A DNA stretch of 64,000 bases, taken from positions 201,210-265,209 of the forward strand of contig CAYWDX010000001.1 of assembly GCA_964456235.1 (NCBI GenBank), in the 5' to 3' direction. The translations under genes were made by a program, and so were the position numbers. This stretch comes from an uncultured Candidatus Saccharibacteria bacterium. Its GTDB lineage: Bacteria; Patescibacteriota; Minisyncoccia; UBA6257; 2-01-FULL-56-20. This document shows positions 1 to 64,000 of the stretch, piece by piece (position 1 is the stretch's first letter; every line of letters starts with the position of its first letter). Below the pieces are notes generated by a model. The model ran no database searches. It saw nothing but the letters and a program-made list of their open reading frames with translations, and was not told the origin of the DNA.

Positions 1-389
1 CGTTCACGATCACCAAGGAAACGGTCCCGGCATTCTACGTGATGGTGGATGGGCTCGGCGTCGGCGACGTGGAAGAAGTCGTCCTGCGCGACCGCCGCGC
101 GCTCGCCGCCGAAGGCATGATGATCATCATTTTGACGCTCGACCGCGACAAGGGCCGACTGCTCAAAAACCCTGATATTATCTCGCGCGGATTCATTTAC
201 CTTAAAGAAAATCAGGACCTTCTCGAAGAAGTCCACAAGCGCATCCGCGCGCTCATGCAGCGCCTGCCGCAGTCGCGGGAGGTGGAGCCGGATTATGTGA
301 AAACCCTCTTGCGCGACCAGGTCGGCCAGTACCTCTACAATAAGACCCGACGCCGGCCGATGATCCTGCCCGTTATCATCGAAATTTAA
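1..389 (+). CDS. rnj: Ribonuclease J, C-terminal part (5' end lies outside the window)
   Basis: ORF 39..389 is in frame to the window start. The translation (GLGVGDVEEVVLRDRRALAAEGMMIIILTLDRDKG ... KTRRRPMILPVIIEI) matches the conserved C-terminal domain of RNase J. Confidence 0.7.
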   Translation, partial: FTITKETVPAFYVMVDGLGVGDVEEVVLRDRRALAAEGMMIIILTLDRDKGRLLKNPDIISRGFIYLKENQDLLEEVHKRIRALMQRLPQSREVEPDYVKTLLRDQVGQYLYNKTRRRPMILPVIIEI

Positions 390-390
390 T

Positions 391-1071
391 CTAGCCGAAC
401 TGGTAGCCCCGACCCGGCAGCGTTCGGATCAACGTTGACCTGCCCGGCACGTTAATTTTGCTTCGCAGATTGTGGATATGCGCTTCGATCGTGTTCGAGA
501 ACGGATCGGCGTCGCCATCCCATACGTGTTCCAAGATGGCGCCACGCGAAACCACGCGGCTTTGGTGTTTCATGAGAAATTCGAGGAGTGAAAATTCTTT
601 TGGCGTGAGATCGATTTGTTGCTTGCCGCGATACACGGTGAAATTCGATCGGTCGAGTGTGATGCCGCCCGAGACCAGCTTGCTCGGTTCTATCCCGCGC
701 GGGCGGCGGAGCAATGCTCTCACTCGCGCAGAAACTTCCTGCAATGAATACGGCTTCGTGACGTAGTCGTCCGCGCCGCAATTCAACAATCCCACTTTTT
801 TATCGGTTTCCGACTGCGCACTTAAGATGAGAACCGGAACATGCATTTTATATTCGCGAAGCTCCGAACAAATTTCCGGGCCTTGTTTGCCGGGGAGCAT
901 ATTGTCGAGCAAGATCAGATCATAGTCAGTCGTGCGTGCGCGGTATGACGCCTTCACGCCGTCATGTTCAACATCCACGCTGTAGCGTTCCGCCTCGAGC
1001 TCGGCTTTTAATGCGGCGGCGGTTTCTTGGTCGTCCTCAACAATCAAAATGCGCATGAAGTTGGCTTTCAT
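391..1071 (-). CDS. Two-component response regulator, OmpR/PhoB family (receiver + winged-helix)
   Basis: MRILIVEDD ... DLILLD ... phospho-acceptor region, and a C-terminal winged-helix ending LPGRGYQF. An alternative ATG lies at 1053. No cognate kinase is adjacent. Confidence 0.85.
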   Translation of the reverse strand: MKANFMRILIVEDDQETAAALKAELEAERYSVDVEHDGVKASYRARTTDYDLILLDNMLPGKQGPEICSELREYKMHVPVLILSAQSETDKKVGLLNCGADDYVTKPYSLQEVSARVRALLRRPRGIEPSKLVSGGITLDRSNFTVYRGKQQIDLTPKEFSLLEFLMKHQSRVVSRGAILEHVWDGDADPFSNTIEAHIHNLRSKINVPGRSTLIRTLPGRGYQFG

Positions 1072-1359
1072 TATAGCCCTCGCGGCATATGTTTATCCAC
1101 AGAATAAGTTGGGTACGGAGTATACTGAAGATAGGCTTGATATTCAATCCAACAGGAGGCCTCCCATTGCGAAAGGTTGCCCGCTTCATCCGCAGATGTT
1201 CCTCCAAACGCATCACCAAAGATCGTCGCCTGAGGAGGTGATCCCTCGCTGAGCGCATCGTGGTTGCGCTCCTGGGCAGTCATATCGGCCCCCCGCCCGG
1301 ATCTTTAAGCGGGGGCTTTTCTTTTTTTGGCGGCGCCTCTATTATAAGCGCACCCATGG

Positions 1360-1431
1360 GCGCGCTTAGCTCAGTGGTAGAGCGACTCGTTTACACCGAG
1401 TAGGTCCGAGGTCCGATCCCTCGAGCGCGCA
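1360..1431 (+). tRNA. tRNA-Val (anticodon TAC)
   Basis: Hand-folded cloverleaf: acceptor GCGCGCT/AGCGCGC, D-arm GCTC..GAGC, anticodon stem ACTCG/CGAGT with loop TTTACAC, T-arm CGAGG TCCGATC CCTCG. CCA is not encoded. Confidence 0.8.
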
Positions 1432-2253
1432 CTACTTTGTGCCCTTGTCCAGGAGGTAGAAATTTTCGAAGAGCTTTGCAACAAGAACCGGGCCGGTGCC
1501 GCCAGGCGTTTTTGTGTAATCAATATTTTTCTCGTCGGCGCCGTGCGGATTGAAATCGCCGGCGATTTTGCCTTCCGCATTGCGGCTGAATCCAAAATCG
1601 ATCACGACGGCGCCATCTTTGAGGTCGGCCGCGCTAAAAAGCCCATTCACACCCGCACCGCTGATCACGATGTCAGCTTCACGGAGACGCGCGTGCAAAT
1701 CTTTTACCTGGCTGTCGAGCACGATGAGTTCGGCAACGCGATTCTGGAGCCAAAAGCCAACCGGCTTACCAATCAGAAACCCGGCGCCGACCATCACCAC
1801 GGTGAGGTCGCGCAAATTTCTTTTTTCTAGTTTCAAAATTTCCTCAACGGTACCCGCCGATGGCGGGAGCGCGCGGCTGCGGCCGGTATAAAAGCCGCCA
1901 AGCGCTGCCTCGCTCAAAAAATCGACATCCTTTTCCTTCGGAATCGCATTCAAAACATAATGCCGATTGATATTCTCGGGGAGCGGGAGTTGCACGATAA
2001 AACCGCCGCAATTTTGGGGCCCGGCAAGCCGGCCGATTTCCGCTCGCAATTCATCCGTAGTGATCGTGACCGGCAGCTGGTAGAGCCGGAATTCGACGCC
2101 GAGCTCGCGCGCAATTTTTTCCTTTTGTTTTAAAAAATTGGCTGAAGCGGGGTCATCGCCAACCAAAACCGCTCCGAAAAATTTATTCGGGCGCGGGTGC
2201 GCCTTCAAGCGCGCGACGATATTTTGGGCGATGTCCTTTCCATCAATAACCAT
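1432..2253 (-). CDS. folD: Bifunctional methylenetetrahydrofolate dehydrogenase/cyclohydrolase
   Basis: 273 aa with the typical FolD architecture and motifs (VLVGDDPAS ... GFIVQLPLP ... VVMVGAGFLIGKPV). Confidence 0.85.
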   Translation of the reverse strand: MVIDGKDIAQNIVARLKAHPRPNKFFGAVLVGDDPASANFLKQKEKIARELGVEFRLYQLPVTITTDELRAEIGRLAGPQNCGGFIVQLPLPENINRHYVLNAIPKEKDVDFLSEAALGGFYTGRSRALPPSAGTVEEILKLEKRNLRDLTVVMVGAGFLIGKPVGFWLQNRVAELIVLDSQVKDLHARLREADIVISGAGVNGLFSAADLKDGAVVIDFGFSRNAEGKIAGDFNPHGADEKNIDYTKTPGGTGPVLVAKLFENFYLLDKGTK

Positions 2254-2309
2254 GATGCTTATTGTGTGCTAAAACGCCGTCTTTTCCAAGTATTTTGGCC
2301 CCCGGCGGC

Positions 2310-2930
2310 TTATTCCAACTCCAAGCTCGCCCAAAGGTATCGGCTCGCGAGCGTCCGGTAGGGGCTCCATGCGCGGGAAATTTTTTCTGCCTGGCGCGGC
2401 GTCGGATGGTTGCGCAGACCATATATTTTCTTCATGGCGTTCCGCAGGCCAAGATCGCCATACGAAAACACGTCTTCGCGCTTTAACGAAAACATTAAAA
2501 ACATTTCTGCCGTCCACCGCCCGATCCCCTTCACGCGCGTGAGGTGTTCGATCACTTCCTCGTCGCTCCACAATTTCATTTTTTGAAAATTGACCGTGCC
2601 ATCGAGCACGTTGCGCGAAAGATCTTTCAGGAAACTCGCTTTCATCTTTGACAAACCCGCTTTGCGCATTTTTGCGACCGGCATGGCAAGCACCTGCGTT
2701 GCCGTTGGGAATTTTTTACGGGCACCGCCGCTCGGGAATAGCGCTACGAAGCGCTTCAAAATGGTTGCCGCCGCTTTCCCGGAAAGCTGTTGGTTCACGA
2801 TCGCAACGACGAGTGCTTTGAAATGGTCGGGACGAGAATTTTTCTCATCCAAAATAGTGCGACGCTTCGCGCGATCGATAATTTTTCGCAAAAATCGGTC
2901 GCGGCGAAGATGCGCGAGTCGCTTGTCCAT
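2310..2930 (-). CDS. HhH-GPD superfamily DNA glycosylase (AlkA-like 3-methyladenine glycosylase II)
   Basis: 206 aa; helix-hairpin-helix/GPD region (GIGRWTAEMFLMFSLKREDVFSYGDLGLRNAMKK). Confidence 0.7.
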   Translation of the reverse strand: MDKRLAHLRRDRFLRKIIDRAKRRTILDEKNSRPDHFKALVVAIVNQQLSGKAAATILKRFVALFPSGGARKKFPTATQVLAMPVAKMRKAGLSKMKASFLKDLSRNVLDGTVNFQKMKLWSDEEVIEHLTRVKGIGRWTAEMFLMFSLKREDVFSYGDLGLRNAMKKIYGLRNHPTPRQAEKISRAWSPYRTLASRYLWASLELE

Positions 2931-2937
2931 GAAACAT

Positions 2938-4188
2938 TTAGTCGATTGCCGGGACGGGAAAGCGCAGTGAAAATGTTTTCACTTTTTCTTTGATCGCGGC
3001 GAGCGCGGCGGCGTCCGCGCGAGCCGCGAGGGTTTCGTCAATGAGGTTGGCGACGGTTTGCATGTCGGCTTCTTTCGCGCCGCGGGTCGTGAGCGCCGGC
3101 GTTCCAAGGCGGATGCCTGATGGATCAAGCGGTTTCCGCGGATCGAACGGGATCATATTTTTGTTGATCGAGATGCCAACTTTTTCGAGCGCTTTTTCCG
3201 CTTCTTTGCCAGTGATATTTTTACTACCAAAGAGATCGATCAGCATGAGATGGTTATCCGTTCCGCCGGAGATCACCCTATAACCCTTATCCTGTAAGGC
3301 TTTTGCGAGAGCGCGGGCATTCGCGATCGTGTGCTTTGAATACTCCGTAAAATCTGGGCGCAGTGCTTCGCCGTAGGCCACCGCCTTCGCCGCATTTATG
3401 TGGTCGTGGGGGCCGCCTTGCACGCCAGGGAAAATAGCTTTATCGATCGCGCTCGCAAATTTTTCTTTACACATGATCATCGCGCCGCGCGGGCCGCGCA
3501 ACGTTTTATGCGTCGTCGTTGAAACCACATCGCAGAACGGTACCGGATTCTCGAGTTGTTTCCCGGCGATGAGCCCGGCGATGTGCGCGACATCGGCGAA
3601 CAAAAAAGCGCCGGCCTTGTCGGCGATTTCTCGAAATCGTTTCCAATCGAGGGAGCGCGAGTACGCGGAGAATCCCGCGAGGATCATTTTTGGTTTTTCG
3701 CGAAGCGCGATTGCCTCGACTTCATCCATATCGATAATTTCCGTCTCGCGTTTCACGAAATAGGGGATGATGGTATACAATTTTCCCGAAAAATTGAGCG
3801 GATGGCCGTGCGAAAGGTGCCCGCCCTGGTCGAGTGAAAAACCGAGCACCTTGTCGCCCGGATTCAAGAGCGCCATGTAGACCGCGAGGTTCGCCGGAGA
3901 GCCAGAAAGCGGCTGCACATTCACATGTTCCGCGCCAAAAAGCTCCTTCGCTCGGGAGATCGCCAAATTTTCTGCCTCGTCGATCACTTCGTTCCCGCCA
4001 TAATAACGTTTGCCGGGATATCCTTCACTATATTTATTCGTGAGGACCGACCCCATCGCTTCGAGCACCGCTTTCGACACATAATTTTCGCTCGCAATAA
4101 GTTCTATGCCTTCTTTTTGGCGCTGCTCCTCGCGCTTAATAATCTCGTAAACAGCCGGGTCGCTTTCCCGAAGCGATGGATAGTTCAT
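2938..4188 (-). CDS. glyA: Serine hydroxymethyltransferase
   Basis: Strong GlyA similarity throughout ([36 protein letters not shown] ... PLP-lysine region [12 protein letters not shown]). ATG at 4188 is preferred over the upstream GTG at 4197. Confidence 0.9.
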
Positions 4189-4288
4189 GCGACCCACTCT
4201 ATCATGTTTTAGAAATTTTTAATAATCGGCTTTAAGCCTCTATAAGCCCCGCCGAATATAGGTTTTTGAGCCCACAGGAAATCCTGTG

Positions 4289-4312
4289 GTTATCCACGCT
4301 TTTATCCACACC
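4289..4312 (+). promoter_or_regulatory. Two direct DnaA-box-like 9-mers (TTATCCACG, TTATCCACA) upstream of dcd
   Basis: ctgtggTTATCCACGcttTTATCCACAccc lies in the glyA-dcd intergenic region. Confidence 0.4.
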
Positions 4313-4377
4313 CAGGGAGGATGGGCCCGCCCCGCCGCCGTTGTTTTCGTGCGAGCCGCACGCTACAATGCTCCTAC

Positions 4378-4953
4378 ATGATTCTCTCTGACCGCGACAT
4401 CAAGAAAGCGATCGCCGATGGGCGCATCAAAATTGATCCGAAACCGGACTTCGCGACGCAGCTCGGATCATGCTCGCTTGATTTGCGGATGGGAAACGAA
4501 GTGCGCGTCTTCCGCCACTCAAAACTTTCTCATATCGATCTCCGCAATCCGCAAGACTCCGAAAAAATGATGGAGAGCGTGACGATCACCGACCAGGAAC
4601 CGCTCGTCTTGCAGCCGCGCGATCTTGTACTGGCGACGACGCTCGAGTGGCTCGAGATCGCCGATGATTTGATCGGCCGCATCGAAGGACGCAGCTCGCT
4701 TGGCCGTCTCGGCATCATCGTGCACGGCACCGCGTCTGTTTTCGATCCGGGATGGCGGGGGAAACCGGTGATGGAACTTGGCAACCTTGGGGTGGTGCCG
4801 GTACTCCTCTACCCGGGCATGCGCATCTGCGCTTTTACCTTTGAAGAAGTTTCGAGCAAAGTGGACACGCCGTATTACATGAAAAAGAAAAATAAATATG
4901 CGGGGCAGGCGGAGCCGACTCCGTCGAAGATTGGTGAAGATGTACGAAATTGA
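4378..4953 (+). CDS. dcd: dCTP deaminase
   Basis: MILSDRDIKKAI ... IDPGWRG ... typical Dcd/dUTPase-fold sequence. Start placed at the ATG of MILSDRD. Confidence 0.85.
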   Translation: MILSDRDIKKAIADGRIKIDPKPDFATQLGSCSLDLRMGNEVRVFRHSKLSHIDLRNPQDSEKMMESVTITDQEPLVLQPRDLVLATTLEWLEIADDLIGRIEGRSSLGRLGIIVHGTASVFDPGWRGKPVMELGNLGVVPVLLYPGMRICAFTFEEVSSKVDTPYYMKKKNKYAGQAEPTPSKIGEDVRN

Positions 4954-5602
4954 GATCAAATCATTGCTCGGCAGCCGCGAGAACGCCGACCGTCTCGAGG
5001 CGCGGATGAAAGAACTGGATTCGAATCTCAAGAAAACGAGCACCCACCGGCAGCTGAATCATTATTTTGAGGGCCGCGGTGATTGGAACGCGGTCGCACG
5101 GGTGATTGCGGACAACGCCGTGCGCCAGGAATTTTTGTCCCTCGCCACAAAAGCCAAGGATTTCTCGCTCCGCTCGCGCGACGCGGATGGCAAGGTTTTG
5201 CTAGTATTAAAGGCCTCCGTGGACGACACGACGAGCGCCAATGGCACCGCCCGGCGGGAATTTGAACGCGAAGTTGCGATGGCTCTTGATGATCTCGACA
5301 AGGCGCTCCTCGATGCCGGGTTCACCTACCAAGCGAAATGGTCGCGCGAGCGGAGCGAATTTTCTTTTTCGGGTGCGAACGTGATGATTGATAAAAATGC
5401 CGGCTACGGCTACCTCGCCGAATTTGAAAAAATAGAAAATGATTCTTCGCGCGCCGACGCCGCAAAAGCAGAATTGCGCGATCTCATGAAAAAAGCGGGA
5501 TGCGAAGAATTAAACCAGGATCGCCTCGCTCGGATGTTCGCCTATTACAACGAGCACTGGCCCGAATATTACGGCACCGAAAAGATTTTCGTGATACCGT
5601 AG
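4940..5602 (+). CDS. CYTH-domain protein (CyaB/ThTPase-like triphosphate tunnel metalloenzyme)
   Basis: N-terminal EIEIK (ExExK) signature of CYTH domains. Overlaps the dcd 3' end by 14 nt. Confidence 0.6.
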   Translation: MYEIEIKSLLGSRENADRLEARMKELDSNLKKTSTHRQLNHYFEGRGDWNAVARVIADNAVRQEFLSLATKAKDFSLRSRDADGKVLLVLKASVDDTTSANGTARREFEREVAMALDDLDKALLDAGFTYQAKWSRERSEFSFSGANVMIDKNAGYGYLAEFEKIENDSSRADAAKAELRDLMKKAGCEELNQDRLARMFAYYNEHWPEYYGTEKIFVIP

Positions 5603-5632
5603 GCATAGTGCCGTACACGGCGCTGAATAAAA

Positions 5633-6619
5633 ATGCAAAACGAAAAACGCCATCCTGAATATCAATATTTAGACCTCTGCCGCGAGATCTTGGACAAAGG
5701 CGTGCGGCAGGAAGACAAAGGAACGGGTGCCGTGACGCACAGCGTCTTCGGGCGGCAGCTGCGATTCAATCTCGAAGACGGCTTCCCGCTCCTCACGACA
5801 AAAAAAGTGTACTGGAAAGGAGTGGTGGTTGAGCTTGCGTGGTTTTTATCGGGCCAGTCGAATATAAAATATTTAGTCGACCAGAACGTCCACATTTGGG
5901 ACGATTACCCCTACCGCATCTATCGCGAAAAAATGGAGAAGGGCGCGGCGCCCGAGATGACGAAGGAAGAGTTCATCGCGAAGATCGCGAGCGATGCAGG
6001 ATTTGCGAAGACGCACGGCGAGCTCCCTCACATTTACGGAGAGTCGTGGCGCCGTTGGCCGGCCAAGGACGGCCGCTCTATAGACCAAGTAAAATGGGTC
6101 GTGGATGAGCTTATCAAAGATCCAGATGCGCACAATACGCTCGTAACTTCATGGAACCCGGAGTATCTCTACGCGATGGCATTGCCGGCCGAGGCATCAC
6201 GCTTCCCCATTTGCCACAATATGTATCAGGCCAATGTGAAAGATGGGAAATTGTCACTTCACCTTTATCAACGATCCGCTGACATCTTCCTCGGCGTGCC
6301 GTTTAACATTGCGAGCTATGCGCTCCTCACTATTATTCTCGCGCGCGCAACCGGAAACCAGCCGGGCGATTTCATCCACACCTTTGGCGACGTGCACGTG
6401 TACGACAATCATCTCGACGCAATAAAGGAACAGCTCGCGCGCGAACCAAAGCCATTGCCGAGCGTGACGCTCGACCCGGCGGTGAAAACTATTGACGACT
6501 TCAAACCGGAGCATGCGAAGCTCGAAGATTATGATCCCCACCCGCCTATCAAAGCCGAACTCGCGCCCGCCGGCGGCATCGTGACCGACTCTTGGAAAAA
6601 ATTTCTAAAGAAGAACTAA
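5633..6619 (+). CDS. thyA: Thymidylate synthase
   Basis: Conserved ThyA core (LTTKKVYWKGV ... FPICHNMYQ ... LYQRSADIFLGVPFNIASYALL ... FGDVHVY). Confidence 0.9.
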   Translation: MQNEKRHPEYQYLDLCREILDKGVRQEDKGTGAVTHSVFGRQLRFNLEDGFPLLTTKKVYWKGVVVELAWFLSGQSNIKYLVDQNVHIWDDYPYRIYREKMEKGAAPEMTKEEFIAKIASDAGFAKTHGELPHIYGESWRRWPAKDGRSIDQVKWVVDELIKDPDAHNTLVTSWNPEYLYAMALPAEASRFPICHNMYQANVKDGKLSLHLYQRSADIFLGVPFNIASYALLTIILARATGNQPGDFIHTFGDVHVYDNHLDAIKEQLAREPKPLPSVTLDPAVKTIDDFKPEHAKLEDYDPHPPIKAELAPAGGIVTDSWKKFLKKN

Positions 6620-7119
6620 TTCTTCCTTTCGTAGACTTGGAACTCGTAGTCAACCGGATTTTTTTCGTCCCGCGAGTGCTTTTCAGAGTTGACGAGCTGC
6701 CAGTCGACATCGTTTAATGTTGGGAAAAATGTGTCGCCGGTCACCCGGTCGCGCACGCGCGTGAGATAAACCCGTTTCACGTGCGGGAGCGCCGTTTCAT
6801 AAACGCGCCCGCCGCCGATCACAAATATTTCCCCGCTGTCCCCGGCCAGCCGATTCTCCGCCGCGCGTATCGCATCCGAAAACGACTGCACCGCGATGCA
6901 TCCTTCCGCCTTCCACGCCGAATCCGTCGTTATCACAATGTTCACGCGGCCAGGCAGGGGTTTCCCGATCGATTCGAACGTTTTCCGCCCCATGATGACC
7001 GGGTGCCCCATCGTGAGCTCCTTGAAATGCTTGAGGTCGGCAGGAAGGTGCCAAGGGATTTTGCCGCCTGCACCGATCGCGCCGCCTTCATCAGTCGCAA
7101 CTATAATAGAGAGGTCCAT
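6616..7119 (-). CDS. folA: Dihydrofolate reductase
   Basis: 167 aa; MDLSIIVATDEGGAIGAGGKIPWHLPADLKHFKELTMGHPVIMGRKTFESIG matches the DHFR consensus. Convergent with and overlapping thyA by 4 nt. Confidence 0.9.
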   Translation of the reverse strand: MDLSIIVATDEGGAIGAGGKIPWHLPADLKHFKELTMGHPVIMGRKTFESIGKPLPGRVNIVITTDSAWKAEGCIAVQSFSDAIRAAENRLAGDSGEIFVIGGGRVYETALPHVKRVYLTRVRDRVTGDTFFPTLNDVDWQLVNSEKHSRDEKNPVDYEFQVYERKN

Positions 7120-7191
7120 CGGTATGATTATACACAGCTTTTCACGTCTTGCGCTTATGTTTGTCGAGGTGTTCTGCTAGAATCAAAGCAT

Positions 7192-8043
7192 ATGGGGACG
7201 CTCGAAAAGAAAACTCTTTGGTCAATCCTCGTCGGGGTTGTTATTCTCGGAGGTCTTTTAATCTATGTCTTCACCGGGAATCGTCACCCTGTCCAGAATG
7301 GCAATACCCAACCAACCTATGCGCCGAAGGGCGAGCTCGTTTCGGGTTTCCCGTCTAACTTGCTTCTCGATTCAAGCGCACCCATAACGCAGAGCTACTC
7401 CATGCATTACCCGTCGGGCGCCGTCCAGTATACCGCAGAATACCAGACGGCGCGCGATGCGGTCAGCGTGATCGCGGGGTACCAGACGCACCTCGGCGCC
7501 ATGGGCTGGAACGTGAGAATAAATTCGGCGGTGCAGACAAAGGCGATCGGCCTTTCGGGCGCTACCTCGACGGCATCAATTCTGGTTACTGCGGCACAAA
7601 TGCCACAAGGATCGGATGTGACGGTGAGCTACACGCTGAACGGCGCGAGTGATGCTAGCGTCGCGGGCAGCCCGCTTACTATAAAGAGCACTGACAACCT
7701 CTCGACAGTTCCAGCGCCGCTTACTGATCTCGCCGACTGGAGCCACGTTCATCCGTATGGCATCCAGACGCGTCAGCTCGCTGACGGTGGTACGCAGTAT
7801 CTCGCAAGCTGGAACACCGCGCATATGCCGCAGAATTATCAATCATTGAAAACGTACCTCACGGCCCAAACAAACTACGTACTCGTGCGGGATTCGTTTG
7901 ATGCGGCAAAAGGATTTTCAATGCATTTCACCCAGGGCTCTACGCTACTCGGCGTCATCGCGACGCCGATGCCAAAATCAGGATTTTTTACGATAACGTT
8001 TTCGCTCTACGAACCCGCTCACTCTCTATCATCAATGCCATGA
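7192..8043 (+). CDS. Hypothetical membrane-anchored/secreted protein
   Basis: N-terminal hydrophobic segment WSILVGVVILGGLLIYVF. The upstream part of ORF 6781..8043 is antisense to folA and therefore not coding. ATGA overlap with the next gene. Confidence 0.55.
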   Translation: MGTLEKKTLWSILVGVVILGGLLIYVFTGNRHPVQNGNTQPTYAPKGELVSGFPSNLLLDSSAPITQSYSMHYPSGAVQYTAEYQTARDAVSVIAGYQTHLGAMGWNVRINSAVQTKAIGLSGATSTASILVTAAQMPQGSDVTVSYTLNGASDASVAGSPLTIKSTDNLSTVPAPLTDLADWSHVHPYGIQTRQLADGGTQYLASWNTAHMPQNYQSLKTYLTAQTNYVLVRDSFDAAKGFSMHFTQGSTLLGVIATPMPKSGFFTITFSLYEPAHSLSSMP

Positions 8044-10628
8044 AGCATGTAACGAAAATCGCGGCCGTAGGATTTCTCGTCGCGGTCACGGCGGTTGCCG
8101 CCGTGAGCTTCGCGCCACATCGTTCGAATGCCCAGAGCGCTCCGGCCATCACACTTTGCGCTGGGAATTCTTCTCTGTCTGGCGGAGGCTCTAACGCTTA
8201 CCGCCGATTCGATGTGCAGTGCGTGACTGGGCCCTCGGTAAGCCTCTGGCACGGGATGGATCCTCAAACGATCACCATGAGCTGGGCTGGGCCGTCAACC
8301 TATACCGGACAAGATTTCAGCATCGCTTTTCAAGACAGCGAGAGCAATTCGGGTACGGGATGTTTTAACGGCGGGGGCAGCAACCCAAATTCAACGTACG
8401 CGACGACACCTCCGGTGAGCGCGGGTGGCGGGAGCGACATAGCCGTGAACGGCGGGTCTAACACGCCCGAATGTTTTTCTGCAAACATCATTTACAACCC
8501 CGGTTTCGTGAACAATGCGACGATCAATGGCGCCACTCTGTTCTGCTCAGGTAACACCTGCACCGTTTCACTTTCCACAAACGTGACGTCCGCCGGGGCA
8601 ACGTGCACCGTTGACTCTCCAACCGTCACATCCGGACAGGTGGCGACGTTCACCGTCACTCCTTCGGGAACTTTCACGATGACCAAAACAACTTCGCGTT
8701 TCGCTTTCATCGTGAAGCCGCTCCAAAATCTTGCTTCGGCGATTCAAGGATTCTTTAGTCCGCGCGCATATGGGAACCAGGCGCCGATACTGCAAAATGG
8801 TGGAGGCGGTGGCGGGGGTGGAGGAGGTGGCGGCACGGGGACGACCACGCCCAACTATTCATGGAACGCGAACCCGTCAGGAATGATCGCCTGCGGTAAT
8901 GCGGCGACGTGCACCACCGCACCACTTACCGCTTCGATCGCGCCCGGCCAGATCACGACCGTCGTCCAGAGCCAGAGCGGCGCGACTTCCGTGACCGCAA
9001 GCTGCCCCGGCGTCACCGTCGTGGGTGCGCCCGGAACCATCACCGTGAATTCGCAGAATTCCCAAACCGGCCAGCCGGTTGCGGCGACCTGGGATTTCCC
9101 GGATGCGTATGATCCATGCCAGAGCGCATCATGCTCAAACTTGACGTCTGCCACCTATAACAATGTTCCTTCTGAAAGCACTTACGAGCCAATTCCTTCG
9201 GGTTCAAGTCAACAAGGCCAGTTCGCTTTTAATACTTCGAGGGGCTTTGCTTCTATGGCGTTTGCTCCAAATTTCCTGAAGGGACTCGTGAACATTGCTG
9301 CTGCATACACCGTAGCACCGGGGCCCCAATACTTGCCCTCCGGTGGGACCGTTGCGTTTACTATTAATTGGGATCCTATCGCTGCACTCCAAATTTCTGC
9401 CGGAACGTCCGCGCTCACTTCTTCAAGTACGAATGACACGATCACCATCACGAACACCGGTGCGCCAGGATCGAACCTCACGTGGACTTCGAGCGTGAGC
9501 TACAGCCAGGGAAATAACTGGCTCACAGTTTCACCTGCTTCTAACGGAGCGGGCTTGGTCAACGGAACTTCTGGTAACGTATCGCAAAATGTGACGGTTA
9601 CGGCAAACCCCGCGGCCGTGGGCAACGTGCCGGGCACTTACAATGCGACGGTTTCCTTTGTCGGGAACTCGGAAACGTCATGCGCCGATAATATAGGCTG
9701 CCCCCTTCCCTCCACGCCACTTTCTGTTTCTCTCACTATCCCGAATCCCCCGCCGCCAGGCTCTTCGGTGAGCGGCGTGAGCGTTAGTTGTGTGCCGAGT
9801 TCGATCCAGGTGCAGCAGACGTCGGCATGTACCGCCGTCGTCTCGGGATCCGGCAGCTTCAATAACACCGTCGTTTGGAATACTAACTTTGGGACAATTA
9901 ATTCGAGTGGCGTTTACACCGCTCCTTCAAATGCGACGGGCACGGCGACCGTCACCGCGACCTCGGTCCAGGACAGTACACAGTCTGGAACGGCGACCGT
10001 GCAGGTTAGCGCGGCCGGATCCGGAATCCCGGGCAACGGCGCGAGTACGGTTACGAGCGTTACGATTAGTTGCAATCCGAGTCAGGTGAACACAAACGGC
10101 GTGAGCTCGTGCACGGGAGTCGTGAATGGCACCGGCAACCCGAGCCAGGCTATCACGTGGAGCACGAACTTCGGCTCGATCAACAGCGCCGGGACCTATG
10201 TTGCCCCTGGCGTCGCAGGAACCGCAACGGTTTTCGGCACTTCCGCCCAGGATCCAACCAAGAGCGACAACACAACGATTGATGTTACCACTCCGTCTGC
10301 TCCGCCCGGGCCGCCCGGCGGTGGTGGTGGAGGCGGTGGAGGAGGGGGTGGCGGTGTTGGTGCCCCAAGTTGTACCTTCTCGATCCAGCCGAACCGCATA
10401 ATCCCTCCGGCACAAGCGACCGTGAGTTGGTCTTGCACCAACAGTCCGACGTGCACACTCTCTGACGGAACGAACCCGCCGATGCCGGTGAATGCGACGC
10501 AGAGTATCCTCATCAGCCCAACGCGCACCACCGTCTACACGCTCTCCTGTTCCAATGCCGGCGGATCGTTTAACGCATCGAGCACGATCGTGGTCCAGGG
10601 ATCAAGAATTATTGAGATCAATCCGTAG
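8040..10628 (+). CDS. Large secreted surface protein with Ig-like (Big_2-type) repeats and two poly-Gly linkers
   Basis: Signal peptide MKHVTKIAAVGFLVAVTAVAAVSFA. Repeated TATVTATSVQD.T.SGTATV motifs. G13 and PPGPPG-G13 tracts are encoded by mixed GGN codons. Rich in S/T/N/G. Confidence 0.7.
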   Translation: MKHVTKIAAVGFLVAVTAVAAVSFAPHRSNAQSAPAITLCAGNSSLSGGGSNAYRRFDVQCVTGPSVSLWHGMDPQTITMSWAGPSTYTGQDFSIAFQDSESNSGTGCFNGGGSNPNSTYATTPPVSAGGGSDIAVNGGSNTPECFSANIIYNPGFVNNATINGATLFCSGNTCTVSLSTNVTSAGATCTVDSPTVTSGQVATFTVTPSGTFTMTKTTSRFAFIVKPLQNLASAIQGFFSPRAYGNQAPILQNGGGGGGGGGGGGTGTTTPNYSWNANPSGMIACGNAATCTTAPLTASIAPGQITTVVQSQSGATSVTASCPGVTVVGAPGTITVNSQNSQTGQPVAATWDFPDAYDPCQSASCSNLTSATYNNVPSESTYEPIPSGSSQQGQFAFNTSRGFASMAFAPNFLKGLVNIAAAYTVAPGPQYLPSGGTVAFTINWDPIAALQISAGTSALTSSSTNDTITITNTGAPGSNLTWTSSVSYSQGNNWLTVSPASNGAGLVNGTSGNVSQNVTVTANPAAVGNVPGTYNATVSFVGNSETSCADNIGCPLPSTPLSVSLTIPNPPPPGSSVSGVSVSCVPSSIQVQQTSACTAVVSGSGSFNNTVVWNTNFGTINSSGVYTAPSNATGTATVTATSVQDSTQSGTATVQVSAAGSGIPGNGASTVTSVTISCNPSQVNTNGVSSCTGVVNGTGNPSQAITWSTNFGSINSAGTYVAPGVAGTATVFGTSAQDPTKSDNTTIDVTTPSAPPGPPGGGGGGGGGGGGGVGAPSCTFSIQPNRIIPPAQATVSWSCTNSPTCTLSDGTNPPMPVNATQSILISPTRTTVYTLSCSNAGGSFNASSTIVVQGSRIIEINP

Positions 10629-10672
10629 CGGTGCGTGAGGCGCGAATCGCGCGCGATATAAATACAAAAGAA

Positions 10673-10711
10673 AGGCCCGCTGGCGAAGCCAGCGGGCTGT
10701 TGGTTTTTCTT
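10673..10711. terminator. Bidirectional rho-independent terminator between convergent surface-protein genes
   Basis: GCCCGCTGGC gaa GCCAGCGGGC hairpin flanked by A-run and T-run. Confidence 0.7.
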
Positions 10712-10721
10712 GCTGAAAATC

Positions 10722-12587
10722 TTACTGGAAAGCGACGAGGGAACACTGGGCGTACATGCATACGCCAATGCGTCCGTCGTTCGCCGAAAAGAAGCCAGCA
10801 CCGAGGAGTGCGCTCGTCGCGGTGAGCGGCGTCGCAACTCCGTTCGCGTCCACCTTCACAAAACGCGTGAGGCGGGCATTCGTATCGGCGTAAGCGACGA
10901 TGAATACCTGATGCGTCTCATCCGCGGCGAGCCGAAATGGCACGCCGGGGACGAGGCCTTGCAGGTTCACCGTGCGCGTGACCGTACGCGAGGAGAGCGA
11001 CACCACCGCGAGGAGCTGGTCGAAGCTGCTCAACACGGCCGCGTTGCCCGATGACGCCCCCGCATTGATCGCCGCCACCTGCCATCCACCGCTCGTCGCG
11101 TTGGGCAGCTGGGAGGAGCGAGTGAATCCGGTAAGCGCCGTCGTACCTCGAAGCGCCATCCCCGCCGTGTTGAAAACATACAGCGCGGGCGGCGAATCGT
11201 CCTTCGCGTAAGAAACTACGTCGAGTTCCCCGCCAACCAAAGCCATCGCGAGCGACCAGGGGAGGTTCCCAGCGTTGGCAGAAGTCGGCACGAGGGTGGT
11301 TTGGCTTGGATCGAAACAGGTCACCGCATTGCTGTTTGGCTGCGTGATGCAGGCCTGCTTCGATTTCGCCGCTACTCCGAATGCCTCTGTCCCACTATTG
11401 AGGCCGGCGACGGGATTTCCGGTCGATGGGTTGATGACCACCGAAGGATGTCCGATCAACGTCTGAGCGGAAATCACATACCCGGTCACGTCATCAACCG
11501 CGATTGCTGAATTGCCTCCAGGAAGGAAGGTGCGGTTCAGGGTGCCATCTGCGTTAAAGTAGATCGCCCCTGCGCTGCTCCCACTAGCATTCCCTTTGGC
11601 GAATTGGAAGAAGGTGCCATTCGCTGGATTCTTCGTCGCCGTGTTTTGGTCGCCGAGAAGCCCAATCGAACTAGTATTCGAAGTCGCACCGTTTGGGTCG
11701 CTCACTGAAATGTCGATCCAGCCAGCGGCCTGCTGCGGAGTTCCGAATGGCAACCCGATTGCTATCGAGGTCGGGCTGACGGTTCCCATGAGCACCACAT
11801 CGCCGAATGAAACCGCTGGTGCTATGTGGACCGTTTGCCCGGCGGCGAACCCCGAGCCGTTGATGGTTACCCCAAGAGCGGCTGGAGCGCCCGCGACGGC
11901 GAAATAGACGGTCGTGCGATTCAGCGAGTTGATCTGGAGCGCCGTGATCGTTACGGTTGCCGTCGCGGACTTTGTTGAGTCAGCAACGGACGTCGCCGTC
12001 ACGAGCACTTGCTTTGCGTTCGATACCGCAGGCGCCGCGTAAAGACCCGACGAGTTCACCGTGCCAGTTGGGGTGGTGTCACCTTGCGCGGCGTTTCTCA
12101 CCGACCAGGTAACCGACGCGTTCGCACTATTCGTGACCGTAGCCGCGAATTGCTGCGAACCGTTCGATGGCACCGTCGCGCTCGTTGGCGAAACAGCGAC
12201 CGTGACGGGGTTGACCGCTACGGTTGCCGATCCCGACTTCGACGCATCCGCGACCGCGGTCGCCGTGATCGTGAAGGTCGTGGCCGTTGCAACCGATGGA
12301 GCCGTGTAAACGCCGCTCGCTGTGATCGCGCCGACGGTCGTGTTACCGCCCGCGACACTGTTCACCGACCAGGTGACCGCCGTGTTCGTTGAATTGGTTA
12401 CGGTTGCCGTGAACTGCTGCGTGGCCCCCGTGTTGATCGTCGTCGGCCCCGCTGGCGAAACCGATACCGTGATGATTGGCGTGATTTGGGCCGACGTGTT
12501 GCCACTCGCGCCACCACCGCCGCAGCCTGTCAAAATGAACAGGCAGGCGGCGATCGCGAGTATCGCATTTACCGGAAGCGTCTTCAT
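10722..12587 (-). CDS. Surface lipoprotein with tandem Ig-like repeats
   Basis: Lipobox LTGC after a signal peptide (MKTLPVNAILAIAACLFILTGCGGGG). Tandem ~95-aa repeats of the TATVTNS.N..VTWSV type, also visible as nucleotide-level repeats. Confidence 0.7.
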   Translation of the reverse strand: MKTLPVNAILAIAACLFILTGCGGGGASGNTSAQITPIITVSVSPAGPTTINTGATQQFTATVTNSTNTAVTWSVNSVAGGNTTVGAITASGVYTAPSVATATTFTITATAVADASKSGSATVAVNPVTVAVSPTSATVPSNGSQQFAATVTNSANASVTWSVRNAAQGDTTPTGTVNSSGLYAAPAVSNAKQVLVTATSVADSTKSATATVTITALQINSLNRTTVYFAVAGAPAALGVTINGSGFAAGQTVHIAPAVSFGDVVLMGTVSPTSIAIGLPFGTPQQAAGWIDISVSDPNGATSNTSSIGLLGDQNTATKNPANGTFFQFAKGNASGSSAGAIYFNADGTLNRTFLPGGNSAIAVDDVTGYVISAQTLIGHPSVVINPSTGNPVAGLNSGTEAFGVAAKSKQACITQPNSNAVTCFDPSQTTLVPTSANAGNLPWSLAMALVGGELDVVSYAKDDSPPALYVFNTAGMALRGTTALTGFTRSSQLPNATSGGWQVAAINAGASSGNAAVLSSFDQLLAVVSLSSRTVTRTVNLQGLVPGVPFRLAADETHQVFIVAYADTNARLTRFVKVDANGVATPLTATSALLGAGFFSANDGRIGVCMYAQCSLVAFQ

Positions 12588-12718
12588 TAGCTTCTTTTCC
12601 TTTCTATTCAGATTGGCAGGCTACTCCGATAAAACTAGAAATCAGAGCTCTGCTGCTGCGTGCACTATGCTATGAAATTGACGATTTGTCAAAGGAAACT
12701 CGGCGAAAAACTTATTTG

Positions 12719-12790
12719 GGTGCCCACCGGGAATTGAACCCGGATTGCTGCTGCCACAGAGCAGAGCTTTGCCATTAAGCTATGGGCACC
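12719..12790 (-). tRNA. tRNA-His (anticodon GTG) with the extra G-1
   Basis: Reverse complement folds as G-1 + GTGCCCA acceptor (8 bp with C73), D-arm GCTT..AAGC, anticodon stem CTGCT/AGCAG with loop CTGTGGC, T-arm CCGGG TTCAATT CCCGG. Confidence 0.8.
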
Positions 12791-12887
12791 ATCACTTTTA
12801 CTCACTTCACATTCACGCACGCATTACATCATAATTATATTACAAAGAATAGCAACCGGTTTTCGCCTGTGCTATACTTAAGCCGCT

Positions 12888-14723
12888 ATGACGACCCTCT
12901 CTAAAAATATTCTGTGGGCGGTGCTCTCGCTCATCGTGATTGCGGTGATTTTTTCACTTTTTGCGCCCCCATCGACCAGCTCTTCGACCATCACGCTGAA
13001 TCAGCTCGCCAGTAAAATTAATGCCGGGCAAGTTTCGAAAATTGTTGTGAATGGCGATGACCTCGCCGTGACACTCAAAGATGGCACGAAGGATTCTGCG
13101 ACGAAAGAAGCAGAAACCGGCCTTCTCGAAACGCTCAAAAATTATAATGTGGATGCGCAAAAATTGAGCGCGATTGATCTGTCGGTGGAAAATGTGCAAA
13201 GCGGGTGGGAATTTTGGGCCGGAATTTTGATTCCGACCGTGCTGCCCCTGCTCGCGATCGGTTTTTTCTTCTGGCTGATGTTTCGGCAGGCGCGCTCGGG
13301 TGTGAATCAGGCGTTCAGTTTTGGACGATCGAACCTGCGGCTCTCTTCATTTAAGGACAAGGTTATGTTTAGAGATGTGGCGGGCCTTAAAGAGGCGAAG
13401 GACGAGCTCATCGAGGTTGTCGATTTCTTAAAAAATCCTAAAAAGTTTCTTGACTTGGGCGCGCGCATCCCGCGCGGCATCCTTTTGATGGGCCCGCCAG
13501 GAACCGGCAAAACCCTCGTTGCCCGCGCTGTTGCTGGCGAAAGCGGCGTCCCTTTCTTTTATATTTCCGCATCCGAATTCGTTGAAATGTTTGTCGGCGT
13601 CGGAGCCTCCCGCACCCGCGACGCGTTCATGACCGCGAAACGCGCCGCGCCGGCGATCCTATTTATCGATGAAATCGACGCCGTCGGCCGCCAGCGCGGC
13701 GCGGGGCTCGGCGGCGGCAACGACGAACGGGAACAGACGTTGAACCAGATCCTGGTCGAGATGGACGGTTTTGATCGTGACACCCGCGTGATCGTACTCG
13801 CCGCGACGAATCGTCCTGACATCCTCGACCCGGCGCTGCTCCGTCCGGGACGGTTTGATCGCCGCGTGATTCTCGACCTCCCCGACCTGAACGACCGCGC
13901 CGCGATCCTCAAAATCCATGCCGAAGGCAAGCTCATCGAAAAAGATGTCGACCTCCGCAAAGTCGCGGTGCGCACGCCGGGTTTTTCGGGCGCCGATCTC
14001 GCGAATTTGATGAACGAAGGGGCGATCATCGCCGCGCGCCATGAGAAGAAATTGATCGGCCAGGCAGAATTTTATGAAGCGGCGGAGAAAGTGATCCTCG
14101 GCCCCGAACGCCGCAGCCGCGTGATTTCCCAGAAGGAAAAAGAAATCACGGCATACCACGAGGGCGGGCATGCGCTCGTCGCTGCGGCAATGAAAGACGC
14201 TGACCCGGTCCATAAAGTTTCGATCGTGAGCCGTGGCATGGCCGGCGGCTATACGATGAAACTCCCCATCGAGGACCAGCACTTGAAAACGCGCGCGCAG
14301 TTCCTCGCCGACCTCGCCATGATGATGGGTGGCTATGCATCTGAAAAATTAATTTTCGGCGACATTTCGACCGGCGCTTCGAATGACCTGAAAGAGGCTT
14401 CGGCGCTTGCGCGGCGCCTGGTCACGCGTTACGGCATGAGCGAACTCGGTCCGGTCACGTTTGGAAAATCAGAAGACCTCATCTTCCTCGGGCGCGAAAT
14501 TTCTACCGAGAAAAATTATTCTGAAAAAGTGGCAGCGGAAATTGACCAGCAAGTTCATGGTTTTCTCTCGCGGGCGTACGAAACTGCCGAGAAAATCCTC
14601 AAGGGTCACAAAAATGTCCTCAAAAAAATTGCCGACGCTCTCATGGAGCGAGAAACGCTTGAGCAAGAAGATTTCTATAGCATCCTGAAGCCCTTTAAAA
14701 TCAGGCCAGCTGGCGCGGCGTAG
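12888..14723 (+). CDS. ftsH: ATP-dependent zinc metalloprotease FtsH
   Basis: Two N-terminal TM segments, AAA+ Walker [12 protein letters not shown], and the HEGGHA zinc motif (written AYHEGGHAL). Confidence 0.95.
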
Positions 14724-14726
14724 AAA

Positions 14727-14766
14727 CCCAGCGCTACTTTTCCCCGGCGCCGGGTTTGGTTTGATA
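14727..14766 (+). terminator. Rho-independent terminator after ftsH
   Basis: AAACCCAGCGC ... CCCGGCGCCGGG palindrome followed by TTTGGTTT. Confidence 0.55.
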
Positions 14767-14824
14767 TAATGAAGTTGAGGAAAGGTCGAACCAAATCATC
14801 TTGATTTTCCGATCTTTATTCACC

Positions 14825-15049
14825 ATGAAAGCACTTCACGTTATCGCCTTCATTTTGCTCGTCATTGGAGGCCTCAACTGGCTCCTCTTCGCCTTTGGAT
14901 ACAACCTGGTAGACTCGCTCTTCGGCATGGGCTCGACCCTCGCGATGGTGGTCTATATCCTCGTTGGTCTTTCGGCCTTGTTCGAAATTTTCACGCACAA
15001 ATCCACGTGCCGCCTCTGCGGTGGCAACATGGGGATGGGCATGAAGTAA
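14825..15049 (+). CDS. DUF378-family small membrane protein
   Basis: MKALHVIAFILLVIGGLNWLLFAFGYNLVDSLFG matches the DUF378 (YuzA-like) consensus. A TATAAT hexamer lies about 50 nt upstream. Confidence 0.65.
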   Translation: MKALHVIAFILLVIGGLNWLLFAFGYNLVDSLFGMGSTLAMVVYILVGLSALFEIFTHKSTCRLCGGNMGMGMK

Positions 15050-15054
15050 ATCTG

Positions 15055-15124
15055 CAAAATAAAATATGATACTCCTTGGTCATGGGCTCTTTTTGATGCC
15101 CCCGGAGTATCATATTTTATTTTG
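15055..15124. repeat. Perfect 21-bp inverted repeat (CAAAATAAAATATGATACTCC) with a 28-nt spacer
   Basis: Both arms read directly from the sequence; lies between the DUF378 gene and convergent cobA. Confidence 0.85.
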
Positions 15125-15173
15125 TGCGCCTTTTTAGAAAAGCGGGTTCCTCATTCTTCCCAATTCTAAAAAA

Positions 15174-15701
15174 TTAGAATTCGATCAGGGATTTTGCTTT
15201 TTTGCCTTCGGCGAAGGGATGTTTGATCTCGCGCATCTCGGTTGCGAGGTCGGCGCGGTCGATGAACTCTTGCGGGGCGCCGCGGCCGGTCATGAGGAGT
15301 AATTTTTCTTCCGGATAATCATCCACGGCGTCGAGAACTTCCCGGACGGTGAGGAGGCCGAGCGAAGTTGCGACATTGATTTCATCAAGCACGATGAGCG
15401 CCCACTTGCCAGATTTTTTTTCTTCGGCAAATGCGGCGAGCGCCTGCCGAGCCGCCTCGCGATGCTTTTCGATGGGAAGTTTGTCGCCCAAGATGCCGAC
15501 GAAACCGAGACCCATCTTTCGTATTTCAAATTTTTCTTTTGGGATGTTGAGCTGCGCCGCGAGCCCGTCTTCACCCGAAACCCACGGGCCCTTGATGAAC
15601 TGAATCATGAGCGCCGCTTTCCCCCGACCCATCACCCGCACCATCTGGCCAAGCGATGCCGTCGTCTTCCCTTTCCCATTGCCGGTAAACACGATAATCA
15701 T
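15174..15701 (-). CDS. cobA: Cob(I)yrinic acid a,c-diamide (corrinoid) adenosyltransferase, CobA/BtuR type
   Basis: MIIVFTGNGKGKTTASLGQ (P-loop) plus conserved CobA/CobO core. The longer ORF N-terminal extension overlaps a tRNA and is rejected. Confidence 0.8.
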   Translation of the reverse strand: MIIVFTGNGKGKTTASLGQMVRVMGRGKAALMIQFIKGPWVSGEDGLAAQLNIPKEKFEIRKMGLGFVGILGDKLPIEKHREAARQALAAFAEEKKSGKWALIVLDEINVATSLGLLTVREVLDAVDDYPEEKLLLMTGRGAPQEFIDRADLATEMREIKHPFAEGKKAKSLIEF

Positions 15702-15775
15702 GGTGGGCACGCCTGGATTCGAACCAGGAACCGGACGTGTATAAGACGTCTGCTCTGCCGTTGAGCTACATGCCC
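15701..15775 (-). tRNA. tRNA-Ile with anticodon TAT (UAU), CCA encoded
   Basis: Reverse complement GGGCATGTAGCTCAACGGCAGAGCAGACGTCTTATACACGTCCGGTTCCTGGTTCGAATCCAGGCGTGCCCACCA folds as a canonical 75-nt cloverleaf with anticodon loop CUUAUAC. Confidence 0.65.
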
Positions 15776-15817
15776 TTCTGCTTGTCCCATGGCCCCCGAG
15801 GGCCCACAAACACGGTA

Positions 15818-16414
15818 TTACTTGTTTACTATAGCATCAAACCGGTCCATCGCCTGACCAGCCTGCGCGTTGAAATTGTTGATGGCGTTCACGTCGGTGT
15901 TGATTTGGTTCACGAGCGCGGTCACTTTGGCGTCGGTACTCCCACTTGCGCCCGTGAAGCGGCTGCGGAGCGTCTCGAGCAGTTGCTCAAGGTCGCCACT
16001 ATAATTGATCAGCTGGTTGATGAGCGCGAGGCGGTTTGAAATTGACTCGAGGGCGGCCTGCTGCGCATTGAAATTTGAAATGTTCGAAAGATTTTTTGTC
16101 ATTTCGCCAACCTGCCCAGAAAGCGCGATCGCCTGGTTGCGAATTTCTTCGCTCTGCGCGACGAGGCTTGTCGTGAGCGTGAGCGCCTGGGTGTAATCCC
16201 CCTGCTTATCGAGCTCGTTCACACGCTTCAGATCTTCGGTTGACTGGTTCGAAATATTCACGATGTTCTGGGCGATCAACGCCCCCTGAAGACGAGCGTC
16301 AGTGAAATTTTGCGGCACCGCGCCACTTCCCCTCGTGAACTGCGCGATCGCATATCCTCCCGCGACGATCGCGAGGAAGGCGAGAATGATTTTGGTCTTA
16401 CGGGACCTGAACAT
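15818..16414 (-). CDS. Hypothetical membrane-anchored coiled-coil protein
   Basis: N-terminal TM (IILAFLAIVAGGYAIA) followed by a low-complexity, helical Q/N/L-rich region. Confidence 0.5.
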   Translation of the reverse strand: MFRSRKTKIILAFLAIVAGGYAIAQFTRGSGAVPQNFTDARLQGALIAQNIVNISNQSTEDLKRVNELDKQGDYTQALTLTTSLVAQSEEIRNQAIALSGQVGEMTKNLSNISNFNAQQAALESISNRLALINQLINYSGDLEQLLETLRSRFTGASGSTDAKVTALVNQINTDVNAINNFNAQAGQAMDRFDAIVNK

Positions 16415-16543
16415 TGTTTCCCATCATTCTTACCAGAAAAATTTGAAAAACGCAAATAAAAATGGTAGTTTCAAACGCATAGAGCAAGTGGCACGCGTCT
16501 CAACAAGTTGCGTGCGTGACCCGGGAGATGCGCGTGAGCACGC

Positions 16544-16617
16544 GCGGGTATCGTATAACGGCATTACCGCAGGTTTCCAACCTGCTGACAGGGGTTCGAC
16601 TCCCCTTACCCGCTCCA
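16544..16617 (+). tRNA. tRNA-Gly (anticodon TCC), CCA encoded
   Basis: GCGGGTATCGTATAACGGCATTACCGCAGGTTTCCAACCTGCTGACAGGGGTTCGACTCCCCTTACCCGCTCCA closely resembles the E. coli tRNA-Gly(UCC) layout. Confidence 0.85.
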
Positions 16618-16789
16618 AGCCCTTGACATTTCTGACCAAATATTCCGCGACGATAAATATCCCCCAGAAAACTGCCTGCGGTTTCTTTCAGTGTAGGTGG
16701 TTATCTCATTCCTACAAGAGACGAAACGGGAATGGGTCGAACCCTTCTTCTATGGGGATAGGTTCTGGAAGGGTCGGGGTGAGATCTGT

Positions 16790-16922
16790 TTTGCAATGCA
16801 TACCGCTAACGACATGTGCGTTCTCGATTCCATCGGCGGGGACATACAGTGTGACAGTGACCAACCCAAATCAACCAGGCGGCGTTACCGCGAGTGCATC
16901 GGCGACGTTTGCGGTGCAGTGA
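16790..16922 (+). pseudogene. Orphan C-terminal fragment paralogous to the C-terminus of the 32469..34547 secreted protein
   Basis: Frame ends ...TCAFSIPSAGTYSVTVTNPNQPGGVTASASATFAVQ*, compared with ...SFTTSFANPGTYSVTVTNVPAGASSQSASCAVTIQ* at 34547. No intact N-terminal part is present. Confidence 0.5.
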
Positions 16923-17384
16923 ACATCGGCAGCCGATCCAGGCCCGTATCGCAGGGATAAGCAGTCGTCGTGCGACTCATGTTGACAATATCGGGTAGGG
17001 TGTTCCGCGCAGCAATTATCTTACGGGAGGACGCAAAGCAGCCACGAATGAGTGAGCGCACAGAAAACCAAGTGAATATACACTCCGAGCTGCCACGCAA
17101 GTATTCCTGGAACCAATAATATCGTTGCGATCCTAGCGTGGCCAGACTTGTATAGTTGAATGATAAGGAAAAGCTCCGCTAGGAAAGCGACATTCATGAC
17201 CGCGGAAAGCAAGATGCACAAGATGATGGCTATTACTCGCACCCAATCGACTCGATTGTTCGTCGCAATCGGTGTCGAGGCGGAGCCTCTGTCATTCATA
17301 GACTTAATTAAAGAGCACCTGCAGATGTTGTCAAGTGGGCCTGGCCTACCGCACGACTCTCTTCGATAGATGGTTATGGCACGT

Positions 17385-17458
17385 CTGGCGTCATAACAAA
17401 ACGCGCCTTCGTAATCCGACACCAGTTGGTTATGAAGGCGCGTTTTGTTATGACGCCA
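17385..17458. repeat. 23-bp perfect inverted repeat (GCGTCATAACAAAACGCGCCTTC) with a 26-nt spacer
   Basis: Both arms read from the sequence; located in the degraded region downstream of tRNA-Gly. Confidence 0.8.
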
Positions 17459-17529
17459 AGCCCGTCTCGGAAGACGCGCCGCATCGAAGCTGGGTGCCTG
17501 CGTGGCGAGCGCCTTATATGTAGGCCTGA

Positions 17530-17665
17530 CGGGGCTCGGTTCCTTGCGAAAGAACACTTGCGCTCCACCCGCAAATGGTTCGCAGTACAGACGATGCTCG
17601 GGGAAGAGCGCGATGATCTGCCGTGCAATTCGGTTCTTGCCTCCGATATAAGGGAGCGGGCCTGT
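17530..17665 (-). pseudogene. N-terminal remnant of a Dam-family (D12 class) N6-adenine DNA methyltransferase
   Basis: GPLPYIGGKNRIARQIIALFPEHRLYCEPFAGGAQVFF matches the Dam motif X/I region. The frame then diverges and no DPPY motif follows. Confidence 0.5.
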
Positions 17666-17961
17666 GCGCATGAAATTGGAGCAGCCTCGGAAACGCCTGC
17701 TCCTGCGAGCCGAAAGGAGGCACCCGTGAGGTGGGTGAGCATAAAACCCGCAAACTGACTCATGAAGAATGATCACGCGGCTTCAGGGATCGCAGGAAGC
17801 AACGGAATATTCCCCGCTGTTTCCTTGTGATTCTCGAAAAAGGTTCGAACGTCGCGGACAATGCCGCTCAAAAGACAAGCAAGACAGGGCCGACTTTGAC
17901 AAAAGTTCATTTTCACTGTATTATATCGCCAGTACTAGATCAATTGAAAAAGGAGGGACCT

Positions 17962-18756
17962 GTGTCCCAACACGAAGATAAAAGTGAAGAAACTGGCGCG
18001 ACTGGGAACCCCTCCTCAAAAGAGGGTTCACCCAGCCAAAACCCCAAACAAGATCTTGTCCCAGCAGAACGCTACTCATTGACGCCGGCAAATCCAATCA
18101 TCGTTGGACTTTCCAGAGCATTTCATTGGACTCCGGCCACGGCGATCACTCGCATCGAGCAAGCACTTCCCGACAAATTTGAACAGCAAGTGTATCTTGG
18201 GGTTGCGGAGAGTTTCCGCATTCATCCAGAATCGCTTGCGAAGCTGCTTCGGCTGTATCGCGGGTCGAAGCCTCTTTCCGTCCACGACCTGGAACGCCGT
18301 CCGATGGGGCAGAATGTCGTTTCGAATTCATTCGGTGATTTTTCCGATTTTTTCGAGGCGTGCATGAACCTGGTGAAGGTTGTCGCGAAGGAATTTGAGG
18401 CGTTCAGCATCAACATGGAGTTCGCCGCTCGTATTGTGCTCGCATATGGACCCAACAATCCGGAGCAGGTGATCGAAATGATCGATGCGAATCTCGATGA
18501 GTGCTGCGATTTCTTCGGGATCAGCAAGTATCGAGGATACGGCGCGCGTCTTCGGATCTGCACATGGTATTTCGTCGATAGATTACTGCCCGAGCTCATG
18601 AACCGAGGGGTACCAAATGTTCTTGATCCGGATGAATTCATCGGCGACAGAGCGCTGCAACGCTATTGTCTCGGTGAAGAATCCGCATCGGAGCGCCGCG
18701 ATCCCGATTTTGAGCGGCAGCTCCACGATCTCCTTCATGGAGGAGGTGTTTCATGA
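17962..18756 (+). CDS. Hypothetical protein, first gene of a two-gene operon
   Basis: GTG start 5 nt after AAAGGAGGG. The ORF also remains open upstream to the GTG at 17827. ATGA overlap with the next gene; no recognisable domain. Confidence 0.5.
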   Translation: MSQHEDKSEETGATGNPSSKEGSPSQNPKQDLVPAERYSLTPANPIIVGLSRAFHWTPATAITRIEQALPDKFEQQVYLGVAESFRIHPESLAKLLRLYRGSKPLSVHDLERRPMGQNVVSNSFGDFSDFFEACMNLVKVVAKEFEAFSINMEFAARIVLAYGPNNPEQVIEMIDANLDECCDFFGISKYRGYGARLRICTWYFVDRLLPELMNRGVPNVLDPDEFIGDRALQRYCLGEESASERRDPDFERQLHDLLHGGGVS

Positions 18757-19913
18757 GTATCGAGCAACAGCTTCGGATGCAACTCTCAAAAGCGTTTGGA
18801 AGCACTCCGTGGGATGAAAACCCATTGGTGACCATCGGACTCAGCCATGCAATTTTGGGTCTTAAGGTTACCGACCAACAACTCTACCGAATCGTTCGTA
18901 GCTATATCCGTCAACTCGTGGCTGCGGTACATCCGGATGTAAACGTCGTGCGAACGGAAGTTCAGACGGATGATGCCAAGAAGATCCTCGTCGCGTTCGA
19001 TCTGCTCGACAGAGAAGAAACCTTCCTTAAGGCGTTGGAGGAGTTTCGCATTCTCAAGTCGGACGAGCGTTCTGAGATCGGCGTCCTCCGTGCTGGCGCT
19101 CGCAGTCTGAAGTCGCGCCTTGCGGGTATCGAAAACCAGATTGACGCGGTAGTTAGGGGTCAAAAAGCACTGGTAATCGAAAAGGGCATCTTTGCAAGAG
19201 AAAAGAGAGAACACGCGGTTATCGCGCAAGAGCGAGAACGAGAGAGAGAGGTGCTTTTGAGGCGAGTTTCTCACCTGAAGACTCAGATCGAGAACAAGCT
19301 CAATGAATCGCGCCCATGGAAACTCAAGTTCGAGCAACTGGCAACATATACCGCCAATCTCGGCAAAGAAAAGGGAGATGGCATCTTCGCTTTTGAGGCG
19401 CGGTGGATTGTTGTCGCGTATCTCCGACGCGGAGTCATATCCCGCTCTTTAACGGCCGTCGATCGATTCGGGACAGCTCGCAGGGAGTTCTCTCAGGCTG
19501 CACGGGACTTTCCTCTCGAGTTGCCTAAACTTCTGAACCTTTGGCAGAAAGTGGAAAAGAGGTTCGGGCGACCCGATGCGGGAGAGATCACGAAAGGAAG
19601 CAGACATTGGTCCCTAGGAATCAGCCTCATCCACCTGCGGGCAGGCGAACAGGAAGTGGTGTACGGCGATCGAACCGGGTCAAGCGGGCGGGTTATTGGG
19701 TCTATCCCACCTGCTGTATTGGGGTGTGTAAAACGCTCTCACCTCAAGAGTATCCTTGACCAAGACCATGCTTGGGGCGTCATGTCTCCTTTCTTGGTTA
19801 GGGGAGGGCTATTGCTCTCTATCTCTGTCGACCCCACTAAGCGGTATGTGTGGAGCCGGACTTGCCCGGAATTTCGCATCAACACCAAACGGTTCATCCT
19901 TGCCCTGGGGTGA
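18753..19913 (+). CDS. J-domain (DnaJ-like) protein with uncharacterised coiled-coil and C-terminal domains
   Basis: N-terminus ILGLKVTDQQLYRIVRSYIRQLVAAVHPDVN...AKKILVAFDLLDREETF has the helix II-HPD-helix III pattern of J-domains. The remaining ~300 aa have no known match. Confidence 0.6.
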   Translation: MSIEQQLRMQLSKAFGSTPWDENPLVTIGLSHAILGLKVTDQQLYRIVRSYIRQLVAAVHPDVNVVRTEVQTDDAKKILVAFDLLDREETFLKALEEFRILKSDERSEIGVLRAGARSLKSRLAGIENQIDAVVRGQKALVIEKGIFAREKREHAVIAQEREREREVLLRRVSHLKTQIENKLNESRPWKLKFEQLATYTANLGKEKGDGIFAFEARWIVVAYLRRGVISRSLTAVDRFGTARREFSQAARDFPLELPKLLNLWQKVEKRFGRPDAGEITKGSRHWSLGISLIHLRAGEQEVVYGDRTGSSGRVIGSIPPAVLGCVKRSHLKSILDQDHAWGVMSPFLVRGGLLLSISVDPTKRYVWSRTCPEFRINTKRFILALG

Positions 19914-19937
19914 TTGATCTTCATTATCACGGTGCGT

Positions 19938-19977
19938 GTTACCAGTAAAATGGTGGCACGCACCTTTTTTGTTCTTA
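19938..19977 (+). terminator. Rho-independent terminator
   Basis: GGTGCGTG ... CACGCACC stem followed by TTTTTTGTT, after the J-domain gene. Confidence 0.6.
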
Positions 19978-20183
19978 AACTATCCGGAGATCATGCTAAT
20001 AGTTCGCTTATTAATAAATAAAAGAAAGGGCCGCCAGCAATGTGACGGCCCGAAGGTAGAAAACTTGCGTATGAGTACGCCGAGGCGAATTTCGCCAGAA
20101 CCGGTTGGGACCGGAGATAAATGAAAGTGATTATTACAATGTAACTACAATTAGTTTAGGGCTTTATCTATCTGGCCACAAGC

Positions 20184-21377
20184 CTAACCTGTGGATAACC
20201 TGTAGAAGCGCTTTTTGCCCACTCGCATGACCTCACCGCCGTTGATTTTCAAGCTTTCCTGGGGCGCCCTTACTACCTTGCCGCCTACTTCAAAACCGCC
20301 TTGTTCGATCAGCCGCCGCCCCTCTCCGTTACTCTTCAAGCTGCCCGAAAGCATCACGAGCTCGAGCGCCGTGAGAGATTTCTTCTTTATGGTAAGGACT
20401 GGGATATCCGCGGGAATTTCTTTTTTCGAAAACAGCGCCTCGAATTTTTCTTTTGCTGCGGTCGCCTCTTTCTCGCCGTGATAGCGTTTTGCAACTTCAA
20501 AGGCCAAACGTTCCTTCAAGAGTTTCGGATTGATTTTCTTTTTTAATAATTTCTTAACCTCGGCGATTTCACCAAGAGGCATGTCGGTCGTCATTTCAAA
20601 ATATTCGGGGATCAATTCATCCCGGAGCGCCATGACTTTGCCAAACTGCTCGTCGGCGGTGTCGGAAACATTAATGGTATTCCCCCAGCTTTTTGACATT
20701 TTGCGGCCATCCGGGCCAACCAGAAGCTTTGTTGTCAAAATGTTTTGCGGCTTTTGGCCGTAATGCTCCTGAATTTTCCGCCCCGCAAGCAAGTTGAACA
20801 GCTGGTCGGACCCGCCGAGCTCGACGTCTGCCTTCACCGCCACGGAATCGTATCCCTGATAGAGCGGGTAGTGGAATTCGCGCAAACTGATTTCTTCATG
20901 CTTCTCCCAACGAGTTTTAAAATTGCGGCGCTCGATCATTTGGCGGATGGTGAAGAGATCGGCGAGCGAATCGAGTTCATGAAGCGAAAGTTTTTTGAGC
21001 CACTCGCTATTGTAGCGGATTTCGGTTTTCCGCAAATTCAAAATATTCCCGATCTGCGGCAAATAATTTTTCAAATTTTTCTTGACCTGGTCGGCGCTCA
21101 GCATAGGCCGCTGCGAAATCTTGTCGGATGCGTCGCCGATCTGCGCCGTGAAATCGCCAATAATAAGGACGGCGGTGTGGCCGAGCCCCTGGAACGCCCG
21201 CAGCTTCCACAAAACCGTGGCATAGCCGATATGGATAAACTCCCCCGTCGGATCAATCCCCAATTTCACGCGTAACTTCTTTCCTGAAGCGAGTGCCGCT
21301 TCGAGATTTTTTGAGTCAACCACTTCCTCAACATTCCGTGTGAGAACATCGCGAATCTTGTTCATATCCACCGCCAT
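20184..21377 (-). CDS. tyrS: Tyrosyl-tRNA synthetase
   Basis: HIGH-region equivalent (FIHIGYATVL), KMSKS motif (RKMSKSWGN) and C-terminal S4-like domain. Confidence 0.9.
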   Translation of the reverse strand: MAVDMNKIRDVLTRNVEEVVDSKNLEAALASGKKLRVKLGIDPTGEFIHIGYATVLWKLRAFQGLGHTAVLIIGDFTAQIGDASDKISQRPMLSADQVKKNLKNYLPQIGNILNLRKTEIRYNSEWLKKLSLHELDSLADLFTIRQMIERRNFKTRWEKHEEISLREFHYPLYQGYDSVAVKADVELGGSDQLFNLLAGRKIQEHYGQKPQNILTTKLLVGPDGRKMSKSWGNTINVSDTADEQFGKVMALRDELIPEYFEMTTDMPLGEIAEVKKLLKKKINPKLLKERLAFEVAKRYHGEKEATAAKEKFEALFSKKEIPADIPVLTIKKKSLTALELVMLSGSLKSNGEGRRLIEQGGFEVGGKVVRAPQESLKINGGEVMRVGKKRFYRLSTG

Positions 21378-21444
21378 AATGCTTGTATCGTATCATGAAT
21401 TTTTGGTATTCTAAAGACAGATCGTTGCGTCCATAAGGAGGCAT

Positions 21445-21708
21445 ATGATTTCCGAACTTGATGTTCTCAGCGAGTGGATCCCGGAGCAAATGCGGCCGGG
21501 AACGGTCTTCGTTTTGCAGAACGCCGGCGAAGTCGGCGACAGCGAGGATCCGTACTGGGCAGCCCTTGCGTGCCCCGAGTGTGGCATGCTGGGGCTCATC
21601 ACCAAGAGACAGGCCGCTGGATTGCTTCCGGTAATCTGCGGCTCGGAGAAATGTTCCGCCTCCTTCCGCATCCGCGACGAGGCGTTCATCGCCATCCGAC
21701 CAAGCTGA
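21445..21708 (+). CDS. Small hypothetical protein with a putative C4 zinc ribbon (CPEC...CGSEKC)
   Basis: Strong SD AAGGAGG 6 nt upstream of the ATG. Confidence 0.5.
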   Translation: MISELDVLSEWIPEQMRPGTVFVLQNAGEVGDSEDPYWAALACPECGMLGLITKRQAAGLLPVICGSEKCSASFRIRDEAFIAIRPS

Positions 21709-21825
21709 ACGCAAAATTAATCTCTCTCCATAAACGGCCGCACACTATCCGCTAACCTCCCGCCGGTATCCTCACGCCACAGGAGCAGCAGAAAACAGCG
21801 AACGGATTGCACCATTGGGGAGTAT

Positions 21826-21876
21826 AAGGGAGGCCCGGCACGTTCTCACGTGCCGGGCCTATTATTTTATTTTCGA
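21826..21876. terminator. Bidirectional terminator between the small gene and clpP
   Basis: GGCCCGGCACG ttctca CGTGCCGGGCC followed by a T-run. Confidence 0.7.
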
Positions 21877-21885
21877 TTACGCGCG

Positions 21886-22485
<600 letters not shown>

Positions 22486-22547
22486 GGATTTAGTGTAGCA
22501 CTTGTCTATTGTTACGCGTACCCCGCGAACATCGTTTCCTTCTCGAT

Positions 22548-24551
22548 CTACAAGAATGGGATGAGGAGGAGCGCGATGATGTTGATGATTTTGATGACCG
22601 GATTGATGGCCGGGCCGGCGGTGTCTTTGTAAGGATCGCCGACGGTGTCTCCGGTGACTGCCGCTTTGTGCGCGTCCGAACCTTTGCCACCGTGGTTCCC
22701 CTCTTCTATATACTTTTTCGCGTTGTCCCATGCCGCGCCGCCGGACGTCATTGAGACCGCGACGAAGATTCCCGTCACGATTGATCCAACGAGCAACCCG
22801 CCGAGCGCCATGGGGCCGAGGAGAAATGCGACGAGGATCGGGATCACGACGGGCAAGAGCGCCGGCACAATCATTTCTTTTATTGCCGCCGACGTTACGA
22901 TATCAACGCTCTTCGCGTAATCGGGTTTCGCCGTTCCTTCCATGATGCCGGGGATTTCCCGGAACTGGCGGCGAACTTCTTTCACGACGCTGCCCGCCGC
23001 GTTCCCTACCGCGCGCATCGAAATCGAAGCGAAGAGATACGGGATCATGCCGCCGATCAAGAGGCCGACGATGATGCGCGGATTCGAAAGATCGAACGAC
23101 ACGCTCGCCGCACCTATTTTATTCGCCAAGTCTTGGACGTACGACGAAAAGAGAACAACCGCCGCGAGCCCTGCCGAACCGATTGCATATCCTTTCGTGA
23201 CCGCTTTCGTGGTGTTCCCTACCGCATCGAGCGCATCCGTCACCTTGCGCACCTCCTCGGGAAGGCCCGCCATTTCAGCGATTCCGCCGGCATTGTCGGT
23301 GATGGGGCCGAAAGCGTCGATCGCGACCACGATGCCCGCCATCGAAAGCATGCTCATCACGGCGAGTGCGATTCCGTAGAGGCCGCTCGCTGCAAACGCT
23401 GAAAGAATTCCTGCGACGATCACAATGACCGGCAGCGCCGTCGCCTCCATTCCGACGGAGAGTCCGGCGATGATGTTCGTGCCGTGGCCCGTCGTCGAAG
23501 CGTCAGCGATCGAGCGCACCGGACGGAATTTTTTCGATGTGTAATATTCAGTGATCAAAACGATGAGCGCCGTCACCACGATGCCGATGAACATCGGCGT
23601 AAACATTTGCCTGAAGGTGAGATTGCCGATTGCGGCACCGAGCGGCGCGTATTTCGCCGCAAGAGCGTAAAAGCCGGCGAGCGAGAAGACGCTGGCAGCA
23701 ACGAGTCCTTTATAGAGAGCGCCCATGATTGAGCGCGATGTGCCGAGACGAACGAAGAAAACGCCGACGATCGAACCGATAATTGAGACGCCGCCAATCA
23801 TGAGCGGTAACAGAAGGAGCGTTTGCGCGCCCGGGAAAAGAAGATTGCCGAGGAGCATCGCGGCGATCGCGGTGACGGCGTATGTTTCGAAAAGATCAGC
23901 CGCCATGCCGGCGCAATCCCCGACATTGTCGCCGACGTTGTCGGCGATCACCGCCGGGTTGCGCGGATCATCTTCCGGAATCCCCGCCTCAACTTTTCCA
24001 ACCAAGTCTGCGCCGACATCGGCGCCTTTGGTGAAAATCCCGCCGCCGAGGCGCGCGAACACCGAAATCAAACTTGCGCCAAACCCTAAGCCGATCAACG
24101 CACGCACGTCATGCGTGGCAGCGTAGAATCCCGAAACAGAAAGGAGTGCCAAGCCGACGACGAGCAAGCCCGTCACCGAACCGCCTTCAAAAGCGAGCGT
24201 GAGCGCGGGAGCCAGGCCATGCCGCGCAGCCTCCGCCGTCTTCACGTTGGCTCGGACCGAAATGCTCATGCCGATATAGCCAGCAACGGCGGACGCAAAA
24301 GCGCCGACGATAAAACCGGCCATCGCCGTCCAGCCGAGGGAGAAACCGATCACGAGCGCTACGACGGCTGCGACCACCGCGACCGTCCGGTACTGGCGGT
24401 TCAAATATGCGCGCGCGCCCACTTGAATCGCGCGCGCGATTTCCTGCATTTTTTCGTTTCCGTTTTCTTTCTTAGAAATTTTCGCGATCAATCCAAGCGC
24501 GAATGCGATTGCCGCCGCGCTGCATGCTAAGGAAAAAATAATTGGCGCCAT
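22548..24551 (-). CDS. hppA: Membrane-bound proton/sodium-translocating pyrophosphatase
   Basis: 667 aa polytopic protein with the [22 protein letters not shown] signature of H+-PPases. Confidence 0.9.
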
Positions 24552-24569
24552 GGTTGTGTGATGTTGGAT

Positions 24570-25913
24570 TTATGTAATGATATCTTCCTTGTCGTCCTCG
24601 TCTTTTTTCGGCTCGCTGATCTGCCCCGTTCCCTCGTCTTCTGAATCATTTGCGTTGTCGCCGCCACTCTTCACATCGCTTCCCCCATCTCCCCCGCCAT
24701 CATCTTTTAGATCGTTCGTATTTTTCATGTCACTCGCATCACCGAAATCTGCCATGCCCGCAACGCCGCCTTCTTGCTCTTCTTCGGGCCGCGTTTGCGA
24801 GCGAACGTCGATCTTCCAACCGGTAAGTTTCGCAGCCAACCGGACATTCTGGCCACCCTTGCCGATCGCCAAGCTCAACTGGCTCTCCGGCACATAAGCG
24901 CGCGCCTCGCGCCGCGGCGAAATTTCAACACGCTCCGCCTTCGCGGGCGACAGCGCGTTCGCGATGAAAACACTCGGATCATCCGACCATTCGGCGATGT
25001 CAATTTTTTCATTGCCGAGTTCGTTGTTCACCGCCATCACGCGCGTCCCCCGCTGGCCGACGAGCGCACCGACCGGATCAATTCCTTCGGCGGTCGAAGC
25101 GACAGCAACCTTCGTGCGATTGCCCGGCTCGCGCGAGATTGCTTTGATCTCGATAGAACCTTCAGCAAGTTCGGGCACCTCCATGCGGAAAAGCTCGACA
25201 ACAAATTTTGGATGCGAGCGCGACAGGATGATGCCCGGCAAGCGCGTATCTTCCTGCACGGCAAGCACGAGAAAGCGCAGGCGTTCCCCCGCTCGATAGT
25301 GTTCGCCGGGGATAGATTCGTTTGCGAACATCACGCCGATGGTCCGGCCGAGGTCGATGAAAACATTCCCGCGCTCAAAGCGCTGGACCATGCCGCTCAC
25401 GATCTGGCCTTCTTTCCCGCGCCACTCTGACAGGATCGAATCACGCTCGGACTCACGCAATTTTTGCAGAATAACCTGCTTCGCCGTCTGCGCCGCGATG
25501 CGTCCGAAATCATCATGAATCGGCAGCGGGAACGAAAGCTCATCCCCTACGGCTGCGCCCTTCTTTATTTTTTGTGCTTCCTCAATTTTGATGTGACGTT
25601 CAGGATTGAAGCGCGGTAATTTTTCTTCAGTTGATATTTCGGTTGATTTTTCTGCTTCGCGTTCGGCTGCTTCTTCCTCTTCGGTGATGAAGCGGACGGT
25701 CGTATCATCAACTGCTGTCTTCACCTGCCAGAATGCCAACTCGCCAGTTTTTTCGTCGAGCTTCGCCTTGATTACTTCACCGCGTTGGCCGTACTCACGT
25801 TTGTATGCAGCCGCGATCGAAGCTTCAATCACTTCTAAAACTTTTTCCGGCTCAAGGCCTTTTTCTTCGGCAACTTGCTTGAGCGCTTTTGATAACTCTT
25901 TTATGTTCAACAT
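24570..25913 (-). CDS. nusA: Transcription termination/antitermination factor NusA with acidic C-terminal tail
   Basis: N-terminal domain, S1 and two KH regions by sequence pattern. Highly acidic 60-aa C-terminus. Confidence 0.85.
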   Translation of the reverse strand: MLNIKELSKALKQVAEEKGLEPEKVLEVIEASIAAAYKREYGQRGEVIKAKLDEKTGELAFWQVKTAVDDTTVRFITEEEEAAEREAEKSTEISTEEKLPRFNPERHIKIEEAQKIKKGAAVGDELSFPLPIHDDFGRIAAQTAKQVILQKLRESERDSILSEWRGKEGQIVSGMVQRFERGNVFIDLGRTIGVMFANESIPGEHYRAGERLRFLVLAVQEDTRLPGIILSRSHPKFVVELFRMEVPELAEGSIEIKAISREPGNRTKVAVASTAEGIDPVGALVGQRGTRVMAVNNELGNEKIDIAEWSDDPSVFIANALSPAKAERVEISPRREARAYVPESQLSLAIGKGGQNVRLAAKLTGWKIDVRSQTRPEEEQEGGVAGMADFGDASDMKNTNDLKDDGGGDGGSDVKSGGDNANDSEDEGTGQISEPKKDEDDKEDIIT

Positions 25914-26010
25914 TGGATATTGAGTTGTTATTTAGTTTTATTTTTCTGACTTTTTTTCTCGTTCTCGCCGACGGGCTTTCCACCGACCAACCATCGCCAC
26001 CGGTCTCACT

Positions 26011-26050
26011 CCTGCGACATGCCCTTTAAAAAAGTCCGCTCACGAGCGGA
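26011..26050 (-). terminator. Rho-independent terminator downstream of yraN
   Basis: GTCCGCTCGTGAGCGGAC followed by TTTTTTAAA on the minus strand. Confidence 0.6.
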
Positions 26051-26104
26051 CTCCACACATGCCATTATTGTACTCGTTTTTTTATTTCTGTCAATTTGCC
26101 GCTA

Positions 26105-26497
26105 TCAAATGTTTTTGTAGTGCCGCATGGCGATCGGATTGCCACTTTCGGATAGATCGACCGCGATGAGGTCGATCCGCCAACCAATCTCATCATCTAT
26201 AAGGTCTTGATTTCGGCGAGCAAAGATTTGGCGGGCAAAGAACTGTGCGGTCCGGTTGAGTTTACGAAGTTTTGCGGCCGATAGGTTGTCTTCGGGTGAA
26301 AAACCTCCTCGTTTTACTAAGGCCTTGACCTCTACGAAGACCAGCACCCTGATCGTGTCAATAGCTACGATATCCACCTCATCCGACCGATTTCTTTGAT
26401 TTCTAGCCAGAATTCTCCACCCTTTTTTTATCAAAAACTGGCATGCGACCTCCTCGCCGATATGCCCATTTCTAGCCGATTTTCTTATGAACTTCAT
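26105..26497 (-). CDS. yraN: YraN-family (UPF0102) endonuclease-like protein
   Basis: GEEVACQFLIKKGWRILARNQRNRSDEVDIVAI...LVFVEVKA matches the YraN consensus. Confidence 0.75.
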   Translation of the reverse strand: MKFIRKSARNGHIGEEVACQFLIKKGWRILARNQRNRSDEVDIVAIDTIRVLVFVEVKALVKRGGFSPEDNLSAAKLRKLNRTAQFFARQIFARRNQDLIDDEIGWRIDLIAVDLSESGNPIAMRHYKNI

Positions 26498-26538
26498 TAA
26501 GTTTTAATTAAAAATTTATTAATTATTCGATAATCTTT

Positions 26539-26652
26539 TTAATTGTGTTTATCGGTAAACACAATTTAAATTCAAATAATTTTAATTATGTTTACCGGTA
26601 AACATATTTTTAATCATTAAATCAATTTTAATTGTGTTTATCGGTAAACACT
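26539..26652. promoter_or_regulatory. Three operator/iteron-like palindromes TGTTTA(Y)CGGTAAACA spaced ~44 bp apart
   Basis: Sites at 26541..26566, 26588..26605 (perfect 18-bp palindrome ATGTTTACCGGTAAACAT) and 26631..26652, in an AT-rich intergenic region between yraN and the dksA-like gene. Confidence 0.6.
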
Positions 26653-26907
26653 TTGTGGAACATTTTTGTTTAACATCAAGTAAAATGGGCTTTATAGCGG
26701 ATTTGAATTAAAAAGAAATTATTAAAAATAATGCGGAAATGCGGCAAAAATCGTATGCGGAAATTGCCGGATAGCTTTGCCGGATTAATTAGGCAATTTA
26801 TAGACATAGATTCCGGCAATTGCCTTAATATTTTTTTAATTAAATTTTGTACTTCATTAAGTCTTAATGTTTTCGTTTTTTGACTCGGTCGGTTAGAATT
26901 TGATTCA

Positions 26908-27243
26908 ATGACTGACAAAAATTTTGATGAGTATAAAAAGAAACTCGAAGGGGAGCGCCGGATGCTCCTTGCGGAGATAAAACAGGCCGAACGACCGCCA
27001 CGGTTTGGTGATGCGGAGGATCCTGATTGGGATGAGAAGACCGACGAAGCGGAGGAGTTATCAAAGCAACTTGCCATCGCGGGAGATCTCAAGAAGCGAC
27101 TGGACGAGATCGACATCGCTCTCTCAAAAATTTATTCAGGCAAGTATGGTGTCTGTGAAAAATGCGGCGGTGCCATCGAGCGTGAGGTATTGGAGGTTGA
27201 TCCCGCATCCCGGCTTTGCAAAGATTGCAAATCACGATCGTAA
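26908..27243 (+). CDS. DksA/TraR-family C4-type zinc-finger protein
   Basis: Coiled-coil N-terminus and a C-terminal CEKCGGAIEREVLEVDPASRLCKDCKS zinc finger. Confidence 0.75.
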   Translation: MTDKNFDEYKKKLEGERRMLLAEIKQAERPPRFGDAEDPDWDEKTDEAEELSKQLAIAGDLKKRLDEIDIALSKIYSGKYGVCEKCGGAIEREVLEVDPASRLCKDCKSRS

Positions 27244-27295
27244 ACGCAAGTTTCCCTTAAGGAAATTTTAATCACCGTTATGGTAGGCATGATAG

Positions 27296-28858
27296 GTGAT
27301 CAAAAATCTTGCCAGAACCTATTCGGCGGAACTTGAGGGGATTAACGCAAGACTGATCGAAGTTGAAATCGACATCAATGTCGGCCTTCACGCATTCAAC
27401 ATCGTTGGGCTAGCCGACCGCGCATTGAACGAGGCGCGCGAACGGGTGAACTCGGCGATCAAAAATTCTGGCGCCAAGCCGCCGAATCGGGAGAATCGGA
27501 AAATCACGGTCAACCTCGCGCCTGCCGATGTAAAAAAGACTGGTTCGCATTACGACCTTGCCATCGCGCTTGGTTATTTGTTTGCGACAAAGCAAATTGC
27601 ACGATTTGAAACCAGCGACAAAATTTTTGTTGGTGAATTAGCGCTTGATGGACGCTTGCGGCCGATCAGCGGCGCGCTCAATATCGCAGAATTGGCTGCG
27701 AAAAGGGGATTCAGAAAATTATTTCTGCCGCCAGAAAATGCCGCCGAAGCGGCGGCGATCAAAAACATCAGAATCGTCGCGGTTGAAAATTTGACAGCGG
27801 CGATCGCAATACTCGAGGGACGCGGAGAGCGAGCTTCAACGGCAACGCAGGGCGATCAAGCTCCTCAACAACCACGAAGCTCTTTCCCGGATTTTTCTGA
27901 AATTGTCGGCCAGGAGAATGCTAAACGCGCGCTCACGATCGCCGCGAGCGGAAACCACAATTTGCTTTTTGCCGGCAGCCCCGGCGTTGGCAAAAGCATG
28001 CTCGCTCGAGCATTGGTTAGGATCCTGCCACCGCCGACGCTTGCCGAATCAATCGAGATTACGAAAATTTGGAGTGCTGCCGGGTTGAGCCCTGGCCGCT
28101 TGGTCACCGAGCGTCCATTTCGCGCGCCGCACCAAACTTCATCGGCGCTTGCGCTCGTGGGAGGTGGGGGAGACCCGAGGCCGGGGGAAATCAGCCTCGC
28201 GCATCGGGGAATCCTCTTTCTCGATGAGTTGCCAGAATTCTCAGCGAGCGCACTCGAAGCGCTCCGAGAGCCCATGGAATCTGGCGTTATTCGCGTTGCC
28301 CGAGCTAAACGCAGCGTCACGTTTCCCGCAAAGTTCGCGCTCGTCGCCGCGATGAATCCGTGCCCGTGCGGATTTTATGGAGACCCGGATGCAAATTGCA
28401 CGTGTGGTGCGTACGAGGTAATTCGTTACCAGCGAAAAATTTCAGGGCCCCTGCTTGATCGGATAGATCTTCAGGTGCGCGTGGGGCGTGTGAAGGTGGG
28501 GGAGTTGCGGGAAGACGGCGAGCGGGCGACAGGCGCGGAAATGATGGGTCCGAAAATCAAACAGTCGGTTGAGGCAGCGCGTGGGCGGCAGGCGGAACGA
28601 TTCAAAAATAGCGGCCGCAGCAGCGGGCTCATGACGAACGCCGATATGACCTCGCGCGAAGTGCGCGGCATGGTCGCCCTTGAACCAACGGCAAGAAAAT
28701 TCCTAGAAACCTTCGATACAAGCAGGGTCTCCGCGCGCGGTTATTATCGCATTCTCAAAGTCGCGCGCACGATCGCGGATATAGAAAACGCGGACCTCGT
28801 GTCCGCGGAACATCTCGCCGAAGCATTCAGCTATCGGCTGCGCGATGATACTTCGTGA
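27296..28858 (+). CDS. comM: YifB/ComM-family Mg-chelatase-like AAA+ ATPase
   Basis: N-terminal Lon-protease-like domain, Walker A LLFAGSPGVGKSML, Walker B ILFLDEL, C-terminal ComM domain. GTG start. Confidence 0.85.
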   Translation: MIKNLARTYSAELEGINARLIEVEIDINVGLHAFNIVGLADRALNEARERVNSAIKNSGAKPPNRENRKITVNLAPADVKKTGSHYDLAIALGYLFATKQIARFETSDKIFVGELALDGRLRPISGALNIAELAAKRGFRKLFLPPENAAEAAAIKNIRIVAVENLTAAIAILEGRGERASTATQGDQAPQQPRSSFPDFSEIVGQENAKRALTIAASGNHNLLFAGSPGVGKSMLARALVRILPPPTLAESIEITKIWSAAGLSPGRLVTERPFRAPHQTSSALALVGGGGDPRPGEISLAHRGILFLDELPEFSASALEALREPMESGVIRVARAKRSVTFPAKFALVAAMNPCPCGFYGDPDANCTCGAYEVIRYQRKISGPLLDRIDLQVRVGRVKVGELREDGERATGAEMMGPKIKQSVEAARGRQAERFKNSGRSSGLMTNADMTSREVRGMVALEPTARKFLETFDTSRVSARGYYRILKVARTIADIENADLVSAEHLAEAFSYRLRDDTS

Positions 28859-28860
28859 AA

Positions 28861-29598
28861 TTATTTTTTCGCGAAAGGATTTCTTGCGCCAATCACTTGG
28901 AAGTTGAGCGAGCATCCCGTCGCATCGCCCGTCTGCCCCATGAGGCCAACGGCCTGTCCCTGCTGCACATAATCGCCGGGCTGGACCGAAACCTGTTCGA
29001 GATGTGAGTAGCGGGTGGCAATGCCACTGCCAAATGGATGTTCGATCAGGACAAAATTCCCGTAGCCGTCATTCCAGCCATTCAAAGTATTCACGATCGT
29101 GTTGTCGGGAACGACGAGACCCTCTGCTGCCGCGACGACTTTTGTGCCGCAGGAATTTACGATCGTGATCGAATTGTCGGTGCCCAAAATTCCCTGATTA
29201 ACTCCGCTCGCCGGCTTAATGAATTCGCTGTTGTAGTTCGGGAGGGCAAGGAGCGCTTTCTTGTTCGTCGGCTGAACCTTTGCAACGCTTCCGCCAGCGT
29301 AAAGCGTTCCCTCATCCCTTAACGCGGCGGCGTCCGGATCGATTACGCCCGATTCGGTTCCGGGATCTGACGGGGTCGGTGCCTGGCCGCTCGATGTGAT
29401 AAAAGCCCCGACGTCGTTTGCCGGCAGCGTGGCCATATTTATTTCCGCGCCCTCCGCACTTGCGACGAGTGATTGCGAAATCGGCGAGATACCGCTCGCC
29501 GAACCAAGACGGGACGCGAGACTCCGCTCTTCGATGAGATTTTGCTTGGGTAAGAATGAGATCGACAAGAAAGAAGCTAAACCCAAAAAAACGGCCAC
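28861..29598 (-). CDS. M23-family peptidoglycan endopeptidase
   Basis: C-terminal GYGNFVLIEHPFGSGIATRYSHL...GQTGDATGCSLNFQV matches the M23/LytM core. Start set at the GTG that gives a signal peptide AVFLGLASFLSISFL, because the longer ORF overlaps pcrA. Confidence 0.6.
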   Translation of the reverse strand: MAVFLGLASFLSISFLPKQNLIEERSLASRLGSASGISPISQSLVASAEGAEINMATLPANDVGAFITSSGQAPTPSDPGTESGVIDPDAAALRDEGTLYAGGSVAKVQPTNKKALLALPNYNSEFIKPASGVNQGILGTDNSITIVNSCGTKVVAAAEGLVVPDNTIVNTLNGWNDGYGNFVLIEHPFGSGIATRYSHLEQVSVQPGDYVQQGQAVGLMGQTGDATGCSLNFQVIGARNPFAKK

Positions 29599-29665
29599 TG
29601 TTAATGGCTTATGTTTCCTATATAATTGGGTTGCTATCGTACTAATACCCTCTAGCTTACCATAA

Positions 29666-31588
29666 ATGCCTAAAAATAACCAGATTTTCCCGAAAACTAA
29701 GCCATTCCCGCTAAATCCGGCACAAAAAGCGGCGGCCGAGGCACCGAAGACCCCTCTTCTGATAGTCGCAGGAGCAGGAACTGGCAAAACCAGGACCCTT
29801 ACGAGCCGAATTATCCACCTCATAGACACAGGCACTGACCCGAGCCGGATCTGCGCCATAACCTTTACCAACAAGGCTGCGAAAGAGATGCTCCGTCGGC
29901 TACCAGGGCAGCCCGAGCTCTTTATTGGCACTTTTCATTCCCTGGGAGCACGCATTTTACGCAGGGAATCCTCGATTTTAGGGCGTGGACCCAATTTCGT
30001 GATCTTTGACGACCATGATTCTTTCGAATTGATCAAGAAAATCGTCAAAAAACATGGTTTGACGGAAAAAGATAAGAAAAATACCCCATCATTCTTTGCC
30101 CAAAAGATTTCGGAGCTCAAAAACTTGGGGGCGGCGCAGGTTGATGAAGCAGCGACGGGCTTGACCGGGAAGCAGGATCGGGCGGCCATGGAGCGGATGG
30201 CACTCGCATCGCACGTTTTCGAGGAATATGAAGCTGCGCTCGCGCGGAACAATGCATTTGATTTTGATGACCTTATTGGAAAACCGGTCCTGCTGTGGCA
30301 AAAAAACGCGGCGGCGCTCAAAAAATATCAGAATAAATTCGATGCCATCCTGATTGACGAATACCAAGACATCAACCCGAAGCAATATGAATTCGTGAAA
30401 CTGCTTGCGCAAGCGCATCGGAATTTGAGCGTGGTGGGCGATGACGAACAGACCATTTACAGCTGGCGCTACGCCGACATCCGCACGTTCCTCAATTTCG
30501 ATAAAGATTGGCCGGGCGCCAAAGTTTATTTTCTCGAAGAAAATTATCGCTCGACTTCGACGGTGATTGACGCCGCGCAAGCGGTCGCCGAGCATAATCG
30601 CTTCCGCACGCCAAAAAAATTGTGGACGGGCAATCCGGAAGGGGAGCGCATCAAACTTTTTGAAGCGTGGGGAGAAAATGACGAAGCGGCGTGGATCGTC
30701 GACGGCCTCAAAACTCTGAAAGCGGCCGGCGGGGAATTTTCACAAAGCGCAATTTTGTACCGCACGAATGCGCAGTCGCGCGCGATCGAGCAAGCGCTCA
30801 TCCGCCACGAAATTCCCTACCAAATTTTTGGCGGATTGAAATTCTACGAACGGCGCGAAGTGAAAGATGCGATCGCGGCGCTCCGCTGGGCGATGAACGA
30901 GCGCGACGAGCTCGCGCGCGAACGCCTGGAAAAGAATTTAACCAAGAAAAAGTTTGCGGCGTTCGCAAATAAAATGGGGGCGGCGATGCGCGGTCCAACA
31001 GGAATCACGCCGAAAGATGCGATCAAAATTTTTCTTGAAGCATTTGGCTATTTTGATTATTTGGAAGATAATTTTTTGAATTCTGATGAGCGCGAGGAGA
31101 ACATTGCCGAGCTGATCGGCTTCGCCGAAGAGTTTTCCGACCTCCCGGATTTTATCGAAAAAGTGACCCTCCTCCAGGCCACCGATGATGAAAATAACCC
31201 AGCAAAATCAAGGGAAAAAGTGAATTTGATGACCATCCACCTGGCGAAGGGTTTGGAGTTTGAAAACGTTTTTATCGCGGGCGCGAGCGAGGGATTGTTG
31301 CCGCATGTGCGGTCGATCGAGCGCGAGGCGTCGCTCGAAGAAGAGCGCCGGCTGATGTACGTCGCGATGACGCGCGCGAAAAATAAATTGCATATCAGTT
31401 TTTACGGAATGCCGTCGCGTTTTGTTTCTGAAATACCTGAAAAATATCTTTCGCTCGCCCCGGGCGGCGCAACCATGAGTGGCGCGAGCGGCACGAACGC
31501 TGCCGGCGTTGACGACTTTGGCGATGATGCCGAAGATGACCAAGCGTGGCATGATGACGCAAGCGGAGAAAATGTGATTCAATGGTAA
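29666..31588 (+). CDS. pcrA: UvrD/PcrA/Rep-family DNA helicase
   Basis: Motif I AGAGTGKT, motif II DEYQD and the remaining SF1 helicase motifs. Confidence 0.9.
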   Translation: MPKNNQIFPKTKPFPLNPAQKAAAEAPKTPLLIVAGAGTGKTRTLTSRIIHLIDTGTDPSRICAITFTNKAAKEMLRRLPGQPELFIGTFHSLGARILRRESSILGRGPNFVIFDDHDSFELIKKIVKKHGLTEKDKKNTPSFFAQKISELKNLGAAQVDEAATGLTGKQDRAAMERMALASHVFEEYEAALARNNAFDFDDLIGKPVLLWQKNAAALKKYQNKFDAILIDEYQDINPKQYEFVKLLAQAHRNLSVVGDDEQTIYSWRYADIRTFLNFDKDWPGAKVYFLEENYRSTSTVIDAAQAVAEHNRFRTPKKLWTGNPEGERIKLFEAWGENDEAAWIVDGLKTLKAAGGEFSQSAILYRTNAQSRAIEQALIRHEIPYQIFGGLKFYERREVKDAIAALRWAMNERDELARERLEKNLTKKKFAAFANKMGAAMRGPTGITPKDAIKIFLEAFGYFDYLEDNFLNSDEREENIAELIGFAEEFSDLPDFIEKVTLLQATDDENNPAKSREKVNLMTIHLAKGLEFENVFIAGASEGLLPHVRSIEREASLEEERRLMYVAMTRAKNKLHISFYGMPSRFVSEIPEKYLSLAPGGATMSGASGTNAAGVDDFGDDAEDDQAWHDDASGENVIQW

Positions 31589-31607
31589 AACAAAAAAATC
31601 CCGAACC

Positions 31608-32387
31608 ATGCCCAATAAATTACTCGGCCAACATTTTTTGAAGAATCCGCACGTGGCGCAAACCATAGTGCGCGCGCTTGACCCACGCGCGGGAGAAATA
31701 ATTTTTGAAATCGGTCCCGGCCATGGCGAACTCACCCTCGCGCTCGCCGAAGCGGCGAAAAATGCCGGCGCGAAAGTCGTCGCGATCGAAAAAGATCCCG
31801 CGCTCGCCGAAACACTTTCCGCGCGTATCGATCCAGACGTCGAAATCATTGCCGGCGATGCCCTCAAAATTTTGGCTGAAGAAATTTCAAAACGTGGCGC
31901 CGAAAATTTTAAAATCGCCGGGAATATTCCTTATTATTTGAGCGGCCACTTGCTGCGCACCATAAGCGAACTTCAGAACAAGCCGTCCCGCGTCATCTTC
32001 ACCGTACAAAAAGAAGTCGCCGAGCGCATCATCGCTGCGCCGGCAAAAATGAATCGGCTCGCCGCGAGTGTGCAGTTCTGGGCGACGCCAAAAATCATCG
32101 GGCGTATTCCAAAAGAGGATTTTGACCCGATGCCTCACGTGGATTCCGCGATTATCTCCCTTGATCGCGCCGAGCCGCGAGCCGCCCAGCCAGAAAAGTA
32201 TTATGAATTGGTTCGCGCAGTCTTTGCCCAGCCGCGGAAGACCATTTTCAACAATATCGCCAGCCATTTCAAGAACTTCACACGCCCCGAAATCGAAAAT
32301 CTGCTTGAAAAATGCGGCATCCAGCCTGGCGCGCGCCCTCAAAACTTATCCGTGAAGGACATCGTCTCGCTAGCCCAGATTTTTTAA
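31608..32387 (+). CDS. rsmA: 16S rRNA (adenine1518/1519-N6)-dimethyltransferase
   Basis: LGQHFL...EIGPGHGELT SAM motif and the typical KsgA length. Confidence 0.85.
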   Translation: MPNKLLGQHFLKNPHVAQTIVRALDPRAGEIIFEIGPGHGELTLALAEAAKNAGAKVVAIEKDPALAETLSARIDPDVEIIAGDALKILAEEISKRGAENFKIAGNIPYYLSGHLLRTISELQNKPSRVIFTVQKEVAERIIAAPAKMNRLAASVQFWATPKIIGRIPKEDFDPMPHVDSAIISLDRAEPRAAQPEKYYELVRAVFAQPRKTIFNNIASHFKNFTRPEIENLLEKCGIQPGARPQNLSVKDIVSLAQIF

Positions 32388-32468
32388 GTTGTCGCAGGCT
32401 GCTGCGGGCGCTCTTGGGGATAAAACATTGGCCACTTTGGCCGTTTTAGTGCGGTATAATCTATATAA

Positions 32469-34547
32469 ATGATAGATGTGAAGAAGTTTGTCAGCGCCTT
32501 CTTGATTTTGGCCGCCTTGACGGCTTCCGGGGTGCTGCTCGTGAACTTCTCCGGCCGAATGCCGGCCGCTCCGACCGCCGGATCTATCACGCAGAATGGC
32601 TCGGTCCCAACGAATGCCTTCGCCCCTGAAAGCGCCTCTCTCCCGAATGATGCATCCGGGGGTACCGACATTAATGCTGCTATCACCTCTGACCCTAACA
32701 ATCTCACGAATCAACTGGCTGATTCGCTCCTTACGAACGTGATCACGGCGAACCCAAACGGCCCGCAGGACGATGGCAGCGGCGACGGGTTGTTGACACC
32801 ACCCGATCCCAATGCGGTGATTGCCGGCATCGACCCGAATGTTTACCGAAAGGTGACAATCCCTGACTGGGATTTTGAGGCGGCGATGCTTTCAGCTCAC
32901 ACCTCGGTGGCGGCGTCGAATTCTGACATCGCTCATTATGCGTCCGACGTAAGTTCCATCTTGGGCGACGTCAACCGCCAGGCAACCGCATTCGATGCGC
33001 AATCCACCGGCGAAGCCGACCTTGCGGCTTTGCATTCGCAAACTCAAACTTCGATTCAAAAATTGGCGAGTCTTACGATTCCAAAAGATCTTGCGAGCTT
33101 CCACAAGAATCTCGTCAACGTTTTGGTGTATCAAAAGAATGCACTCGCGCTCGTCGAGTCAGCTTCGAACGATCCCTTCAGGGCATCTCTCACGCTCGAA
33201 GCAGAGACGCCGAAATATCAAGTCGCTGCGCAGAAACTTCAGAAGGCCGCACAGGCCGCCGAAGCAAGCGGCGTGCTTTCGCTCCTCCCCAAGGATTCGT
33301 CAAACGGCGAAAATCGTTTATTGGCTGCCGTTCATTCGCTTATCGGCATTCCCACCGCGCACGCATTCATCGTCTTTGACCCAATAGCCGATGCGCAGAC
33401 GACGATCACGGCAACACAGCTCATCCTGCAGATCGTGAAGAGCGCGCTTTTACAGATTCTTAAGAATACTCTGATCACAATCATCCAAAACCGCGTTTTG
33501 GGTTTTATAAAAAATAACGGAAATCCGAAGTTTATTCAGGATTGGGGGCGATATGTTTCGGATGCATTTAACTTAACTGCGGGCGGCGCTCTCGGCCAAA
33601 TCGTTCCTGGTCTTTGCAATAATTTCAGCCCTCAAGTGACGCGGTGGCTTCAAAATTCTTTCCCGGGGGCGAGCATCATTCCTGGCGGAACATCGCTGAA
33701 CGGTGCGGCAGGAACAAACTGCTCCCTCCAAGGCGTAGCCGCGAACCCAAATTTCTATAACAACTTCTCGGCCGCGGGGCCGGACGCAGGATTTCAAGGG
33801 TTTATTTCATTGCTTAGTCCACAGAACAATCCCTTCGGTGCCTTCGCGGAAGCGCACGATGAAATATCCTTCCTTTCGAATGCTGCTGCAGGCGCCACTC
33901 AAAACAAAGCGGTATCTTCTGGTGGGTTTATAGGCCAAGAAATTTGCGGCGACGGATCAACGCCGAGCTCCGTTTTCACCTATTGCCAGGTGGGGCACGT
34001 TAATGCGAACGGGAGTTCCTGCGTGAACAGCAATGGATCAACCGTGGGAACGCCTTTCAGGCAAAGGGGTTGTGCTGATAGTAACCAGCCGTTTGTCACC
34101 GCTCCGGGAAGGACGATCGGCGATACGCTTTCGAATACTCTCGGCGCGAATATACACCTCGTCGTAAACGCTAACGACATTATCGGACTTGCGGCCACGA
34201 TTGGCGCGTCGCTTCTCGAGCAATTTGTAGCAGCTGGCATCCACGGTTTGATCACGACCCAGCCCGCAGGCACGGGTGCTGTTCCGACCACCGCACCGAG
34301 TCTGCCGCCGTTGGCTTGCATCCCAAGCCAACTCATTGCTTCGAGCAGCGATGTACTTGTTCTTAGTAGCACGGGGGGCGATGGCCTCAATTATGATTGG
34401 GTTGCGTTCGGTGGCAATCCTTCGAGCGGATCTGGAGTTTCATTTACAACATCATTTGCCAATCCGGGGACTTATAGCGTGACCGTTACGAACGTCCCGG
34501 CGGGAGCAAGCAGTCAGAGCGCATCCTGCGCCGTCACCATCCAATAA
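32469..34547 (+). CDS. Large secreted/membrane-anchored protein, first gene of the T4SS-like operon
   Basis: N-terminal TM FLILAALTASGVLLVNF, 692 aa with S/T/N/G-rich extracellular domains. Its C-terminal motif PGTYSVTVTN also occurs in the orphan fragment at 16790..16922. Confidence 0.6.
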   Translation: MIDVKKFVSAFLILAALTASGVLLVNFSGRMPAAPTAGSITQNGSVPTNAFAPESASLPNDASGGTDINAAITSDPNNLTNQLADSLLTNVITANPNGPQDDGSGDGLLTPPDPNAVIAGIDPNVYRKVTIPDWDFEAAMLSAHTSVAASNSDIAHYASDVSSILGDVNRQATAFDAQSTGEADLAALHSQTQTSIQKLASLTIPKDLASFHKNLVNVLVYQKNALALVESASNDPFRASLTLEAETPKYQVAAQKLQKAAQAAEASGVLSLLPKDSSNGENRLLAAVHSLIGIPTAHAFIVFDPIADAQTTITATQLILQIVKSALLQILKNTLITIIQNRVLGFIKNNGNPKFIQDWGRYVSDAFNLTAGGALGQIVPGLCNNFSPQVTRWLQNSFPGASIIPGGTSLNGAAGTNCSLQGVAANPNFYNNFSAAGPDAGFQGFISLLSPQNNPFGAFAEAHDEISFLSNAAAGATQNKAVSSGGFIGQEICGDGSTPSSVFTYCQVGHVNANGSSCVNSNGSTVGTPFRQRGCADSNQPFVTAPGRTIGDTLSNTLGANIHLVVNANDIIGLAATIGASLLEQFVAAGIHGLITTQPAGTGAVPTTAPSLPPLACIPSQLIASSSDVLVLSSTGGDGLNYDWVAFGGNPSSGSGVSFTTSFANPGTYSVTVTNVPAGASSQSASCAVTIQ

Positions 34548-34548
34548 C

Positions 34549-36099
34549 ATGCTGAAAAAACGACTGCCATTTATTCTTCTTGCCGGAATGGCGGCGGCGT
34601 TAGCGGCGGCTGCGCCGGCGCACTTCGCGCATGCCAGCTGGTTCGGCCTCGATACCATTGCCGGCGGGGTGATTGGTTATATCGCCTATGGACTTATCTA
34701 TATCATCGCGACCATCGCGGGGGTAGCGATTTCGATTATTACCTATCTCATCAGCATTCTTCTCCAGGTTAGCTCTAACGTCGTGAACACCGCAGCCGTG
34801 CAGGTTGGGTTTTCCGTGATGCTCGCGATCGCGAACCTTGGGTTTGTTCTTTTCATCATCATCATAGCGATCGCCACTATTCTGAAGAGGGAATCGTATG
34901 GAATGAAAAAATCGCTGTGGCGATTGGTCATCGCTGCCATACTCGTGAACTTCAGTCTCGTGATCGGGGGAGCGGTTATAAATTTTGCGAACATCATTAC
35001 CAACCAATTCTTGCAGCAACTTCCCGGCGGTGGAGGCAATAATGGGCCTACAACCTTCGCGCAAGAACTCGCTGGAGCTTTCGCGCCCCAAAAAGGACTT
35101 CTCGTACTTTCGAGCTCCGGGAATAATGTTGCCGGGAACATTGCGGGGTCAAACCTCGGAGACGTGAATGCCGGGAGTACTATCGCAAGCATGATCACCC
35201 CTGTCGTGAGCGTCTCTGCTGCTGCAGCTCTGCTTATCGCAATCATTATTACCCTCGCGGCATTTGCGACCATGTTGCTTATCCGATACGTGTATCTTTC
35301 TATACTCCTCATCGTGATGCCATTCGCTTGGCTCATGTGGGTATTTGAAGGGACGAAGGGACAATTCAAAAAGTGGTGGGATTCTTTCATTCGATGGTCG
35401 TTTTTTGCCCCTATTGTAGTATTTTTCCTTTGGCTTTCGATCGCGACGGCCCAAAAACTAAATACCAACAACAACGACAACCCGATAGGGTTTCTCGCCG
35501 GGACTAGTTATACCGCAAACACGTCGAATCCGATCACCGGGGCTCTCGGTTCAACGTTTGGATCTTTCGTTGCCGCCTTCGCCTCAACGTCGCTCCAAGC
35601 AGTGTTAGTTGTGGGGCTTGCGGTGGGCGGCATGATCGCGGCGAATAAGTTGAGTATCATGGGTGCGAAAAATGCTGTTGGCGCTATGGACGGTGGAGCG
35701 AAAGCTTTTAGAAATTATGTTGTAAAGCGGGGCAAAAGGGGAACGTTAACCGTTGCCCAAAAAACTATGGGTGGCGTAGCTAGGGTTGCAGCGCCTTCTC
35801 CTGGAGCACCGCCAAATGCATGGAATAGATTCCGAGGTAGTGTTGCGACGCGATTTTCTGGAGCCTCTGCTAACTTGGGTCAGGCTGCAACGAGTTCGAA
35901 TCTCAAAACTAAAGGTTTGGCTGCGACGGTCTGGGGTGGCATAAAGCAAGGGTCTGGATTATTTAAGGGCGCGAGCAAGAGCAGTAAGGATTGGGAATGC
36001 CAAGTTTGTCATAATGTTCAAAGAAGTACGATTAAGCCGACGACGGCGTGTCAAAATTGCCACTCTCCTGCCGCTCTAGCTAAATGGACTCAAATATAA
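34549..36099 (+). CDS. VirB6/TrbL-like polytopic membrane protein with C-terminal CxxC...CxxC
   Basis: Signal peptide, then at least 6 hydrophobic helices in the arrangement typical of TrbL/VirB6. C-terminal CQVCHN...CQNCHS. Confidence 0.6.
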   Translation: MLKKRLPFILLAGMAAALAAAAPAHFAHASWFGLDTIAGGVIGYIAYGLIYIIATIAGVAISIITYLISILLQVSSNVVNTAAVQVGFSVMLAIANLGFVLFIIIIAIATILKRESYGMKKSLWRLVIAAILVNFSLVIGGAVINFANIITNQFLQQLPGGGGNNGPTTFAQELAGAFAPQKGLLVLSSSGNNVAGNIAGSNLGDVNAGSTIASMITPVVSVSAAAALLIAIIITLAAFATMLLIRYVYLSILLIVMPFAWLMWVFEGTKGQFKKWWDSFIRWSFFAPIVVFFLWLSIATAQKLNTNNNDNPIGFLAGTSYTANTSNPITGALGSTFGSFVAAFASTSLQAVLVVGLAVGGMIAANKLSIMGAKNAVGAMDGGAKAFRNYVVKRGKRGTLTVAQKTMGGVARVAAPSPGAPPNAWNRFRGSVATRFSGASANLGQAATSSNLKTKGLAATVWGGIKQGSGLFKGASKSSKDWECQVCHNVQRSTIKPTTACQNCHSPAALAKWTQI

Positions 36100-36107
36100 T
36101 TTAGAAC

Positions 36108-37364
36108 ATGATTTTAGTTGATCAGATAACAGAACAAGAATTGGATCGGAGATTCGATAGCCTTTCTATAAAACTAAGAGATGCGCTCACATCGGAGCGA
36201 AATCTAAATATCGTTAGTGATATTTGTGAGAAAAATAAAATTCTCGACAAAGAAAAGGCGGCGGCTATTCACCAAATAATCGGTTTAACGATACTTGGCT
36301 TTGCTCACTATTATGATATCGGTAAAGAAATAAACGAGTCGTTGTCATTAAATAATTCAAAATTTTCTAATGATATCGCTGAAGAAATAAATGCTAAAAT
36401 TTTTTCTCCAATCAAAGATGATTTAGAGAATAATTATCATCCCATCATTAGTGAAGTTGCCAAAACACTAACCCCCGCCAAGATTCTTCAACCTGAAGAA
36501 AAAAAATTGCCGAAAATATTGACTGAAATAGCGACGCCGCAGGCGATCAAGCCGGCGCCGATACCAATATCAATCCCCATTCCCACGCCCACTCCTCCGC
36601 CCAAGCCCGCGGGCGTGCCAGTCCCCATGCCTTCGGTCCTCTCGCAATCGGCCGGCGCGTCGGCCAAGGTTGGGATCGCCCAGGTCACGCCCGATCGCTT
36701 GAAACCCGCGGCGCCTCCACCGCCTGGCTGGTCAAAAGCCCGGTCAGGGGAACCAGTCGTGAAGCTTAGCGGCCCCGTGATGCCCGCGCCTCCGGTCCCG
36801 CCCGGATCCTTAAATAAAATGCCGAGTGGACCAGCGGTGACGGTATCTATCACCCCACCAACGGCGCCTGCCGCACCAAAAATGCCGACGGCATCATCAG
36901 CGCCGATCGCGAAGCCATCCGAACCGGCGCCGATTCTGATCCACGAAGATGCATCGCTGCGGCCGCAGCAAAAAATTCCTGACTTCCATTTCCCGATCAC
37001 TCCGGACACGACAAAAAAAGAGTCAACTGCGCCGCCGCTCAAGCCCGCGATCCTCGAGCTTGGTAAAAATGCTCCGAGCGGTATGGCGAACACTGCGGCG
37101 CTAAAGCCGAGCACCGTTGCCTCGACCCGCGTCGTCCATTACACCGAATATAAATCGCCGACGCCGGAGACGCCGATCAAACCGGTAGCGCCGCAGGGGC
37201 CGCGGCAGGTGACAGAACTCACCATGCAAAAGCCGGCGCCGCGAACGATGCCCGCTGCAGCGACACCGCCGAAACCTCCGCTCAACCCGTCGCTGCCGCC
37301 GGGGCCGCCAAGTCCTTCGAGCTCGCCGCCCGTTCCGCCAGGACTGCCGCCGCAAAAGAAATAG
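36108..37364 (+). CDS. Proline-rich protein with an AT-richer N-terminal domain
   Basis: ~140-aa N-terminal domain followed by ~270 aa rich in P/A/S/K (PxP, PPPP runs). Confidence 0.5.
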   Translation: MILVDQITEQELDRRFDSLSIKLRDALTSERNLNIVSDICEKNKILDKEKAAAIHQIIGLTILGFAHYYDIGKEINESLSLNNSKFSNDIAEEINAKIFSPIKDDLENNYHPIISEVAKTLTPAKILQPEEKKLPKILTEIATPQAIKPAPIPISIPIPTPTPPPKPAGVPVPMPSVLSQSAGASAKVGIAQVTPDRLKPAAPPPPGWSKARSGEPVVKLSGPVMPAPPVPPGSLNKMPSGPAVTVSITPPTAPAAPKMPTASSAPIAKPSEPAPILIHEDASLRPQQKIPDFHFPITPDTTKKESTAPPLKPAILELGKNAPSGMANTAALKPSTVASTRVVHYTEYKSPTPETPIKPVAPQGPRQVTELTMQKPAPRTMPAAATPPKPPLNPSLPPGPPSPSSSPPVPPGLPPQKK

Positions 37365-37380
37365 CCCAGGGAGCAATATA

Positions 37381-37406
37381 GATGACCGGCCCTTCGGCCG
37401 GTCATC
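37381..37406 (+). other. Perfect 11-bp stem hairpin (GATGACCGGCC ttcg GGCCGGTCATC) inside the operon
   Basis: Read from the sequence; no T-run follows. Lies between the Pro-rich gene and the prgI-like gene. Confidence 0.6.
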
Positions 37407-37422
37407 AGTTATAATAGAGGTG

Positions 37423-37920
37423 ATGCAATATCAAGTGCCGCAATTTATCGAGACCGAAGACAAGATCGTGGGCCCCCTTACGCTCCGCCAGTTTATTTAT
37501 GTGGGCATTGGCGCCCTGCTTTCCGCCCTCCTTTATTTCATGGTCCAGACGTGGCTCTGGCTGATTCTCTCTATATTTATAGTAGGAATTGCTGTGGGGG
37601 TTGCTTTTGTGAAGGTTGAGGGCCGGGCGCTCGGCAATGTTATTCTTTCGGCGGCAAGCTTCTATTGGAACCCCCAGACCTACGTTTGGCAGGCGGCGCA
37701 TGCTGCAAAGGCTCCGAAATCCCAGGGAGACTCGGGGTTTGTTGCATCTCTCCAGAAGATCGCGGAGGGCGCGGCGCTTCGCAAGCACTGGGAAAGCCTG
37801 CAGACGGGGGAAAAGATGTCGGCTGAAAAGTTTGCCGAAAAGAAAATGAATGAGCGTTACGCTATCTTTCGCACGATCATGGGCGATCGTGAAGCGGCGC
37901 GGCGAGTGGATTACCGGTAA
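37423..37920 (+). CDS. PrgI-family (VirB3-like) small membrane protein
   Basis: MQYQVPQFIETEDKIVGPLTLRQFIYV followed by two TM helices, the typical PrgI-family N-terminus, located immediately upstream of virB4. Confidence 0.65.
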   Translation: MQYQVPQFIETEDKIVGPLTLRQFIYVGIGALLSALLYFMVQTWLWLILSIFIVGIAVGVAFVKVEGRALGNVILSAASFYWNPQTYVWQAAHAAKAPKSQGDSGFVASLQKIAEGAALRKHWESLQTGEKMSAEKFAEKKMNERYAIFRTIMGDREAARRVDYR

Positions 37921-37941
37921 AAATCGTGGGAAAATAAATAC

Positions 37942-38619
37942 ATGGCCACGAACCAAGCGGCGGGTAATTCATTGGATCTCGTGAACATTAAGGAGATCCG
38001 CGACAATACCATCATCCTTAAAGACGGTGGGATGAAGCAGATCGTGATGGTGGGCGGCGTGAATTTTGCTTTGAAATCCGAGGAGGAGCAGAACCTCATG
38101 GTGCAGGGATACCAAACGTTTCTGAACGGCATCGATTTCCCGCTCCAAGTCGTGGTGCACTCGCGCAAAGTGAATGTCGATAAATATATCGAGACGCTTC
38201 TCGAGCGCAAACAATCCGAGGAGTCGCCGCTCCTGCGCAACCAGATCGACGAATACGTGGAATTCGTGAAGGGGTTTGTCGAAAAAAATGCGATCATGGA
38301 AAAAAGTTTTCTCGTGGTCGTGCCATTTTACCCGACGATGGGTTTGCCGAGCGGATCATCGCTTACAAGATTCCTTCCGTTCGGGAAAAAATCGAAACCG
38401 GATGATGCCGCGAAGAAGAGCGCTGAAGAAAACGAGCGCGCGTTCAAAGAAAATTTGGCCCAGCTTGGCCAGCGCGTGACGCAGGTCGTGAACGGGCTTC
38501 TCGTCGTCGGCCTCGAGGCGACCGCGCTCGAAAACGATGCGCTCGTCGAGCTCCTCTATAACTTTTACAATCCCCAGACGGTCGAGCGAAAAGAAATTGC
38601 CGTGCCCAACGAACATTGA
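37942..38619 (+). CDS. virB4: VirB4/TraC-family ATPase, N-terminal domain (split gene or frameshift)
   Basis: 225 aa. Stop TGA at 38617..38619 overlaps the TTG/ATG start of the ATPase part in the -1 frame. Confidence 0.55.
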   Translation: MATNQAAGNSLDLVNIKEIRDNTIILKDGGMKQIVMVGGVNFALKSEEEQNLMVQGYQTFLNGIDFPLQVVVHSRKVNVDKYIETLLERKQSEESPLLRNQIDEYVEFVKGFVEKNAIMEKSFLVVVPFYPTMGLPSGSSLTRFLPFGKKSKPDDAAKKSAEENERAFKENLAQLGQRVTQVVNGLLVVGLEATALENDALVELLYNFYNPQTVERKEIAVPNEH

Positions 38620-40373
38620 TCTCGCGGAACATGCCTCCCGAACAAAAACCTGACAACTTCGACAAGATCAAGCAGATCATCGCACCGGCGGGGGCGCAGG
38701 TTTTCCCGAGCTATTTAAAAATTGGCGACAAACTCGCGAAAACGTTTTTCGTGTTTTCGTATCCGCGCTATCTCGCGACCGGATGGTTCGAGCCGCTCAT
38801 TAATCTGCCGAATTTGTTTGATGTTTCCATTTTCGTAAACCCGATCGACACGGGCACCGCGCTTAAAAATCTCCGCAAAAAAGCGGGCCAGCTCGAGTCG
38901 CAAATCATGGACGACCAGGAGAAGGGTTTGGTCCGCGACCCGATGCTTGAAACGGCGGTCAAGGATGTCGAAAATTTGCGCGACTCACTTCAGCAGTCGG
39001 AGGAGAAACTTTTTGACACCGGCGTTTACATCACGATTTACGCCGACAACGAAGAAGACCTCGCGCGCCTCGAGAGCAAACTCGTCACCATGATGGAGGC
39101 GAAGCTCATCTATTTGAAACCTGCGCTCTTTGAACAGTTGGAAGGGCTTTCGTCCATTTTGCCGCTCGGCGAGGACAAGCTACAGGTCTACACGCCGATG
39201 AACACCTCGCCGATCTCGTCATTCTTCCCGTTCGTTTCTGAAGATCTTTCCTCGAACCAGGGGATTATGTATGGCATCAACCTCCACAACAATAATTTGG
39301 TAATTTTCGATCGCTTCTCCCTCGAGAATGCAAACCAGGTAGTGTTCGCAAAGTCCGGCGCCGGGAAATCGTACACCACGAAACTGGAGATCATCCGCTC
39401 GCTCATGATGGGCGTCGACATGGTGCTCGTGATCGATCCGGAAAATGAATATGAGCGTCTTGCAAAAACATTCGGCGGGAGTATGTTCAATATTTCCCTT
39501 TCGTCGCACGAGCACATTAATCCGTTCGACCTCCCGCTCATCCCGGAAGGCGAAACGCCGTCCGATGTTTTGCGCTCGCATATCGTGACGATCACGTCGC
39601 TCATTAAATTGATGCTCGGCAAGGTGACGCCGGAGGAAGACGCGATCCTCGATCGCGCGATTACCGAAACCTACGCCTCGCGTGACATCGTGGTTGACGG
39701 CGACTTCGCCGGGAAAGAGCCGCCACTCTTGAGCGACCTTGAAACCGTGCTCCGCAATTTGGAGGGAGGCCGCGAGATGGCGGAAAAGCTTTACAAATAC
39801 ACCTCTGGCAGCTTCTCGGGCTTTTTGAACCAGTCCACGAATATCGACATCAACAATCGGCTGATCGTGTTTTCGATCCGCGATCTTGAAGAAGAACTGC
39901 GTCCGATCGGCATGTTTGTAGTACTGAACTTTATCTGGTCACTCATCCGCGCGAAACTCGCGAAGCGCCTGCTCTTCATTGATGAGGCGTGGATCATGAT
40001 GAAAAACGATGACAGCGCCACATTCTTGTTCGGCCTTGTGAAGCGCGCCCGCAAATATTTTTTGGGCGTTTCGACGATCACCCAAGACGTCGAAGATTTC
40101 TTACGGTCGCCCTACGGCCGCCCGATCATTACAAACTCCTCATTGCAGCTGTTGCTCAAGCAGGCGCCGGCGACGATCGATATCGTTGCAAAAGCGTTCG
40201 AGCTCACCGAGGCGGAAAAAAATTTTCTTTTGAGCGCCGAGGTGGGCACGGGAATTTTCTTTGCCGGCAAACGCCACGTCGCGATCCAAATTGTTCCGTC
40301 CTATTTCGAAGATCAGGTAATCACGACGAACCCCGAACAACTCCTTGCTGAAAAAGAGGGCCGGCTTAAATAA
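38616..40373 (+). CDS. virB4: VirB4/TraC/TrsE-family ATPase, C-terminal ATPase domain
   Basis: Walker A FAKSGAGKSYTT and Walker B LLFIDEAW. TTG at 38616 or ATG at 38631. Confidence 0.8.
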   Translation: MISRNMPPEQKPDNFDKIKQIIAPAGAQVFPSYLKIGDKLAKTFFVFSYPRYLATGWFEPLINLPNLFDVSIFVNPIDTGTALKNLRKKAGQLESQIMDDQEKGLVRDPMLETAVKDVENLRDSLQQSEEKLFDTGVYITIYADNEEDLARLESKLVTMMEAKLIYLKPALFEQLEGLSSILPLGEDKLQVYTPMNTSPISSFFPFVSEDLSSNQGIMYGINLHNNNLVIFDRFSLENANQVVFAKSGAGKSYTTKLEIIRSLMMGVDMVLVIDPENEYERLAKTFGGSMFNISLSSHEHINPFDLPLIPEGETPSDVLRSHIVTITSLIKLMLGKVTPEEDAILDRAITETYASRDIVVDGDFAGKEPPLLSDLETVLRNLEGGREMAEKLYKYTSGSFSGFLNQSTNIDINNRLIVFSIRDLEEELRPIGMFVVLNFIWSLIRAKLAKRLLFIDEAWIMMKNDDSATFLFGLVKRARKYFLGVSTITQDVEDFLRSPYGRPIITNSSLQLLLKQAPATIDIVAKAFELTEAEKNFLLSAEVGTGIFFAGKRHVAIQIVPSYFEDQVITTNPEQLLAEKEGRLK

Positions 40374-40378
40374 CCCGC

Positions 40379-41086
40379 ATGAACGAGGAGCTCGAAGCGG
40401 CTGAAATTGAGGGTGCGGTCGCGCCCGAGCCGAAAATTTCTCTGGTTGTCGGCGTACTCGGGGTAATCATCGCCATCGTCCTCGATGTTATCGGCCTCAT
40501 ACCATTTGTCGACGACGTTGAAGAGCTACCCGCGGGGATGGTTTTAATATTGAGCAGTATTTTCGGCTTGAGCAATGTCGTCTTGATGGTGCAAGCGGTA
40601 GCCATGGTTTTGAAAGCGATTCCGATCATCCAAGAGGTCCCATTTTGGACCATCGCGTGGTGTGTCACCTGGTATATCGAAGCTCATCCTTCCAAGCTCA
40701 CGGCGATTGCAGAGCGGGCTGCGTCGGTTGCCGGTGCGGTGGAGGGGAACGTGGGAGGGCTTGAAGAAGCAGGGGCGGCTGGCGCGGCCGAGGCGGCAGG
40801 TGCGGCAAAGACTGCTGCTGGGGCTGCGGCGGGGACCGCCGCCGAAGCCGCGGTTACTGCAGAAAGTGGGGCAGCAGAGGCCGGTGAACAATCTGCAGAA
40901 CGAGCTCGCCAAGCCAAGCCCCGTGAAGAAATTGAGCATGAAATGCGGAGTGGCGAGGAAATCCCGCCCGATGAGCGGCTTAAAGAAGAATTATTCAACC
41001 CGAGCGACGTTAATTTCCGCCAGGCACGCGACATTGAGGCGGGTCCAGAAGATGAAGACGAACCCGACGAGGAAAAGGCCGCGTAA
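40379..41086 (+). CDS. Hypothetical membrane protein with Ala-rich repeat and acidic C-terminus
   Basis: Three predicted TM helices, then (A/G/E/T)-rich low complexity and a DEDEPDEE tail. Confidence 0.5.
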   Translation: MNEELEAAEIEGAVAPEPKISLVVGVLGVIIAIVLDVIGLIPFVDDVEELPAGMVLILSSIFGLSNVVLMVQAVAMVLKAIPIIQEVPFWTIAWCVTWYIEAHPSKLTAIAERAASVAGAVEGNVGGLEEAGAAGAAEAAGAAKTAAGAAAGTAAEAAVTAESGAAEAGEQSAERARQAKPREEIEHEMRSGEEIPPDERLKEELFNPSDVNFRQARDIEAGPEDEDEPDEEKAA

Positions 41087-41104
41087 AGTTGTATAATAAA
41101 GGTA

Positions 41105-41812
41105 ATGAAGGCGCGTGTTCTCGGCACTTTTGCGCTGGCTGCCGTGTTTTTTATAAGCGGCGCGTTTGCGATGCCGGCGAGCGTCGAAGCGGTTGCCGGT
41201 CCGCAGGTTTATATTACTTGGCGCACCCTCGACGGCGTGGCGCCGGCGGGATACGCGGGGAAAATCCTTCCAAAAATTGGCTCGCAGGTGGCCGCATCAG
41301 TTGAAGTGCTCACCGCGAGTGGCCGCGTTGCCGATTTGCACAACCAAACTATTTATTGGTATTTGGATAACAGTTTTTTGGATGGCGGAACGGGAAAACA
41401 AACCATAACGTTCGGCGCGCCGGGTCATAACGAAATCATGTCGCTTCGCGCGGACATCCCGGGTTACCCGGGCGGGGAGTTAATCATGACGGCGCACATT
41501 CGCATGGTAAATCCAGAAGTCGTGATCGTCGCTCCCTACGCAAGCGGAATTTTTTCAGGAGATTCGGTTGCCGTGAAAGGCGTGCCGTATTTCTTTTCGA
41601 CCTCTCAATTGAATAGTCTTGTCTACGCGTGGTCGGTGAACGGCCAAACGGTGGCCGCGCAGGAAAATCCGCTCGACCTCGTCGTTAATTTGACCAATGG
41701 GACCGTGGCTGGATATTCTCTCGGAATCAATTTCTCGGCGCGGGTGAGCGGCGACCCGCTAACCAGCGCCTCGCAGAACATCACCCTCGCGAAAGCCGGC
41801 GCATCACAATGA
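41105..41812 (+). CDS. Hypothetical secreted protein
   Basis: Signal peptide MKARVLGTFALAAVFFISGAFA. Confidence 0.5.
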   Translation: MKARVLGTFALAAVFFISGAFAMPASVEAVAGPQVYITWRTLDGVAPAGYAGKILPKIGSQVAASVEVLTASGRVADLHNQTIYWYLDNSFLDGGTGKQTITFGAPGHNEIMSLRADIPGYPGGELIMTAHIRMVNPEVVIVAPYASGIFSGDSVAVKGVPYFFSTSQLNSLVYAWSVNGQTVAAQENPLDLVVNLTNGTVAGYSLGINFSARVSGDPLTSASQNITLAKAGASQ

Positions 41813-42363
41813 TTTTTTTATCAAAGGCGCTCGCGGCCGGCGTTAACATCAACCCCGACATCCCCGGCCTCACCCCCTCGACCAGCATCTCGGGCCTCAT
41901 CCAGAACTTCTACAGCTTTGCCCTCTTGATAGCCGGGGTCCTTGCCGTTGGCGCCATTGTGTATGGGGGGATGCGCTATGCCGTAGGGCATGGAAATCCC
42001 TCGTCTGAGAGTGAAGGAAAGAGCTGGATCGTCGGGGCCCTCTTGGGCCTCCTCCTCCTTGCCTCTGCCTATGTGATCCTCCATACCATCAACCCCGAGA
42101 TCACGAAGCTCTCGATCCCTGGTCTCCCCCCGCTTGACGCTGCCCCTACGGGGGAGGGGTTGGGGGGAGGGGCCCCGAGTAATATTTACACTTCTTCGCA
42201 CTCAAGCGATCCCGCGTGCCAGCAGCGTCAGGCAGGAACGTGCGTTTGGCTCCCGAATCGAGCGATGTCTTCCACATGCAGCGGCTATCAAAGTGTTTGG
42301 CCGGATGACCACTGTAACGATCCGCCCCCGCACCAGCAATGCGAGATATTTCATCAATGTTAA
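41809..42363 (+). CDS. VirB2/TrbC-like pilin candidate with Cys-rich C-terminal extension
   Basis: Leader plus two hydrophobic helices (GLIQNFYSFALLIAGVLAVGAIVYGG ... WIVGALLGLLLLASAYVILHTINP) in VirB2-type topology, then a 70-aa tail with 6 Cys. ATGA overlap with the upstream gene. Confidence 0.5.
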   Translation: MIFLSKALAAGVNINPDIPGLTPSTSISGLIQNFYSFALLIAGVLAVGAIVYGGMRYAVGHGNPSSESEGKSWIVGALLGLLLLASAYVILHTINPEITKLSIPGLPPLDAAPTGEGLGGGAPSNIYTSSHSSDPACQQRQAGTCVWLPNRAMSSTCSGYQSVWPDDHCNDPPPHQQCEIFHQC

Positions 42364-42372
42364 AATAAATCC

Positions 42373-43632
42373 ATGAGGCGCCTCTATATTATTCTCGCGA
42401 TCTTTGTGGTGATTATTCTTGGTGCGGTCAGTTATTTAGTTTTCTTCCGCGGATCAACTCAGCCAGGAACGGGGACGGCTCCAACCGGAAGCACTGGTTC
42501 GTTGCCTTCGGCTGGTGGCGCGGGCGGGGGCGCTGGCACGGGCGGGAACGGCGGGGCTGGTTCGCAAACGGGCAGTGGCGCGGGGGCGGGCAATCTTCCT
42601 GCGGCGGGCGGCGTGCAAGGGAGCACGAGCTTTGGCGTTGTGAGCGACCAGCCTGCGATTGATTATTTTGTTGATGTAAAAAATAACGTGACGATTATTG
42701 CGCCCAATGGCGAGATCAAATCGGTGGCTGGCGGGACAACGAAATCTCTGAACGCCGCAGGCGCGGAGAATATTTTGGCTTCCGGTTTCGCCTACAACGG
42801 AACGAAATTATTAGTAAATTTTGGCGACCGAACCAACCCGCAAACGAGCGTTTTTGACGTCTCCTCGACCGCCTGGACGCCGCTCGGCCTCGGCATCATC
42901 TCGCCGGTTTGGTCGCCAAGCGACATGCGGATCGCGTATCTCAAAAATAATTCTGATGGATCGGCAACGCTCTCCACGCTTGACCTTTCAAAAGCAACCA
43001 ACAAACCAGTCGCGCTGGTTACGGTGCATGCAGAAGACGTCACGCTCGCCTGGCCAAATAAAAATCAGATTATGTTGAGCGACAAGGGAAGCGCGTATGA
43101 AGAAGGTTCACCCCTCGTCTATGATCTCGTGCAAAAAACCCTGCTGCGTCCGATGGCGGCCGTTCACGGCTTTGCCGCAATTTGGAGCAATACGACGAAT
43201 ACTGCCGCGCTCACATTTTCGAGCGGGGCTGCGGCGCGTGGCGGCGACTTATCTCTCTGGACGAATAATCTTTCCTCATCCGAAAGCCTGACCATCCTCA
43301 CGCTCCCATCCAAGTGTGTATTTAATAGTGTGGTTGGGGTTGCTTCGGCCGGGACTTCGACGCCGGCTGCCGCGCCGTATCTTGCCCTGTATTGCGCAAT
43401 CCCACAAAACGCTTCTGCGCTCTCAAGCGCCGTATTGCCGGATGACTATAATCAGCAGGCGCTTTTCACCGTTGATTCGCTTTATAAAATCCGGACCGAC
43501 AACGGCGACGTTCAGACGCTGCTCACCCCCGCGCAGGCAGTTGATGCCACCAACCTCAAGGTTTTTGGGAAAACCCTCTTCTTTATTAACCGGTACGACA
43601 ATAAGGTCTACGCGCTCTCGCTCGGCGCCTAA
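42373..43632 (+). CDS. Hypothetical secreted protein (Gly-rich linker + probable beta-rich domain)
   Basis: N-terminal TM/signal, GAGGGAGTGGNGGAGSQTGSGAGAG linker, 300-aa C-terminal domain. Confidence 0.5.
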   Translation: MRRLYIILAIFVVIILGAVSYLVFFRGSTQPGTGTAPTGSTGSLPSAGGAGGGAGTGGNGGAGSQTGSGAGAGNLPAAGGVQGSTSFGVVSDQPAIDYFVDVKNNVTIIAPNGEIKSVAGGTTKSLNAAGAENILASGFAYNGTKLLVNFGDRTNPQTSVFDVSSTAWTPLGLGIISPVWSPSDMRIAYLKNNSDGSATLSTLDLSKATNKPVALVTVHAEDVTLAWPNKNQIMLSDKGSAYEEGSPLVYDLVQKTLLRPMAAVHGFAAIWSNTTNTAALTFSSGAAARGGDLSLWTNNLSSSESLTILTLPSKCVFNSVVGVASAGTSTPAAAPYLALYCAIPQNASALSSAVLPDDYNQQALFTVDSLYKIRTDNGDVQTLLTPAQAVDATNLKVFGKTLFFINRYDNKVYALSLGA

Positions 43633-43642
43633 CGTTTACATC

Positions 43643-44113
43643 CTAGTCTTGGTTTACGTGGGCCGCAGGCGCGGGTCCTTCTCCAATCGGCTTGATCACT
43701 ACATAGCGCTCCTTGCCATCGCCCAAACTTTCGGTGGTCACTTCGGGGTGCACGGCGAGCGCGACGTGCACGATGCGGCGCTCGTATGAATTCATCGCGG
43801 GGAGGGGCACGGCGCCTTTGGTCGCGATCGCTTTTTTCGCGGCAGCGCGCGCGAGTTCCGCAATCAAATTTTTCCGTTCCTCGCGATAATTATTGATGTC
43901 GAAGAAAATGGCTTCGGTGCTATTTTTTTTTGCAATCATTTGCGCGAGGTGGTTGAGCGATTCAACAAACGCCGGGAGCGCTTCTTTGATAAAATTTCCG
44001 CCATCATAAATAAAAATGGCGGCGTGTTTTTCCTCGGGCTTCACTTCGATGCGGTAGTCGCGGAATCCCATGAGCGGGATGAGCTTGTTCGCGAGCGCCT
44101 CCCAATTATCCAT
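43643..44113 (-). CDS. jag: Jag/KhpB (R3H + KH domain) RNA-binding protein
   Basis: C-terminal R3H-like ERRIVHVAL motif. Conserved position downstream of yidC. Confidence 0.7.
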   Translation of the reverse strand: MDNWEALANKLIPLMGFRDYRIEVKPEEKHAAIFIYDGGNFIKEALPAFVESLNHLAQMIAKKNSTEAIFFDINNYREERKNLIAELARAAAKKAIATKGAVPLPAMNSYERRIVHVALAVHPEVTTESLGDGKERYVVIKPIGEGPAPAAHVNQD

Positions 44114-44219
44114 GCCACCTACTATTTCATATTTCCTCGCTCAAGGCAAGTAAATGGCAAACAAAAAGTGTCGAGCGGGCATTAAAGAGAGCCCATGACC
44201 GCGAGACACTTTTTGTTTG

Positions 44220-44939
44220 TTAGATCGCCGCTGTTTCGCCGCGCTTGAAGTGGCGGTTGATGATAATTTGTTGGAAGACCGAAAAGAGCGATGTGACAAA
44301 CCAGTAGAGCCCCACCGCGGCGGGCAAACTGTAAAAAATAACGACGGTGACGACCGGGCCGACGAACGCCATCTGCCGGGCCATCATTTCGGCGGACGAC
44401 GGCTTCGCGTTGCGGTCGGGATTCTTGTAGAGCGCGAGGCGAGCCTGAAAATACTGGGCGATTGCCGCGAGGCCAATAAGGATAAGGTTCGGCTTTGTGA
44501 GGTCGATGAAGCTTAAAAACAGAGTATTTATGGGACCGGGGGGAGCAATGAATGAGTAGAGGCCGGCGAGATTCCCCGGCGCGAGGCCGGACCGGACCAC
44601 CCAATAGAGGGCAAGCATGATGGGAATTTGGATGAGGAGCAGGAGAATGCTCGAGAACGGATTCACGCCATGTTCTTTATAAAGATCCATCATCGCCTGT
44701 CCCTGTTTTTCCCGATCGTGCTTGTGCTGTTCTTGAATTTTTTTGATATGCGGCTGGATGCGCTGCATGATCATCTGCTGCTTCGCGCCTTTGTGAAAAA
44801 ACGGATAGAGCACGAGGCGCATGATGATCGTCACTAAAATAATTGCGATCCCGAAATCGCGCGCGGCAACCGTCTCGTACCAATAGACGAGCAAGTTCAG
44901 AATCGGCTGGTAAAAAATTAAATTAAAAAAATATCCCAT
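44220..44939 (-). CDS. yidC: Membrane protein insertase YidC (short form)
   Basis: Five TM helices with conserved YidC/Oxa1 core. Follows rnpA as in the canonical rpmH-rnpA-yidC-jag locus. Confidence 0.85.
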   Translation of the reverse strand: MGYFFNLIFYQPILNLLVYWYETVAARDFGIAIILVTIIMRLVLYPFFHKGAKQQMIMQRIQPHIKKIQEQHKHDREKQGQAMMDLYKEHGVNPFSSILLLLIQIPIMLALYWVVRSGLAPGNLAGLYSFIAPPGPINTLFLSFIDLTKPNLILIGLAAIAQYFQARLALYKNPDRNAKPSSAEMMARQMAFVGPVVTVVIFYSLPAAVGLYWFVTSLFSVFQQIIINRHFKRGETAAI

Positions 44940-44945
44940 GCTTTT

Positions 44946-45263
44946 TTATTTTACTTGATGCAGCGCCGCAAGCAATTTTTCGCGAAATTGTTTTTTGGTG
45001 AGGGCGTTCGCCTTCGGCGCGATGATCATGAGCAGGTCGCCGTAATTTTTTTTCGAAGTCCGGAGCGCCTCCCCGGCAAGCCGCCGAAAAAAATTTCTTT
45101 TAACGGCGCTTTTGTGGACCGCGGTGCCCACGATGATGCCGATGCGGTTCCTCCCGAGCTCATTCCCGCGCACCTTCAAAGAAAAAAATGGGTTGGCCAC
45201 GGACTGGTCCGGCCGCAGCCGAAAATTTCGTGCGGGCAGCCGCATGCGTGAGGGGATCGCCAC
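44946..45263 (-). CDS. rnpA: Ribonuclease P protein component
   Basis: RNR-type basic motif region (KSAVKRNFFRRLAGEALR) and expected size. Confidence 0.75.
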   Translation of the reverse strand: MAIPSRMRLPARNFRLRPDQSVANPFFSLKVRGNELGRNRIGIIVGTAVHKSAVKRNFFRRLAGEALRTSKKNYGDLLMIIAPKANALTKKQFREKLLAALHQVK

Positions 45264-45266
45264 GTT

Positions 45267-45401
45267 TTAGACGCTCAACGTGCGGCGGCCTTTCGCGCGG
45301 CGCCGCGAAAGCACGCGACGGCCGCCGGGACTCCGCTGCCGCTTCAAAAAGCCGTGCGTCCGCTTACGCTTTTTCTTTTTGGGGTTATACGTGAACGACA
45401 T
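45267..45401 (-). CDS. rpmH: 50S ribosomal protein L34
   Basis: [44 protein letters not shown] matches the L34 consensus. Start chosen at the internal ATG. Confidence 0.8.
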
Positions 45402-45518
45402 TGATCGGATAGTACCACAACAATAAAATTTGCGCCAGGGATTTTTGTCATGGTAGAAATGGTTATACACACGTCGTCCACAGAAGGAAACGATTTGACT
45501 CTTTCATCGGGCGAGCGT

Positions 45519-46901
45519 ATGAGTAATAATGAATCAATAAAAAATATGGATCTCGACCAACTTTGGCAATCGACCCTAGGAGAGATGGAGATCCACCTCA
45601 CGAAGGCAAACTTTTCAATGTGGCTGAAGGGAAGCCGCCCCGTGAACCGCGATGAGGGTACTTTGTTCATCGCTCTCCCCAGCGTTTTTGCAAAAAACTG
45701 GGTGGAAAATAAATACCAGAAGAATATTTTGGGAGTTTTGCGGAATTTGGACAGTTCGGTGAAGAAGGTTGAGTATGTCATCAACCCGAAGGAGCGTCCG
45801 GCAGAAAAAGTTGCCGTCGACGTGAAAGAGCTGAACAAAGCAGAGGCTGCGGCAGAGCTGGAATTCAATCAAACGAATCCCGAAACAAATCTCAACCCGC
45901 GCTATACCTTTTCAACGTTTGTCGTCGGACCGTCGAATGAGCTCGCGTATGCCGCCGCAAAAGCGATCACGGAAAAAATCGGGAAATACAATCCATTCTA
46001 TGTGTACGGCGGCGTCGGGTTGGGGAAGACTCATTTGATCCAGGCGATCGGGAATGAAATTTATGAAAAATATGGCAAGAAAATCCGGCCAAAATATGTT
46101 CCCTCCGAACAATTCACGCGCGAGGTGGTGTGGGGTCTCCGCAATGACCGCATCGAGAGCGTAAAAAAGAAATATCGCGACGCCGACGTCCTTATTGTCG
46201 ACGACATCCAGTTTATTGGCGGCAAAGAGAAAACCGAAGAGGAATTTTTCCATACTTTTAACGCCCTCTACGAGGGGAACAAGCAGATCATCATCTCCTC
46301 TGACCGCCCACCCCAGTCCATCCCGACATTAGAAGCCCGCCTCCGGTCGCGATTTGAGGGCGGTTTTGTTGCAGATGTGGGCTATCCGGAGTACGAAATG
46401 CGCGTGGCGATTGTCCGCAGCAAGCTGATGGAATCCCAGCGCGAGCTCTCGGAAGATGTTGTTGATTTGATCGCCCGGCGCCTCCGGAAGAATATTCGTG
46501 AGCTTGAGGGGGTCCTTAAGAAGCTCCTCTTTCTCCAGGAGCAGCGGAAAGTCCAGATCACGGCAGACGCGGCGGAGGAGATTATTGAAAAGCTTACCCA
46601 GAACGGCGCGCGGCGCGTGAGCGATTCGCAGATTTTGAAGGCGGTCGCCGACTATTTCAACGTCTCACTCGAAGACCTCGTGAGCCATAACCGCCGCAAA
46701 GAAGTGGTTGAGCCGCGGCAGATCGCCATGTACTTACTTCGGGAAATCTCCGAGCTTTCATACCCATATATTGGGGAAAAAATGGGGAGGGACCACACCA
46801 CCGCGATCCACTCCTATGAAAAAATTAACCAGGAGATTAACAGGAATTCAACACTAAACCAAAAGATATTAACAATTAAGGATTTGATTTATAAAAGCTA
46901 G
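45519..46901 (+). CDS. dnaA: Chromosomal replication initiator protein DnaA
   Basis: AAA+ Walker A GGVGLGKTHL and C-terminal DNA-binding domain (RQIAMYLLRE...HTT). Start uncertain; alternatives are GTG 45450 and ATG 45546. Confidence 0.9.
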   Translation: MSNNESIKNMDLDQLWQSTLGEMEIHLTKANFSMWLKGSRPVNRDEGTLFIALPSVFAKNWVENKYQKNILGVLRNLDSSVKKVEYVINPKERPAEKVAVDVKELNKAEAAAELEFNQTNPETNLNPRYTFSTFVVGPSNELAYAAAKAITEKIGKYNPFYVYGGVGLGKTHLIQAIGNEIYEKYGKKIRPKYVPSEQFTREVVWGLRNDRIESVKKKYRDADVLIVDDIQFIGGKEKTEEEFFHTFNALYEGNKQIIISSDRPPQSIPTLEARLRSRFEGGFVADVGYPEYEMRVAIVRSKLMESQRELSEDVVDLIARRLRKNIRELEGVLKKLLFLQEQRKVQITADAAEEIIEKLTQNGARRVSDSQILKAVADYFNVSLEDLVSHNRRKEVVEPRQIAMYLLREISELSYPYIGEKMGRDHTTAIHSYEKINQEINRNSTLNQKILTIKDLIYKS

Positions 46902-46991
46902 ACGAAGAATTCTTCGTCTTATCCACAAAAATCCAAACCCCACTAGTAATAACAAATCTTAATAATTAATTAATATTATTAATTCCATTTT
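46901..46991. promoter_or_regulatory. oriC candidate: 18-bp palindrome, perfect DnaA box TTATCCACA (46919..46927) and AT-rich unwinding element
   Basis: GACGAAGAATTCTTCGTC is a perfect palindrome right after the dnaA stop. It is followed by TTATCCACA and then a run that is almost all A/T (aataattaattaatattattaattccatttt) up to the dnaN start. Confidence 0.6.
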
Positions 46992-48104
46992 ATGAAATTC
47001 GTCGCGATCCAATCAAACATCAAAGAAGCGATCAGTGTGATTGATCGCGCCGCCGGAGAAAATATTAACCTCCCCATTCTTAAGAATGTTTTAATAAAAA
47101 TTGAAAACAACCAGATTTTGTTTACCGCGACGAACCTTGAGGTCGCCGTGACTAGTAAGGTTTCGGGGAAGATCATCGAGGACGGGAAGATCACGGTTCC
47201 GCTGGGCACCCTTTCTAACCTCATCAGCAACATCCAGAGTGACCGCTTGAATTTTGGGAAGAAGGGGAACGCGCTTGAGATAAAAACCGACAATTACAGC
47301 GCCACCCTCCAGGGCCTCCCCGCCGAGGACTTCCCGGTCACGCCCGAGATCAAATCACCAAAAGGAAAAATTGAAATTAAGGGCGCTATTTTGAAAGAGG
47401 CGCTTCGCGAGACCATGGTGGCCTCGCAACTTTCTGAACTGCGTCCGGAATTAAATGCGGTGTTGTTTGATTTCACCATCGACAGCCTCAAGTTTGCCGC
47501 GACCGACGGGTTCCGTCTTGCCGAAAAAATGATTCCGCAAAATCTTTTTACCGCGAGCCACGAAGAACCCTTCCGCATCCTCGTCCCACTGAAGACAACC
47601 CAAGAAGTTCAGCGGATGGCGAAAGACGACGAGGCGATAACCATCCTTCATGACGAAAACCAAATCGTGTTTAAAACCGAACGCGTGGAATTAATTTCTC
47701 GGCTCACCGAGGGCGCATTCCCCGATTACTCGGCGCTCATCCCGAAAGAATTTTCGGCCGAGGTGATGGTTGATCGGGAAGAATTCGCGAATGCGATCCG
47801 GCTTGCGGGAATTTTCGGGCAAAAGAACAGCGAGGTGAAGATCGCCATCAATCCGTCGAAGAAAACGATGGAGGTGAGTTCGGCAGACCAGGCGCTTGGC
47901 GAGAACGCGTATTTACTCCCGGCAAAAATTAAGGGGGCGGCTGCGGAAACCTATTTCAATTGGCGTTATTTGGCAGACCCCATCAAAGTGGCTGGGAGCA
48001 GCGAACTTTTTATTGGGTTTCAAGAAGAAGCGAACCCGGCGCTCATCCGGGCGGTCAATGACAGCTCCTATTTCTATATTTTGAAGCCGATTTTGAAGTC
48101 CTAA
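46992..48104 (+). CDS. dnaN: DNA polymerase III beta sliding clamp
   Basis: 370 aa with three-domain beta-clamp pattern, immediately downstream of dnaA. Confidence 0.9.
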   Translation: MKFVAIQSNIKEAISVIDRAAGENINLPILKNVLIKIENNQILFTATNLEVAVTSKVSGKIIEDGKITVPLGTLSNLISNIQSDRLNFGKKGNALEIKTDNYSATLQGLPAEDFPVTPEIKSPKGKIEIKGAILKEALRETMVASQLSELRPELNAVLFDFTIDSLKFAATDGFRLAEKMIPQNLFTASHEEPFRILVPLKTTQEVQRMAKDDEAITILHDENQIVFKTERVELISRLTEGAFPDYSALIPKEFSAEVMVDREEFANAIRLAGIFGQKNSEVKIAINPSKKTMEVSSADQALGENAYLLPAKIKGAAAETYFNWRYLADPIKVAGSSELFIGFQEEANPALIRAVNDSSYFYILKPILKS

Positions 48105-48112
48105 GCGGGGCC

Positions 48113-50299
48113 CTAAACGCCGCTCGGCGTTCCACTTAAAACTGACGGGTGCTTCGAAACCCAATCTTGCACCGCCGCCTCCCATTTTTCGTATTGCGGA
48201 TCGGCCGCTGGGTTTGCCGGGGGCGGCCCAGTCGGATCGTTTTTATCTACGGAGTAGAGGATTGAATGGACCTGATTGTTTGAAAGATAATCGCCCGCGA
48301 GGATCGGCTTCGCGGGATTGGTTGGATCCGGCGGCGTGAAATTTGCGAACGGCTGTGTTTGCAACGCCTGGCGCATAAAGGCGCTCCACATCGGAACCGC
48401 CGCGAGCAAACTCGAGCCGTTTCGGACCATCGGCGTGTTGTCATTGTTGCCCGCCCACACGCCCACCGCGAGCGTCGGCGTGTATCCCATCGCCCACGTG
48501 TCGCGATAATCATTTGACGTACCGGTTTTGAGCGCCACGTCGTGTCCCGGGAACACCGTGAGATTTAATCCGCTCACAAAAAGGCCGCTGCGCGCTTTCA
48601 CATCCGAGAGGACGTCGTTCACGAGGCGCACCGACTGCGGGTCTGCCACGCGCGTTGATTCGTCCGCATATGATTCAAGCGTTCTCCCCGATGCGTCTTG
48701 CACCTGCAGAATCATCGCTTGACTGTGTTTAACGCCATCCGCCGCAAGCGCGGAGTATGCGCCCACCGAATCAATCAGGTGCACGGCGCCGCCACCGAGA
48801 ACGACCGAAAGCCCGTACGAATTTGGATCGGTGAGTGTGGTGAGGCCAAAATGGTATGCGTTCTCAACTGATTTTTGCAGCCCGGCGAGATAGAGCGCTT
48901 TCACCGCGACCACGTTCACCGACTGTGCGAGCGCATTGCGCATGGACATTGGCCCCTGCGGCGGCTCGAAATCTTGTGGATGGAAGCACAGTTTTGTTGA
49001 CGACGTGTTCGGATCGGGGAGTGTCGGGCAGCTTGGGTAGGTGCTGAACTCTGTCGGTACATCAAAGAAAACCGTGTCGGGCGTGTATCCTTCCTGGAAT
49101 GCGGTGAGGTACACGAAGGGTTTTAGGGACGAGCCCGGCTGGCGCAACCCTTGGATCGGCACGTTAAAACTCGGCTCGAATTTGCAATTGACGCTCGGCG
49201 TGCATCCCACGGGCAGCGATGACGTCGCGAAATAATCGCGCGAGCCGACGAGCGCGAGGATCTGGCCGGTCTGCGGATCCTCCGCGACAAGCGCCGCATT
49301 GTAACCTTTATAAAGCTCCTGGTTGCGTTCCGCGCCGGCCAGGACCGCCGCTTCTGCCTGCTGCTGCATATTCCAATCGAGCGTCGTGACCACCTTGAGG
49401 CCGCCCTGGTTCACCGCCGCGTCGCCATATTTCTGCACGAGATAATCTTCCACCGCCATCACGAAGTGCGGAGCTTTGATCCCCCCCGTCGAACGCGCCT
49501 GGAAAATAACTTTATATGAAAGCGCGTCATTCAACTCCATCTTATTAATTTTTCCAAGATCATACATGCGCTGCAGCACGAGCTTTTCCCGTTTCAAGAG
49601 CTCGCTTTGGTGTGCCCCCCACGGCGAATAATATGTGGGGGCTTGGGGGAGTGCGGCGAGCACGGCACTTTGCGCCAAATTGATTTGCGAAACCGGAACG
49701 CCAAAATATGCCTCGCTCGCTTCTTCCACGCCCAAAATATTCGGCCCGTACGAAACCTCGTTCACATAGAGGCCGAGTATCTGGTCTTTTGAGTAGTACT
49801 GGCCAAGACGAACGGCGAGGATCAACTCTTTTAATTTGCGCGTGATCGTTTGGTTTAACGAAAGAAATGCCGTGCGGGCGAGTTGCTGGGTGATGGTTGA
49901 GCCGCCCTGCGCGAGCGAGCCCGAAGTGATGTCGACGTAGAGCGCGCGAAGGATGCCCTTCCAATCAAATGCCGGCTCGTTGTAGAAATTAGAATCTTCG
50001 ATAGCGACCGTCGCGTTCTTCAACGTTTGCGGAACCTGATCGAGCGGGACCACGGTGCGGCGGCCGCTCTGGCTTGTTTCATAAAGAAGCGTGGCGCCGG
50101 TCCGGTCGTAAATTTTTGTTGATTGCGCGATTTGCTGGCTCCCGATTTCGGCGAACGAGGGGAGGGTCGCTGAAAAATAAAGGATCATCAAAAAAAGCAC
50201 GATACAAACGCCCGCCACCGCGATGCCGGCGATTTGGAAGTTACGGATTCGGTTGCGTTGCATGCCTTTCATTATCAAATAAAAACAGCCCTTTCTCAA
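48113..50299 (-). CDS. Class A penicillin-binding protein (transglycosylase/transpeptidase, PBP1A-type)
   Basis: N-terminal TM, GT51 motifs (EDSNFY...), transpeptidase SxxK (SSLKP), SxN and KTG (KTGTS). Confidence 0.85.
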   Translation of the reverse strand: MRKGCFYLIMKGMQRNRIRNFQIAGIAVAGVCIVLFLMILYFSATLPSFAEIGSQQIAQSTKIYDRTGATLLYETSQSGRRTVVPLDQVPQTLKNATVAIEDSNFYNEPAFDWKGILRALYVDITSGSLAQGGSTITQQLARTAFLSLNQTITRKLKELILAVRLGQYYSKDQILGLYVNEVSYGPNILGVEEASEAYFGVPVSQINLAQSAVLAALPQAPTYYSPWGAHQSELLKREKLVLQRMYDLGKINKMELNDALSYKVIFQARSTGGIKAPHFVMAVEDYLVQKYGDAAVNQGGLKVVTTLDWNMQQQAEAAVLAGAERNQELYKGYNAALVAEDPQTGQILALVGSRDYFATSSLPVGCTPSVNCKFEPSFNVPIQGLRQPGSSLKPFVYLTAFQEGYTPDTVFFDVPTEFSTYPSCPTLPDPNTSSTKLCFHPQDFEPPQGPMSMRNALAQSVNVVAVKALYLAGLQKSVENAYHFGLTTLTDPNSYGLSVVLGGGAVHLIDSVGAYSALAADGVKHSQAMILQVQDASGRTLESYADESTRVADPQSVRLVNDVLSDVKARSGLFVSGLNLTVFPGHDVALKTGTSNDYRDTWAMGYTPTLAVGVWAGNNDNTPMVRNGSSLLAAVPMWSAFMRQALQTQPFANFTPPDPTNPAKPILAGDYLSNNQVHSILYSVDKNDPTGPPPANPAADPQYEKWEAAVQDWVSKHPSVLSGTPSGV

Positions 50300-50327
50300 T
50301 TATTGTGCGAGAAGGGCCGTTTTTTAA

Positions 50328-50495
50328 TTACATTTCCATCTCGCCGTCCGCATCGTCGTCTTCATCATCCGAGCCGTCGCCGCTGTTTGTCCCGTCCGTC
50401 TCATCGTCATCCACATTCATGTCGGCATCGTCACTCCCGGCTTCATCACTCAAGGGGATGAAAGCGAAGTTCAAAATGTTTAACGCGAATTCCAT
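50328..50495 (-). CDS. Small highly acidic hypothetical protein (55 aa)
   Basis: MEFALNILNFAFIPLSDEAGSDDADMNVDDDETDGTNSGDGSDDEDDDADGEMEM, followed by a hairpin plus T-run at 50285..50325. Missed by the >=60-aa ORF track. Confidence 0.35.
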   Translation of the reverse strand: MEFALNILNFAFIPLSDEAGSDDADMNVDDDETDGTNSGDGSDDEDDDADGEMEM

Positions 50496-50612
50496 AAATA
50501 CAAAGTTAGAGCGACCTTTCTATTTTTATTTCCATCAGTATAGGAAAGCGGGCGAACGTGTCAATGGCGCGTAATCCACAGGCCCGCGCGCTTCCATGAA
50601 GGTACCCAGCCG

Positions 50613-51095
50613 CTAATACTGCCCGCACGCCATGATCGCGAGCGCGAGCGCGTCGCTTGCGTCATCAATCACTTCGAGTTCATGTTCATTCAGCATGAAG
50701 CGTACCATCTTAAGGACCGCTTTTTTGTCGGCAAGGCCATAGCCCGTGATGCCGAGCTTCACTTCATTCGGCCCGTATTCCCTGACGGGGATGTCCGCCT
50801 CTTTTATGGCGAGGAGCACGGCGCCGCGCGCTTGCGCGACGGCCATGGCCGTGCGCTGGTTTTTTGCGAAGAAGAGCCGTTCCACGCCCACCACTTCGGG
50901 CTTATATTTTTTTATGAGTTGGGCCGTGCCAGTTCTTGTCGTCATGAGTGCGGCGCCGTCGTCGGTCACCGTTCCTTTTTTTTGGCTTTCGATTGCGAGG
51001 ATACCGGCGTCGATGAGCGTAAGTTTGCCCCGCTCACTTTTTACAACGCCGTAACCGACACGCCGCGTGCCAGGATCAATGCCGAGGGCGATCAT
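50613..51095 (-). CDS. ruvC: Holliday junction resolvase RuvC
   Basis: MIALGIDPGTRRVGYGVV and a conserved acidic catalytic residue pattern. Confidence 0.85.
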   Translation of the reverse strand: MIALGIDPGTRRVGYGVVKSERGKLTLIDAGILAIESQKKGTVTDDGAALMTTRTGTAQLIKKYKPEVVGVERLFFAKNQRTAMAVAQARGAVLLAIKEADIPVREYGPNEVKLGITGYGLADKKAVLKMVRFMLNEHELEVIDDASDALALAIMACGQY

Positions 51096-51628
51096 GACGC
51101 AGTGGTAAAAATATTTTGGACGTCGTCGTTCTCGTCGAGGGCTTCGATCAGCCCCTCAAGCTTGGTTTTGTCTTCGGGCGAAAGTGCTTGTGGAAATTTT
51201 GCCTTCCACTCGTGCGGATTGTCGGCGGCCATCGGCTCGAATGCCCATCGGACGCTCCCCGCCTCGGCCCACTTCCCGCCGTGATCTTTTAATATGATTT
51301 TAATTTCTTGGACGGTGCGATTTTTGCTGTCGCTGATCGCTTCAATAAGAATTGCCGCGCCGCCGGGGCCGTAGGCTTCGAAGGCAAGTTCTTCGAGGTC
51401 TCCCGCATCTGATGCGCGTTTGATCGCGCGCTCTATCGTATCTTGCGGCACACTCGCTTCGCGAGCTTTCGTGACGGCAGTGCGGAGGCGCGGATTGAAA
51501 TCCGGATTCGATTCGGTTTTCGCGGCCGCGGAAATCGCGGTGAGAAGTTTCGAAAAAATCTTCCCGCGCTTTTTATCGGTAATTTCTTTTTTGTGCTTGA
51601 TTCCTGCCCAATGCGAGTGGCCTGACAT
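51092..51628 (-). CDS. YebC/PmpR-family transcriptional regulator (short form)
   Basis: MSGHSHWAGIKHKKEITDKKRGKIFSKL N-terminus typical of YebC. 4-nt overlap with ruvC. Confidence 0.7.
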   Translation of the reverse strand: MSGHSHWAGIKHKKEITDKKRGKIFSKLLTAISAAAKTESNPDFNPRLRTAVTKAREASVPQDTIERAIKRASDAGDLEELAFEAYGPGGAAILIEAISDSKNRTVQEIKIILKDHGGKWAEAGSVRWAFEPMAADNPHEWKAKFPQALSPEDKTKLEGLIEALDENDDVQNIFTTAS

Positions 51629-51660
51629 GTCCCGATTATATTCCCCGTCCCGCGCAAAAA

Positions 51661-51712
51661 AAAGACCCCGCATTACCTTCCCCCTCTGAAAAGGTTTTGC
51701 GGGGTTTGCTGC
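51661..51712 (-). terminator. Rho-independent terminator after the Gly-zipper protein gene
   Basis: CCCCGCA ... TGCGGGG stem followed by TCTTTTTT on the minus strand. Confidence 0.5.
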
Positions 51713-51745
51713 AACCGGCGAATGCCGGTTATGAAACGAAGGAGG

Positions 51746-52564
51746 TCATGGTCGCTTGCCGATCTCGAAGATGCAATCGATCGCGGCTTCGGCGGCGGCC
51801 ATTCGCGGGTCGGCGACGTAGTAGTTCTGCGAGCCGTATCCATTCACGCGCGCGATCGAGACCGCACCGTTCCTGGACTCCTGGACTCTCACGTCCACGT
51901 TCATGGTGGCGGTGCGGGAGGGATCGATGACCCCCGATTTCGCATTCGTCATCTTGACCGAGACCTGATATTGGCCCTGGCTCCCGCCGCCGCTCCCGCT
52001 TCCCGAGAACACGCCTCCGAAGACGCCGCCACCGCCGTACGATGACTGCCCGGTTTGCTGGCGGACCGTCACTTCGAGATGCCAGTCGACGCTTGAGCGC
52101 GTTTGCGGGTTCTCTTCTTGGTAGACGTCCCGATCGATGACCGCGTAGCCCTTGCGGGAAAGCGCGTCGACGATGATCGGTTGCAGTTCGCGGTCATAAT
52201 TCACGAGGAGAACTTTCGGACCCCGAGTGGAATCCGGAGAATCCTCCGCCGCGTTCGCGACCCGCTTGTTGTAGGGGCCGGTGTTTTTCTGCTCAGAGCA
52301 GTCTCGACGGTTGTCGCCGCGCACGTTCATGCGAGGGGAAGCAGGATTCTGCCCGCCGCCCAACGCGCCGATCACCGCGCCCGTGATGCCGCCGATCATC
52401 ATGCCGCGGTTGCCGCCGGCGACTTTGCCGATGCCGGCACCGACGCCGCCGAGGACCGCCGCGCTCGCGACCCGCTGCCCCACCTGCGACGGGCACTGGG
52501 CCTCGCCGACGGCCGAGAGGAGTAGGAACATCGTGACGAGAACAATCAGAAACTTCTTGGCCAT
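51746..52564 (-). CDS. Secreted glycine-zipper (GxxxG repeat) protein
   Basis: Signal peptide, GGVGAGIGKVAGGNRGMMIGGITGAVIGALGGG glycine-zipper region, Gly/Ser-rich linker. GC-richer than the neighbouring genes. Confidence 0.55.
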   Translation of the reverse strand: MAKKFLIVLVTMFLLLSAVGEAQCPSQVGQRVASAAVLGGVGAGIGKVAGGNRGMMIGGITGAVIGALGGGQNPASPRMNVRGDNRRDCSEQKNTGPYNKRVANAAEDSPDSTRGPKVLLVNYDRELQPIIVDALSRKGYAVIDRDVYQEENPQTRSSVDWHLEVTVRQQTGQSSYGGGGVFGGVFSGSGSGGGSQGQYQVSVKMTNAKSGVIDPSRTATMNVDVRVQESRNGAVSIARVNGYGSQNYYVADPRMAAAEAAIDCIFEIGKRP

Positions 52565-52680
52565 GGGAGGCCTCCTTGTTCAGATTTAAAGAGCTGTAAT
52601 GCTTGAATATTATACGACATTAATTGCAGAAATGTCAAGTCCATTCCACCGGCCCTAAAATGGCGCTAAAATAAGGTGAA

Positions 52681-54360
52681 ATGGCTGGTTTACATCCGAT
52701 CGATCTTCAGAGTCGGCTCGAAAAGCTCCGGCAGGAAGGCGAGGAGCGGTCCGCGGAGCGCCTTTCGAAGCAGCTTGGCGTGGCCTACGTTGACTTGACC
52801 AAGATGCCGATTTCGCTTGAAGCGGTGCGCATGATCCCCGAGGCCAAGGCTCGCGATGCCAAGATGGCTTGTGTGGAAATTAAAGGACAGACCCTCGCGC
52901 TCGCGGCGGTGAATCCTGAACTCCCAGCGGTGAAAGCGATCACGGATGAGCTCCACGCGCAAAAATACGAGACGAAACTTTTTATCGCGAGCGCTTCGGG
53001 GCTTGAAGCCGCCTGGCGCCTCTATAAATTTGTAAAAGCCGCGGGCGCGGAGATCACGGGGAAAGTTGAAATCCAAAAGAAGCGTATCGATGAACTGCAC
53101 GATGAGATCACGAGCCTCGACGCGGTAAAAAATGAATTCGCAAAAATAAATTTTGCTGACGCGACGCCCATCGCCATCATGGAGCTCATGCTCGCTGGTG
53201 CTTCCGCGCTCCGCGCATCCGACGTGCACGTGGAAGCCGAAGAGAAAAAAGCAAAAATCCGTTTTCGCATCGACGGGTTGCTCCACGACGTGTTCGATGC
53301 GGTGCCGCTCCACTCATATCTCGCGCTGGTCTCGCGCCTGAAATTACTTTCCGGCATGAAGCTGAACGTACGCGACGAGGCGCAGGACGGCCGTTTCACG
53401 ATGACGCTCGCAGGAAGAGAAATGGAGATGCGCGTTTCCGTAATCCCGGCCGAGTTCGGCGAGACGGTCGTGATGCGCATTCTTGATCCGGCGGCGACGC
53501 TCGTCGGTCTGCCGGACCTCGGCTTGCGTCCGGACAATTTGGAAATGGTGAAGGCGGCGCTCGCGAAACCAAACGGGCTGCTTTTGAATACCGGCCCGAC
53601 CGGTTCGGGGAAGACGACGACGCTCTACGCATTTTTGCGCAGCGTGAACAATCCCGAGTTGAAGATCATTACGCTCGAAGATCCGATTGAGTACCGTCTC
53701 GAAGGGATCGAACAGACTCAAGTTGATGAAGAATCGGGATATACCTTTGCGAACGGGCTCCGCGCCATAGTGCGGCAAGATCCCGACGTTGTTCTCGTCG
53801 GTGAAATCCGCGATTTGGAAACCGCCGACATCGCTTTGCAAGCCGCTCTTACGGGGCATCTCGTTTTTTCGACCCTCCACGCGAATGATGCCATCGGCGC
53901 CGTGCCACGCCTCGTGAGTCTTGGCGTGAAACCGCCGAGCATCGGTCCGGCGCTCGCGCTCGTCATCGCCCAGCGCCTGGTGCGCGTCCTCTGCCCGGAT
54001 TGTAAAAAACAAAAATCGCCCGACGAGGCGGCGCACGCGCGCATTAAAAATTTCTTAAGCAAGCTGCCCTCGCGCGTTGCGAAGGCGCCCTACGAGAACG
54101 TCACGCTCTACACATCCGCGGGCTGTACAAAATGTAATGGGATAGGGTATAAAGGGCGGGTAGGGATCTTTGAATTTTTAGAAGGCGGCGCGGAACTCGA
54201 GAAGGCGATCATGAAGGACGCCTCCGAAGTTTCGCTCCGCGAAGTGGCCGCACAACAGCAGATGGTCACCATGCAGGAAGACGGCATCCTAAAAGTCTTG
54301 GAAGGAAAAACCACCTTCGAAGAGGTGGAGAGCGTGACCGGCCCGATCCGATGGGAGTAG
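52681..54360 (+). CDS. pilB: Type IV pilus assembly / type II secretion ATPase (PilB/GspE family)
   Basis: Walker A LLNTGPTGSGKTTTL, Asp box, His box, and a C-terminal tetracysteine CPDC...CTKC. Confidence 0.85.
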   Translation: MAGLHPIDLQSRLEKLRQEGEERSAERLSKQLGVAYVDLTKMPISLEAVRMIPEAKARDAKMACVEIKGQTLALAAVNPELPAVKAITDELHAQKYETKLFIASASGLEAAWRLYKFVKAAGAEITGKVEIQKKRIDELHDEITSLDAVKNEFAKINFADATPIAIMELMLAGASALRASDVHVEAEEKKAKIRFRIDGLLHDVFDAVPLHSYLALVSRLKLLSGMKLNVRDEAQDGRFTMTLAGREMEMRVSVIPAEFGETVVMRILDPAATLVGLPDLGLRPDNLEMVKAALAKPNGLLLNTGPTGSGKTTTLYAFLRSVNNPELKIITLEDPIEYRLEGIEQTQVDEESGYTFANGLRAIVRQDPDVVLVGEIRDLETADIALQAALTGHLVFSTLHANDAIGAVPRLVSLGVKPPSIGPALALVIAQRLVRVLCPDCKKQKSPDEAAHARIKNFLSKLPSRVAKAPYENVTLYTSAGCTKCNGIGYKGRVGIFEFLEGGAELEKAIMKDASEVSLREVAAQQQMVTMQEDGILKVLEGKTTFEEVESVTGPIRWE

Positions 54361-54592
54361 TAGACTCAAACCTGGGGGCAATTCCTCGTGAAAGGATTTG
54401 TATCTCTTTTACCTAAAGATAAAAGAGGCTAGAATTACTCAAAGGAGAGAAACAGCCGAAACCGTTTCATCCTGAAAATTTTAGAAATAATTCCCGCCCC
54501 CAGATCTGAATCAGCTACAAGGTGGTATGTTAGCATACTATTTGTGACTTGTCAAGGGGCGCCCATGAAGCCCTAATTTTAATGAATTTTTT

Positions 54593-55609
54593 ATGAAAAA
54601 AAACAGCGTGGCGGGGAAGGGAGGAGCCATCAAGGGGGACGACCTTACGATTGATGTAACCCTGCGCCCGACAAGCTGGGACGAATACGTTGGCCAGGAA
54701 AAGATTAAAAACAACTTAAAAATAATTTTGGAGGCGGCGATGAGGCGCAAAGAGCCCGCCGACCACCTTTTGTTTTCCGGACCAGCCGGTCTTGGGAAGA
54801 CGACGCTTGCATACCTCATCGCGCGCGAGATGGGCGGGATGATCAAGACGACTTCCGGGCCGGCGCTCGAAAAAACCGGCGACCTTGCGGCGGTCCTCAC
54901 GAATCTCGCGCCTGGCGAAATCCTTTTTATCGACGAGGCGCATCGCGTGAACCCAATGATTGAAGAAATTCTCTACCCGGCGATGGAGGCGCGGAAGCTG
55001 CATCTTGTGGTGGGGAAGGGCCCGTCCGCGCGCACGCTCTCGCTCGACCTGCCGCCCTTCACGTTGATTGCGGCAACGACGCGGGAGAACCTGCTTTCGC
55101 AGCCGCTCCGCTCGCGGTTCGGCGCTACCCTCCGCCTCGGCTTTTACACGATCGAAGATATTAAAAAGATATTAAACCGCTCGGCGCGGATTTTGGATGT
55201 TAAGGCGACGCCCGAGGCGGTGGAGATCCTCGCGCGCGCGGCGCGGGGGACTCCCCGCATCGCGAACCGCCTGCTCCGCCGCGCGCGCGACTTCGCCGAA
55301 GTGCACGGCCGGGAAATTATTGATGACGCCGCCGCGCGGGAGACGCTTGCGATGCTTGACGTCGATGAAGCGGGTCTCGAACCCCACGACCGGCGCCTCC
55401 TCATGACGATCATCGAAAAATTCAACGGCGGGCCGGTCGGCATCAACACGCTTTCCGCCGCCCTCTCCGAAGAAAAAGGCGTGATTGAAGATATCTACGA
55501 GCCCTATCTCATGACGCTCGGCTTTTTGCAGCGCTCATCCGCCGGCCGCATCGTCCTCCCCGCCGCCTACAAACATTTGAAAATCAAAGGACGCGACGGG
55601 TTGCTGTAA
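54593..55609 (+). CDS. ruvB: Holliday junction branch migration ATPase RuvB
   Basis: Walker A GPAGLGKTTLA, Walker B FIDEAH, C-terminal winged-helix. Confidence 0.9.
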   Translation: MKKNSVAGKGGAIKGDDLTIDVTLRPTSWDEYVGQEKIKNNLKIILEAAMRRKEPADHLLFSGPAGLGKTTLAYLIAREMGGMIKTTSGPALEKTGDLAAVLTNLAPGEILFIDEAHRVNPMIEEILYPAMEARKLHLVVGKGPSARTLSLDLPPFTLIAATTRENLLSQPLRSRFGATLRLGFYTIEDIKKILNRSARILDVKATPEAVEILARAARGTPRIANRLLRRARDFAEVHGREIIDDAAARETLAMLDVDEAGLEPHDRRLLMTIIEKFNGGPVGINTLSAALSEEKGVIEDIYEPYLMTLGFLQRSSAGRIVLPAAYKHLKIKGRDGLL

Positions 55610-55618
55610 TAGAGTTTT

Positions 55619-56095
55619 ATGAAGCCGCGAAAATTTTATAAAACTCTTTCATTACAAGAGACGCAGAAACTTGGAGAAGAGCTTGGTCGTTCCATCGCAA
55701 CTGCTGCAACCATAAACTCTTCCTCCGCAAAAATCTTCGCCCTCGTCGGTAACCTCGGTGCCGGGAAAACAACCTTCGTCCAGGGTTTTTTCAAAGGCGT
55801 GGGATTACAGAAGCGCGCACAAAGCCCCACTTTTATATTGATGCGCCGCCATGCGCTCAAAGGAAAAAATCTTGGGCGGCACTTATACCACGCAGACGTC
55901 TATCGTTTGAAAGGCCCCGAGCAACTCGAGCCGCTCAAATTTAAAGAAATTATTAAAAACCCAAAGAGCGTGATTCTTGTCGAATGGGCCGATCGCATCC
56001 GCAAAGCGCTCCCGAAGCACACGACATGGATCAAATTCGAGCACGGGAAAAAAGAAAACGAACGGCGTATTATTATCGGAGGTGCGTATCATTAG
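55619..56095 (+). CDS. tsaE: tRNA t6A37 biosynthesis protein TsaE
   Basis: P-loop LVGNLGAGKTTFVQG and conserved ...SPTF...Y.L motifs of the YjeE family. Confidence 0.8.
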   Translation: MKPRKFYKTLSLQETQKLGEELGRSIATAATINSSSAKIFALVGNLGAGKTTFVQGFFKGVGLQKRAQSPTFILMRRHALKGKNLGRHLYHADVYRLKGPEQLEPLKFKEIIKNPKSVILVEWADRIRKALPKHTTWIKFEHGKKENERRIIIGGAYH

Positions 56096-56144
56096 CACCA
56101 GCGTTAGCGCCAAGCGGCTTCGTCTCATTAGCACCATCCGCACT

Positions 56145-57062
56145 ATGAAAACCCTCCTCTTATTCGACGCAAACTCCATAATCCACCGGTCGTTCCACGC
56201 CCTCCCGCCCTTCACGGCGCCGGACGGCCAACCGTCGGGAGCGCTCTATGGCCTCGGCAGTATCCTCCTTAAACTATGGCGCGATGAGCGGCCGGATTAC
56301 GTCGCCGCACTTTTTGATCGCCCCGAGCCGACCTTCCGCGACGCGAAATATAAAGAGTACAAAGCGCACCGGGCGCCGACCGCAGACGAACTTATTTCAC
56401 AAATTGTTGAAGCGCACCGCCTCTTTGAAGCCTTCGGCGTAAAAACATTTGAGAAAGCCGGGTACGAAGCCGATGATCTCATCGCCACGTTTGCCGATAC
56501 ATTCCAGAAGGAACGCGACACCCAGGTGGTGATTCTTACGGGCGACCGCGACACGCTGCAGCTCATTCGCGACAAAAAAATCGTCGTACGCACCTTTAAT
56601 AAAGGAGTGAGCGACACGACGATTTACGACGAGGCGGCGGTCAAGGAGAAATATGGCCTCACGCCCGAGCAGCTGATTGAATATAAGGCGCTCGTCGGTG
56701 ATGCATCCGACAACATCAAGGGGGTGCCCGGCATTGGCCCCAAGACGGCGACTGAAGTTCTGCAAAAATATAAAACGGTAGAAAATATTTATAAACATCT
56801 AAAAGACGACGAGAAGCTCGAGAAAAAATTCGGGCCATTCAAAAAAAATGCCGACCTTTCGCGCGAACTCGTCGTGCTCGAGCGGAACGTACCGATCGCG
56901 ATGCCCAAACTCGCCGATCTCGCCTCCGCCGAAGAACCGCCGACGGTAAAAAAATATTTTGAGACGATGGGGTTCGCGACGCTCCTCAAGCGTCTTGATA
57001 ACGCATCGGGCAGCGCGGTCGCAAATGGAAAACCGAAAAGCGTCCAGGGCCGCATGTTCTAA
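56145..57062 (+). CDS. 5'-3' exonuclease (Pol I N-terminal-domain homolog, FEN-like)
   Basis: MKTLLLFDANSIIHRSFHALPP ... GDASDNIKGVPGIGPKTATEVL (H3TH). No polymerase domain. Confidence 0.8.
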   Translation: MKTLLLFDANSIIHRSFHALPPFTAPDGQPSGALYGLGSILLKLWRDERPDYVAALFDRPEPTFRDAKYKEYKAHRAPTADELISQIVEAHRLFEAFGVKTFEKAGYEADDLIATFADTFQKERDTQVVILTGDRDTLQLIRDKKIVVRTFNKGVSDTTIYDEAAVKEKYGLTPEQLIEYKALVGDASDNIKGVPGIGPKTATEVLQKYKTVENIYKHLKDDEKLEKKFGPFKKNADLSRELVVLERNVPIAMPKLADLASAEEPPTVKKYFETMGFATLLKRLDNASGSAVANGKPKSVQGRMF

Positions 57063-57114
57063 GCCGTCTCGCACGCGCCGCACTCGCCCCTAAATGCTAT
57101 GATTGTGAAAAGCC

Positions 57115-58455
57115 TTGGCACAAGAGGATTTTTCACAATTCAAGAAGGTCATTTTGTGGCCGGAGTTCCACATCGTCTGGATCTTTTTAGCCATCGCTGC
57201 GGTCGCGTTTGCGATTGACGCCGTTGAACTCGGTAACAGTTTTTTCCTTTTGGTTGAGGGCGCGCTCCTCTTCGTCAGCTTTTTGCTGCTTGCCGTTACG
57301 GCCTACCGCGCGGCGCGCATTGACCGCGACACGAAAGTTGAGCGCGGCGAGTTCAAGAATATTTCAGAAACGCTTGACGATGCGCTCGTCGTCTATGACG
57401 AAAAATTTCGCGTAATGATTTTTAATGCGGCAGCGGAGCATCTATTCAAGCTGCCGGCGCAAAAGGTGATCGGCCACGTGGTGGTGCCCCAGGATGTCGA
57501 GCGCGAAGGGTGGCGGATGCTCGTGCAAACTATTTTCCCGTCGCTCGCCCCGCGCGTCGTCGTCCGTTCAAAGGAAGGGGAGTTCGCGCAAGTGTCGGAT
57601 ATTTCGTTCACCGATCCGCAAGCGGAATTGCGCGTGACCGCGACGCCCATAAAAGGTGAGGCCGGCCAAACATTCGGTTTCATTAAAATTATCCATGACC
57701 GCACGGCGCAGATCGGCGCCTTCCGCGCGCAAAGTGAATTCGTGACGGTGGCATCGCACCAACTTCGCACGCCGACGACGGAATTGCGCTGGGCGATCCA
57801 ATCGCTCGCGCACGAAGAGGGCCTCTCGCCCCAAGGAAAAGAAATCGTAAAGGGCGCGCTTCAATCTGCGGAATCAATGTTGCGCCGCATCGAAGAGCTC
57901 CTCAATATTTCGAGAATGGAGGAAGGGAAGTTTGGTTATCAATTTGCTGAAATCAACATCGTCGATTTTTTGAGCAAGGTGCTTGCCGATGTGCTGCCGG
58001 CGGCGCAGCGGACCGGCGTAAAAATTTATTTTGACCGGCCGCAAAGCCCATTGCCGAACGTGATGGCCGATCGCGACCGGCTCTCGATCGCCCTCACGAA
58101 TATTTTGGAAAACGCGATCCGTTACAACGTGGAAAATGGGGAAGTGATCGTGAAGGTGGATGCTCTCGCAGGCAAGCCGTTCCTCCAGGTGAGCGTGAAA
58201 GATACGGGGATCGGCGTCCCGGCCGAGTCCATGAACAAGCTATTTACCAAGTTTTATCGAGCGGATAACGCGATGAAGAGCCAGGCGGACGGATCAGGCC
58301 TCGGCCTTTACATGACCAAGAATATTGTGATGGCTCATGGGGGCGAAATATGGGCAGAATCCGAGCTCAATCGCGGTACGGTCGTTTACTTCACCCTCCC
58401 GACCGACCCCTCGCTTGTGCCCCAGCATGAAGTTGGCACAGAAGAGCTTTACTGA
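57115..58455 (+). CDS. Sensor histidine kinase (TM + PAS-like + HisKA + HATPase_c)
   Basis: H-box SHQLRTPTTEL, N box, and G1/G2 (GSGLGLYMTKNIVMAHGG). Confidence 0.85.
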   Translation: MAQEDFSQFKKVILWPEFHIVWIFLAIAAVAFAIDAVELGNSFFLLVEGALLFVSFLLLAVTAYRAARIDRDTKVERGEFKNISETLDDALVVYDEKFRVMIFNAAAEHLFKLPAQKVIGHVVVPQDVEREGWRMLVQTIFPSLAPRVVVRSKEGEFAQVSDISFTDPQAELRVTATPIKGEAGQTFGFIKIIHDRTAQIGAFRAQSEFVTVASHQLRTPTTELRWAIQSLAHEEGLSPQGKEIVKGALQSAESMLRRIEELLNISRMEEGKFGYQFAEINIVDFLSKVLADVLPAAQRTGVKIYFDRPQSPLPNVMADRDRLSIALTNILENAIRYNVENGEVIVKVDALAGKPFLQVSVKDTGIGVPAESMNKLFTKFYRADNAMKSQADGSGLGLYMTKNIVMAHGGEIWAESELNRGTVVYFTLPTDPSLVPQHEVGTEELY

Positions 58456-58493
58456 CCAGGCAGGTCTTGCCTTGGGAGAAGAAAGGAGGGACA

Positions 58494-60275
58494 ATGAGCG
58501 GCATGGGGAAGTCCCGCAAATATATTTTTATTGTTGGCGGCGTGATGTCGGGAGTCGGCAAAGGAGTCGCATCGGCATCTATCGGAAAAATTTTGCAGGG
58601 GCGCGGGCTCGAAGTAACGTCCCTCAAAATCGACCCCTATGTGAACGTTGACGCAGGCACTATGAACCCCACCGAGCACGGTGAGGTTTTTGTTTTGGAC
58701 GACGGCACCGAATGCGACCAGGACATGGGCAACTATGAGCGCTTTTTGAACCGCGACCTCACGGGAGCCAACTACATGACGACCGGGAGCGTCTATCAAT
58801 CGGTGATCGAGCGTGAACGGAGGATGGAATACGGCGGGAAATGCGTCGAAGTGGTGCCGCACATCCCGCTCGAGGTAATCGATCGCATCAATCGGGCGAT
58901 GCACAAAGCGAAAGCCGAAGTTTCGATCACGGAAATCGGCGGGACGGTTGGCGAATATCAAAACGTTTTGTTCTTGGAAGCGATCCGCATGTTGAAAGTG
59001 CGCCACCCGGGCGACGTGCTCCTCGTCCTCGTAAGTTATTTGCCGATCGTGAGCGACGACAACGAATTGAAAACCAAACCGACGCAATATTCTGTGCGCA
59101 CGTTGCAGTCGGCTGGGCTGCAGCCCGACATTATTCTCGCGCGCGCGAAGCATCCCCTCGATGCGAAGCGCAAAGAAAAAATTGCGTTCAACGGGAACTT
59201 GCGCGTGGAAGACATCATTTCAGCGCCGGACGTTGAAAGCCTCTACGACATCCCGATCAATTTTGAAAAAGACAATTTGGGCAACCTGATCTTTCAGAAA
59301 CTTTCGATGCGCGCGCCGAAAAAGGACTTGCACGACTGGCGCCGCCTCGCCGCCCGCATCCATAATGCCAAAAAAACGGCCCGGATCGCGGTCGTCGGCA
59401 AATACTTTTCAAGCGGCAAATTCATGCTGGCCGATTCCTATATATCCGTTATAGAGGCCATAAAACATGGGGCGGCGAGCGTTGGCGTGCGTCCCCAGAT
59501 CGAGTGGCTTGACGCCGAGGAATTTGAAAAGGATAAGGCCGCCGTCAAAAAACTCGACGCCTACCAGGGCATCATCGTGCCCGGCGGTTTCGGCAGCCGC
59601 GGCATCGAAGGAAAGCTCCGCGTGATCCGCCACGCGCGCGAAAAGAAAATCCCGTATTTCGGTTTGTGCTACGGCATGCAGCTTGCGACGGTTGAATATT
59701 CGCGGAATGTTTTGAAATTGCGGAATGCAAACACCACCGAGATTGATCCGCGCACCAAGCATCCCGTGATCGACATTTTGCCCGAACAGAAAAAACTGAT
59801 GGAGGAAAAAAATTACGGCGGCACGATGCGCCTCGGCGCCTATCCCGCGACGCTCGCGATGAAAACGATTGCGCGTGATGCCTACGGCAAGGCAAAAATT
59901 TCTGAACGCCATCGCCACCGCTTCGAAGTGAACCCTCTCTATATTAAGCGTCTCGAACGCGACGGCGTGATTTTCTCCGGCCAGTCGCCGGACCACCGGC
60001 TCATGGAAATCATGGAATTGCCGCGCAGCGTCCATCCATTTTTCCTCGGCACGCAGTTCCATCCCGAATTGAAGTCGCGCCCGCTTGATCCGCACCCGCT
60101 CTTCCGCGAGTTTATGCGTGCGGCGATGAAGCGGATGAACGCGCCGGTGAAGTCCCCGCGCGTGCTTGCGCCGAAAGTTGTGCGCGCGAAGATAAAACGC
60201 GTTTCTCCACAGCGGACACTCAAAAAAATCCATGGTCGTATTCCTTTACGGACCCGACGACTACAGGCGGCATAA
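58494..60275 (+). CDS. pyrG: CTP synthase with basic C-terminal extension
   Basis: KYIFIVGGVMSGVGKG N-terminus, glutamine amidotransferase domain (GLCYGMQ). SD AAAGGAGGG is 5 nt upstream of the ATG. Confidence 0.9.
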   Translation: MSGMGKSRKYIFIVGGVMSGVGKGVASASIGKILQGRGLEVTSLKIDPYVNVDAGTMNPTEHGEVFVLDDGTECDQDMGNYERFLNRDLTGANYMTTGSVYQSVIERERRMEYGGKCVEVVPHIPLEVIDRINRAMHKAKAEVSITEIGGTVGEYQNVLFLEAIRMLKVRHPGDVLLVLVSYLPIVSDDNELKTKPTQYSVRTLQSAGLQPDIILARAKHPLDAKRKEKIAFNGNLRVEDIISAPDVESLYDIPINFEKDNLGNLIFQKLSMRAPKKDLHDWRRLAARIHNAKKTARIAVVGKYFSSGKFMLADSYISVIEAIKHGAASVGVRPQIEWLDAEEFEKDKAAVKKLDAYQGIIVPGGFGSRGIEGKLRVIRHAREKKIPYFGLCYGMQLATVEYSRNVLKLRNANTTEIDPRTKHPVIDILPEQKKLMEEKNYGGTMRLGAYPATLAMKTIARDAYGKAKISERHRHRFEVNPLYIKRLERDGVIFSGQSPDHRLMEIMELPRSVHPFFLGTQFHPELKSRPLDPHPLFREFMRAAMKRMNAPVKSPRVLAPKVVRAKIKRVSPQRTLKKIHGRIPLRTRRLQAA

Positions 60276-61017
60276 CCGCAAAGCCGAACTCGTCGAGCGG
60301 TTCACAAAAAAATATTCTGGCCTCGCCGTGGGGCGTTTTGATGGCGAATCGAAAGATGTGCTTGACGCCCTCGGCGGCTTCATCCGGAACCAGTCGATTT
60401 TCGAAAGTGCCAAGCTCGCGATGCTGGACAATGCCTTTGCAATAGATGCTCCCAAGCTCGCGAAGGCGCTCGAGCCAGCGCTCAATACTAAGGCCACGAC
60501 CATCCTGATTTCTGAAAAAGATAAGCCGGTCAAGGCGCTCGCGTTCTTGCTCAAAGCACCCGTCGTCGCCGAGCAATTCGAAAATTTGGAAGCGGCCGAG
60601 CTGAAGGCCTTTATAAAAGAGGAGGCAAAAAAGCTTGGCGTCACGGTTGCGGATGCAGCCGCGCAATTCCTCGCCGCCGTGTTCCAAAACAATGCTTGGG
60701 GCCTCGTGACCGAGCTCCAAAAAATTTCCAGCATGAAGCCGGGCGGCGCGATTGATAAAAATGATTTGAACGCGCTCGATCTCGAAGCGGCGCCGAACTA
60801 TTGGATGCTTTTGAACGGATTAAAAAGTCAGGATGGCCGCACGCGCCTCTCGACGCTTGAGCGCCTGTTCGCGCTGAATGATCCGCCGCCAAAAATTTTC
60901 AACATCCTCGCGGCGCAGGCGGGGGAAAAAACTGCGAAGATGGCCGAATACGACTTCGCGGTGAAGTCGGGGAAAATTGATTACGAAGAAGCGTTGCTCG
61001 ATCTAATCCTCGCTTAG
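60232..61017 (+). CDS. holA: DNA polymerase III delta subunit-like protein (short HolA)
   Basis: VFLYGPDDY N-terminus and helical C-terminal domain. Overlaps the pyrG tail. Confidence 0.55.
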   Translation: MVVFLYGPDDYRRHNRKAELVERFTKKYSGLAVGRFDGESKDVLDALGGFIRNQSIFESAKLAMLDNAFAIDAPKLAKALEPALNTKATTILISEKDKPVKALAFLLKAPVVAEQFENLEAAELKAFIKEEAKKLGVTVADAAAQFLAAVFQNNAWGLVTELQKISSMKPGGAIDKNDLNALDLEAAPNYWMLLNGLKSQDGRTRLSTLERLFALNDPPPKIFNILAAQAGEKTAKMAEYDFAVKSGKIDYEEALLDLILA

Positions 61018-61271
61018 CGGCCGATCAATTTTGCGAGCCGAGATTTGAGCCGATCCGCCTTATTCTTTTTCATCACATTGCTGCGCGCGGCTTTGTCGAG
61101 TGCCCGGTAGGCCGTGACGAGCGCCGCCTTGGCCTCATCCATTTTTTTTGACGCCGCAAGCTTGCGATAGGTCGTCACTGCTTTTTTATAAGCGTCTTTG
61201 CGTTTTGCATTGCGCGCACGATTCGTCCGATTCTGGCGGAGCGCTTTCTTTGCGGATGCAGTAATTGGCAT
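61014..61271 (-). CDS. rpsT: 30S ribosomal protein S20
   Basis: MPITASAKKALRQNRTNRARNAKRK... matches the S20 consensus. The longer ORF start at 61298 is rejected. Confidence 0.8.
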   Translation of the reverse strand: MPITASAKKALRQNRTNRARNAKRKDAYKKAVTTYRKLAASKKMDEAKAALVTAYRALDKAARSNVMKKNKADRLKSRLAKLIGR

Positions 61272-61411
61272 GGAGGTGAGTATAGCGAGAATGCGCATAT
61301 TTTACAAGGGCGGCGAGGCCATCATTGACAATATAGTATTTTATAATGTATAATAAACCCGGTTATTCAATATCACCGCTTGCGAAAACCGAGCGAGAAA
61401 ACGAGGATTAT

Positions 61412-62056
61412 ATGGGACTCGCCATAACCGAGAAACAGAAAGCGCGCCTTTTCGACCTAGGCGTTTCTGTCATGGAGTTGACCCGCGACGGAAACCGTGA
61501 CTGCGACGAGGTGATCTGCGTGCTTCAGGCAATCAAGGATCACAAGGATTTCGCGGCGAAACTTCAGGCTCCCACCACGAAGCACCCCCAACCAACCCCG
61601 CCTCCACTAGCGATCGTGATCAACGCCAACCTCGACCCCACGATCCCGTCCGGTCTCTGCCTCACGGGCAAGGGAACCGAGCACCGCAAGATGGGCCAGG
61701 TCACGCTCGAGAAGCGCCCCGACGGGAAGCTCTACGCGAACGGCACGGAGGTCGTCCGCCACCGCGTGCCCGGACAGATGAACGGCACCATCCAGGGCCA
61801 CAAGCTCCGCAAGGAGCTGGAGGGGGTGCAGGTGCTGAACGCCTGCATCATGGACGCCTTGCTCGCCAACCCAGAGCTCATCCCTGACGAGTGGAAGACC
61901 GGATACACCTATTTCTGGGGAACCATCTTCCGCCGCGCGGACGGCAACCTGTGCGTCGGGTACCTGTGCTGGCACGACGACCGGTGGGACTGGGGCTACC
62001 GCTGGCTTGACGGCGTCTGGGGCGGTCAGAACCCGGCCGCGGCGCTCGCAAGTTAG
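61412..62056 (+). CDS. DGR target (variable) protein; C-terminal ~40 aa form the variable region
   Basis: The 3' 123 nt (61928..62050) are repeated at 62427..62549 with substitutions only at template adenines. Trp/Asp-rich C-terminus RADGNLCVGYLCWHDDRWDWGYRWLDGVWGGQNPAAALAS. Start could also be 61346. Confidence 0.7.
   Translation: MGLAITEKQKARLFDLGVSVMELTRDGNRDCDEVICVLQAIKDHKDFAAKLQAPTTKHPQPTPPPLAIVINANLDPTIPSGLCLTGKGTEHRKMGQVTLEKRPDGKLYANGTEVVRHRVPGQMNGTIQGHKLRKELEGVQVLNACIMDALLANPELIPDEWKTGYTYFWGTIFRRADGNLCVGYLCWHDDRWDWGYRWLDGVWGGQNPAAALAS
61928..62050 (+). repeat. DGR variable region (VR)
   Basis: 123-nt match to TR with 17 mismatches, all at TR adenine positions. The conserved GC-rich 3' segment CAGAACCCGGCCGCGGCGCTCGCA is shared with TR and is consistent with an IMH. 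Confidence 0.85.
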
Positions 62057-62123
62057 CTCTTTGGCATTGGGGCGGTTATCATTTTCTGATCCTCTGTCCC
62101 TTTGCTCTGCGCATTTTCTTTCT

Positions 62124-62163
62124 GCCCGTGCATGAACTTCGGTTCTGCACGGGCTTTGTTTTT
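62124..62163 (+). terminator. Rho-independent terminator after the DGR target gene
   Basis: GCCCGTGCA (13-nt loop) TGCACGGGC followed by TTTGTTTTT. Confidence 0.7.
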
Positions 62164-62426
62164 ACAGACAATATGTGTGGTAAAATTTTTATGGAATAAA
62201 GCTCAAAACAAGTCCGCGGCTATGGTTGCGGGCGGCTGAGTTCCAGTATCACTGGATGCGGAATGGCAACGGCTACGGCTTTTGCCAGAGCCATCCTTTA
62301 TCAGCTAAAAACGAAGATACTTGGTGCATTGCGCTGGGGGATTACCCAAAGCCAAGGGGATATTCCGAATGAGATTCAATCCAGAGAGTATTCAATGGAT
62401 GGTGGCGCAGATGGCGCGATGCACGA

Positions 62427-62549
62427 TTCCGCAACGCGGACGGCAACCTGTACGTCAAGTACCTGTACTGGAACGACGACCGGTGGAACTGGAACTACAA
62501 CTGGCTTGACAACGACTGGGACGATCAGAACCCGGCCGCGGCGCTCGCA
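62427..62549 (+). repeat. DGR template region (TR)
   Basis: Invariant, adenine-rich copy with AAC codons at the positions that vary in VR. Not in a Met-initiated ORF. Confidence 0.85.
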
Positions 62550-62569
62550 GCTCTCATCGTTCTCCCGCT

Positions 62570-62956
62570 TTATCTCGAGGCGGGAGTTTCTTTAGCGACC
62601 TGTCGCGCCCATCCACCGATTTGCTTGCCGATTTCGAAAAGTTTTTCTGAAAGTGCGATATACTTCTTCCCGTCGACAGCTTTTATTTCCCAAAGTATTT
62701 CAAGAAAGAATTTTGCTAGGTCGAGATGTCGGGCAGCTTGTTCGAGGTAGGACAATCGGTCGTCTTTATTGGCGAAGACAGCGCGATATATCTCTCCGGC
62801 AGCGTCTATGAGCGATGCGTCTATTTTTATACCAAGCGTATATCGAGCATCTCTTCGCACATGCGGTAAGAATTCATGCCAGATTTTGTATGCACCAATC
62901 AAATGTTGAATAATCGGGAGCGTGATGCGTTGGGGGGGGGGGGTTATTGGTCGCAT
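62570..62956 (-). CDS. avd: Avd-like accessory variability determinant (four-helix-bundle / 23S rRNA IVS-protein family)
   Basis: 128 aa. IIQHLIGAYKIWHEFLPHVRRDARYTLG ... LSEKLFEIGKQIGGWARQ matches the four-helix-bundle family consensus. Opposite strand to the RT and overlapping its 5' end. Confidence 0.65.
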   Translation of the reverse strand: MRPITPPPQRITLPIIQHLIGAYKIWHEFLPHVRRDARYTLGIKIDASLIDAAGEIYRAVFANKDDRLSYLEQAARHLDLAKFFLEILWEIKAVDGKKYIALSEKLFEIGKQIGGWARQVAKETPASR

Positions 62957-63913
62957 TTGGATTTTAAGAAAATTAGTTCGCCGGAAAATTTATTGAAGGC
63001 GTGGCAGGAATTCCTGCTCGGCAAGCGCAAAAAGCATGATGTTCAAGAATTTCAGCTGCGACTCATGGATAATATTCTAGCATTGCACGCGGATCTTGCG
63101 GATGGAACCTATCGGCACGGCGGCTACCGAGCATTTAATGTTTCGGATCCCAAGCCGCGCCACATCCACAAGGCTAGCGTCCGCGACCGTCTTTTACACC
63201 ACGCTATTTATAGAGAGCTGTACCCAGCCTATGATCGTCTCTTTATCTCTGATTCGTTCGCGTGCCGTAATAATAAAGGGATGCATGCGGCGGTCAATCG
63301 TTTTCGCTCATTCGCTTTTAAAGTGGGTCGAAATAATACCCGAACCTGCTGGGTTTTGAAATGCGACATCCGAAAATTTTTTGCGAATATTGAGCACGGG
63401 ATTCTCATGCATATGTTGCGGCAAAAAATCGCTGACCCACAATTATTGGAACTGCTCCACCGTATCATTGAGAGCTTTGAAACGGTGCCGGGCAAAGGGT
63501 TGCCTCTTGGTAACCTCACGTCACAACTTTTTGTGAATATTTATATGAATGAGTTTGACCAATTCATGAAACATAATCTTCGCGTTAAGCACTACGTCCG
63601 TTACGCTGATGATTTTGTGGTCTTATCGCCGAATCGCGAATGGTTGGAAATTATTCTGAAAGAAATGGAAATATTTTTGAAAGAAAGGCTGCGGCTCGAA
63701 TTGCATCCCGATAAAGTCTTCATTAAAACACTCGCCTCCGGTGTGGATTTTCTTGGTTGGGTCCATTTCCCCGACCACCGGGTTCTTCGTAGCGCAACGA
63801 AACGCCGGATGTTAAAAAGAATGTCCCTCCATCGAACGGCCGAAACGGTTGCTTCTTACCGTGGGCTCCTTAAGCATGGCAACACTAAAAAATTAAGCAT
63901 ATACTTGGAGTAA
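62876..63913 (+). CDS. DGR-type reverse transcriptase
   Basis: RT motifs including LPLGNLTSQLFVNIYMNEFD (the SQ signature of DGR RTs, versus SP in group II/retron RTs) and YADD. ~345 aa. Start uncertain because of a G12 tract at 62932..62943. Confidence 0.85.
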   Translation: MPDFVCTNQMLNNRERDALGGGGYWSHLDFKKISSPENLLKAWQEFLLGKRKKHDVQEFQLRLMDNILALHADLADGTYRHGGYRAFNVSDPKPRHIHKASVRDRLLHHAIYRELYPAYDRLFISDSFACRNNKGMHAAVNRFRSFAFKVGRNNTRTCWVLKCDIRKFFANIEHGILMHMLRQKIADPQLLELLHRIIESFETVPGKGLPLGNLTSQLFVNIYMNEFDQFMKHNLRVKHYVRYADDFVVLSPNREWLEIILKEMEIFLKERLRLELHPDKVFIKTLASGVDFLGWVHFPDHRVLRSATKRRMLKRMSLHRTAETVASYRGLLKHGNTKKLSIYLE

Positions 63914-64000
63914 TGCTCTATAGCATTTCCGGCAAACTGGCCTCAAAACATGACCACTTCATCGTGGTGGAAGCGGCGGGGCTAGGCATGAAACTTTTTG
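63913..64000 (+). CDS. ruvA: Holliday junction DNA helicase RuvA (N-terminal fragment; continues past the window end)
   Basis: MLYSISGKLASKHDHFIVVEAAGLGMKLF matches the RuvA N-terminus. ATG overlaps the RT stop. Confidence 0.6.
   Translation, partial: MLYSISGKLASKHDHFIVVEAAGLGMKLF

Follow-up and report, generated by a model that had tools for sequence, protein, structure and literature searches.

The mechanistic model of reverse transcription in diversity-generating retroelements (DGRs) derives from one phage element, whose essential RNA lies 3' of TR. For the DGR of Bordetella phage BPP-1, which is arranged as mtd-avd-TR-brt, the RNA comprises the avd 3' end, TR, and a non-coding spacer (Sp) of ~140 nt 3' of TR; this spacer holds the adenosine that serves as primer as well as the elements to which RT and Avd bind. 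A published survey of other DGRs was confined to the 40 nt before and the 100 nt after TR. For 207 of 278 DGRs, Handa et al. (bioRxiv 10.1101/2023.10.23.563531) report stem-loops immediately 3' of TR. In phage DGRs, VR is also followed at 4-34 bp by a GC-rich hairpin or cruciform whose 4-nt loop is of the GRNA type, which is not a strict requirement (PMC3240598). The DGRs of Patescibacteria (CPR) are a cellular and chromosomal class (Wu et al. 2018, PMC5758913; DGR clade 2, Roux et al. 2021, PMC8144416), 90% of which show architecture B3, that is, TR-(avd)-RT (PMC5758913). Their small targets carry VR at the C-terminus, bear no transmembrane segment (PMC5758913; PMC8144416), and typically lack a signal peptide or a known domain (PMC8144416).

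The locus at 61325-63913 of the window—the whole 64-kb stretch of DNA that was analysed—matches this class in every essential respect. We consider it highly probable that it is a genuine and complete chromosomal DGR of the Patescibacteria (CPR) type, in which the target gene with its VR is followed by a leader with TR, by avd on the reverse strand, and by the gene of the reverse transcriptase (RT). TR, avd, and RT follow one another in the order and on the strands of architecture B3; the element is likewise cellular, chromosomal, and of patescibacterial origin, and its small target likewise combines a C-terminal VR with the lack of a transmembrane segment or known domain. Since both the B3 layout and domain-less targets are reported for CPR, the DGR itself is of an already-known kind with a layout standard for this group, and no essential difference from it was found; the unnamed UVR classes of Wu et al. 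may or may not include the target family described here. On its own, this DGR is hence one more among thousands in the phylum-level group most enriched for them, and changes little. An earlier note on this DNA had called the DGR complete, and each component named there is indeed present, each with its own independent test; target, TR, avd (in frame), and RT all read as open in the window. The whole cassette arrangement recurs in at least 13 loci—related loci are referred to by L numbers in the following—and the layout of TR (+), avd (-), and RT (+) is also found in L006, L007, L010, L024, and L049-L054. The nearest homologue found is 72% identical.

The target gene (61412-62056, +) encodes 214 aa and is preceded by a promoter of the form TTGACA-18-TATAAT (61325-61354, +), which matches the consensus at 12 of 12 positions. 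An alternative ATG at 61346 falls within the -10 box of this promoter, and, hence, the start at 61412 assumed in the earlier note is retained. Downstream of the gene, 74 nt 3' of VR, a hairpin (GCCCGTGCA..TGCACGGGC, 62124-62154, +), which has GAAC/GTTC as its inner stem and TTCG as its loop, is followed by a T-run to 62164. This hairpin is kept in related loci, where stem changes preserve the pairing (alignment A4); it is likely to act as the terminator of the target gene, and a cruciform is possible. It is also the nearest strong hairpin to VR; a GRNA-loop hairpin of the phage type within 4-34 bp past VR is absent, and the loop at 74 nt would read UUCG.

VR (61928-62050, +) comprises the last 41 codons of the target gene and recurs as TR at 62427-62549 (+), giving a 123-nt direct repeat of 86% identity at a spacing of 499 nt. 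This pair had been aligned by hand in the earlier note, with all differences lying opposite adenines of an AAC-rich TR and with C, G, or T as the VR letter; a repeat finder and a base-by-base comparison reproduce the alignment in full. All 17 mismatches (13 A>G, 3 A>C, and 1 A>T) occur where TR has an A. With an A content of 31 in 123 nt, the chance of such a distribution is 8.9e-13 (hypergeometric). When read in the frame of the target, every one of the 17 mismatches also affects the first or second codon position, as in the AAY-type variable codons of DGRs, and AAC makes up 8 of the 41 TR codons. The two copies part only beyond 62050 and 62549, respectively, and share at their 3' ends an identical 14-nt run consisting of G and C only (62032-62045 in VR and 62531-62544 in TR, both +). 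In DGRs, the GC-rich IMH at the 3' end of VR differs from its counterpart in TR, IMH*; the run found here is a candidate IMH-like element of putative function and resembles the (GC)14 element of BPP-1 (PMC3240598). A scan with TR that disregarded the A positions revealed no further VR on either strand of the 64-kb window. The adenine-specific pattern is also present in 12 further TR/VR pairs—11 beside related cassettes and one from a second DGR in L049—where 80-100% of the mismatches are at TR-A, with the decayed L003 (69%) as the exception.

The RT gene (62957-63913, +) encodes 318 aa with matches to Pfam RVT_1 (3.3e-24) and PHROG 1423 (1.9e-107). Its assignment to the DGR type is upheld by comparison with solved structures, among which 8ub7_A is the closest relative (5.7e-46), ahead of the best group II intron RT (8.8e-21). 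The 8ub7 series represents the bRT-Avd-RNA structure of the BPP-1 DGR (bioRxiv 10.1101/2023.10.23.563531), and the 328-aa RT found in 8ub7-8ube is taken to be the Bordetella phage bRT, because its length fits and D138, D215, D216, R74, and I181 are located as in the bRT papers; equivalents of R74 and D138 are conserved in the RT of the window. The LGNLTSQ and YADD motifs reported before are present, the former corresponding to the DGR signature [I/V/L]GxxxSQ that stands in place of QGxxxSP (PMC7826257). The start had to be revised, though: the annotated ATG at 62876, which would give 345 aa, overlaps avd by 81 nt, and relatives begin at the position of TTG 62957, which is the most likely start. 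In the relatives, RT and avd start back-to-back, for example with CAT directly followed by ATG in L050.

The gene between TR and RT (62570-62956) had been recognized before as a 128-aa Avd-like reading frame. Three libraries match it as avd (accessory variability determinant), and its location on the minus strand, unstated so far, can be added. The match to NCBIfam DivGenRetAVD has an E-value of 2.5e-14 at 53.5 bits, under the cut-off of 80, and that to Pfam bAvd 1.5e-8 at 35.5 bits, under the cut-off of 40; PHROG 3206 ("Avd protein of DGR") matches with 1.2e-12, and PF22296 is present in 41 of 43 database homologues of the avd product. Within codons 5-9 of avd (TPPPQ) lies a homopolymer—G12 on the + strand and, thus, C12 in the gene (62932-62943)—which is the only run of G or C longer than 7 in the 64-kb window. 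Each of the 14 loci examined has a run of C8-C13 at this site, located 13-20 nt before the divergent RT start; it leaves the avd ATG in frame in six loci and out of frame in eight, and the C12 of the window leaves it in frame. Changes in the length of this run would shift avd in and out of frame, so that hypermutation itself would be phase-variable. Hence, if the length varies in vivo, the homopolymer might serve as a simple on/off switch for targeted hypermutation. No description of this C-run was found in the literature, where an earlier one is possible, and a full-text search gave no paper combining a DGR with a homopolymer or phase variation among the matches listed.

Directly 5' of TR, the region 62193-62426 (+) forms a structured leader RNA of ~230 nt, as judged from covariation. 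It is composed of the helices P1 (62200-62237), P2 (62243-50/62316-23), P3 (62254-62296), P4 (62324-35/62413-24), P5 (62339-65), and P6 (62379-62400), all on the + strand, which is assigned because of many conserved G-U pairs. Compensatory changes occur in 30 of the 56 pairs (alignment A7, 13 sequences). In the same alignment, 95.4% of the cells are paired, versus 38-46% once the partners are slid, and none of 500 shuffles attained the values observed. The leader adjoins four different TR types, with TR/VR homology beginning 2-12 nt past helix P4, and is kept beside unrelated TR sequences in L049, L050, and L052. No Rfam family—the RT-1 to RT-19 motifs included—matched at E up to 1 on either strand of 61000-64000. 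A search for the leader motif in IMG/VR gave 11 matches, all by chance and none with similarity in RT, avd, target, or leader. We found no literature description of a structured leader in this lineage, although an earlier one is possible. Long-range pairings between leader and TR, as suggested by RNAalifold for close relatives, were rejected: the leader persists beside TRs of unrelated sequence, and in the broader alignment the bases concerned find their partners within the leader itself. Two leader motifs, ACGAU and GAGAG, were considered as partners for sequence 3' of TR and dropped as well, their pairing being inconsistent across divergent loci by eye. Sequence conservation of the leader starts just 3' of a candidate extended -10 element (TGgTAAAAT, 62178-62186, +), which is conserved as GTGATAAAAT or GTGGTAGAAT in related loci and is proposed as the promoter of the TR-containing RNA.

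On the other side of TR, a terminator scan identified a hairpin of 10 pairs (62562-62586) with a U-rich tail, extending over 62562-62596 (+) and overlapping the final avd codons on the opposite strand. Hairpin and U-tract are kept, with differing stem sequences, in L049, L050, L051, and L052, and mark a candidate for an Avd-binding stem-loop, in line with that of Handa et al., for the terminator of the TR RNA, or for both. They amount to only ~45 nt, situated before and within the antisense of avd; a free TR-RT spacer of ~140 nt is absent, because the DNA at this place encodes avd in antisense. The element and the BPP-1 DGR share a homologous RT with signature motif and catalytic residues, an Avd homologue, the adenine-specific transfer from TR to VR, an AAC-rich TR, the 14-nt G/C-only run at the 3' end of the repeat, and a stem-loop just 3' of TR. 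In contrast to BPP-1, avd here follows TR and is encoded on the other strand, and the large structured element is the ~230-nt leader 5' of TR. The target is cellular rather than a phage tail fibre, and A>G rather than A>T predominates.

Taken together, these elements suggest the following course. Transcription from the promoter near 62180 would yield an RNA of structured ~230-nt leader, 123-nt TR, and 3' hairpin, which might assemble with RT and Avd. RT would then copy TR into cDNA with misincorporation opposite adenines, and this cDNA would take the place of VR in the 3'-terminal part of gene 61412-62056. In a binding surface of divergent C-type-lectin-like kind, up to 21 codons would thereby be rewritten and the scaffold codons kept. 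For this course, we infer the transcript ends, the RNA–protein contacts, the priming site, and current activity of the element. More tentatively—and as a proposal that we hold to be possible rather than probable—the RNP of this lineage might be built unlike the Bordetella phage paradigm, with the 5' leader scaffolding RT and Avd, P4 setting the boundary of the template, and the C8-13 run of avd acting as an on/off switch. Helix P4 is put forward for this role because TR/VR homology starts 2-12 nt after it irrespective of which of the four TR types follows. A covarying RNA of 230 nt directly upstream of TR, kept across different templates in the commonest CPR architecture, is a testable candidate for the definition of the template end and for RT-Avd recruitment in systems where avd fills the position of the spacer.

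The pattern of repeats could also be read as an ordinary segmental duplication subjected to some other A-biased process, like deamination or codon selection, next to an RT of an unrelated retroelement. An A-to-I type process would indeed yield the dominance of A>G, to which 13 of the window's 17 mismatches and 65% of those across the lineage belong. However, A>C and A>T together make up 4 of the window's 17 mismatches and 82 of 236 (35%) lineage-wide, and the downstream copy, TR, is near-invariant in 9 close relatives, whereas their in-gene copies, the VRs, differ. Since, moreover, the RT bears the DGR signature, Avd is adjacent, and the arrangement is recurrent, this explanation is effectively already refuted, and we regard its probability as negligible. 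A more serious alternative, though still an unlikely one, is a real DGR that is now silent, so that the 17 differences record past activity only—blocked either by a lost RT start or by switching at the avd homopolymer. The RT start region of the window is 24 nt shorter than in the closest relatives and lacks their ATG, such that either TTG or the upstream ATG must be used. All stages of decay are present among the relatives: L001 is without RT, and L021 and L026 are without TR, so cassettes of this lineage do die. The out-of-frame avd starts in 8 of 14 loci point in the same direction. On the contrary, the reading frames of the window are all open with avd in frame, and L050 has its RT start directly adjoining avd, like the window. 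A prolonged silence is also hard to reconcile with TR and VR differing at adenines only.

For the leader, the conserved 230 nt might instead derive from the target gene as a decayed remnant, or encode a small protein. A stretch of ~50 nt upstream of TR shows weak similarity to target residues 152-172 in some loci (tblastn), and open reading frames can be drawn across the region. Yet these frames differ from locus to locus, and the indels are not multiples of three; L001, L012, and L024, for example, carry a hairpin insertion of 22 nt. Neither the compensatory changes, which the controls do not reproduce, nor the retention beside unrelated TRs fits such an origin, which we deem very improbable.

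In the target protein, a helical hairpin at the N-terminus is followed by a Pro-rich linker and by a C-terminal domain of ~150 aa that ends in VR. It has no family in Pfam, NCBIfam, or PHROGs, and a profile search of the target family against the sequences of the PDB gave no match even at E up to 10. The fold is well predicted, and structure comparison finds only weak neighbours of the C-terminal domain, mostly of the C-type lectin fold, to which the DGR variable proteins Mtd (1yu0), TvpA (2y3c), and AvpA (5ioo) belong. The domain is tentatively predicted to be distantly C-type-lectin-like. The target family has 112 homologues, likewise without Pfam family or annotation, many of them orphan copies adjoining decayed cassettes, and offers a delimited set with which to ask what is diversified in CPR cells. 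Across 51 homologues, variability amounts to 2.82 bits at codons with a TR adenine in position 1 or 2, compared with 1.14 bits otherwise (p = 4e-7).

At the core of the cassette lies a 123-nt direct repeat (86% identity, 499-nt spacing in a repeat finder), whose first copy, the variable repeat (VR, 61928–62050), forms the 3′ end of the target gene and whose second copy is the template repeat (TR, 62427–62549). A base-by-base comparison bears out the adenine-only differences as the earlier note had written them: all 17 mismatches fall where the TR has A, for which—with 31 A in 123 nt of TR—the hypergeometric p is 8.9e-13. All of them lie at codon position 1 or 2 of the target-gene frame and comprise 13 A>G, 3 A>C, and 1 A>T. 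The identity has sharp limits at 61928/62427 and after 62050/62549, the 3′ limit being 3 nt ahead of the target TAG, and a scan of both strands of the window that ignored A positions found no further TR copy. With the TR followed by an avd on the minus strand and then the reverse transcriptase (RT), the cassette has the layout that Wu et al. (PMC5758913) define as architecture B3, TR–(avd)–RT with a reverse-strand avd, and we regard it as very probable that it is a diversity-generating retroelement (DGR) of the B3 type of CPR bacteria; Patescibacteria DGRs fall in a cellular clade 2 (Roux et al., PMC8144416). The DGR is real and had been correctly read, but is ordinary for its phylum, and it seems unlikely that it is currently silent. 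The DGR itself adds little; it is two lineage-level features—a structured leader RNA and a homopolymer in avd—that raise interest. No description of either was found in the accessible literature, which lacked Paul et al. 2017, a central paper on CPR DGRs.

Twelve further TR/VR pairs are present in related loci (designated L with a number and fetched via homologues of the target or of Avd), most with 80–100% of their mismatches at TR A and the decayed L003 with 69%. Among 51 aligned homologues, VR codons with a TR A at position 1 or 2 show a Shannon entropy of 2.82 bits versus 1.14 bits for the remaining VR codons (Mann–Whitney p = 4e-7) and a mean of 1.24 bits for the rest of the target domain outside the VR. 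Hence, the target family bears the mark of adenine-directed diversification. Summed across the lineage, the adenine substitutions amount to 152 A>G, 41 A>C, and 41 A>T, that is, 65% A>G. For bRT, the RT of the Bordetella phage DGR, dATP is reportedly the most misincorporated nucleotide, which would yield A>T; the A>G excess of this lineage could stem from a polymerase bias unlike that of bRT or from selection acting on codons for Gly/Asp/Ser/Arg.

The RT matches Pfam RVT_1 (E 3.3e-24) and PHROG 1423 (E 1.9e-107). Its best solved relative, 8ub7_A (E 5.7e-46), is a 328-aa reverse transcriptase that we take as bRT, since D138, D215/D216, R74, and I181 fall in the alignment at the positions given in the bRT papers. 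The best group II intron RT reaches 8.8e-21, with retron and defence RTs weaker, so that similarity scores—rather than a tree—speak against the group II intron or retron affiliation that had been named as a counter-reading. Both motifs reported for the RT, LGNLTSQ and YADD, are present, and LGNLTSQ fits the DGR signature [I/V/L]GxxxSQ as opposed to the QGxxxSP of group II intron and retroviral RTs (PMC7826257); the arginine (PKPRHIH) and the catalytic aspartates (CDIRKFF, YADD) are retained as well. The start is where our annotation departs from the earlier one. The ORF from ATG 62876, also the version in the public collection, shares 81 nt with avd. The closest relatives have an RT beginning MK..AENF, whose ATG is separated by 6 nt from that of the divergent avd; the corresponding stretch of the window is 24 nt shorter and lacks this RT ATG. 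In the more distant L050, the start codons of avd and RT abut (CAT/ATG, 3498–3503) and the RT has 318 aa. TTG 62957 produces the same abutting starts (CAT/TTG) and the same RT length in the window, and we therefore annotate the RT at 62957–63913 and keep ATG 62876 as an alternative.

The 128-aa Avd-like gene described between TR and RT (62570–62956) lies on the minus strand, which had not been stated, and has matches in three libraries: NCBIfam DivGenRetAVD (E 2.5e-14, 53.5 bits, not reaching the cut-off of 80), Pfam bAvd (E 1.5e-8, 35.5 bits, not reaching the cut-off of 40), and PHROG 3206 "Avd protein of DGR" (E 1.2e-12, PHROGs having no curated cut-off). PF22296 is found in 41 of its 43 database homologues. 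The divergent avd and RT start 0–6 nt apart (window 62954–62959; L050 3498–3503; L024 about 1225–1240), which puts each translation start region inside the first codons of the other gene—and presumably the promoters too.

The target gene is preceded by a consensus sigma-70 promoter (TTGACA-18-TATAAT, 12/12; 61325–61354), and as ATG 61346 lies inside its −10 box, the target starts at 61412 and has 214 aa. All 112 homologues in the protein collection are unnamed or "hypothetical", their named sources are exclusively Patescibacteria or Paceibacteria, and none bears a Pfam domain over the target region. The AlphaFold2 model with the family alignment (pLDDT 88.8 overall) predicts a helical hairpin (residues 7–50), a Pro-rich linker, and an alpha/beta domain from ~65 with pLDDT near 97. 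Structural neighbours of this domain include the Bd2740 tip domain, invasin, and intimin, many animal C-type lectin domains, FGE, EgtB, and PvdO-type domains, and all three solved DGR variable proteins—TvpA (3.1), Mtd (2.9), and AvpA (2.8). Foldseek agrees weakly with these neighbours, and the target-family profile has no match among PDB sequences. The CLec/FGE-like fold that was to be checked for the target C-terminus thus finds weak neighbours in the predicted model, which are suggestive of, but do not prove, a divergent C-type-lectin-like domain. As reported before, there is no signal peptide, nor a hydrophobic segment, by reading of the sequence rather than by a predictor; this is expected, as targets of CPR clade 2 DGRs are typically without transmembrane or other recognisable domains (Roux et al., PMC8144416).

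In an alignment of ten loci from target stop to avd, the ~230 nt ahead of the TR (62193–62426, plus strand) are conserved above the level of coding sequence. Indels within this leader are not multiples of three, three loci carry a 22-nt self-complementary insertion, and conservation starts just past a conserved extended −10 element (window TGgTAAAAT, 62178–62186). A leader HMM matches once in the window (62201–62425) and in every cassette-bearing locus; among the target-based loci, the leader lies at L001 6644–6890, L005 659–883, L006 2433–2658, and L007 3987–4211, and, beside different TRs and targets, at L049 4037–4267, L050 4025–4180, L052 2548–2743, L053 2998–3201, and L054 2989–3183 (all five minus strand). 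RNAalifold on a 13-sequence alignment gives 56 pairs in six helical regions, 30 of them with compensatory double changes. When the 3′ partners are slid by 1–3 columns, paired cells drop from 95.4% to 38–46%, pairs with compensatory changes from 30 to 5–13, and the covariation score from 0.369 to 0.07–0.12, and none of 500 column shuffles reaches the observed value in any of the three measures. Several conserved G-U pairs assign the RNA to the TR strand. A conserved RNA structure is well supported and very probable; it has no match in Rfam. The roles we propose for it are conjecture. In four TR types, TR/VR homology starts 2, 2, 5, and 12 nt past the conserved ...GCAC that closes P4, the last helix before the TR, a pattern expected of a template-boundary element.

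Just 3′ of the TR, a hairpin is followed by a U-rich tract (62562–62596, plus strand), and both are kept with other stem sequences in divergent loci. Read on the opposite strand, the 3′ arm and tail of this hairpin encode the conserved C-terminal end of Avd (K-E-T-P-A-S; last codons ...ETPAS), a dual use that may account for the conservation of this end. "Avd-binding" stem-loops just 3′ of the TR are described for 207 of 278 DGRs, CPR ones included, in a survey whose span was limited to 40 nt before and 100 nt after the TR (Handa et al., bioRxiv 10.1101/2023.10.23.563531). In phage BPP-1, it is the RNA of a 3′ spacer that wraps around the RT, whereas this position is here taken by avd in antisense. 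The leader might take over part of the role of the BPP-1 spacer; consistent pairing between the leader and the 3′ flank of the TR was not found. Common to BPP-1 and the window are RT, Avd, adenine specificity, an AAC-rich TR, and a 14-nt G/C-only run at the repeat 3′ end (window 62032–62045). The hairpin with a GRNA loop that phage DGRs bear 4–34 bp past the VR (PMC3240598) is, however, absent in the window; the nearest strong hairpin (62124–62154, UUCG loop and T-run) is 74 nt away and looks like the terminator of the target gene.

No G or C run in the 64 kb exceeds 7 except the G12 at 62932–62943, which ends 13 nt before the RT TTG on the plus strand and reads as C12 on the minus strand, encoding TPPPQ at avd codons 5–9. 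A C-run of 8–13 occupies the same avd site in 14 of 14 loci (window, L001, L005–L007, L010, L015, L024, L049–L054) and is kept while the flanks and Avd identity drop to ~50%. Other conserved prolines of Avd are encoded by a mixture of codons (in the LPII motif, by CCG, CCT, and CCC), so that the run is held at the nucleotide level; its conservation is certain.

The run leaves the avd start in frame in six loci (window C12, L005 C9, L001 C8, L049 C11, L050 C12, L051 C13) and out of frame in eight (C11 in L006, L010, and L024; C10 in L007, L015, L052, L053, and L054)—three versus five in the subset picked irrespective of avd—and the out-of-frame loci often show a stop just ahead of the run in the Avd frame. 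The out-of-frame runs in 8 of 14 loci also account for the many N-truncated Avd gene calls in databases; Avd homologue lengths are bimodal with 18 of 43 calls at internal starts, and two truncated calls selected as a test were both C10 frame breaks. These differences could be real slipped-strand phase variation, could be transcriptional slippage, or could be an artefact of G/C-run contraction in library PCR or assembly. That the homopolymer acts as a switch is a tentative proposal, which we consider somewhat doubtful.

The window cassette is flanked by rpsT and a probable ruvA, with histidine kinase and CTP synthase genes ahead, and these neighbours make its context chromosomal. The GC content from 61400 to 63950 is a mosaic, with 0.59–0.66 in the target, 0.43–0.50 in avd and RT, and ~0.54 in the flanking chromosome. 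The stop codon of the RT and the start codon of the gene that follows overlap (TAATG, 63911–63915), and over its first 28 residues the product of that gene has a weak RuvA_N match (E 7e-4, below cut-off); this coupling is specific to the window genome, as different genes follow the RT in other loci.

Among the thirty-two target-based loci, L006, L007, and L024 bear complete cassettes with order and strands as in the window. The same holds for L010 until its contig ends 42 residues into the RT, and contig ends also cut the cassettes of L005, L012, and L015. Several other cassettes are visibly decayed: L001 has target, TR, and avd with no RT within 6 kb; in L003, avd is truncated and a fragment of the RT lies 4 kb off; L021 and L026 retain the leader and have lost the TR, and in L047/L048 only 72 nt of leader are left after an orphan target. 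Most of the target family is without a nearby RT (orphans: L002, L004, L008, L009, L013, L014, L016–L020, L022, L023, L025, L041–L046), and many homologues are solitary amid unrelated housekeeping genes. Such orphans may be relics, or a DGR elsewhere may act on them in trans.

In the Avd-based set (L049–L054, Avd homologues of 51–63% identity), RT and avd are divergent and back-to-back in six of six loci, and five have a target gene of ~200–250 aa 450–530 nt beyond avd, the contig of L051 ending before it. The L049 contig also carries, less than 2 kb from its first cassette, a second and different DGR-like set (5188–7396). RVT_1, bAvd, and a target faintly matching FGE-sulfatase make up this set, whose own TR/VR pair has 18 of 18 mismatches at adenines. 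Elsewhere in the window, self-BLAST reveals a diverged tandem duplication (11945–12157/12212–12421) of ~213 nt with 64% identity and no adenine bias.

Follow-up and report, generated by a model that had tools for sequence, protein, structure and literature searches.

A head-to-head avd gene with a conserved simple-sequence repeat near its start in a B3-type DGR of the Patescibacteria

Introduction

The locus examined in this study raises the question of whether a DGR whose accessory gene, avd, is encoded on the strand opposite to the template repeat (TR) and the reverse transcriptase (RT) is an unusual one, and what such an arrangement would mean for the expression of the element. The cellular control of DGR activity is poorly understood, and a DGR rewrites a gene at some cost. 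The locus lies in a stretch of 64,000 nucleotides, which is referred to here as the window. An earlier reading of this DNA, made from its letters alone (the sequence-only reading), regarded the architecture as atypical and proposed that avd overlaps the 5' end of RT by about 80 nt, with possible antisense interplay between avd and a TR-RT transcript.

Two published studies bear directly on this question. Wu et al. 2018 (Nucleic Acids Res, PMC5758913) defined architecture B3 as TR-(avd)-RT, where the parentheses mark the reverse strand, and found this layout in 90% of CPR DGRs. Handa et al. (bioRxiv 10.1101/2023.10.23.563531) described two RNA elements of the Bordetella DGR, a stem-loop that binds Avd and closely follows TR, and a duplex formed by sequences on either side of TR; both elements were predicted in 207 of 278 DGRs, CPR included.

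Results and discussion

The minus-strand ORF encodes an Avd-fold protein

The minus-strand ORF at 62570-62956 encodes 128 aa and is a genuine Avd-fold gene, as shown by its HMM matches, its homologs and its fold. It matched NCBIfam model NF033474 (DivGenRetAVD) with E=2.5e-14 and 53.5 bits, and Pfam model PF22296 (bAvd) with E=1.5e-8 and 35.5 bits. Both matches are significant yet fall under the curated Avd cut-offs, which are 80 bits for NF033474 and 40 bits for PF22296. Database searches returned 43 homologs of the window Avd with identities of 49-73%, and 42 of the 43 carry a precomputed PF22296 match. An AlphaFold model built on these 43 homologs reached a pLDDT of 88.7 and consists of four helices (residues 14-32, 35-61, 64-90 and 96-123) preceded by a disordered N-terminus. 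When this model was searched with Foldseek, the top PDB matches belonged exclusively to the Avd/S23-IVS four-helix-bundle family. The Bordetella phage Avd (4dwl) was superimposed with TM scores of 0.74/0.87 and an rmsd of 1.8 A, and further matches were 8ub7 (DGR RNP), 2gsc and 2rld. A sequence-profile search of the PDB with the Avd alignment found nothing at E<=1.

Membership in the Avd family is also supported by gene context, as the gene is encoded beside a DGR RT and a TR both in the window and in 123 of 127 relatives. Its direction is toward TR, with the stop codon 20 nt from the TR end, and thus the claim that an Avd homolog on the opposite strand converges on TR was confirmed by HMMs, fold and the 43 homologs. 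The sequence-only reading had also mentioned a G12 tract, which is present as 12 G at 62932-62943, and had allowed that a different tract length might open an Avd-like frame on the plus strand. When the tract was varied from G10 to G14, no plus-strand segment matched an Avd HMM, and the minus-strand ORF gave E=9e-62.

The locus is a standard B3 DGR

The surroundings of avd are unmistakably those of a DGR. TR (62427-62549, plus strand) and the variable repeat (VR; 61928-62050, plus strand) form a repeat pair that matches over 123 nt with 86% identity, and 17 of the 17 mismatches fall at TR adenines. VR lies inside the 3' end of the target gene (61412-62056, plus strand). The ORF of this gene is open from 61346, and ATG 61412, with GAGGA just before it, is its likely start; the first ATG of the ORF falls within a promoter-like site at 61325-61354. 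Downstream of the gene, a putative terminator-like hairpin can be read at 62124-62164 on the plus strand (GCCCGTGCA...TGCACGGGC then TTTGTTTTT).

The plus-strand ORF downstream of avd is a reverse transcriptase (62957-63913, with TTG 62957 as its probable start; RVT_1, E=3e-24). It carries the motifs LGNLTSQ, at 63506-63526, and YADD, at ORF residue 243. The motif [I/L/V]GxxxSQ is a hallmark of DGR-type RTs, and in the window an RT with this motif adjoins TR.

The order in the window is TR on the plus strand, avd on the minus strand and RT on the plus strand, with no other accessory gene, which is the B3 layout. Relatives were collected by a GTDB scan using one genome per species, which gave 64 loci with the closest Avd homologs, all from Patescibacteria MAGs, and by a metagenome scan, which added 80 more loci from at least 369 matches. 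RT was found directly upstream of avd on the opposite strand, that is, head-to-head, in 123 of the 127 related loci in which RT was detectable or the upstream DNA was long enough to look. In about 113 of 116 loci TR is a neighbor of the avd stop codon, between -10 and +36 nt from it, and is carried on the RT strand. VR precedes TR on that strand in 113 of 116 loci, and the median spacer between the two repeats is 353 nt. The TR beside the avd stop also had adenine-specific mismatches, with differences almost only at TR adenines, in about 55 of the 64 GTDB loci.

These data place the locus as a standard member of the B3 DGRs of the CPR/Patescibacteria. Compared with the B3 cassettes of Wu et al., TR, avd and RT come in the same order and orientation and nothing architectural differs; in both, the upstream target gene is on the TR strand and carries VR at its 3' end, and the GTDB relatives, like those cassettes, come from Patescibacteria. 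The architecture that the sequence-only reading called atypical departs from the Bordetella prototype only and is the norm in CPR, and the comparison with CPR loci that it called for showed that opposite-strand avd is conserved there (123 of 127). The opposite-strand avd alone adds nothing new, being the published norm for CPR DGRs. Taken as a whole, the locus is probably best explained as an ordinary B3 DGR in which avd and RT diverge from abutting start codons and TR is expressed as a self-contained RNA, and we hold this explanation with good confidence.

A simple-sequence repeat is conserved at the head of avd

The G12/C12 simple-sequence repeat (SSR) at 62932-62943 occupies avd codons 5-9 (T-P-P-P-Q), with 13 nt between it and the probable RT start. 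The corresponding position was surveyed in 150 loci, 137 of which had enough upstream DNA. A simple repeat was present at the head of avd in 118 of the 137, located 30-45 nt before the codon with which the core begins. On the avd strand it was poly-C in 115 of these loci, (AC)n in 2 and (GA)n in 1, and the length of the poly-C was mostly 9-10 nt with a range of 6-12. Since poly-C can be replaced by (AC)n or (GA)n at the same site, the conserved trait is repetitiveness and not sequence. Such runs are rare in the rest of these contigs: 109 G/C runs of at least 8 were found at the head of avd vs 8 elsewhere in 760 kb, and the window holds only one other G/C run of at least 7.

The DNA between this tract and the conserved core of avd behaves as coding sequence. 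Over avd codons 13-21, entropy by codon position was 8.5/5.0/14.9, and the ratio of synonymous to nonsynonymous changes was 1133:1357 in the avd frame, compared with 552:2017 in the best of the other five frames. These patterns indicate that selection between the tract and helix 1 is acting in the avd frame and on a protein. With this coding signature following the tract, and with helix 1 beginning at residue 14, translation would have to come through the tract. In most loci no start codon follows the tract, and in 25 the interval from tract to core lacks one altogether. An ATG in the avd frame was present in 37 of the 118 repeat-bearing loci, which is about the one third expected of a random frame. 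By comparison, intact loci that lack the repeat had an in-frame start in 17 of 17 cases (16 ATG, 1 GTG), 54-84 nt upstream of the core. When the frame was determined for 105 loci, avd was in frame in 28, 52 needed -1 and 25 needed +1. The C12 allele of the window puts avd in frame. Within the window gene, a TTG at codon 19 (62900-62902) could yield a slightly shortened Avd.

Length variation was seen directly in one relative population (Logan, SRR282118xx), where the tract alleles C8, C9 and C11 occur between otherwise identical sequences. Over 4590 nt, the only difference between loci L065 and L068 is C9 vs C11. L065 and L067 differ by C9 vs C8 and by 20 substitutions, all of which are in VR and all at TR adenines. 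Therefore the DGR of that population is active and its avd tract is varying. All of the direct polymorphism was seen in one cluster of five Logan contigs, and a look-up of the exact window Avd protein in the assembly index, aimed at sister contigs, returned no record. Further groups of near-identical loci were considered as a test of tract stability and were found to be uninformative; both tract length and VR are identical within them, and with identical VRs they probably represent the same clone.

A possible switch of Avd and its alternatives

An SSR inside an ORF near its start codon, as found here with C12 in codons 5-9, is the arrangement of a contingency gene. In such a model, slipped-strand changes in length would set the avd ATG in or out of frame, and Avd, and hence mutagenic retrohoming, would be switched stochastically ON and OFF or at least throttled; the window allele would then be an ON allele. 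In Bordetella no cDNA is made without Avd, and therefore phase variation of Avd would switch mutagenic retrohoming as a whole. Slipped-strand phase variation is the most economical interpretation of the tract. The comparative data make it a tentative but reasonable proposal, which we hold to be nearly as probable as not, that the tract is a hypermutable repeat that stochastically gates Avd. If this is true, the slippery tract would be a simple population-level control of the DGR, and a contingency locus would gate a diversity generator.

However, simple phase variation does not predict the bias among frames (28/52/25), and this bias may point to recoding. In that case RNA polymerase slippage on the poly-C, or +1/-1 slippage of tRNA-Pro, would bring some of the ribosomes into the avd frame at any tract length and give a constitutively low level of Avd with no ON and OFF states. 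Such a mechanism would accommodate the fact that about two thirds of the assembled loci are out of frame and yet have diversified VRs. The largest class, 52 of 105 loci when these are counted irrespective of relatedness, would need a +1 ribosomal shift, and poly-C offers CCC-C sites, which are prone to +1 frameshifting according to the literature on EF-P and m1G37. On the other hand, the (AC)n and (GA)n repeats in three loci fit slippage of DNA or RNA polymerase and not of tRNA-Pro, and length alleles were seen directly in DNA. Recoding is regarded as unlikely.

It is also possible, but rather improbable, that the tract is a non-coding regulatory spacer and that avd starts downstream of it, in the window at the TTG of codon 19. 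The tract would then act on the transcription or translation of RT, or of both divergent genes, through promoter spacing, as a 5' UTR element or as a Shine-Dalgarno mimic. The distance of only 13 nt from the tract to the probable RT start would suit this role, as would the GTG or TTG near codon 19-20 in about a third of the out-of-frame loci and a subgroup in which the G-run is 10 nt from the RT ATG. There is also a precedent, as hifA/hifB of H. influenzae is the classic case of a repeat between divergent promoters. What speaks against a non-coding tract is that codons 13-21 are clearly coding and form the start of helix 1, that the 25 loci without a start codon between tract and core would have nowhere to begin, and that all 17 intact repeat-free loci start in frame 54-84 nt upstream. 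In addition, the spacer between the G-run and the RT start varies widely around a median of 19 nt, and for this reason a general role of the G-run as the RT Shine-Dalgarno sequence was rejected.

A full-text literature search found no paper in which homopolymers, poly-G, frameshifting or phase variation are connected with DGRs or with Avd; an earlier description is still conceivable.

The avd and RT genes abut

The RT ORF is open from ATG 62876, and the overlap of about 80 nt between avd and RT claimed in the sequence-only reading exists only if RT is started at this codon, the first ATG of the frame. Upstream of 62957, the RT frame is the codon-aligned antisense of avd. A 345-aa RT query that included this extension aligned with 27 relatives from its residue 1. 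Both the fact that the extension is open and seemingly conserved and the 27 alignments from residue 1 arise because the extension is the codon-aligned antisense of avd. The beginning of RT homology at residue 3 of the TTG version was also considered as evidence for the start and is weak, given these 27 alignments.

Start codons in the relatives do not support the longer ORF. An RT start codon is present between the tract and the RT homology in 95 of 97 unique relatives, so that RT starts on its own side of the tract, and in 60 of the 97 an RT start beyond the tract is impossible, the ORF being closed. In most relatives an ATG lies 15-18 nt upstream or 3 nt downstream of the equivalent of 62957. 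In the window, TTG 62957 is the sole RT start codon in this interval, and therefore avd, which starts at ATG 62956, and RT abut. The junction at 62954-62959 reads CAT followed directly by TTG; locus L024 is comparable, with CAT followed by ATG. Among relatives in which both starts could be assigned, the spacing ranges mostly from a 16-nt gap to a 21-nt overlap. The 80-nt overlap is thus most likely an artefact of choosing the longest RT ORF, and comparison of the relatives indicates that a short head-to-head overlap of avd and RT is the family trait and that an 80-nt overlap is not.

The promoters of RT and avd would each be buried within the first codons of the opposite gene. The sequence-only reading proposed separate promoters, and a separate promoter for avd must indeed exist, as avd is on the opposite strand and convergent on TR. 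A candidate RT promoter, TTGTAT-17-AATAAT, can be read at 62886-62914, and a candidate avd promoter, TAAAAT, at 62966-62961 on the minus strand; both are confounded by coding constraint. A promoter scan of the window called neither the avd nor the RT candidate.

TR is predicted to be transcribed as a self-contained RNA

The sequence-only reading placed TR in the 3' UTR or antisense region of avd and on a common transcript with RT. This view did not survive, as TR appears to have its own promoter, leader and terminator-like hairpin. An extended -10 promoter element for the TR RNA, TGGTAAAAT, is predicted at 62178-62186 on the plus strand from the conservation of TGnTAnnnT. This pattern was present 226-242 nt before TR in 71 of 98 unique relatives, while 19 were expected from shuffles. 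The roughly 230 nt before TR are conserved across related DGRs, and in the window a structured leader RNA with at least 5 helices is predicted at 62193-62426 (plus strand), its 5' end being set by the putative promoter. RNAalifold analysis of 49 diverse leader sequences gave 44 pairs, 36 of them with compensatory changes, and a covariation term of -13.8 kcal/mol; many of the pairs occur as four to six pair types. The last leader helix closes exactly where TR begins. An Rfam search over the TR region, at gathering and E-value thresholds, returned only chance-level matches and no family.

Within the leader, an A-rich segment at 62307-62320 (plus strand) is predicted to pair with the linker that follows TR at 62550-62561. 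Among the relatives, cognate leader/linker duplexes had a mean of -8.0 kcal/mol vs -5.7 kcal/mol for non-cognate ones (Mann-Whitney p=1e-8), and covariation is visible, for example in CAUACGA/UCGUAUG vs AAAUAAAGA/UCUUUAUUU.

The linker is followed at 62562-62593, on the TR strand, by a GC-rich hairpin (CTCCCGC-loop-GCGGGAG; the hairpin proper spans 62562-62586) and TTTCTTT, which is the pattern of an intrinsic (Rho-independent) terminator. In the window the avd stop codon lies at the edge of the hairpin loop, and the T-run and stem are antisense to the avd tail K-E-T-P-A. Of 125 unique loci, 70% had a hairpin with a T-run on the TR strand no farther than 30 nt from the avd stop, compared with 0% for the avd strand and 7.7% for shuffles, and the stem sequences covary between loci. 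It should be noted that this element partly overlaps conserved C-terminal codons of avd, and coding constraint could explain some of its conservation. In 15 loci the hairpin lies wholly outside avd and the T-run is still present, which argues for a terminator and not a mere by-product of coding. The post-TR hairpin is thus terminator-like, and it could also belong to the class of the Avd-binding stem-loop. Together with the predicted leader/linker duplex, it fits the two classes of RNA elements described by Handa et al.

From these patterns we infer that TR would be transcribed, convergently with avd, as a self-contained RNA some 400 nt long (from about 62193 to about 62593), which would end, probably about 45 nt past TR, before running antisense into avd. 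This RNA, RT and Avd would assemble as in Bordetella, with most of the non-template RNA on the 5' side of TR. As TR appears to have its own promoter, a structured leader and a hairpin with T-run on the TR strand, a continuous TR-RT antisense transcript is not expected to be the main product. Antisense interplay of a different kind is possible, either where the 5' ends of the two genes abut or by read-through from avd into TR.

It is accordingly very unlikely that the locus is an atypical DGR in which avd overlaps RT by about 80 nt and is regulated by a TR-RT co-transcript running antisense through it. The RT frame that is open from ATG 62876 through the tract and the 27 relatives that align from residue 1 of the extension would be expected of such an element, and as avd has no terminator on its own strand, some overlap of convergent transcripts is conceivable. 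However, the layout is the published CPR norm and universal among the relatives, the extension is the antisense of avd with selection in the avd frame instead, 60 of 97 relatives cannot start RT beyond the tract, and a hairpin and T-run on the TR strand follow TR.

Comparison with known systems

A close known system outside the CPR is the Bordetella BPP-1 DGR (mtd-avd-TR-brt; 4dwl, 8ub7). The Avd four-helix bundle is shared with the window, as are the [ILV]GxxxSQ motif of RT, the adenine-specific differences between TR and VR, the post-TR stem-loop and the flanking duplex. The two differ in that the window avd is inverted and lies between TR and RT. They also differ in the placement of the long non-template RNA, which in the window is 5' of TR and in Bordetella is the 140-nt Sp spacer 3' of TR. 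In the window the post-TR stem-loop is followed by a T-run, so the RNA, unlike that of Bordetella, probably ends there. To our knowledge, there is no repeat tract in the Bordetella avd.

The tract resembles the SSR contingency loci with poly-G/C known from Neisseria, Campylobacter and Haemophilus, hifA/hifB among them. Like these, the CPR avd has a homopolymer of 6-12 nt after the start, conserved repetitiveness, ON and OFF frames among the assemblies and length alleles within one population. The difference is that the gated gene would be a component of targeted hypermutation and not a surface or restriction gene, and that the hosts are uncultivated CPR bacteria. That the tract and the frame disruptions are only homopolymer sequencing or assembly artefacts is extremely improbable: homopolymers are error-prone, notably in nanopore assemblies, the loci include several MFD bins and four contigs end exactly at the tract, but over 100 loci that stem from independent studies and platforms share the position of the tract, and such runs hardly occur in the rest of their contigs (109 vs 8). 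The tract also recurs with identical lengths across independent assemblies of one clone, and is replaced by dinucleotide repeats at the same site.

A combined model, in which an SSR would switch avd and hence hypermutation while the DGR RNA is permuted relative to Bordetella and has a terminator straddling the avd stop, is put forward with reserve, as something that may be so and that we would not yet call probable. The literature searched did not describe the repeat at the avd head, the abutting start codons or the 230-nt structured leader. Two features suggested by the comparative analysis therefore appear to be undescribed there, namely a conserved and putatively hypermutable tract at the avd head and a permuted, apparently terminator-bounded DGR RNA with a large 5' domain. 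The compact RNA of about 400 nt could serve for in vitro reconstitution of a CPR DGR, and could test Bordetella-type priming with the non-template RNA on the other side of the template.

A more distant likeness is to retron ncRNA (msr-msd), which likewise has structured non-template RNA 5' of the template and is a short transcript beside an RT. The analogy is one of layout only, as the cDNA of a DGR replaces VR, with mutagenesis at A.

Results and Discussion

The avd gene has a simple-sequence repeat within its first codons, which in the window is a G12 tract on the forward strand (C12 on the avd strand) at positions 62932-62943. Of the 137 related loci, 118 carry a simple-sequence repeat at this conserved position, which is poly-C of 6-12 nt except in three loci, where (AC)n or (GA)n takes its place. 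The avd ATG was in frame in only about one third of the loci with a repeat, whereas it was in frame in all 17 of the intact relatives that lack one. When the nearest upstream ATG was compared with the avd frame in all 105 poly-C loci, each counted singly and with kin loci included, 28 were in frame, 25 needed the addition of one nucleotide and 52 needed the removal of one. The counts are thus biased towards a -1 nt correction, the equivalent of a +1 ribosomal shift.

Tract length also varies within one related population, in which the alleles C8, C9 and C11 co-occur. Two loci on Logan metagenome contigs from sister samples, L065 (SRR28211846) and L067 (SRR28211865), differ over 2.7 kb by 20 substitutions, all of them in the VR and at TR adenines, and the sole further difference is one base of the avd tract. 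Judged from these sequences, the pair captures a CPR DGR while it is active. Additionally, four metagenome contigs (L032, L094, L101 and L148) have the C-run of the avd head as their first bases. These starts look like assembly breaks at the tract, and heterogeneity in tract length or low coverage could be the cause. Elsewhere in the 64-kb window, the only further G/C homopolymer of at least 7 nt is a C7 at 49481-49487.

One MAG carries two cassettes, a full one (L017, DAIDJL010000006.1) and one consisting of target, TR and avd (L001, DAIDJL010000003.1), for which no RT was found within 5 kb. The region upstream of the L001 avd is ordinary intergenic sequence, but the poly-C tract was nonetheless retained.

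The TR is flanked by several RNA elements on the forward strand. Directly 5' of it lies a conserved structured leader RNA of about 230 nt (approximately 62193-62426) with strong covariation, which matched no Rfam family and is preceded by an extended -10 promoter predicted from its sequence pattern (62178-62186). A long-range duplex is predicted between an A-rich leader segment (62307-62320) and the linker after the TR (62550-62561). This predicted pairing covaries across loci and is similar to the "cPRT Stop" duplex that upstream and downstream sequences form in the DGR RNA of Bordetella. A terminator-like hairpin with a T-run (62562-62593) spans the avd stop codon, and its antisense encodes K-E-T-P-A, the C-terminal tail of the avd product. 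Among 125 unique loci, such a hairpin and T-run was found on the TR strand in 70% and on the avd strand in 0%.

In the target gene region 61325-61414, a perfect TTGACA-18-TATAAT promoter match overlaps the first ATG of the ORF (61346). The gene probably starts at the ATG at 61412, which has GAGGA before it.

Follow-up and report, generated by a model that had tools for sequence, protein, structure and literature searches.

In Neisseria (lgt and hpuA/hmbR) and in Campylobacter genes for surface structures, poly-G/C contingency loci are found in 5′ coding regions, and homopolymeric tracts of this kind also occur in Bordetella pertussis (PMC2192423, PMC8355987, PMC1891110, PMC5084427). In the phase-variable DNA methyltransferases (phasevarions; PMC4525171, PMC6265453), a stochastic repeat switch acts on a gene with wide downstream effects, and one repeat governs a higher-order programme. 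The DGR of Bordetella phage BPP-1 (mtd-avd-TR-brt; PMC6182149, PMC3240598; survey PMC5758913) consists of an RT, an Avd-family protein, and an adenine-specific pair of template and variable repeats (TR/VR), and the target gene carries the VR at its 3′ end. The RT of this phage element has been established to need Avd for cDNA synthesis (PMC6182149). Repeat-based control has been described neither for BPP-1 nor in the DGR survey (PMC5758913).

The window (the whole stretch of DNA that was analysed, 64 kb) carries a cassette with these same BPP-1 components in the order target/VR, TR, avd (opposite strand), and RT. The target gene (61346-62056, plus strand; 236 aa; no Pfam match) ends in the VR (61928-62050, plus strand), which is repeated over 123 nt in the TR (62427-62549, plus strand). 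The two copies show 17 mismatches over these 123 nt. Each of them falls on a TR adenine, with 13 changes to G, 3 to C, and 1 to T. The gene avd (accessory variability determinant; 62570-62956, minus strand; 128 aa) starts at ATG 62956-62954, and the conserved core of its product begins at L13 (LPIIQHLIGAYKIWHEF). Despite a Pfam bAvd match of 35.5 bits, below the cut-off of 40, this product is recognizable as an Avd-type accessory protein through 43 homologues at E ≤ 1e-5 that carry PF22296 and align with it over their full length, N-termini included. The RT ORF, 345 aa at its maximal extent (62876-63913, plus strand; RVT_1, E = 3e-24), is adjacent to the TR, and its best relatives are Patescibacteria loci with the same divergent avd layout. 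On the basis of the adenine-confined TR/VR differences together with the RVT_1 and bAvd matches, the element is a bona fide DGR. Unlike in BPP-1, avd lies between the TR and the RT gene but in reverse orientation, stands head to head with the RT gene at 0 nt or overlapping, and has an N-terminal extension that carries a homopolymer.

Several features of the surroundings deserve mention. The CTP synthase encoded in the window shares 72-84% identity with proteins labelled Paceibacterota and Liptonbacteria, and we assign the chromosome to the Paceibacterota (Patescibacteria). The bias of VR substitutions at TR adenines toward G (13/17 in the window) recurs in a related locus, L086, with 31/39 (532-698 vs 1026-1192). 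GC content over 62500-64000, which spans avd and RT, is 44-48% against a window average of ~54%, and the lower value of the cassette suggests a compositional origin different from that of the surrounding chromosome. An ORF at 63915-64000 (plus strand) starts 2 nt past the RT stop codon (MLYSISGKLASKHDHFIVVEAAGLGMKLF…); it may encode a RuvA-like N-terminus, in which case the DGR would lie between rpsT and ruvA. The sole other assembly of this chromosome (L001; Logan SRR12313479_778), in which 7115-7450 corresponds to window positions 61346-61681, breaks inside the target gene upstream of the VR; assembly failing on a VR that is heterogeneous in the population would be expected to leave such a break. 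Directly after the TR, a consensus scan marks a putative terminator-like hairpin with a T-rich tail (62562-62586, plus strand; CTCCCGC…GCGGGAG, then TTTCTTT) that overlaps the avd stop codon. It may form the 3′ end of the TR RNA, and an RNA ending there would leave the RT requiring its own promoter within avd. Positions 61000-64000 gave no match to an Rfam-type RNA family at E ≤ 1, and a sigma-70 consensus scan, uninformative for these organisms, returned no promoter at the avd/RT junction.

The homopolymer itself occupies 62932-62943, where the sequence confirms the twelve consecutive G reported by the first-pass annotation. It is the longest homopolymer in the window; the G/C runs next in length are C7 and G6, and the expected number of G runs of at least 12 under an iid model is 0.007 for 64 kb. 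The plus-strand ORF (62876-63913) reads it as GGG GGG GGG GGT, and the four glycines originally assigned to this frame are correct. On the minus strand, avd (62956 to 62570) reads ACC CCC CCC CCC CAA, which gives T-P-P-P-Q at codons 5-9 and hence three Pro codons in place of the four first claimed. The same annotation had called the tract unusual on the grounds that other Gly runs use mixed codons, and this holds for every other Gly/Pro run of at least three residues in window ORFs that reach 100 aa or more; two of these runs, at 8799 and 10317, comprise 12-13 Gly. Both of these long runs belong to a 908-aa ORF (~8181-10900, plus strand). As a feature of both strands, the G12/C12 homopolymer takes up avd codons 5-9 on the minus strand. 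Its plus strand forms the RT 5′ leader or, in the long RT ORF, Gly codons; the avd ATG lies 10 nt past it. It is an uninterrupted homopolymer longer than the about 7-8 nt that characterize simple-sequence contingency loci in 5′ coding regions.

Candidate RT starts flank the tract on both sides (ATG 62876, ATG 62903, TTG 62930, and TTG 62957). From ATG 62876, the RT gene would overlap the avd ORF by 81 nt on opposite strands, with the two frames codon-aligned. TTG 62930 abuts the tract and has GGGAG 9 nt upstream, while TTG 62957 is in frame with the RT and back to back with the avd ATG (62956). Among 66 related tract-bearing loci, 45 have an RT ATG (M-K-I-Q-L…) downstream of the tract, which makes the RT of those loci independent of it. 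Another 13 loci have no downstream RT start, and for their RT frame to meet an upstream ATG, avd must be in frame too. Apart from its downstream TTG (62957), the window, which has no downstream RT ATG, is like this subfamily of 13 loci. In the window (62954-62956), as at the RT anchor of related loci, the avd ATG and the conserved His codon (CAT) in the N-terminal part of the RT are the two strands of one triplet. The long RT ORF opens with an “MP-F” ATG (62876-62878), which is in turn the antisense of the conserved Trp-His of Avd. Owing to these strand-symmetric codons, the N-terminal extension of many database RT calls is antisense of avd.

The consequences of a change in tract length were simulated in the window sequence for 9-15 G. 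Read from its ATG, the avd gene stays open at G9, G12, and G15 and at no other of these lengths; its translation ends after 26-27 residues at G10 and G13 and after 18-19 residues at G11 and G14, and none of the simulated lengths offers an alternative in-frame avd start ahead of the conserved core. The codon alignment of the two frames means that G9, G12, and G15 also keep the long plus-strand ORF open from ATG 62876. G12 is accordingly the predicted ON state for both avd and the long RT ORF in the window. The first-pass annotation had raised the prospect of a longer in-frame RT N-terminus at G11 or G13; no length from 9 to 15 proved better than G12.

For comparison, 80 related loci with RTs of 59-68% identity were fetched, one genome per species, and the tract was scored at 72 junctions. 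Identities within the family by tblastn are 59-72% for RT and 26-59% for Avd, all RT relatives come from Patescibacteria MAGs, and the divergent avd/RT layout is found in every related locus where upstream DNA exists. Immediately 5′ of the RT core, 61/72 junctions have a longest G run of G8-G14 (mode 9-11), and two more loci carry the tract at displaced avd starts (L032, G11; L034, G12). Every G/C run of at least 8 nt in 408 kb of related loci is at an avd 5′ end, with none elsewhere. In the loci of distant DGR RTs from viral contigs (33-43% identity, without a divergent avd), no G/C run of at least 7 nt was found. The tract is, by this comparison, an authentic simple-sequence repeat that evolution has maintained in the opening codons of avd.

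Homopolymers are not the only repeats at this position. Dinucleotide repeats replace poly-C at the same avd codon position in three loci: (CT)10 in frame in L036, (GA)11 in L056, where the ATG is out of frame by exactly one unit, and (AG)8 in L065. Five relatives have no repeat (L071, L072, L044, L099, and L100), and in each of them avd is in frame with a neighbouring ATG. Of these, L071 has CCG CCG CCG at the tract position and keeps P-P-P, L072 has degenerate sequence there, and in L044, L099, and L100 there is no N-terminal extension and avd starts directly before the core, which indicates that the extension holding the tract is dispensable for the Avd fold.

Reading frames across the family are scrambled where the tract is present. 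Relative to the Avd frame, 16 of the 66 tract-bearing loci have their closest open upstream ATG in frame, 28 have it offset by 1, and 22 offset by 2; an in-frame start codon of any type (ATG, GTG, or TTG) occurs within 75 nt in only 24 of the 66. The in-frame state is found in 5/5 tract-less against 16/66 tract-bearing loci (Fisher p = 0.0016; p = 0.009 with any start codon). One Kaiserbacteria MAG with two DGRs has C9 in frame in one and C10 out of frame in the other. Short conserved N-terminal peptides (MQQ…, MQHV…) mark the upstream ATG as the real avd start, and the residues after the tract (…LP[IV][IL]Q…) differ synonymously between loci, which indicates that this region is translated in the avd frame. 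The avd ORFs of out-of-frame loci are intact through to their C-termini and are therefore not decaying pseudogenes. Toggling between intact and truncated ORFs by length change is seen in silico for the window and is matched by the 16/28/22 distribution of offsets over 66 loci.

Length polymorphism among identical sequences was observed in a relative of the window element. Fourteen contigs from different groundwater metagenomes have flanks of 418 + 1100 nt (1,518 nt) that are 100% identical, and tract length is the sole difference there, with alleles G6 (1 contig), G8 (10), G9 (2), and G11 (1). In these same contigs, clustered variation is found only in the VR, with 23/27 variable positions at TR adenines, which points to an active DGR in a population with coexisting tract alleles. 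Proteins in clusters of at least 90% identity have N-termini with PPP and PPPP, with GG, GGG, and GGGG, or with upstream peptides in another frame, variants explicable only by different tract lengths, and the avd lengths in these clusters are bimodal (125-130 aa vs 97-108 aa). For the window's own junction, a search with exact flanks and a variable gap had no match in metagenome_contigs or genome_contigs. Exact products were likewise absent from other assemblies for the window avd, for the RT from three alternative starts, and for the avd fall-back start; the flank pattern of Avd cluster 4 had a single match in metagenome_contigs.

The homopolymer is conserved as a pure run, locked to the Avd core, and variable in otherwise identical DNA, and its non-triplet changes break the avd frame. 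We propose, with a probability of roughly 60%, that G12 is a slipped-strand contingency switch gating Avd and hence DGR activity, and perhaps also the RT in the window's subfamily. Slipped-strand mispairing at replication would alter tract length frequently and reversibly. G12 (or G9 or G15) would give full-length Avd, while at G10, G11, G13, or G14 translation from the ATG would stop after 18-27 residues. With avd out of frame, mutagenic retrohoming would be silenced and the present variable-region sequence frozen; once the frame is regained, diversification would resume. The silencing step is an extrapolation from the Bordetella phage system, and high-frequency reversible switching in the organism of the window is something we infer from the tract and its relatives. 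In the window subfamily, where no RT ATG follows the tract and the long ORF crosses it in the codon-aligned antisense frame, one tract may gate both proteins. Phase variation, as first suggested for this tract, has gained comparative evidence in the length polymorphism in identical DNA, in the scrambled frames as against in-frame tract-less loci, and in the other simple repeats that substitute for the homopolymer, while an effect on DGR activity is predicted from these patterns. On a broader scale, we consider the chances about even that a deep Patescibacteria DGR clade has a conserved contingency repeat at the avd 5′ end and that, in the window subfamily, a single tract in the avd and RT antisense overlap toggles the whole targeted-hypermutation machine in a stochastic and reversible manner.

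The in-frame fraction of 24% is not above chance and is equally compatible with neutral length drift in which RNA- or ribosome-level rescue maintains expression. The main rival explanation, recoding, we regard as rather unlikely; it is not mutually exclusive with DNA switching. RNA polymerase slippage, or +1/-1 ribosomal slippage on CCC-C combined with a poly-Pro stall, would produce a fixed small fraction of in-frame Avd at any DNA length. The tract would then act as a rheostat that attenuates constitutively, with its DNA length nearly neutral. Long homopolymers are classic sites of transcriptional slippage, and CCC-C with tRNA-Pro is prone to frameshifting. Frameshifted genes are rescued by transcriptional slippage at homopolymers in endosymbiont poly(A) tracts and in IS element and dnaX recoding. 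Such cases resemble the tract in having a long homopolymer near the frame break and intact ORFs downstream of out-of-frame starts; however, they involve A/T runs with a fixed frame relation or in decaying genomes, whereas here a G/C tract has variable length and offsets. Recoding is favored by the near-random offsets and the intact avd ORFs of out-of-frame loci, and also by the 14 groundwater contigs (L082-L098), all of which have a second avd frame break at a T7 run (…LKFF|SK*; T8 would restore …KFFFQIVWE…; ~1160-1590 of L086, minus strand) while their VR still diversifies. With this T7 frameshift beside a varying VR, the need for in-frame avd may be less than strict. (The RT gene of L082-L098 is immediately followed by a serine recombinase gene.) Against recoding, the tract-length polymorphism is directly visible in DNA, dinucleotide repeats, which are poor ribosomal slip sites, stand in for the homopolymer, and the offset between ATG and Avd is not conserved in the way that programmed ribosomal frameshifting would need. 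Programmed ribosomal frameshifting was rejected for this lack of a fixed frame relation, as offsets of 0, 1, and 2 are all found.

The position of the tract bears on whether it instead serves the RT or the DGR RNA as a nucleic-acid element. Such an element could be (i) a leader or ribosome-binding element, (ii) a promoter spacer, (iii) an antisense G:C clamp of the overlapping mRNA 5′ ends, or (iv) a G-quadruplex/R-loop roadblock to plus-strand transcription. The G-rich strand is always the RT/TR sense strand, and the genes are head to head with starts 0-6 nt apart or overlapping, which places each promoter inside the partner gene; switches formed by homopolymers in promoter spacers are known. 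The distance from the tract to the conserved (E/D)NL motif of the RT, however, has an sd of 27 nt and ranges over 40-174 nt, whereas that to the conserved Trp of Avd is nearly fixed (median 48 nt, sd 4 nt). The tract is, on these distances, a family-wide element that is tied to avd and not to the RT start. L032, where avd seemed to stand apart from the RT gene, was inspected for which of the two genes the tract follows, and G11 is present in both copies of its junction. The avd/RT junction of this locus is duplicated (tracts at 832-842 and 2465-2475), with ~1.5 kb in between that contains AAC-rich TR-like sequence. A Shine-Dalgarno role for the RT was discarded, as the spacing to the RT starts is variable and, at 13-25 nt or more, beyond reach. 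A G-quadruplex is unlikely as well, since most tracts are G8-G10, too short for an intramolecular quadruplex, and other repeats replace them. The substitution of (CT)n and (GA)n on either strand, the hairpin that suggests an end of the TR RNA ~350 nt ahead of the tract, and the lack of an Rfam match further lower the standing of a nucleic-acid element, which we judge improbable.

Slightly less probable still is selection at the protein level, by which the N-terminal Pro-Pro-Pro of Avd would be maintained for an EF-P-dependent translation pause or as a structural cap, with the homopolymer as a by-product. A PP-PPPP motif does stand ~8 residues ahead of the LPIIQ core in the Avd alignment, and L071, which retains PPP through CCG codons, hints at some role of the prolines. 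Proline codons are four-fold degenerate, however, and CCC makes up 23% of the Pro codons in the RT ORFs of related loci, whose median GC is 44%, so the pure C runs found in more than 60 loci are not an effect of codon usage. Moreover, many tracts are out of triplet register with the ATG, L044, L099, and L100 lack the whole extension, and dinucleotide repeats that encode (SL)n and (ER)n take its place.

A sequencing or assembly artefact (two-colour poly-G or a chimeric join) masking the true RT N-terminus, as the first-pass annotation had feared, is very improbable: long G runs are error-prone on Illumina instruments and the exact tract length of the window rests on its assembly, but the same homopolymer occupies the same avd codon position in more than 60 independent assemblies from many laboratories, avd and RT sequence is colinear on both flanks, and G12 is a length that keeps both ORFs open, with no length giving a longer or better RT ORF. 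Errors in sequencing or assembling homopolymers could account for some of the length differences between assemblies, but hardly for those of 2-5 nt or for tracts as short as G8-G9. At ~700-790 of L034, a C41 run followed by N10, which resembles a scaffolding or poly-base artefact, sits beside a genuine G12 tract and shows that assemblers struggle near it.

Compared with the Neisseria, Campylobacter, and Bordetella loci, the slipped-strand switch proposed here has the same build. In both settings, a pure G/C run of at least 8 nt lies in the first codons, its length differs in identical DNA, non-triplet changes truncate the product early, and genomes are found in both frame states. At the level of sequence, the tract has the traits of a candidate for the simple-sequence contingency class. 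What is new relative to the classical loci is (i) the gene controlled, an accessory factor of targeted hypermutation and not a surface antigen, receptor, or methyltransferase, (ii) the hosts, which are free-living or episymbiotic Patescibacteria and not host-adapted pathogens, (iii) conservation over a deep gene family and not within one species, and (iv) the placement, in one subfamily, of the tract in two divergent antisense-overlapping ORFs. As in phasevarions, one repeat would have far-reaching effects, with the difference that the downstream programme would be sequence diversity in one target gene and not an epigenetic regulon. In a literature search of sources other than the main CPR DGR paper (Paul et al. 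2017), no repeat, slippage, or phase variation was described in DGR cassettes or Avd, nor was repeat-mediated phase variation described for CPR/Patescibacteria.

The tract also has a practical bearing on annotation. Since gene callers do not expect it, many avd and RT genes in these MAGs have wrong or truncated N-termini, as seen in avd calls of 97-108 aa and in RT calls that run through the antisense of avd.

The regulation of DGRs is, to our knowledge, largely open, and we know of no general off-switch. Unrestrained adenine mutagenesis would keep ruining useful variants, and a slippage-prone repeat in avd, if the proposed reading is true, would supply such an off-switch. It would amount to a mutational switch controlling a mutator, that is, bet-hedging atop a diversification engine. 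The DGR clade that carries the tract is large and environmentally abundant, and its lineages could, if the switch operates as proposed, freeze a useful allele of the variable protein and diversify again later.
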